In this document: positions 1 through 18,421 of the stretch, in pieces
Numbering within the stretch: the stretch's first letter is position 1
Layout of the letters: every line of letters begins with the position of its first letter
IMG/VR virus record: IMGVR_UViG_3300045988_008823
Location: 1-18,421 of that record
Length of the DNA: 18,421 bases
From: a virus
Direction: 5' to 3' (one strand)
The notes under the pieces: model-generated
Database searches by the model: none
What the model was told of the DNA's origin: nothing
The model's input: only the letters and a program-made list of their open reading frames with translations
Program-made: the position numbers and the translations under genes

Positions 1-35
1 AGTGACTGGAGTTCAGACGTGTGCTCTTCCGATCT
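1..35. other. Illumina TruSeq-type sequencing adapter (technical, not biological)
   Basis: Reads AGTGACTGGAGTTCAGACGTGTGCTCTTCCGATCT, which is the TruSeq read-2 adapter sequence. Its exact reverse complement is at 18387..18421. Confidence 0.97.
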
Positions 36-169
36 AAAAGGAGGGGAGGGGTCCCTGGAGCTAGTCTTTTTCCACGGCTGCTCTGTTGTGTATTTCGTTC
101 TTGTTCTCTGCCCTGTGTTTTTTATTATCGTTCCTGCCCTGCCGTTGTATATCTCCTTTGTTGTCTTCT

Positions 170-197
170 ATTTTACCTACTTTGGTTTCATTGTCAA
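170..197 (-). promoter_or_regulatory. Outward-facing consensus promoter in the left ITR
   Basis: The minus strand reads TTGACA (197..192), 16-nt spacer, TAAAAT (175..170). The predicted start near 163 transcribes toward the genome terminus at 36. Confidence 0.4.
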
Positions 198-244
198 TCC
201 GGCGTGTCGTTTTGTGTTATATTTTAAGTGCGTATTTTGTGTTT

Positions 245-274
245 TTGCTAAAAACGTTTTACTTTGTCGATAAT
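245..274 (+). promoter_or_regulatory. Candidate inward sigma-70-type promoter inside the ITR (mirrored on - strand at 18148..18177)
   Basis: TTGCTA (245..250), 18-nt spacer, GATAAT (269..274), pointing toward the first gene. Confidence 0.35.
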
Positions 275-332
275 CTAAGCGCGTAGTTTTCTCATTGTTT
301 TTTGCGTCTCTCGGTGTGTTGTTTTTGGTGTG

Positions 333-341
333 TGGTATGAT
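333..341 (+). promoter_or_regulatory. Extended -10 box TGGTATGAT at the inner edge of the ITR (mirrored on - strand at 18081..18089)
   Basis: TGnTATGAT lies about 20 nt upstream of the SD GGGAGG (359..364) and would drive the first gene at each genome end. Confidence 0.4.
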
Positions 342-373
342 GAAAGTATCAACCACGAGGGAGGTAAATTGAT

Positions 374-604
374 ATGTGGTATTTTGTTATAACCAATGAT
401 GGGTTTCAGGTGTTTGAAGTTCTATCTGATTGTGTAAAGCCGAGCGGTATGTTTCTTACGGTGTCCCTGAAATCCTCGTTAGACGGGGTGCTGTCTTATG
501 TCAGGCATATGTACGTCGGAATGAACGTAGACGTGAATATCGATAATGCCACGTTTGATATGGATAGTACTATGGTTGGCATGGTTAAGGTGGTGCTAGT
601 ATAA
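374..604 (+). CDS. Hypothetical early protein (76 aa)
   Basis: The ATG lies 9 nt after GGGAGG (359..364), which is inside the ITR. The stop overlaps the next ATG (ATAATG at 601..606). No family recognised. Confidence 0.6.
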   Translation: MWYFVITNDGFQVFEVLSDCVKPSGMFLTVSLKSSLDGVLSYVRHMYVGMNVDVNIDNATFDMDSTMVGMVKVVLV

Positions 605-771
605 TGGTTGGCATGATTGTTGCCGTTTGCATACTTTCAGCGTTGTTTCTTACAGCGGCTGCTATGGTGTTTTGTGAACTGCCGCGTGATTGGCGTGATG
701 CTTTTTGTTTTTTGGTCATGCTTGCTGTAAGCGTGACTGTTGTTTTTGTTTTCGCAATGAAAGGTTTTTGA
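604..771 (+). CDS. Small two-helix membrane protein (55 aa), absent from the supplied ORF track
   Basis: My own translation is MVGMIVAVCILSALFLTAAAMVFCELPRDWRDAFCFLVMLAVSVTVVFVFAMKGF, two hydrophobic stretches around a charged loop. The ATG overlaps the upstream TAA, and the stop TGA (769..771) is followed 1 nt later by the next ATG, so the ORFs are tightly packed. Confidence 0.45.
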   Translation: MVGMIVAVCILSALFLTAAAMVFCELPRDWRDAFCFLVMLAVSVTVVFVFAMKGF

Positions 772-772
772 A

Positions 773-1018
773 ATGGCTAATACTGATATAATGATTGCTA
801 TATTTCCTTCGCTGTTTGAGGGAGGTAATGTGGGATTGTGGTATTGTCCTCACCGTCATCTGTATGAGTTGCGGTATGCCGTCCGATTCCGTACTTTAGC
901 TGGCCCTTGCAATGCGACTGCCTTGTGTGCGTACGACGCTGGGGACGGCAGTCAAGTGGTTGACCTTATGCTTGATGCTGTTGACATTGCCCGCACGCCA
1001 CTCTTAGATAGGGATTAG
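773..1018 (+). CDS. Hypothetical early protein (81 aa)
   Basis: GAAAGG lies 8 nt upstream and the ORF is tightly packed with its neighbours. No family recognised. Confidence 0.5.
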   Translation: MANTDIMIAIFPSLFEGGNVGLWYCPHRHLYELRYAVRFRTLAGPCNATALCAYDAGDGSQVVDLMLDAVDIARTPLLDRD

Positions 1019-1019
1019 C

Positions 1020-1223
1020 ATGTACTTTCGTTGTTGGATTCATTCATGGACTTGCGGCGATTGTCCTGACGCTGATATGTATTGGCGTCTGCGTGCGTTT
1101 TGGGCAGGGGTGAAGCATAAGGGTGACTCTTTCACGCCGCCGAAACGGTGCCCGAGTACCGACTTGTGGTTTGATATGTGGTGGTATGGTGCCGAGTCCG
1201 GCAATGAGGAATTGGAGTTTTAA
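1020..1223 (+). CDS. Hypothetical early protein (67 aa), Cys/Trp-rich
   Basis: Starts 1 nt after the upstream stop. CWIHSWTCGDC gives a C-x2-H-x3-C-x2-C pattern that could bind a metal. No family recognised. Confidence 0.5.
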   Translation: MYFRCWIHSWTCGDCPDADMYWRLRAFWAGVKHKGDSFTPPKRCPSTDLWFDMWWYGAESGNEELEF

Positions 1224-1225
1224 TT

Positions 1226-1759
1226 ATGAAATTGAAGAGTTTGAATTTTGATAAAAAAGCGAAAAAACGTACAAACTGGTTCGATGATGGCGTGCTGGAT
1301 GATGACCGTGTGCGTCGTGTAATTCGTGGTCGTCGCCGTAATCTGCACTTGCGGGAATACAACCGAGGTGAGGGCGATTGGGAAACATTATGTCGTAGTA
1401 TAGCTCTGCTCAAGGTCTTTTATAAGCCTCAAGGTGCGCAGGTGGCGTTTGCTGATGGCATCGAACATGCGGCAAATGTTTGCCTATCATTGTCCCCCCG
1501 CACGTCGCGCATCGGCGCGTTGGCGCGAACTCAGGACATTGAAATGCTGGGCGGCGTCATTTATTCCCCGGCTATGGTGGCGTGGTGCGCCGTCTGCCAC
1601 GTCAAAGGTGCGACATGCTATGAAATGTGCAAAGTCTGGGATGGCAACGAATTTGCTCAGACCATCGTTAAAATCGCGTGTCGTTGTTTTGACAATCTGA
1701 CAGATGTGCGGTATACTGATGAAGACATTGCAAGAATGTCGCAACAGCAGCAACAATAA
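1226..1759 (+). CDS. Hypothetical early protein (177 aa)
   Basis: GGAG lies 10 nt upstream of the ATG. It has a basic N-terminus (KKAKKR, RGRRR) and a poly-Q C-terminus. No family recognised. Confidence 0.65.
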   Translation: MKLKSLNFDKKAKKRTNWFDDGVLDDDRVRRVIRGRRRNLHLREYNRGEGDWETLCRSIALLKVFYKPQGAQVAFADGIEHAANVCLSLSPRTSRIGALARTQDIEMLGGVIYSPAMVAWCAVCHVKGATCYEMCKVWDGNEFAQTIVKIACRCFDNLTDVRYTDEDIARMSQQQQQ

Positions 1760-1775
1760 GATAAGGCAGTACGAT

Positions 1776-2090
1776 ATGGCATACATTAAGAGAGCTAAGC
1801 ATTACAGTATTGTGCGCGGCATCACGCGCGGTGAGAACGGTGGACTCATTGACACTGAGGTAGTTGTGAATGGCGCGTGTCGTACGGCTGACATGGCTAT
1901 GAAAAAAGCCCGCAAAATCAACAAGGACATGCTACCTATGTCCGCCGAATATCATGCGCAGGCAACGCGCATGGATGAGGCGATTTATTGGGCTAATTGC
2001 GAATTTGGGGATGATACCATTGTTGACTATCCGGGGCCGGTTAACGGCAACGTGGTCGAAGATGATATTATCTCCGAGGAAAATAATTAA
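1776..2090 (+). CDS. Hypothetical early protein (104 aa) with acidic C-terminal tail
   Basis: I use the internal ATG at 1776 (MAYIKRAK...) because the track start at 1704 overlaps the previous gene by 56 nt. The C-terminus is VVEDDIISEENN. Confidence 0.55.
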   Translation: MAYIKRAKHYSIVRGITRGENGGLIDTEVVVNGACRTADMAMKKARKINKDMLPMSAEYHAQATRMDEAIYWANCEFGDDTIVDYPGPVNGNVVEDDIISEENN

Positions 2091-2117
2091 TAATCCCTAT
2101 AAGGAAAGGCAACACTA

Positions 2118-2555
2118 ATGGCTGACAATGAACTGACCACAATGAACGGCAACAACTTTTCTGCGAACGGCACTAACGCCGTATCCCACTTCTTCGATAC
2201 TTCCACGATGGACGGCAAGATGGCGCTGTACAACGCCATGCAGACCGCCGATAAGGTAGATGAACACCTCAACGAGCCGTTGCATGTCACCAATGTGCTG
2301 GCACAGGCCATCGAAGTCGCCAATCAAGAGACCGGCGAAATCAATTCGTCCACCCGCGTCGTCATTCATGCGGAGGAGGGCAATTTTGCCGCCGCCTCCC
2401 CCACGCTGGCGCACGCATTTGGCAATCTGTTCGCTATTTTCGGTACGCCGGACACGTGGGATAAGCCGCTTGCCCTTAAGGTGGTGGAAAAGAAGAGTCG
2501 CCGTGGCTACAAGTTCTTCGACCTCGAACTGGTGTCGGAAAACAAGCGCAAGTAA
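2118..2555 (+). CDS. Abundant early protein, possibly an ssDNA-binding or replication accessory protein (145 aa)
   Basis: Strong SD AAGGAAAGG upstream and an intrinsic terminator just downstream. It sits immediately upstream of the terminal protein and polymerase genes, where phi29 has genes 6 and 5. The function is inferred from position only. Confidence 0.4.
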   Translation: MADNELTTMNGNNFSANGTNAVSHFFDTSTMDGKMALYNAMQTADKVDEHLNEPLHVTNVLAQAIEVANQETGEINSSTRVVIHAEEGNFAAASPTLAHAFGNLFAIFGTPDTWDKPLALKVVEKKSRRGYKFFDLELVSENKRK

Positions 2556-2617
2556 CACTATTGTCCGCACCGTATGATATCATGGCAATGTCCCTATAGG
2601 GATGTTGCCGCCAGACT

Positions 2618-2653
2618 CACCCCCCGCCGTTTCCATCCTTGCGGCGAGGGGTG
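2618..2653 (+). terminator. Intrinsic terminator or attenuator between the abundant early gene and the TP/polymerase genes
   Basis: CACCCC(C)CGCCG pairs with CGGCG(A)GGGGTG, giving 11 bp with one C/A mismatch and a 12-nt loop, followed by TTTCATACTT. Confidence 0.6.
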
Positions 2654-2675
2654 TTTCATACTTACAGGGGGAGCC

Positions 2676-3620
2676 GTGGCAAAACGCAAAAACCGCCGAC
2701 GCGCTGACAATCTGAAACGCAACGCCGCAATCAGGTCGGCACAGGTACGCCGAGAGCGGGCAGTCAGAGATTACAGTACCGGACGACTCCCCAAGAAAAT
2801 CACCGAAACGTTTTTAGGGAATCTCAGTGCCCAGCAACTTGAGCAGGTCGCACGACGTATCGGGCAGGAATTTGGGGAGCAACAGCGGGCATTAAGGGCG
2901 CGAGATAACGAGCCGTATCAGGTTGTTCCCGACGTCCATGTCACGAAACTTGACCGTGAGATGGCCGCGCGTCCTCTGATAAGCGATGCGGAAATCGCCG
3001 CCGCCCCGTCGAAACGTCGGAAAACATTGCGTCAGCAGCAGCGCCGCCGCATTAAGGCACGGCAGAAAATCAAGCGCGCCCAACAGTTCGAAGCCTTGAG
3101 TATGGCCCGCTATACCGTTGGTGAAATGCGTGAAATGGAACGCGCAGGGGAATCTCCGTTCGATGTGCTGGGCACTCACACGGTCGGTGGCTCGGCCCGC
3201 GACGAACTCATGCGAAGCCGTGCGAACGTGTTCGGCTCAGAGCGTGGTATAAGCCATGCACGTGCGATGATGCGAGAGGGGAGCCGTAGGAAACTTGAAC
3301 GAGAAGTGCTAGAATACGCCGGACTTATTGGACGTGCGCCATTACGCGCGGGAGCTAGGCGTATTCCCGAGAACGAGGGTGTTTCGGACTTCGATAAGGT
3401 CGCGCAACAGCTCGAAGCGTTCGACTCTAGCGTAGTTCAAAGATTCGCTGCCTTGTCGAACCGTCAAAAACGATGGCTGATAAACAACACGAATTTCAGC
3501 ACCGTAGTGCGCGAAGCAGCGTGGTATAATGATAAGACACACAAATGGGAAACTAAATCGGACGTCGGTGATGTAGAGACACGACTTGATGAATGGATGA
3601 CCAGCGCAGCAAGACGCTGA
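2676..3620 (+). CDS. Putative terminal (priming) protein (314 aa from the GTG start)
   Basis: Sits directly upstream of the protein-primed PolB, as phi29 gene 3 does. It is very basic, with NLS-like clusters (AKRKNRRRADNLKR and SKRRKTLRQQQRRRIKARQKIKR) of the kind described for phage terminal proteins. I chose GTG 2676, preceded by GGGGGAG, because the track start at 2574 has no SD and would put the terminator hairpin inside the coding sequence. Confidence 0.55.
   Translation: MAKRKNRRRADNLKRNAAIRSAQVRRERAVRDYSTGRLPKKITETFLGNLSAQQLEQVARRIGQEFGEQQRALRARDNEPYQVVPDVHVTKLDREMAARPLISDAEIAAAPSKRRKTLRQQQRRRIKARQKIKRAQQFEALSMARYTVGEMREMERAGESPFDVLGTHTVGGSARDELMRSRANVFGSERGISHARAMMREGSRRKLEREVLEYAGLIGRAPLRAGARRIPENEGVSDFDKVAQQLEAFDSSVVQRFAALSNRQKRWLINNTNFSTVVREAAWYNDKTHKWETKSDVGDVETRLDEWMTSAARR
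3522..3530 (+). promoter_or_regulatory. Extended -10 box TGGTATAAT about 105 nt upstream of the polymerase start
   Basis: Perfect TGnTATAAT inside the 3' end of the putative TP gene. Confidence 0.3.
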
Positions 3621-3635
3621 AAAAAGGATGGAATC

Positions 3636-5096
3636 ATGCGAGAGCGTCGAACGGCGGCAACAGACGGCGCGGCACTATTGACGGATGACGGCATAACGCC
3701 ATTTACGGCGAACGCCATTATTCGGCTGACCATGCTTGACCACCATACGCGCGTATGGTGCGCCCATGGGTGGCAGGATATCAAGCCTATAGCGGCCGAG
3801 CTGTTGAGGCGCCTCCCCTTGCAATCGAACCCGGCCAAGGATGGAGTTTGGGGCACTTTCAATATTCGTGGCCATTTCTACAGCTTCCGCGTGCGCATGG
3901 GCGGTATCACCGTGGATTTTCTGGACGTGCGCAACATTACACGCGATGACGGATTGAATGTCTCACGTGAAACATTCGGTGGCGCTGATGACTTGGAAAC
4001 CACGTGGAACATCGCGCAGGAATGCGACGCCCTGAATCTCAAGGGCACTACAATCGCGTCTATGGCGATGGGGGATTATATCGGGGGGGACTATGCCGGA
4101 TTCAAACGTCATTTCCCGCCATTGGATAAAGCGGAATATCATCGGATACGCCCCGCATACTATGGGGCGATAGTGTACAGCAGGCCGGGCGAATACCGGG
4201 ATTGCAAGAGTTGGGATGTGAACAGTCTTTATCCGAGTATCATGCGCGACTTTGCTATGCCGGTAGGCTCCCCTATATGGTACGAGGGAGAATATCATTA
4301 TGATGCCGATTACCCGCTGCATATCGATGTTATCACGTTCGATGCGCGCCTGAAGCTAGGGAAAACGGCGACGCTCACAAACATCCTACCAGTATGGGGG
4401 TACGAGGGCGAACGTTTGGATAGTACGCTAGGCGTCGTCACCATGCCCGTCACCAATGTAGACTGGCAGACGCTTGTGGAAAACTATGATGTCCATGTGT
4501 GGGATTATGTTGGCGGCTGGAAATTCCGTAAATCGCATGGACTCTATTACAACTACGTTGATAAATGGTTTCACGTGAAACAAACCGCAACCGGTGAACG
4601 TCGTCAGATGGCGAAATTATTACTGAACTCGTTGGTGGGAAAATTCGGGGCCTCGCTTTATCGGCCTATGCTGCACCCGAAGCCTTCTGGTGATGGCGGC
4701 GTGGATTTTACTGTGGACAAGCCCGAGTTAACAAACTCACTCGCATGGCTACCGACTGCGGCATATGTCAACGCCTACGGTCGGCAAATATTGTCCAGCG
4801 CGATGAACGCGAACGCCGGTCGTGTGCTCTACGCCGACACGGACGGCATGATATTGGACGGGTCAGATGCGCCCGCAGATATCGAAACGGACGATAAGAA
4901 ACTGGGCGCGTGGAAAAACGACCATACCTATGAAAAACTTCGCATTCTCGGTAATCGCAAATACTGCGGTGTGGAAACGGACGGTGGTACGGTGATGCGG
5001 TTGAGTGGCGTGCATCGGGCAGCGCCTATCCCCTACAACGATTTTCTACCGAGGTCACGCCATGTAAATGATGACGGATGTTTTTTTGTGCTATAA
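3636..5096 (+). CDS. Protein-primed family-B DNA polymerase (486 aa)
   Basis: SD AAGGATGG upstream. Motif A is WDVNSLYPS (4215..4238; phi29 DVNSLYPA), motif B is KLLLNSLVGKFG (4614..4649; phi29 KLMLNSLYGKFA) and motif C is LYADTDG (4830..4847; phi29 YCDTDS). It also has a YxGA pre-motif (PAYYGAIVY) and a KxY motif (NRKYCG). Confidence 0.95.
   Translation: MRERRTAATDGAALLTDDGITPFTANAIIRLTMLDHHTRVWCAHGWQDIKPIAAELLRRLPLQSNPAKDGVWGTFNIRGHFYSFRVRMGGITVDFLDVRNITRDDGLNVSRETFGGADDLETTWNIAQECDALNLKGTTIASMAMGDYIGGDYAGFKRHFPPLDKAEYHRIRPAYYGAIVYSRPGEYRDCKSWDVNSLYPSIMRDFAMPVGSPIWYEGEYHYDADYPLHIDVITFDARLKLGKTATLTNILPVWGYEGERLDSTLGVVTMPVTNVDWQTLVENYDVHVWDYVGGWKFRKSHGLYYNYVDKWFHVKQTATGERRQMAKLLLNSLVGKFGASLYRPMLHPKPSGDGGVDFTVDKPELTNSLAWLPTAAYVNAYGRQILSSAMNANAGRVLYADTDGMILDGSDAPADIETDDKKLGAWKNDHTYEKLRILGNRKYCGVETDGGTVMRLSGVHRAAPIPYNDFLPRSRHVNDDGCFFVL
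3960..3973. repeat. Near-perfect (13/14) copy of the palindrome: GTCTCACGTGAAAC
   Basis: Lies inside the polymerase gene (codons VSRET). A half-site-like GAAACCACGTGGAAC lies at 3996..4010. Confidence 0.6.
4568..4581. repeat. Perfect 14-bp palindrome GTTTCACGTGAAAC, copy 1
   Basis: Lies inside the polymerase gene (codons W-F-H-V-K-Q), in a different reading frame relative to the motif from the 3960 and 7611 copies. Confidence 0.9.
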
Positions 5097-5097
5097 T
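5089..5097 (+). promoter_or_regulatory. Extended -10 box TGCTATAAT overlapping the polymerase stop codon
   Basis: Perfect TGnTATAAT. The predicted start near 5104 is at the 5' edge of the structured intergenic region. Confidence 0.45.
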
Positions 5098-5103
5098 GAC
5101 CGG

Positions 5104-5262
5104 TAGCGGGGTGTGCGTCCCAAGCCGATTCAATGGCCCGACCGGCAGGCAATCGGTAAGGCGATTCGGTCGGATGTAGACGTGCGTAGCCAACGCCCAT
5201 TGACGGCGAGGGAACCCGCACAGCCTAGCAATCCGGCACGGCAGCGTGATTGCTGCCGTGCC
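5104..5262 (+). ncRNA. Candidate structured RNA of about 160 nt (pRNA candidate or late-operon leader)
   Basis: A 186-nt gap with no credible ORF. Helices seen by eye are 5109..5117 with 5217..5225, 5138..5144 with 5167..5173, 5151..5155 with 5162..5166 (loop GTAAGG) and 5184..5187 with 5193..5196. A terminal perfect 11-bp hairpin pairs 5235..5245 with 5252..5262. Confidence 0.35.
5235..5262 (+). terminator. GC-rich perfect hairpin without a U-tract (terminator, RNA 3' end or stabiliser)
   Basis: GGCACGGCAGC, loop GTGATT, GCTGCCGTGCC, followed by ATCTACC and the scaffold-gene SD. Confidence 0.5.
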
Positions 5263-5282
5263 ATCTACCTTAAGAGGTGATT

Positions 5283-5624
5283 ATGGACGACACCGAAAAC
5301 GACGACAAGCCGGACACCACGCCCAATACCGAATCGGACGTGACCGCCGACGACAATACGCCGAACCCAGAGCCTGAAACGCAGGACGATAACGAACCTG
5401 AAGACGCAGGCGACGATAAGAACGCCGACATGGCCGACCGGTTGAGCGCATTGGAGGCGACAGTGGCGGAACTGTCCAAAACCGTCGAAGCGATGCGCGA
5501 CGCCGCCGCCGACCACGTGCTGAACGATGGCCCAGATGACAATGCGACGCCGGAATCGGCTGAAATGACCGACGACGACTACAACGGCACCTACAGCACT
5601 TTCGATGACTTGTACGAAGACTGA
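5283..5624 (+). CDS. Putative scaffolding protein (113 aa), acidic with a helical segment
   Basis: ATG 5283 follows AAGAGGTGA; the track start at 5277 is a GTG inside that SD. The protein is highly acidic, with a heptad-like helix ADRLSALEATVAELSKTVEAMRDAAA. It sits immediately upstream of the capsid gene, as phi29 gp7 does. Confidence 0.55.
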   Translation: MDDTENDDKPDTTPNTESDVTADDNTPNPEPETQDDNEPEDAGDDKNADMADRLSALEATVAELSKTVEAMRDAAADHVLNDGPDDNATPESAEMTDDDYNGTYSTFDDLYED

Positions 5625-5646
5625 CAATTAGGAAGGAATAACTATC

Positions 5647-7377
5647 ATGGCAACTACTCCAGTGGTGACGCCGAAGCAGCAGCTTCGCCCGCTCACCGAA
5701 TTTAACAACGCTCAGATTCTTAACATGATTCGCAACGAGGCGTCGCCAGAGTACCAGAGGCGAATGCCCTCGGCCACTCAGATGAATATGGATAGGCAGA
5801 TGGCTACGCTTATGTCGTCTACCCAGCTTAAGAACGAGTTTTATTCGGCGTTAGTGAACCGTATCGGCGGCACTTACGTGAACACGTGGCGTTGGAACAA
5901 TCCGCTGAGCGTTTTTCAGCGCGCATCGCAGGCGTATGGTGACACGTGGCAGGAAATCGCCGTAGGTATGCCGCTTGCGCAGGTCTACGACCCTAATGCG
6001 GAATATCTCGGCGCGGATAACTTCCGCAAGTGGAAAATCGACGTGGATTCGCTCTATCATCGTTTGGACTTCGCCCACTGGTATCCCGCGACTACGGACG
6101 ACAAGACGCTTCAGCGCGCTTTCACGTCCGAAAACGGTCTAGCCTCGCTCACTTCCCAGATTCTCACCTCTTGTTATAACGCGGCTGAAGTGGACTTGTT
6201 CGAGGCCTTGTGTCATCAATTCGTTGAGTATGCGAAACTTGGCGGATATTGGCGTGTCCATATGGACAACGACCTGAACAACATGGGCAGTTCGGAGACG
6301 GACGCCCGCGACATGTTGCGCCAGATTCGCGCATGGGCTGACACGCTTAAATTCGTTTCCACCAAGTACAATGCCCGTCACATGCCGACCTTCGCCCGCC
6401 CGGACGAACTTGTATTGTTCTGTTCCCCCGAAGTCAAGTCGGCGCTTGACGTGCAGGGCCTTGCCACGGTATTTCAGCGTACGGACGCCGAGCCGACCAT
6501 CGACCGGATTATCGTCATTCCGCAGGACAGATTCGGCATGAATGGCGTGCAAGCCATCTTGACCACTGACAAGTTTCTGATTGACATTCCGGTCATTAAC
6601 GAGATGACTCAGCAGACCAATCCGGTCAACATCAATTCAGTTAACCATTATCTGCATGTCCAGCACATCATCTCAGTGTCCGGCTTCGCGCCCGCCGTGA
6701 TGTTCTGGACTGGCGCGGCGTCTACTTCCAACGTGGTGGCCCCTACCGGCACGCAGGCTCAGGCACCGACGTTCCAGCTCAAGCTTGCCATGTATGGCGG
6801 TGGCTCGGAAACTCCGAGCGACGTGGCGCGTGGCGGCGCGGTGCAGGTCACTGCTGATACGACGATTACTAATGACGGCACTGCCACGTTCCGTTCGGAT
6901 GCGGTTGAATATCGCATTGGCGACACCGCTAAGTCGAAGAGCGATTATACGTATATCTCGCCTACCGGCGTGCTTGTGGTCGGCCTTGACGAACCGAACA
7001 CCATCATCCCGATTACCGCAACCGCCTTGTACACGAACCCGGCGATGCCGGAAGTGCCGGGCACCGTGTCGGCGGCTCTGGACGTGCCAGTGGTCGGTGA
7101 CGGTGTTATCGGATTCAACCCGTCCATCATCGCGTCTATTGCCGTGACAGTCCCGAACGTGACTGTAGGACATCCGGCGCAGGCTACTGCCGTGGCGACA
7201 ATGATTGACGGACGTACCGCCGATGTGACCGCGCAGGCCGCGTGGACGTCCAGCACTCCGGCGAATGCCACCGCATCCGAATCGGGCGTGGTGACTGGCA
7301 TCAAGGAGGGCGCCTCTGACATCACCGCCACGCTGTTCGGCGTGTCTGGAAAAAAGAGCGTGACAGTGACCGCGTGA
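5647..7377 (+). CDS. Major capsid protein, phi29 gp8-like, with C-terminal Big_2 Ig-like domain (576 aa)
   Basis: Hand alignment to phi29 gp8: NMIRNEASPEYQRRMP with NAIRNSQGDNFKSYVP, NEFYSALVNRIG with NDFITSLVDRIG, YNAAEVDLFE with YNSAEVDEYE, and NHYLHVQHIISVSGFAPAVMF with NYYLHVWQVLSASRFANAVAF. The C-terminus (about 7129..7374) has the Big_2 signature ...AWTSSTPANATASESGVVTGIKEGASDITATLFGVSGKKSVTVTA. Confidence 0.93.
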   Translation: MATTPVVTPKQQLRPLTEFNNAQILNMIRNEASPEYQRRMPSATQMNMDRQMATLMSSTQLKNEFYSALVNRIGGTYVNTWRWNNPLSVFQRASQAYGDTWQEIAVGMPLAQVYDPNAEYLGADNFRKWKIDVDSLYHRLDFAHWYPATTDDKTLQRAFTSENGLASLTSQILTSCYNAAEVDLFEALCHQFVEYAKLGGYWRVHMDNDLNNMGSSETDARDMLRQIRAWADTLKFVSTKYNARHMPTFARPDELVLFCSPEVKSALDVQGLATVFQRTDAEPTIDRIIVIPQDRFGMNGVQAILTTDKFLIDIPVINEMTQQTNPVNINSVNHYLHVQHIISVSGFAPAVMFWTGAASTSNVVAPTGTQAQAPTFQLKLAMYGGGSETPSDVARGGAVQVTADTTITNDGTATFRSDAVEYRIGDTAKSKSDYTYISPTGVLVVGLDEPNTIIPITATALYTNPAMPEVPGTVSAALDVPVVGDGVIGFNPSIIASIAVTVPNVTVGHPAQATAVATMIDGRTADVTAQAAWTSSTPANATASESGVVTGIKEGASDITATLFGVSGKKSVTVTA

Positions 7378-7383
7378 TATAAT
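7375..7383 (+). promoter_or_regulatory. Extended -10 box TGATATAAT overlapping the capsid gene stop
   Basis: Perfect TGnTATAAT. The 12-mer GTGATATAATGG is repeated exactly at 9812..9823. Confidence 0.3.
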
Positions 7384-7430
7384 GGGAGGGTAGCCGGTTG
7401 GCTACTCTCTCTCACGGTGTGATGCAGGAC

Positions 7431-7467
7431 AAGGCCCGGAACAATCCACGTGATTGCTCCGGGCCTT
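7431..7467 (+). terminator. Intrinsic terminator or attenuator after the capsid gene
   Basis: AAGGCCCGGA (7431..7440) pairs with TCCGGGCCTT (7458..7467). An inner CAATC/GATTG extension closes a CACGT loop. The hairpin is followed by TGTCAT. Confidence 0.6.
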
Positions 7468-7487
7468 TGTCATACCGGAGGATAACA

Positions 7488-9815
7488 ATGATTGACGACG
7501 CGAACCCTTATGTGGAATCTAATTTTTCGTGGGCGGAGTGGACACCCAACACCACACTGAAACTCTGCCGCGTACCGTGGGATGCTTCATACCGCGATAT
7601 TGTGCGCTTTGTTTCACGTGAAACACAGCAAGAATGGTTTGACAAACTGGACGGCGTGGAATGCCGTCCGGCCACCATGCATATTTTCAACGCGCCAGTC
7701 CGCGTCGAACTGCCGTTTAACGAGGCGTCGAACTGGAATTATCTAGTGGCCTACAATGACTACCCCGGTCTGGAGGGGCCACGCGCATGGTATTACTTTA
7801 TCCAGCGCGTTGAATACGTCAACGCCCATTGCACGCAACTAGTCTTGATGCTGGACGTATGGCAAAGTTTCCAGCATGACGTCACATTCGGCAGCTGCTA
7901 TGTGATGCGCGGCCATATCGGCGTCGCCAACGAACACCAATGGGATGATTACGGGCGCACATATCTCGCTTTGCCTGAAGGGCTGGATACCGGAAGCGAG
8001 ATGGTCACGACGTCACAGGAATACCAGAGCATCATTGAGGGCCAACATTATGATATAGACGGTGGCAGTGTTGATTGGGTTGATTACGGCCTGATTGTGG
8101 TCAGCACCACGAATCTCTCTGACGACCCCGGCAACACTTCTGCCCCAAAATTGACTACCGCAACCGGGGCAATCTTCGAGCAGGAGACGGACGGCTGTTC
8201 CGTCTACTATTGCGAGAACAGGATGGCGTACGTCGCCAACATAATGGCTCTTGGCACGCTGTTCCCTTGGGTAACGCAAGGCATTTGCGCCGTGTACATG
8301 GTGCCAAAAATCCCACGGGATTACATAGACCGATACGGTGTTAAAGTCACGAAAATCTATGGGCAGCCGGTGTCTGAGGAATATGGCAGCATTTATGCTT
8401 TCAATTCGTCTCTCGATTCGGACTTACGCTATGAAGACGTTATGGCTATTCCGAACTTTCGTCGTAAATTCAACATCCCCGCCCGCTATCGGAACCTACG
8501 CAAACTCTATTGCTACCCGTTTTGCGTTATTGAATGCAGCTGTTTGAACGGCACGGTTATCACCTATCGACCTGAAGACATCCAATCCGACATGCTCACT
8601 ATCCGCGAAACCTACACTTACGCGCCGTCCGGCGCAAGGATTAACTTCTATGTCCCCGGATACAATGAGGCAGGAGCTGGCACTACCGTGCCGCTGCGCA
8701 TCAACGGCAAGGATATGGGACTCCCGATAGACGGCGGCGAAATGCTCAATGCAAGTTTTGGCATCACCAATCTACCCCACTTTTCCGTGGTCAACAATGG
8801 CGGCGCGTTGGCGATGGCAAACAGCGCGTACACCCGCGCCTACGCGCAGGAATCGGCCCAATGGACTAGGCAGAAGGCTTTGACCTCGGCAAACGTGGCC
8901 AACTCCAATGCTGCATTGCAGCGTGAATACGCCACACGGCAAACCAATTGGGCAAATGAGAACAGGACGGCAACCAATGCCATCACGGCAAACTCGCTGA
9001 ACCAGTCTCTTGCCATCGGGCAGAATCAAACCAGTCAGATGGCTAATCTCCAAGTAGAGCAGAACATCAAGAGCAATAATCTCAATGGTATGGCCGGTAT
9101 TATTGGCGGTGGACTGAACGCCATCGCGTCACATAGTCCGTTAGGTGCGGTGAACGCGGTTGGCGGCGCGTTCCTCGGCTCCGCGCGAACGGATATCGCC
9201 AATTACGGCATTAATTCGTCGGCTGCTGTCTCCAATTCCACGGCGGCGGCGAGTACGGCCAATCAGCTTGCCACCAATGCAGCGGCCGCATCGCAGGCCA
9301 ACGCCTACGCGAGCGGCGCGACCGGACTGAGCAACCAGCTCAACGCCCTTACCTCGCAAGCGAATTACGGACTGGCCTCGTACGCGGCGCAAGGCGACTA
9401 CCAGAACGCCATCGCCGGAATCAACGCCCAAGTGCAGCAGATGCAACTGACTCCGCCAACCACTTCAGGAGCGCTCGGCGGTGACATGTTCAATTTGTCG
9501 AACGGCATTATGGGCGTGTTGGTGCGGTTCAAAACGTGTGCACCGAGCGCGTTGAGGGCGGCAGGTGAATACATGCTACGCTATGGATATTTTGTCCAAC
9601 GATTCGTAACGCCACCCACTTCGCTGGAATGCATGGACAAATTCACGTTCTGGCAGATGCAGGAAGCGTATGTGCGGGGCACGTTGCCGGAAGAATACCG
9701 ACTGACCATCAAGGGCATGTTTGAACGTGGCGTGACGGTCTGGAACAAGCCTGAATACATCGGCGTGACCGACTGGGCGGACAATGAGCCACTGCCGGGT
9801 ATTGGCTATGAGTGA
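7488..9815 (+). CDS. Tail knob (distal tail tube) protein, phi29 gp9-like (775 aa)
   Basis: ATG 7488 lies 7 nt after GGAGG; the track's TTG start at 7398 would read through the terminator hairpin. Hand alignment to phi29 gp9: VPWDASYRDIVRFVSRETQQEWFDKL with [26 protein letters not shown], and WYYFIQRVEYVNAHCTQLVLMLDVWQSFQHD with [32 protein letters not shown]. Confidence 0.85.
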   Translation: MIDDANPYVESNFSWAEWTPNTTLKLCRVPWDASYRDIVRFVSRETQQEWFDKLDGVECRPATMHIFNAPVRVELPFNEASNWNYLVAYNDYPGLEGPRAWYYFIQRVEYVNAHCTQLVLMLDVWQSFQHDVTFGSCYVMRGHIGVANEHQWDDYGRTYLALPEGLDTGSEMVTTSQEYQSIIEGQHYDIDGGSVDWVDYGLIVVSTTNLSDDPGNTSAPKLTTATGAIFEQETDGCSVYYCENRMAYVANIMALGTLFPWVTQGICAVYMVPKIPRDYIDRYGVKVTKIYGQPVSEEYGSIYAFNSSLDSDLRYEDVMAIPNFRRKFNIPARYRNLRKLYCYPFCVIECSCLNGTVITYRPEDIQSDMLTIRETYTYAPSGARINFYVPGYNEAGAGTTVPLRINGKDMGLPIDGGEMLNASFGITNLPHFSVVNNGGALAMANSAYTRAYAQESAQWTRQKALTSANVANSNAALQREYATRQTNWANENRTATNAITANSLNQSLAIGQNQTSQMANLQVEQNIKSNNLNGMAGIIGGGLNAIASHSPLGAVNAVGGAFLGSARTDIANYGINSSAAVSNSTAAASTANQLATNAAAASQANAYASGATGLSNQLNALTSQANYGLASYAAQGDYQNAIAGINAQVQQMQLTPPTTSGALGGDMFNLSNGIMGVLVRFKTCAPSALRAAGEYMLRYGYFVQRFVTPPTSLECMDKFTFWQMQEAYVRGTLPEEYRLTIKGMFERGVTVWNKPEYIGVTDWADNEPLPGIGYE
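7611..7624. repeat. Perfect 14-bp palindrome GTTTCACGTGAAAC, copy 2
   Basis: Lies inside the tail-knob gene (codons F-V-S-R-E-T), 123 nt after its start. Confidence 0.9.
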
Positions 9816-9821
9816 TATAAT
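9813..9821 (+). promoter_or_regulatory. Extended -10 box TGATATAAT overlapping the tail-knob stop, 6 nt upstream of the portal ATG
   Basis: Perfect TGnTATAAT, then GGCGAT, then ATG 9828. This spacing fits a leaderless start, and there is no SD upstream of 9828. Confidence 0.4.
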
Positions 9822-9827
9822 GGCGAT

Positions 9828-10778
9828 ATGAGTAGGTCTAAAAAGAATCGAGTTGGCGGCGCGTCGCACCCGCGCGGCAATTACGCAAAAGCACGCGCAG
9901 CCACGCTTGATGACATGTATCTTCACTTGCTAATGGAACTCGCACTGAACCGTTTCAGTTGGCGCGGATTACCACCCACCGTAGACGAACGTTGGCTGGA
10001 AATATGTCTGTGCGAATACGGGTGTGCGCTGTTTTTCGAGGACAAGCGTATCGGCAGGTTCCTTGCAACGCAGGCTGGTTATCAAGGCAGGTTGAATGTG
10101 TACAACAATCCGACATGCTTCGAACCGGTAGGCGTCAACTACCATTATAGGCAGCTCAAGGCCGGTTCGGAATGCATTCCAATTTGGGACAATAGAATGC
10201 GCGTCGGATTCAAGCCGACATTATGGCAGTACGCGCGACGCCTTGCCGATATCGACAAGGCGTATGACGTGAACTTGGAGAGCCTGAAACTGCCAACCAT
10301 AATCACAGCCGACCCCCGCACCAAACTCACCGTGCAGAACATGCTTCAACAGCGGCAGGACGGTCAGGATTATATCATCGGATACGATTCGCTTGACCCC
10401 GGCAGCATGTTCCAGCCGTGGCCGAACACTACGCCTTATTTGCTGGACAAGTTCATCCAGCAAAAAGCACAGGTGACTAACGAAGTGCTGGGGTATCTCG
10501 GCATTCAGTCGTCCGGCACGGAAAAAAAGGAACGGCTGATATCCGACGAAGTGGCGCAGGCCAACGAGAAAGTAGACGTGTTCCGGTTGAGCTTCCTTAA
10601 GGCGCGGCAGACGGCGGCGACCGAGATTAACCGATTGTGGCCGCAGCTTAATGTCTGGGTGGAATATGCGGACGCGCAAAGCTCCGGCGTGCCCAACGCG
10701 CTTGACTCTAGCGCTTCGGGCACGACGGACATTGACATGCCGGCATCATATGACGCGGGTATCGGAGGTGTATTGTGA
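9828..10778 (+). CDS. Portal (upper collar / connector) protein, phi29 gp10-like (316 aa)
   Basis: Hand alignment to phi29 gp10: LELALNRFSWRGLPPTVDERWLEICLCEYGCALFFED with [37 protein letters not shown], and GIQSSGTEKKERLISDEVAQANEKVD with [26 protein letters not shown]. The basic N-terminus MSRSKKNR resembles MARKRSN. Confidence 0.92.
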   Translation: MSRSKKNRVGGASHPRGNYAKARAATLDDMYLHLLMELALNRFSWRGLPPTVDERWLEICLCEYGCALFFEDKRIGRFLATQAGYQGRLNVYNNPTCFEPVGVNYHYRQLKAGSECIPIWDNRMRVGFKPTLWQYARRLADIDKAYDVNLESLKLPTIITADPRTKLTVQNMLQQRQDGQDYIIGYDSLDPGSMFQPWPNTTPYLLDKFIQQKAQVTNEVLGYLGIQSSGTEKKERLISDEVAQANEKVDVFRLSFLKARQTAATEINRLWPQLNVWVEYADAQSSGVPNALDSSASGTTDIDMPASYDAGIGGVL

Positions 10779-11569
10779 CACAGGATTTTAGCGCCTACGC
10801 GATGGAAACCCCCGGAGAGTACACCGAAACGCTTGGTAATCTTATTGCATTCGGATATGATGACGACGACAAGCTACATCTTAGCGCCGACTATTATCCG
10901 ATTTACAACGAATCTCACCGCGCGGAGTTGAACGAGAAAATCGTTCGCCATTACGCGCTCAGGGAGATTGGTCAGGAAACCGCCCAACAGTTCATTTTTT
11001 ACTTAGGTGTGACGATGGCGGAAATCATGCCCTATTTTAATGAGCGCTACCGGACACTGGACATGGAATATAATCCGTTGGATTCTATGGACATGACCAC
11101 GGACAGCGAGAGCGGCAGCGAGTCCCAGTCGTCCGGCAAAGCGTCCAGCACGCAGGACTCAACCAGCTCCAGCAACAGCAAGTCGGATAATTCCAGCGCC
11201 ACCACGTCCAGAAGCTTCGACAGCGACGTGCCTCAGACCGGCGTTGTTGGCGACTTCGCACGCTACGCCTCCCACGCGAACGAATCACAGGCGGACAGCT
11301 CCGGCACCGCATCCAGTTCGCAGGATTCAGCCAGTCATACCACTGCGCAAAGCGCCACCGACTACCAACACGATTCAAGCAATGCCAAGGGCAAGAGCCA
11401 CGTGAACGGGCGCAGTCAGAGCGCCATGAGTCTGATTCAGGAGTACCGTCAGGCGATTATCAACGTAGACATGGAAGTCGTGCGGAGCCTTGAACCGTGT
11501 TTCATGCAGGTATGGGGTTCGTATGATACAATATTCACTGACTGCCATAACTATGAAGAATGGGAGTAA
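10775..11569 (+). CDS. Lower collar protein, phi29 gp11-like (264 aa), with a Ser-rich low-complexity insert
   Basis: GTG 10775 lies 7 nt after GGAGGT and overlaps the portal stop (GTGA). It sits directly after the portal gene. The segment IVRHYALREIGQETAQQFIFYLGVTMAEIMPYFNERY matches my recollection of the REIG-ET/EIMPYYN pattern of lower collar proteins. Confidence 0.65.
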   Translation: MTQDFSAYAMETPGEYTETLGNLIAFGYDDDDKLHLSADYYPIYNESHRAELNEKIVRHYALREIGQETAQQFIFYLGVTMAEIMPYFNERYRTLDMEYNPLDSMDMTTDSESGSESQSSGKASSTQDSTSSSNSKSDNSSATTSRSFDSDVPQTGVVGDFARYASHANESQADSSGTASSSQDSASHTTAQSATDYQHDSSNAKGKSHVNGRSQSAMSLIQEYRQAIINVDMEVVRSLEPCFMQVWGSYDTIFTDCHNYEEWE

Positions 11570-11571
11570 TT

Positions 11572-12207
11572 ATGAGTGCCATTAATGCACCGGTTCCACA
11601 GCAACGCTTATTCAACGGGGTGCCTACATCTGTTCCGTTCACTTATCGTGACGGGTTGACGACTTTGCAGTTGATTGAATGTCTGCGCCATAATCTCGAT
11701 ATCATCCAACGCGAACTAAGCAAGGTCGAAGAAGCTATGGCCGACCTCGCAGCGTCTACAGACAAGGCCCTTGCGGACTCCGTGGCGCAGATTAATCAGG
11801 ACATGGCTGCGTTGCGTGCAGAATTGCTCTCGCTGATTCATGAGATGGAGCAGCAGGGTGCGGCGACATCGCCGGTCTACGGGATTACGCAACCGCTCGG
11901 GGAAGTGTTGGGCGGCATGTATGACAATTCCCGCAATCATGGGCTTTTCTGGGGCGACTACGATAATATGCAGCTCACCGCCCAAGAATACGATGGGCTT
12001 ACCATTAATGCCCGCGAATACGACTTGAAGGCAACCGCCGTCGATAATTGTATCCCCGGCGACTTCCCCGGACGCTCTCAATTCCCCTACGGCAAGAGCA
12101 TACCCGAGAATCCACCCGCCGACATGTCGTTTATCACGCAATCGGAAGCCGATGCACGATATGTCGGGCGCAATCCAACCGCAGACAATTTCGATAAGAA
12201 AGGATAA
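11572..12207 (+). CDS. Tail appendage/fibre-associated structural protein (211 aa)
   Basis: ATG 11572 lies 5 nt after GGGAG. It has a coiled-coil segment (LSKVEEAMADLAASTDKALADSVAQINQDMAALRAELLSL) and the duplicated TAQEYDGLTINAREYDL motif common in Gram-positive phage tail proteins. The function is inferred from position. Confidence 0.4.
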   Translation: MSAINAPVPQQRLFNGVPTSVPFTYRDGLTTLQLIECLRHNLDIIQRELSKVEEAMADLAASTDKALADSVAQINQDMAALRAELLSLIHEMEQQGAATSPVYGITQPLGEVLGGMYDNSRNHGLFWGDYDNMQLTAQEYDGLTINAREYDLKATAVDNCIPGDFPGRSQFPYGKSIPENPPADMSFITQSEADARYVGRNPTADNFDKKG

Positions 12208-12212
12208 CTACC

Positions 12213-12632
12213 ATGACCGCATCCAACAAGACAGCAAATTACGAACTCAGCCAGTTCATCGGCTCCGACCGACCCACGTGGCTCGGAGATTACAACAGCG
12301 ACATGTCGAAAATCGATACGCAGCTGAAGCAGAACGCGGACGACATCGCGTCAGCAGCCGCCGGTGGCCTCACTTCGGTAAACCATACCGCCGACCTTAC
12401 CGGTAACGGTACGTCCGGCTCCCCGCTGGGCGTGGCGAGCACCATCGCCAAGAAAACCGACATCCCGGACGTGAGCGGATTCGCCACCACCTCCGCCCTC
12501 ACCTCAGGGCTTGCGGGCAAGGTCGATAAAACCGCCTCGCAGCCCGGCACGCTCGGATTGACGGCGACCGAACTTGACTCGATGTACAAGGACGCGAGCG
12601 GCATCGTCCGTGTTGGCAATGCCGAAGCCTAG
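12213..12632 (+). CDS. Short tail fibre protein (139 aa) sharing its N-terminal module with the next gene
   Basis: SD AAAGGA upstream. The N-terminus TANYELSQFIGSDRPTWLGDYNSDMSKIDTQL is paralogous to TGHYNLPTFGDNPNDRPSWRGDFTNAMTKIDNQM of the 12649 gene. The rest is Gly/Ser/Thr-rich and fibre-like. Confidence 0.55.
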   Translation: MTASNKTANYELSQFIGSDRPTWLGDYNSDMSKIDTQLKQNADDIASAAAGGLTSVNHTADLTGNGTSGSPLGVASTIAKKTDIPDVSGFATTSALTSGLAGKVDKTASQPGTLGLTATELDSMYKDASGIVRVGNAEA

Positions 12633-12648
12633 AAAAAGGAAAATAACA

Positions 12649-14091
12649 ATGTCTACCACACAGCATACCGGACACTACAATCTGCCGACATTTGGCGACA
12701 ATCCAAACGACCGCCCGTCATGGCGCGGCGATTTTACGAACGCGATGACGAAAATTGACAATCAGATGTACACCAACGCCACCAACATCACCACGGCGAC
12801 GGCAGCGGCGAACAACGCAACCACGGCGGCGGGCGAGGCTAAGACGGCGGCTGACAACGCCACAAGCCTCGCGCAGGCCAATAAGAACGATATTGCCGAC
12901 TTGGACGGCTATTTCGGTAAGCTCGGCGTCACGTCGGAATCAACCGCGCAGCAGCTTATGAATACCATCAACGGCAAGGCGGAAAATACCGAACTGACCT
13001 CGCTTAAGAGCACGGTATCTTCATTGTCCAGCACGGTTAATACCAAGGCGAACACCTCCGACGTGTACACCAAGGGTCAGGCCGATACGACGTTTACCAA
13101 GCAGGGCGGATATTCCGGCACCGCGCAGCAGTTGAACCAGCGTATTCAAGCGCTGGAAGCGACGCCGGAAGACCAGCTGCCTATCTGCCTCTGTATCGGA
13201 GACAGCTACGCCAATTCGTCCAGCACCGCCGACCCGGACGGCACGGACGCAACCAAATGGCCCACGCAGTTGAGAAACATCATCGGCAACGATTATCGAG
13301 TAAAAAACTACTCGGTCACTGGAGCTGGATTCAATGTGTCAGGCAATACGTTCACCGACCAAATTAACAACGCTTACAGTTCGTCGGCCATCGATAATGA
13401 CAATGTGGCGATTATCATTATCGGAGGCGGTCGAAACGATATCGGCACCACACCGCAGATGAAATCGTATGCAGACGCGACATTCTCCAATGCGCGCGCC
13501 AAATTCCCCAAGGCTCGTATCATCTCCGTACCTATGCTCTGGCACAACGTCGGCATGGATATGTACGGCCGACAGAAAGCTGCGGGTATCGCGGAAGCGG
13601 CTGCAAAAAACGGCGTGGAAAACGTTGACTGGGCTTGGACGTGGAATATTGGCAACGACTCCAATTTCCCCAGCGGCGACATTCACCCCAACGCCAACGG
13701 GTCGAAGGTTATCGCGTCCTATATGGCCTCCGCCGTTCGAGGCACTTATACCGGACGCTATGAAGCAGCTACTCTAGCGGCCCCAAGTGGTAACGTATAC
13801 TCCAATATCGTGGCATCTGGTGGCATGATTTTCGCTACACTTTGGGGAGAAGACCCATCTACCAACGCGGAACTGAAGGCCGGTATTACGTTCCCGAAGT
13901 GGGCTAGGTCTGCGAATGGTTCCTCTCCCAACATCCTCAGGGCGTGGGGCGCGGGCCTTACCAACTCCGGTTCCGCCATAAGCGGCTGGCTGTTAACTGA
14001 CACGAACTTGTCAGACGGCGCACCCAGAATTAGCTACTTCGGTAATACCGCTGGTGGTAACAATGGCTGTTTCGTGTGCTACCCGTGGTAA
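12649..14091 (+). CDS. Tail fibre/spike with SGNH (GDSL) esterase domain (480 aa)
   Basis: ATG 12649 follows AAAAAGGAAA; the track start at 12574 overlaps the previous gene. It has the shared N-terminal docking module and an Asn/Thr/Ala-rich coiled stalk. The SGNH blocks are CIGDSYANSS (about 13198), VTGAGF, IIGGGRND (about 13423) and GDIHPN (about 13678). Confidence 0.75.
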   Translation: MSTTQHTGHYNLPTFGDNPNDRPSWRGDFTNAMTKIDNQMYTNATNITTATAAANNATTAAGEAKTAADNATSLAQANKNDIADLDGYFGKLGVTSESTAQQLMNTINGKAENTELTSLKSTVSSLSSTVNTKANTSDVYTKGQADTTFTKQGGYSGTAQQLNQRIQALEATPEDQLPICLCIGDSYANSSSTADPDGTDATKWPTQLRNIIGNDYRVKNYSVTGAGFNVSGNTFTDQINNAYSSSAIDNDNVAIIIIGGGRNDIGTTPQMKSYADATFSNARAKFPKARIISVPMLWHNVGMDMYGRQKAAGIAEAAAKNGVENVDWAWTWNIGNDSNFPSGDIHPNANGSKVIASYMASAVRGTYTGRYEAATLAAPSGNVYSNIVASGGMIFATLWGEDPSTNAELKAGITFPKWARSANGSSPNILRAWGAGLTNSGSAISGWLLTDTNLSDGAPRISYFGNTAGGNNGCFVCYPW

Positions 14092-14093
14092 AC

Positions 14094-14107
14094 GTTTCAC
14101 GTGAAAC
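14094..14107. repeat. Perfect 14-bp palindrome GTTTCACGTGAAAC, copy 3 (intergenic)
   Basis: Starts 3 nt after the fibre-gene stop codon (14089..14091) and lies immediately upstream of the terminator hairpin at 14115..14143. Confidence 0.9.
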
Positions 14108-14114
14108 ATAACCT

Positions 14115-14143
14115 ATACCCCACGGCTTCAAGCCGTGGGGTAT
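14115..14143 (+). terminator. Intrinsic terminator after the fibre genes
   Basis: ATACCCCACGGC, loop TTCAA, GCCGTGGGGTAT (12 bp, perfect), followed by ACTATTATGT. Confidence 0.7.
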
Positions 14144-14153
14144 ACTATTATGT

Positions 14154-15419
14154 ATGAACAATACTGCTTACTACGCCATGTACGTTATTGGCACCGTCGA
14201 AAGTAATTGCAATTGGGGCGCGTGCAATTACGTTGACGCCATCACCATTGGCATGATGCAATGGTATGGGACGCGCGCGCGCAATCTATTGGAGCGCGGG
14301 CGCACCGCCGACCCGGACGGCTGGGGTACGTTTGCCACGGCAGTACCGACTCTAGCCCAGCAGGTGCAGGCGAATAATATCAACTGGTCAACACGATACC
14401 TATCAACGGCAGAGGGCAACGCATGGAAGACGTGGGCGCAACGCGACGAAAACCATGCGTTTCAGGAGGCGCAATGGGAGGCGGATTGGAATAGTTACCA
14501 GTCCACTATGGACGGGTATGGTTTCCCGTCAGGGAACGTAAGAGAGCGTATCATGTGGGCTTGCGCCTACCACCAAAGCCCGGCGCAGGCGCAGCGCGTA
14601 CTTGCATCATGCTCCGCTACGGCCACGCTGGAATTGATTTACACCACCATCTTAGCGGATGGCGTATTAGGCCAGTACCGCAATCGGTACACCACCGCGT
14701 ACAACCTACTGAAAGCATGGGACGGCACGAGCGCGCCGCCCGACTTCGGCCAGACCTCCGAACCGTCGGATACGCCGGGCGGAGACCGACCCGGCATCGA
14801 CGGAAAGCCCAGCAGCACCGCGTGGATACAATTGCAGGGTGACAACCTGATTTACCATAGCGGCGACAGTATGGCCATTTTTGTGAAAAGCTCCGCACAG
14901 ACATGGATGTACAAGACTACCGAATCTACCCAGCCGGGAGGTGGACAGACAGGCGGCGGCTCAAGCTCAGGCAGTAGCAGCGAGGACGCGGCACGCGTCG
15001 TGGAATGGTTGCGGTCACGTATCGGCAAATACGCTTATTCGCAGGGCGCGGGACGATTAGACCCCGATTCAAGCGGGTACGGCGATTGCTCCAGTGTATG
15101 CTGGCGCGCATATCAGGACGTGCTGGGCATCGACGTGGGCACATGGACAGGCCAGATGGCAAGCAAGGGCACCCGCGTCTGCGGCAGCTCCGACACATCG
15201 GTGTCGGATGCTATCGCCAAGGCTCACGCCGCCGACCTATTGCTGCTGGACTGGGGTGCCTATACGCAGGCGTGGGACCATGTGGAAATGTTTACGGCGG
15301 ACGGCAAGGATGAGACATTATCACACGGTGGACCGGGAAACGGGCCGAATCTGTTCGCCGCGTCGGGTGAAATGAATCTGGCGAGTCGGTGGGAGATACG
15401 CCGGTACATCACCAACTAA
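14154..15419 (+). CDS. Tail-associated two-domain peptidoglycan hydrolase, functional analogue of phi29 gp13 (421 aa)
   Basis: The N-terminus IGTVESNC...ITIGMMQWYG resembles the phage tail lysozyme pattern of phi29 gp13 (GNMQSES...GLVQWT). A Gly/Ser linker GGGQTGGGSSSGSSS follows. The C-terminus looks like NlpC/P60, with catalytic-type GYGDCSSVCWRAY and WDHVEMF. Confidence 0.75.
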   Translation: MNNTAYYAMYVIGTVESNCNWGACNYVDAITIGMMQWYGTRARNLLERGRTADPDGWGTFATAVPTLAQQVQANNINWSTRYLSTAEGNAWKTWAQRDENHAFQEAQWEADWNSYQSTMDGYGFPSGNVRERIMWACAYHQSPAQAQRVLASCSATATLELIYTTILADGVLGQYRNRYTTAYNLLKAWDGTSAPPDFGQTSEPSDTPGGDRPGIDGKPSSTAWIQLQGDNLIYHSGDSMAIFVKSSAQTWMYKTTESTQPGGGQTGGGSSSGSSSEDAARVVEWLRSRIGKYAYSQGAGRLDPDSSGYGDCSSVCWRAYQDVLGIDVGTWTGQMASKGTRVCGSSDTSVSDAIAKAHAADLLLLDWGAYTQAWDHVEMFTADGKDETLSHGGPGNGPNLFAASGEMNLASRWEIRRYITN

Positions 15420-15421
15420 TA

Positions 15422-15459
15422 CAACGATAGATTGGTAAATATCTACCGGTTTATCGTTG
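15422..15459 (+). terminator. Long RNA hairpin between the hydrolase and ATPase genes (16 bp including 3 G-U pairs)
   Basis: CAACGATA-GATTGGTA, loop AATATC, TACCGGTT-TATCGTTG. There is no U-tract. It covers the track's TTG start at 15457. Confidence 0.45.
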
Positions 15460-15468
15460 CCATATGAT

Positions 15469-16578
15469 ATGATGAATATTATGGAAAGGCTGTTAGGCGA
15501 GGGTGATTATTACGATTATGGGCGCGTGCTGTCCTATCACGCGCCTTGGATGTTTGTAATCGGCGCGCGCGGCCTCGGTAAAACGTATGGTGCTAAAAAA
15601 TTGGTCATCGGCGACTGGATTAAAAAACGCTGGCAATTCATCTACCTCCGCCGAACCGCCGAGGAACAGAAGAATAAAGGCACGTGGTTCGCGGACATCG
15701 CAGAACAATATCCAGAATTAGAGTTTAGAGTGTCGGGGAATCAGGCCGAATGTCATTGGCTGGATGATAGGGACGCCACCGCCGACAAACACGGCAAGAA
15801 ACGCCCGACATGGCACGTCATGGGCTATTTTATCGCCCTATCACAAGCCGGACAAGTGAAATCAGTCGCATACCCCAAAGTGCGGACAATTATCTTCGAC
15901 GAAATATTCCCCGATAATATGCGCTATCTCGGCGGAGAGGTCACGGCGCTTGAGGAATTTTACAACACGGTAGACCGCTGGAACGATAGAGTTCGCGTTA
16001 TCATGTGCAGCAACGCCGTAACGTTGGCTAACCCGTATTTCAGCGCGTTCAACATCAACCTAAAACCGCAGCTGGATAATTGCACGCAATATCAGCGATA
16101 TTGTGACGGGTTTATTATGGTGGAATTAGCTGATTACGGCGGGTTTAGTGCCAAGGTTGCCGCATCCAAATTCGGACAGTTTTTACGCAGATATGACGAA
16201 AATTATGCAAATTATGCAATCAACAACGATTTTAGAGACAACGCCAATTCTCTCATTAGTGATTTTAACAACGCCGGTTATGCATTCACATTAAAAACCA
16301 CCGAATACGGTATTTTCAACGTCTATCAGCAACTAAGTGACACTGACGAAGTGCTATATATAATCACAAAAAAACAGCCGAAAATCACCCGCAATTTTAC
16401 ACTTGATTATCGACTTGTAGACAATGATTGCATAATGCTCAAACGCTCCGACGACATGACGCAAAAAATATTGAACGCCTACCGCGTCGGTAGATTACGG
16501 TTCGAAACCCCGCAAATTAAAGCGGAGTTCAGTATGATTCTTGGCGGCTTGTTGCAACAATCAGGCATAAAGAAGTGA
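15469..16578 (+). CDS. DNA packaging ATPase, phi29 gp16-like (369 aa from ATG 15469; start uncertain among 15457, 15469, 15472 and 15481)
   Basis: Hand alignment to phi29 gp16: VLSYHAPWMFVIGARGLGKTYGAKK with MLSYDRILNFVIGARGIGKSYAMK (Walker A, 15562..15585), QFIYLRR with QFIYVRR, AYPKVRTIIFDEI with AYPNVSTIVFDEF (Walker B), MCSNAVTLANPYFSAFNI with CLSNAVSVVNPYFLFFNL, and GRLRFE with GYLRFD. Confidence 0.93.
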   Translation: MMNIMERLLGEGDYYDYGRVLSYHAPWMFVIGARGLGKTYGAKKLVIGDWIKKRWQFIYLRRTAEEQKNKGTWFADIAEQYPELEFRVSGNQAECHWLDDRDATADKHGKKRPTWHVMGYFIALSQAGQVKSVAYPKVRTIIFDEIFPDNMRYLGGEVTALEEFYNTVDRWNDRVRVIMCSNAVTLANPYFSAFNINLKPQLDNCTQYQRYCDGFIMVELADYGGFSAKVAASKFGQFLRRYDENYANYAINNDFRDNANSLISDFNNAGYAFTLKTTEYGIFNVYQQLSDTDEVLYIITKKQPKITRNFTLDYRLVDNDCIMLKRSDDMTQKILNAYRVGRLRFETPQIKAEFSMILGGLLQQSGIKK

Positions 16579-16587
16579 GGCATATAT

Positions 16588-16941
16588 ATGTCAATCCATG
16601 AATTAATCGTTATCGGCATCGTATTTCTATTAGTGCTTATTGATTACGCGACAGGCGTAGTCAACGCAATTATGCACAACGAATTATCTAGTGAGAAAAT
16701 GCGGCAAGGACTTGGACATAAATTCGCATACCTTGCCATAATTTGCGTGGCGCTTATCGTTGAATACGGTTCGGATTACATCAATCTAGGCGTTGACCTT
16801 CCTGCATTCATTCCAGTATGCGGGGGTATTTGCTTGATTGAAATCACCTCAATCATGGAAAATTGCGTGAAAATCAACCCAGAATTATCAAACTCAAACA
16901 TTCTTGACATTTTCAGCACCTCAGAACACAAGAAAGAATAG
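16588..16941 (+). CDS. Holin (117 aa), family-4 / TcdE-like type
   Basis: SD GTGAGG upstream. Three hydrophobic segments, plus the patterns LIDYATGVVNA, SSEKMRQGLGHKF and LIEITSIMENCVKINP that are typical of this holin family. It sits directly upstream of the endolysin. Confidence 0.85.
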   Translation: MSIHELIVIGIVFLLVLIDYATGVVNAIMHNELSSEKMRQGLGHKFAYLAIICVALIVEYGSDYINLGVDLPAFIPVCGGICLIEITSIMENCVKINPELSNSNILDIFSTSEHKKE

Positions 16942-16949
16942 AAAAACCT

Positions 16950-17750
16950 ATGGACAACATTATATGGGTTGGCTCACCAAACCACTACAGCGGACGGGCT
17001 GGATATAAGGTGACACACATCACCTTGCACATCATGGCCGGTTTCTTAACCGGCACCGACAATGTATTTTCGCGGTCATCCAGTCAGGCCAGTGCGCACT
17101 ACGGTATCGGAGCCAACGGCGAAATACATCAATATGTAGACGAAGCTAACGGCCCGTGGTCGGACGCTAATTACAATTCAAACATGTCAACTATCAGCAT
17201 CGAGCATGAGGGTGGTATCCCACAAGCTCGATGCACGCAAGCATGTGTCGACGCAAGCGCACGACTCTGCGCCGACATATCACAACGTTACGGACTAGGT
17301 ATGCTATGGCACGACGGCACACGCGGCAACGTGTGGTTACACCGAGAAATCAGCGGCACCGACCACACCACGTGTCCAGACCTAGCACCAAACGGACTAC
17401 CATACCAACAAGTAATCGACAAAGCCAACAAGATAATAGGAGGCACAACAATGGCCAACGCAGGGGATGAAGTTTGGAACTGGGCATACCGCCCAGACGG
17501 GAAAAATGCCACACCGGGCGGCAACATGTACAATCTACTCACCTACGAACTGCCGACACGAATTCGTGACAGCATCATGCAATACAACTTCAAAAACACC
17601 GCGCCCGGAGGGAACGTTTACAACACTCTATGCTTTGAAATACCCGGAATGATAAAACAGCTCGCCAAAACAATCGAAGCACAGCAAAAGCAACTTGACG
17701 CGCTGACAAAAGAAATTACAACACTAAAAAAACAAATAAACTCAATATGA
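16950..17750 (+). CDS. Endolysin, N-acetylmuramoyl-L-alanine amidase (Amidase_2/PGRP type) with an unusual C-terminal region (266 aa)
   Basis: THITLHIMAG, SAHYGIG, ISIEHEG and HREISGTDHTTCPD match the zinc amidase_2 pattern. The C-terminal 100 aa has two PGGN(M/V)YN-L-(Y/F)E(L/I)P repeats and a terminal coiled coil. Confidence 0.85.
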   Translation: MDNIIWVGSPNHYSGRAGYKVTHITLHIMAGFLTGTDNVFSRSSSQASAHYGIGANGEIHQYVDEANGPWSDANYNSNMSTISIEHEGGIPQARCTQACVDASARLCADISQRYGLGMLWHDGTRGNVWLHREISGTDHTTCPDLAPNGLPYQQVIDKANKIIGGTTMANAGDEVWNWAYRPDGKNATPGGNMYNLLTYELPTRIRDSIMQYNFKNTAPGGNVYNTLCFEIPGMIKQLAKTIEAQQKQLDALTKEITTLKKQINSI

Positions 17751-17751
17751 C

Positions 17752-17788
17752 ATAAGTAAAGCCCCGCATGTCGCGGGGCTTTACTTAT
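17752..17788. terminator. Bidirectional intrinsic terminator between convergent genes
   Basis: ATAAGTAAAGCCCCGC, loop ATGTC, GCGGGGCTTTACTTAT (16 bp, perfect). The A/T-rich flanks give a U-tract in both directions. Confidence 0.85.
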
Positions 17789-17791
17789 ATG

Positions 17792-18046
17792 TCAATCGCC
17801 GTTGTCAATCGCAACAACATACCTACGGCACCTACGGCCATCAATACGACATTTACTAACATATTGAATCTCGTAATCATCACTCAATGTAAGTTCAACG
17901 CATGTAGATAGTGCCGACTCGAACGAAACAACACTATTCTCAATTTCGCCGTTATTGCTAACGGTGGTAGAAATTACGTTTTCAATATGAACTTCATATG
18001 AGTTATCTTCTTCAACTTCAATAACAATAGCCCTGAACGTAATCAT
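17792..18046 (-). CDS. Hypothetical right-end early protein (84 aa), acidic
   Basis: I use the ATG at 18046, 11 nt after the ITR-borne GGGAGG (18063..18058). The track's TTG start at 18127 lies inside the ITR, and the same frame in the left ITR stops at 370..372, so that extension is not supported. Confidence 0.55.
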   Translation of the reverse strand: MITFRAIVIEVEEDNSYEVHIENVISTTVSNNGEIENSVVSFESALSTCVELTLSDDYEIQYVSKCRIDGRRCRRYVVAIDNGD

Positions 18047-18052
18047 TTTTTT

Positions 18053-18386
18053 ATTTACCTCCCTCGTGGTTGATACTTTCATCATACCACACACCAAAAA
18101 CAACACACCGAGAGACGCAAAAAACAATGAGAAAACTACGCGCTTAGATTATCGACAAAGTAAAACGTTTTTAGCAAAAACACAAAATACGCACTTAAAA
18201 TATAACACAAAACGACACGCCGGATTGACAATGAAACCAAAGTAGGTAAAATAGAAGACAACAAAGGAGATATACAACGGCAGGGCAGGAACGATAATAA
18301 AAAACACAGGGCAGAGAACAAGAACGAAATACACAACAGAGCAGCCGTGGAAAAAGACTAGCTCCAGGGACCCCTCCCCTCCTTTT
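18053..18386. repeat. Right inverted terminal repeat (334 bp)
   Basis: Exact reverse complement of 36..369. Confidence 0.97.
18225..18252 (+). promoter_or_regulatory. Outward-facing consensus promoter in the right ITR
   Basis: TTGACA (18225..18230), 16-nt spacer ATGAAACCAAAGTAGG, TAAAAT (18247..18252). The predicted start near 18259 runs off the end at 18386. Confidence 0.4.
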
Positions 18387-18421
18387 AGATCGGAAGAGCA
18401 CACGTCTGAACTCCAGTCACT
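18387..18421. other. Illumina TruSeq-type sequencing adapter (technical, not biological)
   Basis: AGATCGGAAGAGCACACGTCTGAACTCCAGTCACT, the standard adapter read-through sequence, directly abutting the genome end ...CCTCCTTTT. Confidence 0.97.

Follow-up and report, generated by a model that had tools for sequence, protein, structure and literature searches.

A palindrome repeated across the genome of a phi29-like phage is, by its sequence, the canonical core of the chromosomal centromere parS, tGTTtCACGTGAAACa, at which ParB/Spo0J nucleates. The window analysed (IMG/VR record IMGVR_UViG_3300045988_008823, 18,421 nucleotides) contains four such sites. We consider it likely that these are chromosomal-type parS sites on a virulent, protein-primed Bifidobacterium phage, upon which host ParB would load for positioning or inheritance of the phage genome.

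Four parS-type sites on a phi29-like genome

The 14-bp palindrome GTTTCACGTGAAAC occurs in three exact copies (4568-4581, 7611-7624 and 14094-14107) and one 13/14 copy, GTCTCACGTGAAAC, at 3960-3973. No further site with two or fewer mismatches to the 14-mer was found elsewhere in the 18.4-kb window. The expected number of 14-mer sites was 0.09, and none of 200 dinucleotide-preserving shuffles reached four, confirming the claim of the initial annotation that the copies are not due to chance. Its additional CACGTG "half-sites" did not withstand counting: 15 were present against 7.75 ± 2.67 expected, and subtraction of the four full sites leaves 11, which is the chance level.

The initial annotation had recognised no known bacterial regulator box in the motif, which is in fact a textbook parS site. 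The published parS of M. smegmatis is GTTTCACGTGAAAC itself, that of C. glutamicum and B. subtilis is TGTTNCACGTGAAACA, and the general consensus is TGTTTCACGTGAAACA. Compared with the 16-bp consensus TGTTNCACGTGAAACA, the window contains one 16/16 match (7610-7625) and three 15/16 matches, against 0.65 expected with three or fewer mismatches; the 14-bp core is perfect in three of the four. No additional match was found in the window at that threshold. Two earlier proposals are supported, namely a dimeric DNA-binding protein as the likely ligand and, among several roles then listed, a segregation anchor.

Two of the sites, parS-1 (TGTCTCACGTGAAACA, 3959..3974, 15/16) and parS-2 (GGTTTCACGTGAAACA, 4567..4582, 15/16 with a perfect 14-bp core), lie inside the DNA polymerase gene (3636..5096, plus strand; PHROG 1907, 6.6e-54; Pfam DNA_pol_B_2, 1.2e-33), where they are read as N-V-S-R-E-T and W-F-H-V-K-Q, respectively. 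The KLLLNSL motif of the polymerase follows just downstream of parS-2. The perfect site, parS-3 (TGTTTCACGTGAAACA, 7610..7625, 16/16), lies in the phi29 gp9-like tail-knob gene (7488..9815, plus strand; PHROG 2248, 6e-80; Pfam phi29_gp9_C), where it takes up codons 42-46 (V-S-R-E-T). This gene most likely starts at the ATG at 7488, which has a GGAGG ribosome-binding site; the start is accordingly reassigned from the TTG at 7398. The reading frames originally assigned to the motif were correct (KWFHVKQ in the polymerase, RFVSRET in the tail gene and LNVSRET for the 13/14 polymerase copy).

The fourth site, parS-4 (CGTTTCACGTGAAACA, 14093..14108, 15/16), is intergenic. Its 14-bp copy begins 3 nt past the TAA of the fibre/GDSL-esterase gene (12574-14091) and 6 nt ahead of a strong, terminator-like hairpin with a 14-bp stem (14114..14144, plus strand), which lies directly 3' of the site and is kept in relatives; the region 14086-14150 folds to -31.2 kcal/mol (z = -6.7). 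A second hairpin, between the MCP and tail genes (7431..7467, plus strand; -29.1 kcal/mol, z = -7.1), carries CACGT in its loop. Direct reading of its sequence gives six mismatches to parS, so it is not a site in the window; its position is where a sister sublineage has a full parS within a hairpin. Overall, three of the four sites lie deep inside genes, and a sequence scan revealed no promoter-like hexamers at any of them.

The window holds the complete 18.4-kb genome of a protein-primed podovirus of the phi29-like type. It encodes a family-B polymerase, a phi29-type SSB, a gp9-like tail knob, a connector, a lower collar and a packaging ATPase. The linear genome is bounded by inverted terminal repeats (36..369 and 18053-18386) that are 100% complementary, outside which bases 1-35 and 18387-18421 are sequencing adapter; the genome ends presumably carry terminal protein. 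PHROG and Pfam searches of the phage ORFs gave no match to an integrase, a repressor or ParA, and the phage appears strictly lytic. From sequence relationships we infer that the host genus is Bifidobacterium. The nearest cultured phages all infect this genus. The lysin shares 64-66% identity with its counterparts in B. dentium phages and 50% with a locus in a B. phasiani genome, and B. pseudocatenulatum phage BP1 has homologues of four early ORFs at 59-82% identity. The polymerase is less than 30% identical to those of Bacillus phi29-like phages. ParABS has been reported for all Actinobacteria, and 12 of 12 OMM12 gut genomes, one Bifidobacterium among them, possess ParABS homologues together with consensus parS sites.

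Conservation of the sites among relatives

The initial annotation had proposed looking for the motif at homologous positions in close relatives, where it proved to be kept and not scrambled. Approximately 80 metagenomic relatives (79-90% nucleotide identity in the polymerase gene) hold sites at the same two polymerase positions. At the parS-1 position the consensus of 65 relatives is a perfect GTTTCACGTGAAAC, with the exact sequence present in 43 of them. The parS-2 sequence is exact in 30 of 65 (46%), while a further 15 carry GTTCCACGTGAAAC, a B. subtilis-type TGTTCCACGTGAAACA variant permitted by the published consensus TGTTNCACGTGAAACA. At least three sites with no more than one mismatch were present in 43 of 54 near-full relatives. 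The motif is thus not strictly invariant; a few genomes (L045 and L056) have two-mismatch versions only, and a higher-GC sublineage (L040, L045 and L080) possesses symmetric variant sites such as GTCTCACGTGAGAC.

The third site was found within the tail gene in 31 genomes, within an intergenic hairpin in 19, and in both places in none. In the sublineage with the hairpin site, the tail protein has a different N-terminus and the site sits at the apex of the MCP-tail hairpin, some 200 nt upstream. The fourth site is facultative. Of 54 near-full genomes, 13 have it with at most one mismatch, downstream of fibre genes that differ in their 3' ends; in other relatives it is decayed or deleted.

Synonymous variation, which had also been suggested as a check, was roughly half as great inside the motif as elsewhere. 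Third-codon-position entropy was 0.45 within the motif versus 0.77 outside it (Mann-Whitney p = 0.010), and entropy at 4-fold sites was 0.46 versus 0.92 (p = 0.014); the test is a modest one, with p≈0.01 over 10 positions and phylogenetic non-independence ignored. Coding copies are read in two different frames, and intergenic copies occur in two kinds of surroundings. Together, the shared positions in some 80 relatives, the re-placed third site and the lowered synonymous entropy indicate that the motif is maintained by selection on DNA independently of coding context, as had been proposed.

Beyond this clade, no parS with two or fewer mismatches was found in BP1, BD811P or BadAztec, the closest cultured Bifidobacterium podophages, and in a second phi29-like group the site was present in 12 of 80 genomes. 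The trait is thus dispensable and lineage-specific. Other distant phi29-like contigs contain two to six near-perfect parS sites each, and enrichment of this 16-mer extends to unrelated phi29-like lineages, whose early genes are unrelated too, as well as to phi29 itself.

Alternative explanations for the motif

As its leading idea, the initial annotation had suggested that the motif serves a phage regulator as an operator or timing switch, in the manner of phi29 p4 and p6. More broadly, a dimeric phage regulator or a host transcription factor might time early and late transcription from these sites, as a roadblock or an internal promoter switch, with the likeness to parS being coincidental. The motif is indeed a perfect dyad, and terminator-like hairpins at the boundaries of gene blocks adjoin or contain two of the sites (between MCP and tail in the sister lineage, between fibre and next gene here). 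Several small early ORFs lack a known function, and two ORFs (5113-5280 and 5277-5624) are clade-specific. No ParB, ParA or HTH Pfam domain was detected in any ORF (E ≤0.1 for early ORFs, ≤0.01 for the remainder), and it is possible that the phage encodes a small, unrecognisable DNA binder. However, every early ORF has a homologue in the parS-less phages BP1, BD811P or BadAztec, the variable left-end ORFs occur in only 9-39 of 53 relatives whereas the sites are near-universal, and the two clade-specific ORFs stand in scaffold position ahead of the capsid gene. The exact match to a universal 16-bp host site, the tolerated GTTCC variant that fits the published parS consensus, and the recurrence of the 16-mer in lineages with unrelated early genes also speak against a phage regulator, as do the mostly deep intragenic, non-promoter-like positions. 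With no promoter-like hexamers at the sites, and with early ORFs shared by phages that lack the motif, the motif does not belong with phage transcriptional operators, and we regard such a function as improbable.

Least probable, in our estimation, is that the motif is a by-product, whether of a CACGTG restriction/modification target, an RNA-processing hairpin, a recombination boundary or a coding coincidence (VSRET, FHVK). Its core is the palindrome CACGTG, site 4 marks a mosaic junction preceded by different fibre genes, and VSRET is encoded at two sites in the window and twice in an unrelated phage polymerase; yet CACGTG is at chance level outside the four sites and conservation spans all 14-16 bp. 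Sites 1 and 3 with their flanks fold to -9 kcal/mol, but the core RNA stem amounts to -3.7 kcal/mol and at site 2 is no better than shuffles, leaving the short RNA hairpin once suggested a weak candidate. Furthermore, the spread over two frames and two intergenic contexts, with the motif re-placed where its coding context was lost, is difficult to reconcile with a by-product, and the homologous polymerase and tail proteins of parS-less relatives do without it. The initial annotation is partly supported: the non-random recurrence, DNA-level selection, likely dimeric ligand and segregation anchor find support, while the operator lead, the unrecognised box and the half-sites do not.

A somewhat better, though still unlikely, candidate is that phage parS binds host ParB in order to titrate it. 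Hundreds of replicating genomes, each with three or four sites, might strip ParB from the origin region, and the resulting disturbance of chromosome segregation, SMC loading, ParA/DnaA control or division would benefit the phage. The evidence from motif identity and conservation applies equally here. The sites are multi-copy and spread along the genome instead of clustered, the phage looks strictly lytic by the absence of integrase, repressor or ParA matches, and parB mutants are listed in a review table with over-replication and altered division. Conversely, in phi29, the sole case studied, the documented role is segregation of the phage genome into the prespore. Additionally, parB is non-essential in the Gram-positive species of the review table, which calls the pay-off of titration into question, and close relatives without parS are viable.

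A probable host-type centromere on a virulent phage

In phi29 we found TGTTTCACGTGGAACA, a perfect parS of B. subtilis type, four times, at 10445, 15903, 17243 and 18760, together with one weaker site. This count agrees with the five parS sites reported for phi29, which are used through Spo0J for spore entrapment according to the summary in PMC2731898 of Meijer et al. 2005. Like the present phage, phi29 is virulent, protein-primed and approximately 18-19 kb in length, with four to five host-consensus parS copies that are mostly intragenic, one beside a terminator; neither phage encodes ParB, and here four host-consensus sites occur with no phage ParB or ParA domain. The sites of the present phage, in contrast, lie in other genes (polymerase, tail and fibre-proximal) and are of independent origin. 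Moreover, phi29 has a Spo0A-box partner system and prespore delivery, whereas the inferred host here is an actinobacterium, Bifidobacterium, which does not sporulate. Spore entrapment and pairing with Spo0A boxes therefore cannot be the rationale, ParB-dependent prespore transport does not apply to this host genus, and the purpose must differ. Relative to phi29, the arrangement is a variant in function and not a copy.

The chromosomal ParABS centromeres of Actinobacteria and Firmicutes have the identical sequence in several dispersed, often intragenic copies, as on the phage, but the phage sites belong to a linear viral genome of 18 kb instead of lying close to a chromosomal oriC, and no parAB operon adjoins them. 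The plasmid prophages P1 and N15 use centromere repeats for active partition. Elements of that type are temperate and encode their own ParA and ParB with a private parS, whereas this phage has no ParA/ParB domain and copies the host site; its sites, moreover, are dispersed over 10 kb, unlike a self-encoded partition cassette. Active partition through centromere repeats is also described for extrachromosomal mycobacteriophages (PMC7157519). Co-opted host boxes (Spo0A in phi29, CtrA in alphaproteobacterial phages, and LexA) are likewise host-protein sites on phage DNA, and the idea of "lytic deferment" holds that such sites couple the phage cycle to the host state. Those boxes are promoter-associated, however, while parS is the loading site of a CTP-dependent sliding clamp and is here mostly intragenic.

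We propose that host ParB loads on the phage DNA, probably so that the genome is positioned or inherited while lysis is deferred. ParB dimers are predicted to nucleate at the 16-bp palindromes and then, with CTP bound, to spread as sliding clamps along the 18-kb linear genome. Since only blocked DNA ends keep ParB-CTP clamps from running off, the protein-capped ends become relevant, and the terminal protein may hinder run-off. The complex could then plug the genome into host ParA/ParB, and possibly SMC or polar DivIVA, such that an infecting or slowly replicating genome would be positioned and passed to both daughter cells; lysis would be postponed, and the infection would be of the carrier or pseudolysogenic type. 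In a host that forms no spores, this would correspond to the Spo0J-dependent delivery of phi29 into the prespore. ParB binding in Bifidobacterium, clamp retention by terminal protein and the biological pay-off are the steps that we infer.

The motif itself is already textbook; the interest lies in its setting, parS in a phi29-like phage clade of a non-sporulating host. A limited literature search, which is no proof of novelty, revealed reports of parS for phi29 and Nf but for no other phi29-like phage, and a 2024 review of these phages makes no mention of parS, Spo0J or ParB. Across some 80 diverged genomes, a clade of gut phages that look strictly lytic has retained three to four host centromere sites, one of which was re-created within an intergenic hairpin upon loss of the coding site. 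This raises the question of whether ParB-parS serves virulent phages for carrier-state inheritance, replication positioning or ParB titration. More tentatively, virulent protein-primed gut phages may have evolved the copying of host centromeres repeatedly and independently, in which case it would not be a device peculiar to phi29 and sporulation. Host ParB-CTP clamps on a linear genome capped by terminal protein would then, through ParA and perhaps SMC or DivIVA, give a "lytic" phage plasmid-like inheritance, with a non-lysogenic carrier state in Bifidobacterium. Such inheritance could partly account for the long-term gut persistence of these phages, and variant sites such as GTCTCACGTGAGAC would follow the specificity of the host ParB, so that phage parS could predict hosts. 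In uncultured phi29-like phages, parS also offers a simple marker, readable from sequence, of host-coupled behaviour, and possibly a signal for host prediction.

Repeated parS-like sites in the window

The palindrome GTTTCACGTGAAAC occurs exactly at positions 4568, 7611 and 14094 of the window, and a copy with one mismatch (GTCTCACGTGAAAC) lies at 3960. No further site was present in the window at up to two mismatches. Dinucleotide-preserving shuffles contained a mean of 0.09 sites and none of 200 reached four, in agreement with the initial annotation, which had listed three exact copies plus one 13/14 copy and considered the three exact ones to be beyond chance. The additional half-sites that it listed (4001, 7447 and 11399) did not survive: CACGTG was counted 15 times where 7.75 +/- 2.67 were expected, and the count falls to chance level when the four full sites are removed.

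The motif had also been described as unlike any known bacterial regulator box. This was incorrect, since comparison with the 16-bp parS consensus revealed a full 16/16 match at 7610-7625 and three matches of 15/16, with 0.65 expected at up to three mismatches. Judged by its sequence, GTTTCACGTGAAAC is the canonical core of parS, the chromosomal centromere site at which ParB/Spo0J nucleates. Nearly all of the matches listed for this string in the full-text literature concern ParB/parS, chromosome origins or chromosome organisation. A review table gives parS as GTTTCACGTGAAAC in M. smegmatis, TGTTNCACGTGAAACA in C. glutamicum and B. subtilis, AGTTTCACGTGAAACT in S. pneumoniae and TGTTTCACGTGAAACA in H. 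neptunium. The last is also the general consensus used by a gut-consortium study, in which ParABS homologues and 1-10 parS sites were found in 12/12 genomes, one of them a Bifidobacterium. We consider it likely that the window sites are ParB-type parS sequences that would be recognised by the host ParB.

Translation bore out the reading frames proposed for the coding copies. The exact polymerase copy reads K-W-F-H-V-K-Q and the tail-gene copy R-F-V-S-R-E-T, while the 13/14 polymerase copy reads L-N-V-S-R-E-T. One of the three frames holds a TGA, so the palindrome can be coded in just two, as VSRE(T) and FHVK, and the window uses both. The remaining copy lies between the stop of the ORF at 12574-14091 and a hairpin with a 14-bp stem.

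Conservation and placement in relatives

An IMG/VR scan revealed 137 close relatives, 80 of which were fetched for comparison. Their polymerase genes are 79-90% identical to that of the window at the nucleotide level, a divergence sufficient to be informative. In essentially all fetched relatives the two polymerase sites occupy the same positions, always 608 nt apart, and at least three sites with up to one mismatch are present in 43 of the 54 near-full genomes. The commonest variant at the second polymerase site is GTTCCACGTGAAAC, whose changed position is an N in the published parS consensus.

In 31 genomes the third site coincides with tail-gene codons for V-S-R-E-T, and in 19 others, all with a different tail-gene N-terminus, it is intergenic. 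Both placements were found together in no genome, and only two or three have neither. This alternative placement is the strongest argument for selection on the DNA; selection on the DNA or RNA had been proposed from the sequence alone. Additionally, third-position entropy at codons for conserved amino acids was 0.45 within the motif and 0.77 elsewhere (Mann-Whitney p = 0.010), with values of 0.46 and 0.92 at 4-fold sites (p = 0.014); the test is modest and ignores shared ancestry, but its direction agrees with the placement evidence. The fourth site is facultative: it adjoins a conserved hairpin, follows at least five different fibre-gene 3' ends, and is visibly decayed or deleted in some relatives.

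Where the third site is intergenic it forms the apex of a capsid-tail terminator-like hairpin (GGGAGT-GTTTCACGTGAAAC-ACTCCC, then a T-run), so that in this sister sublineage the centromere site and the terminator-like stem are the same DNA. The sublineage comprises loci L027, L034, L036-L039, L043, L051, L053-L055, L058-L063, L066, L068-L070, L072, L073, L078 and L079 (e.g. L054:6176-6210). The capsid-tail hairpin of the window (7431-7467) is different, with only CACGT in its loop.

Two further variations were observed at the first polymerase site. Three relatives of GC 0.56-0.59 (L040:1416, L045:3950 and L080:200) carry GTCTCACGTGAGAC, a symmetric double change that again gives a perfect palindrome; this could reflect a host ParB of shifted specificity, or plain decay. 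Around window positions 3955-3978 the clade consensus widens the palindrome to 22 bp (GAATGTTTCACGTGAAACATTC), exceeding the 16 bp known to be read by ParB, although the three extra pairs may be chance.

The phage genome, its probable host and the candidate binding partner

With a perfect inverted repeat at its ends (1-369 and 18053-18421), the window represents a phage genome that is linear and complete. The outer 35 nt at both ends (1-35 and 18387-18421) are the Illumina TruSeq adapter AGTGACTGGAGTTCAGACGTGTGCTCTTCCGATCT and its reverse complement, and this adapter is found, at 100% identity, at the ends of many unrelated phage records. Without it, the terminal repeat measures about 334 nt (36-369 and 18053-18386), far longer than the 6 nt of phi29. 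The adapter is contamination that also marks the physical ends of the genome, at about 36 and 18386. On both sides the repeat extends to the RBS of the first gene facing inward, giving the two end genes a common upstream region; its left arm is strongly T-rich on the + strand. Each repeat holds a strong promoter-like site (TTGACA-16-TAAAAT, 11/12; 170-197 on the - strand and 18225-18252 on the + strand) facing outward to the genome end, a position that recalls the phi29 pRNA promoter. A pRNA gene behind this site was not supported: the roughly 130-nt transcript shows no more structure than its shuffles do (z = -0.36), and comparison of the complete window with Rfam (E up to 1) returned no pRNA, just two sub-threshold chance matches.

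The gene content is phi29-like, with a phi29-type SSB, a 348-aa ORF in the terminal-protein position, a protein-primed family-B polymerase (3636-5096), a major capsid protein, a gp9-like tail knob (start most likely ATG 7488), upper and lower collar proteins, a GDSL-esterase fibre-like protein, an NlpC/P60-like protein, a packaging ATPase, a holin and an amidase. A hairpin with perfect 16-bp arms (ATAAGTAAAGCCCCGC / GCGGGGCTTTACTTAT; 17752-17788) separates the stop of the endolysin gene from the convergent gene at the right end, and is probably a bidirectional terminator like TD1 of phi29. Genomes of the phi29 family carry a terminal protein covalently bound at each 5' end, and we infer the same for the window from its polymerase type, the ORF in the terminal-protein position and the terminal repeats.

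Sequence comparison makes Bifidobacterium, a non-sporulating genus, the most likely host. The nearest cultured phages are all Bifidobacterium podophages (polymerase identity 35-38%); four early ORFs at the left end share 59-82% identity with B. pseudocatenulatum phage BP1, and the endolysin shares 64-66% with its counterparts in the B. dentium phages BD811P1 and BD811P2. The C-terminal half of the lysin was covered by one bacterial genome match only, from Bifidobacterium phasiani. A nucleotide search of deposited phages returned one 280-nt stretch, against BP1, the remaining matches being adapter at the window ends. This stretch of early genes (window 599-878, PQ571273 17662-17941) is 81% identical, similarity to BP1 elsewhere being at the protein level only, which suggests a recent exchange of left-end early genes. 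The ORFs of the BP1-like stretch are the most variably present within the clade (9-39 of 53 members).

A dimeric host DNA-binding protein had been among the ligands first suggested, and this appears right. Host ParB is the obvious candidate ligand, and all Actinobacteria are reported to possess ParABS. No ParB, ParA or other DNA-binding Pfam domain was detected in the window ORFs (E up to 0.1 for early ORFs, 0.01 for the rest), nor was there PHROG evidence for a phage ParB, ParA or HTH. Homologues of all the early ORFs occur in BP1, BD811P1/P2 or the BadAztec phages, five cultured Bifidobacterium podophages that lack parS at up to two mismatches. A phage-encoded partner is therefore unsupported. 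Furthermore, the parS sites are near-universal among the relatives, of which only 9-39 of 53 have the variable left-end ORFs, and the sole clade-specific ORFs (5113-5280 and 5277-5624) occupy the scaffold position ahead of the capsid gene.

Precedents and possible function

The motif itself is already known, and phi29 is the one studied case of host parS on a virulent phage of this type. According to Meijer et al. (2005), as cited in PMC2731898, phi29 carries five parS sites and uses Spo0J to bring its genome into the prespore. Scanning phi29 as a positive control recovered TGTTTCACGTGGAACA, which fits the B. subtilis consensus perfectly, at 10445, 15903, 17243 and 18760, and a weaker site at 11796. 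These are mostly intragenic with one at the gp16 terminator, an anatomy that agrees with the window's sites, mostly in genes and one terminator-adjacent. The host phylum differs, however, and the sporulation rationale is inapplicable to Bifidobacterium. As the window sites lie in other genes than those of phi29 and are missing from the nearest relatives, an independent origin is indicated. The literature searched contained no report of parS in Bifidobacterium phages or gut phi29-like phages, an absence that does not prove novelty, and a 2024 review of phi29-like phages mentions neither parS, Spo0J nor ParB.

The perfect 16-mer has many matches across IMG/VR. Of 80 loci examined, at least 14 belong to other phi29-like phages that are only distantly related (22-45% amino acid identity over aligned segments, GC 35-49%), some with 3-6 near-perfect sites. 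Distant phi29-like gut phages of GC 0.33-0.41 with 3-6 near-perfect sites include L220 (the same contig as L132), L283, L098, L150 and L155. Most relatives of these phages carry none: among those of L132, only 12 of 80 have any site, with 20 sites in 1.16 Mb and none in 40 shuffled genomes; this patchiness suggests repeated gain and loss. Universality among phi29-like phages was rejected, given these counts and the five parS-less cultured podophages. The trait is fixed in the clade of the window, and the nearest cultured relatives of this clade lack it. On sequence grounds, host-type parS looks to have been gained repeatedly in protein-primed podoviruses.

Other carriers were noted. An unrelated low-GC (0.38) phage with a 693-aa protein-primed-type family-B polymerase (L091, IMGVR_UViG_3300045988_035191, listed with L105) has four perfect 16-bp sites and two with one mismatch; two of the perfect sites lie in its polymerase gene, both read N-V-S-R-E-T, convergent with the window. 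Four viral loci that are not phi29-like (L106:2657-3444, L146:10535-11462, L158:240-961 and L108:7193-9597) hold 3-5 perfect sites each, clustered within about 0.7-2.4 kb, and encode large terminase and portal, or tape-measure and capsid proteins. Their layout looks like a real centromere array, possibly of plasmid-prophages or elements using chromosomal-type ParB.

Several other explanations fit the data poorly. An operator for a phage regulator, the basis of the regulatory switch initially proposed, is not supported in a genome whose early ORFs are shared with parS-less phages. As an RNA hairpin the core stem reaches -3.7 kcal/mol but at site 2 is no better than shuffles, and the extended stems are unlike between sites. 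Coding coincidence sits badly with a site that is coding in some genomes and intergenic in others. A restriction or methylation site and a recombination boundary likewise match poorly. 

Our preferred explanation is a role in segregation or positioning, the direction in which a minor suggestion of the initial annotation, a segregation anchor, had pointed. ParB dimers nucleate at parS, bind CTP, close as clamps and slide to flanking DNA; the clamps accumulate only where DNA ends are blocked, and otherwise run off. Since terminal protein would block the phage ends, host ParB loading at three or four sites could coat much of the capped 18-kb phage genome. The coated genome would then be coupled to ParA-driven segregation, possibly with SMC loading or polar anchoring. 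We regard the binding part of this explanation as probable. Its specific pay-off is more tentative: entrapment in a spore cannot be the benefit in a non-sporulating host, and the most economical alternative is that the phage genome would be positioned and inherited while lysis is delayed, as a carrier state. A close rival is titration, whereby replicating phage DNA would sequester ParB and derange host segregation or division. Although the sequence element is ordinary, its setting raises a testable question as to how 'lytic' gut phages persist.

Follow-up and report, generated by a model that had tools for sequence, protein, structure and literature searches.

Locus and genome context

The window, by which we mean the whole 18,421-nt stretch of viral DNA analysed here (18.4 kb), amounts in essence to the entire genome of a small podophage, in which almost every gene is on the plus strand. 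According to Pfam and PHROGs, the polymerase (3636-5096, plus strand) is a protein-primed type B enzyme, and the major capsid protein (5647-7377) is of the Phi29 type and carries an Ig-like domain at its C-terminus. The same databases recognize a tail knob resembling gp9 (7398-9815), a connector of the gp10 type (9828-10778), a packaging ATPase of the gp16 type (15457-16578) and an amidase endolysin. The genes of a phi29-type motor are recognized by Pfam with E-values of 6e-86 (Phi29_MCP), 8e-43 (Phage_connector, GP10) and 7e-43 (Podovirus_Gp16), and a small acidic scaffold-like ORF (5283-5624, plus strand) precedes the capsid gene. By capsid protein, the nearest cultured relatives are the Bifidobacterium phages BadAztec1/2 (42%) and BP1 and BD811P1-3 (36-37%), followed by phi29-like phages of Rhizobium, Curtobacterium and Arthrobacter. 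When cultured phages were searched at the nucleotide level with the region from polymerase to capsid, none matched; their relatedness to the window shows in protein sequence only. In IMG/VR there are at least 79 close relatives with capsids 90-97% identical, all of which carry the region described below, and 78 distinct copies of it were aligned (the window clade).

The connector N-terminus is basic in all these phages (MSRSKKNR in the window, MARKRSN in phi29). A gp10-like portal with precisely this basic N-terminus had been proposed in an earlier reading of the window made without database searches (the sequence-only reading), and the Phage_connector match bears it out. For the ATPase, the C-terminal gp16 lysines K236 and K239, which contact the packaging RNA (pRNA) in phi29 (PMC7672431), are not conserved and two aromatic positions are partly kept; this comparison appears neutral with regard to a pRNA.

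The polymerase ORF ends at 5096 and the next ATG lies at 5283, leaving a non-coding gap of 186 nt (5097..5282). The sequence-only reading had placed a promoter, several helices and a hairpin here, and each of its coordinates proved correct on direct reading of the sequence. It had also called this the one sizeable gap of the genome, which holds inside the gene array, where no other gap exceeds 100 nt, but not for a 100-nt gap at 274..373 or for the poorly coding right end. A z-score scan of the whole window detected only short intergenic hairpins elsewhere and no other structured non-coding region longer than 100 nt.

The gap opens with an extended -10 promoter, TGCTATAAT (5089..5097, plus strand), that is read directly from the sequence and overlaps the TAA stop of the polymerase. 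This motif is retained in nearly all of the 78 window-clade copies, with a few variants (TGTTATAAT, TGCTATGAT and TGATATAAT), and is also found in the BD811, BP1 and BadAztec phages. Transcription most likely starts about 7 nt past the conserved box, at a predicted position of 5104-5105, in agreement with the start near 5104 suggested previously; the sequence is invariant from 5105 onwards. Perfect copies of TGNTATAAT occur six times in the window against 0.61 expected, an enrichment of about 10-fold. Five are on the plus strand (784, 3522, 5089, 7375 and 9813), and those at 3522, 5089, 7375 and 9813 either span a stop codon or lie no more than about 100 nt upstream of a gene start. Because these four boxes sit at gene boundaries, the box at 5089 belongs to a real promoter series. 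Another motif, GUGAUUGC, was considered as a genome-wide repeat and rejected, as it shows no enrichment. At its other end the gap closes with the ribosome-binding site of the scaffold-like ORF (5272..5285, plus strand: AAGAGG at 5272-5277 and the ATG at 5283).

Fold of the RNA

The plus strand of 5100..5270 folds with -86.4 kcal/mol (z = -5.14), and none of 200 dinucleotide shuffles folds as well. The sequence-only reading had recommended that the region be folded, and had listed by eye a closing helix, a bulged hairpin, a second small hairpin, a core reminiscent of a three-way junction and a perfect 11-bp terminal hairpin. All of these are present. The larger part, domain I (5105..5234), comprises a long A helix, a three-way junction, a C/E arm and a D hairpin; it folds with -58.3 kcal/mol (z = -3.43; 0 of 200 shuffles as good), its minimum free energy (MFE) structure is also the centroid, and the MFE, centroid and RNAalifold structures concur on the fold and on the three-way junction.

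In this structure, defined by folding and by the 78-sequence alignment, all elements are on the plus strand. The A helix joins a 5' strand (5106..5136) to a 3' strand (5197..5229) in about 24 bp, divided into three segments by internal bulges that include a 3-nt ACC bulge on the 3' strand (5214-5216). The closing helix seen by eye (5109..5117 with 5217..5225, one G-G mismatch) is its outer part, and pairing continues beyond those nine positions through 5118..5136 with 5197..5213. The C/E arm (5138..5173) starts with the 7-bp C helix (5138-5144 with 5167-5173), which is followed on the 5' side by a bulge of 6-7 nt (5145-5150/5151) containing GGC at 5148-5150. The 4-bp E helix (5152-5155 with 5162-5165; pairing had been read as 5151..5155 with 5162..5166) carries the 6-nt loop GUAAGG (5156-5161). 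A single-stranded junction linker of 10 nt, AUGUAGACGU (5174..5183), nearly invariant in the alignment, separates the C helix from the D hairpin GCGU(AGCCA)ACGC (5184..5196), whose 5-nt loop contains GCC at 5189-5191. After a short linker follows the 3' hairpin GGCACGGCAGC-GUGAUU-GCUGCCGUGCC (5235..5262), equivalent to a domain II or a terminator, with 11 Watson-Crick pairs read directly or 12 pairs counting one G-U.

Conservation and covariation

Averaged over the core (5105-5234), the majority base has a frequency of 0.959 in the 78 copies, and 39% of columns vary. In the flanking genes (polymerase, scaffold and capsid) the corresponding value at third codon positions is 0.76-0.80, with 93-95% of columns variable; purifying selection on the core is as strong as on codon positions 1-2 of the neighbouring genes.

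The same sequences support the structure itself. Testing the helices for covariation in related phages had been suggested with the sequence-only reading, and across the 78 relatives 99.2% of cells in the proposed structure are standard pairs, as opposed to 28-44% when the partners are slid by 1-3 columns, with compensatory changes at eight pairs. One of these is the AU/GC exchange at 5132/5201 in the A helix, and the closing pair of the D hairpin covaries as well (UA 49, CG 15, UG 14). In the 3' hairpin, 5 of the 12 pairs show compensatory changes. One-sided changes in the A helix are exchanges between GC and GU, for example at 5125/5206 (UG 47, CG 31), and the majority of one-sided changes across the whole structure are GC to GU or AU to GU, in either direction. 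A scan of all column pairs against each other was too noisy to be of use.

Since the exchanges between GC and GU would create A-C mismatches on the other strand, the plus strand is the functional one. A minus-strand RNA is ruled out by these mismatches together with its weaker fold (z = -3.45). The ORF that can be drawn at 5113..5280 is likewise ruled out as a coding sequence by its indels, the lack of a 3-nt periodicity and the fact that it is open in only 17 of the 78 copies; a 1-nt indel is present in about half of them (column 54, gap in 37/78). It is close to certain that the locus is a functional structured RNA.

Proposed contact between bulge and loop

Not contained in the sequence-only reading is a complementarity between the GGC of the C/E bulge (5148-5150) and the GCC of the D loop (5189-5191). 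In phi29, the C/E (right-hand) bulge of one pRNA pairs with the D (left-hand) loop of a neighbouring molecule, which closes the ring (PMC5066667; PMC12670572), and two G-C pairs have been found by Guo's laboratory to suffice for pRNA function (PMC12670572). The bulge GGC is kept in 77 of the 78 sequences and the loop GCC is invariant. The flanks of both vary: GUAGGC, UAAGGCA, ACAGGC, UGAGGCA and others in the bulge, and UAGCCAA, CAGCCAG, CGGCCAG and others in the loop. In three relatives the loop UUUGCC faces a bulge GGCA(AA), lengthening the match. An IMG/VR scan with the pattern GTGCGTCCC-N(88-105)-CCCGCAC was too unspecific and yielded no further bulge or loop variants, GGC and GCC being unchanged. 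The window-clade contact comprises 3 bp without variation and hence without covariation of its own, and its invariance is consistent with a bulge-loop contact but falls short of proof. Pairing within one molecule, as a pseudoknot, would fit the counts equally well as pairing between molecules. We estimate that a 3-nt complementarity of this kind arises by chance about once in six cases.

RNAs at the same position in related phages

Among cultured phages, BD811P2 and BP1 have a gap of 227-230 nt at the equivalent place and BadAztec1 one of 178 nt, and in all three it opens with TGCTATAAT or TGCTATAGT over the polymerase stop. From 80 IMG/VR relatives of BD811P2 we obtained 73 distinct copies. 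The RNA of this BD811 clade has the three-way-junction design of the window RNA, except that its A helix contains a small additional hairpin. Pairing is kept in 96.5% of cells, compensatory changes are seen at 28 of 47 pairs, and the D helix covaries at all seven of its pairs. Its 5-nt D loop, GUGG(C/U), pairs with (G/A)CCAC of the 5' bulge, and this pairing is intact at 98.4% in the 73 copies. At its variable position the counts are GC 59, AU 7, GU 7 and AC 0, and the seven A-U cases come from several separate sub-lineages.

The 3' hairpin of the BD811 clade has the loop GUGAUU in common with that of the window. Next come a U-tract, UUUUAUUUU, and a conserved CATGATATAAT box, which lies about 35 nt upstream of the ribosome-binding site of the scaffold gene. 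A promoter, a U-tract terminator and a second promoter, CATGATATAAT, are thus present in about 80 genomes of this clade, and the RNA is therefore a free-standing gene there. The RNAs of BD811P1-3, BP1 and their roughly 80 metagenomic relatives, previously unannotated, resemble that of the window in position, in the promoter box over the polymerase stop, in architecture and in bulge-loop complementarity. They differ in a domain I that cannot be aligned, a bulge-loop pairing of 5 bp, a true U-tract terminator and the second promoter. A covariance model built from the BD811 clade (R1), run with filters off, did not align domain I of the window and matched only the GCGUGAUUGC top of the hairpin; the window-clade model (R2) had no hit in phi29, and its matches in the other phages were confined to hairpin-plus-RBS modules. 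Because the models miss each other's domain I, the link between the two clades is one of synteny and architecture. This absence of alignable sequence fits what is seen among the Bacillus pRNAs, whose overall sequence similarity is only 12% (PMC5066667). For BadAztec1/BadAargau2 the A helix contains two compensatory changes, and the inner fold is ambiguous with two sequences only.

Two further clades were given a brief look, and in both the bulge-loop matches are short. In Rhizobium phage RHph_N3_8 and four metagenomic relatives, an RNA occupies the interval that separates the polymerase module from the scaffold gene. It consists of an A helix, a C helix of 10 bp, a 5' bulge of 7 nt, an E hairpin of 3 bp (loop UUGAUC, UUGAAC or GUGAAAA), a D hairpin and, on the 3' side, a hairpin of 16 bp; compensatory changes affect 18 of 54 pairs among the five sequences. 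A counterpart at the same position is present in the Arthrobacter phages Anjali, Swim, Tillums and Mendel. Its C helix carries the 6-nt 5' bulge ACAGCU, complementary to the D loop GUAGCU (AGCU/AGCU), its E helix is CCCC/GGGG with the loop UUGAAU, and 14 of 54 pairs show compensatory changes in four sequences. A U-R-A motif is present in all E loops: UUGAGU in phi29, GU(A/G)AGG in the window clade, UUAAGU in BadAztec and UUGAAU in Anjali.

Transcript end and alternative explanations

How does the transcript end in the window clade? The 3' hairpin is trailed by AUCUACCUUAAG, which is not a U-tract, and a consensus scan found no plus-strand terminator here. The scaffold ribosome-binding site begins 10 nt past the hairpin, so that no second promoter can fit before the scaffold gene, and the next TGNTATAAT box downstream of 5089 lies at 7375, after the capsid gene. 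Without U-tract or second promoter, the RNA is physically the 5' leader of the scaffold-capsid mRNA, and a discrete RNA species is therefore not guaranteed in the window. The sequence-only reading had offered the leader or the terminator of the late operon as an alternative; the fusion to the scaffold mRNA agrees with the first, while the missing U-tract and the negative scan speak against the second.

The RNA could be a cis-acting 5' leader of the late (scaffold-capsid) operon, engaged in processive antitermination of the put/EAR type or serving as a protein- or ligand-sensing attenuator. By modifying RNA polymerase or by governing read-through of the hairpin, it would set the timing of late gene expression or raise its level. 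Such a role would suit an RNA located exactly at the boundary between replication and structural genes, which in the window clade and BadAztec runs directly into the scaffold ribosome-binding site without a second promoter, and which is followed by a strong hairpin that is a genuine terminator in the BD811 clade. We nevertheless regard it as unlikely. In the roughly 80 BD811-clade genomes the RNA is a separate unit and, because the conserved second promoter follows the terminator, the late genes are independent of read-through. Genes further downstream in the window carry their own TGNTATAAT boxes. Furthermore, the A helix of about 24 bp is very stable and has no alternative pairing with the hairpin, unlike a switch, and a leader leaves unexplained both the pRNA-like order and sizes of the elements and the covarying bulge-loop contact.

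A trans-acting phage small RNA without a role in packaging, which might sequester a host protein or RNA polymerase (6S-like), counteract host defence or regulate mRNAs, seems less probable still. The RNA is strongly conserved and structured, matches no Rfam family and is a discrete transcription unit in the BD811 clade, all of which a small RNA would account for. Accessory RNAs are usually patchy in distribution. Here, however, position and architecture are kept while the sequence is fully turned over, across capsids about 36-42% identical and into the Rhizobium and Arthrobacter phages, a pattern typical of a core structural component. The RNA also lacks a conserved, extended single-stranded seed region, and its design specifically matches pRNA.

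Finally, that the gap is a mere intergenic region of promoter plus terminator, its fold a by-product of G+C-rich sequence and DNA-level signals, would agree with the promoter box, the terminator-like hairpin and the recurrence of hairpin-plus-RBS modules between other genes of these phages, but is effectively refuted by conservation, pairing and the BD811-clade covariation: the 130 nt between promoter and hairpin are conserved like codon positions 1-2, 99% of pairs are kept through GC-GU and compensatory changes, the locus folds better than all shuffles, and the fold is kept in four clades despite differing sequence.

A candidate packaging RNA

The best-supported explanation, already advanced in the sequence-only reading, is that the gap encodes a pRNA-like packaging RNA, to which we give a probability of about 0.6. 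It withstands every computational test run here except that of sequence-family membership (see below). The pRNA is the only RNA known as an essential part of a viral DNA-packaging motor, and in nearly 40 years it has been documented from Bacillus phages only (PMC5066667; PMC11476376; PMC12670572). Whether phi29-like phages of other hosts use an RNA, and how gp16 ATPases that lack the nuclease domain dock on the prohead, are open questions (PMC7672431).

According to the proposed mechanism, the extended -10 promoter would give rise to a plus-strand RNA of about 160 nt, in which the long A helix of domain I (5105-5234) closes a three-way junction with the C/E arm and the D hairpin, and the stable 3' hairpin comes next. 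With phi29 as the model, the C/E-bulge GGC of one molecule would pair with the D-loop GCC of the next, and a ring of five or six RNAs may form on the gp10-type connector at its basic N-terminal tails. From this ring the A helices would project outward to dock the gp16-type ATPase, and the ATPase would package the protein-primed genome. In the window clade, the RNA would be made as the 5' end of the scaffold-capsid transcript and might be released by partial termination or by nuclease processing at the 3' hairpin.

Did the entire phi29-like lineage, with its phages of Actinobacteria (Bifidobacterium-type and Arthrobacter) and of Rhizobium, inherit RNA-dependent packaging from its common ancestor, all these RNAs being genuine packaging RNAs? 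We put the chances at even. If so, the sequence of a packaging RNA would drift freely while the three-way junction, the bulge-loop contact and the U-R-A motif of the E loop are kept; moreover, producing the motor RNA as the scaffold-capsid leader, as in the window clade, would couple RNA supply to the synthesis of prohead proteins.

With comparative support from over 150 genomes, the locus is a concrete candidate. It also indicates how others can be searched for, namely by a promoter behind the replication module, a three-way junction, complementarity between bulge and loop, and a hairpin on the 3' side; this rule turned up the Rhizobium- and Arthrobacter-phage candidates as well. Cultured phages are available, namely Bifidobacterium phages BD811P1-3 and BP1, Arthrobacter phage Anjali and Rhizobium phage RHph_N3_8. 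Should experiments confirm the function, this would be the first packaging-RNA family outside the Bacillus phages. A G+C-rich family of pRNAs would independently inform which features of the motor are essential and would supply new three-way-junction scaffolds for RNA nanotechnology.

Comparison with known RNAs

That no pRNA had been defined outside the Bacillus phi29 group, as the sequence-only reading stated, agrees with the literature searched, in which pRNAs are reported only in Bacillus phages (PMC11476376; PMC12670572), apart from a predicted pRNA of an archaeal ampullavirus (cited in PMC7672431). A search with the Rfam pRNA covariance model (RF00044, Phage_pRNA), another of its suggestions, did not retrieve the locus. 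The model scores phi29 itself at 145.4 bits, with a gathering threshold of 100 bits; on the locus there was no match at the gathering score or at E <= 10, and none at E <= 1 in the whole window, BD811P2 or BadAztec1. Rfam as a whole, at gathering and permissive thresholds, revealed nothing relevant in these three genomes. The window RNA is not a member of the Rfam Phage_pRNA sequence family.

A three-way junction with interacting loops is not unique to pRNA. Three-way-junction RNAs whose loops touch within one molecule, such as purine riboswitch aptamers, and the leader antitermination RNAs HK022 put and EAR share with the window RNA two hairpins on a closing helix, covarying loop contacts and a promoter-proximal position in a 5' leader. 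They differ from it in being much smaller, with short switchable closing helices, or in consisting of two simple stem-loops; they gave no Rfam match here, and they have no tie to a phi29-type motor gene set.

Compared with phi29 pRNA, the window RNA is G+C-rich, has a 10-nt junction linker in place of UUU and a D helix of 4 rather than 6 bp, and carries the 3-nt bulge of the A helix on the 3' instead of the 5' strand. Its gene lies between the polymerase and scaffold genes, whereas that of phi29 is at the genome end. The phi29 transcript runs from promoter A1 to terminator TA1; in the window clade, by contrast, the RNA lacks its own terminator and shares a transcript with the scaffold and capsid genes. 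The hosts also differ, with Bifidobacterium for the nearest cultured relatives and Bacillus for phi29.

The likenesses concern the gene set, the gene order and the architecture. Both phages possess a gp8-type capsid, a gp10-type connector, a gp16-type ATPase and a protein-primed polymerase, and in both the RNA lies downstream of the polymerase, in the same orientation and behind its own promoter. Along one strand of phi29, the terminal protein and polymerase genes are followed by four small ORFs, promoter A1 and the pRNA; in the window, promoter and RNA come after the polymerase. With predicted ends at TGCTATAAT and at the end of the hairpin, the window RNA measures about 160 nt, and the pRNA class ranges from about 120 to 174 nt. 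The RF00044 consensus on phi29 consists of an A helix of about 22 bp with a 3-nt bulge, a 9-bp C helix, a 9-nt 5' bulge, a 4-bp E helix with the 6-nt loop UUGAGU, the UUU junction and a 6-bp D helix with a 5-nt loop. The corresponding sizes in the window are about 24 bp (A), 7 bp (C), 6-7 nt (5' bulge), 4 bp (E helix), 6 nt (E loop) and 5 nt (D loop). In both RNAs the order of elements is identical (A, C, 5' bulge, E, 3' strand of C, junction, D, 3' strand of A), a 3' domain follows after a short linker, and the bulge is complementary to the D loop, a complementarity that is invariant in the window clade and covaries in the BD811 sister clade.

Candidate promoters and hairpins along the genome

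The perfect extended -10 box TGNTATAAT occurs six times in the window against 0.61 copies expected, the copy at 5089, upstream of the candidate packaging RNA, included. Four of the others lie on the plus strand (784-792, 3522-3530, 7375-7383 and 9813-9821) and one on the minus strand (10369-10377). The 7375 box runs across the stop codon of the capsid gene and the 9813 box across that of the tail-knob gene, the same arrangement as that of the 5089 box over the polymerase stop. The perfect matches and their overlap with stop codons suggest a run of internal promoters along this one-directional genome. A short hairpin (GGTAGCC-GGTT-GGCTACT, 7385-7410) comes directly 3′ of the capsid gene with its TGATATAAT box; similar hairpin-plus-RBS modules are present upstream of gp16 (~15430), in the Bifidobacterium phage BD811P2 (L082 14990-15057) and in the Rhizobium phage RHph_N3_8.

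A hairpin 3′ of the endolysin gene, at 17755-17790 (AAGTAAAGCCCCGCATGTCGCGGGGCTTTACTT), has the best fold z-score of the window (-8.9); it is strong and symmetric, and A/T-rich on both flanks. This hairpin is probably a bidirectional terminator separating the late genes from the right-end region, where the ORFs listed are mostly on the minus strand. G+C content is ~0.42 at both ends of the window (1-1500 and 16000-18421) versus ~0.55 in the centre, and the left end shows a markedly positive GC skew with a negative AT skew. Model R1, the covariance model built from the RNA of the BD811 clade, gave a weak match at 624-712 (12.8 bits, E = 0.39). The matched element, inside small early ORFs, resembles a terminator, with a T-run behind a hairpin that is topped by the same CGUGAUUG as the 3′ hairpin of that RNA; the CGUGAUUG motif showed no genome-wide enrichment.

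The polymerase and its upstream ORF

The window polymerase (3636-5096) is short, with 486 aa versus 572 aa for that of phi29 (gene at 1145-2863), and its match to Pfam DNA_pol_B_2 is limited to residues 133-341. The 348-aa ORF upstream of it (2574-3620), which had no match in Pfam or PHROGs, is presumably the terminal protein.

Structured RNAs in other phages

BadAztec1 (L081 12690-12856, minus strand) and BadAargau2 (L165, about 1926-2120) carry a syntenic RNA with a clear A helix, in which two compensatory changes are seen between the two sequences, and an E-like hairpin, CGUA(UUAAGU)UACG. The remaining part contains repeated GGUG and CACC segments, and two sequences give no single fold for it.

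In RHph_N3_8, a phi29-like phage of a Gram-negative host, the polymerase module and scaffold gene flank a conserved structured RNA (L169 2953-3110), which four relatives (L290, L291, L294 and L295) also carry. It shares the three-way-junction design of the window RNA, carries a 16-bp 3′ hairpin and shows compensatory changes in 18 of 54 pairs (n = 5 sequences).

The Arthrobacter phage Anjali has a second large non-coding gap, of 327 nt, between its capsid and tail genes (L168 5136-5462), with a strong fold (z = -4.9) and a long perfect hairpin inside. The equivalent of the window RNA lies at 2830-3000 in Anjali, 3′ of a ribbon-helix-helix gene, and is also found in L297, L298 and L299, other phages of this clade; in Tillums, a hypothetical protein is annotated over part of it. 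The D loop of this RNA, GUAGCU, is complementary to the 5′ bulge ACAGCU, and the E-loop sequence, UUGAAU, comes very close to that of phi29, UUGAGU.
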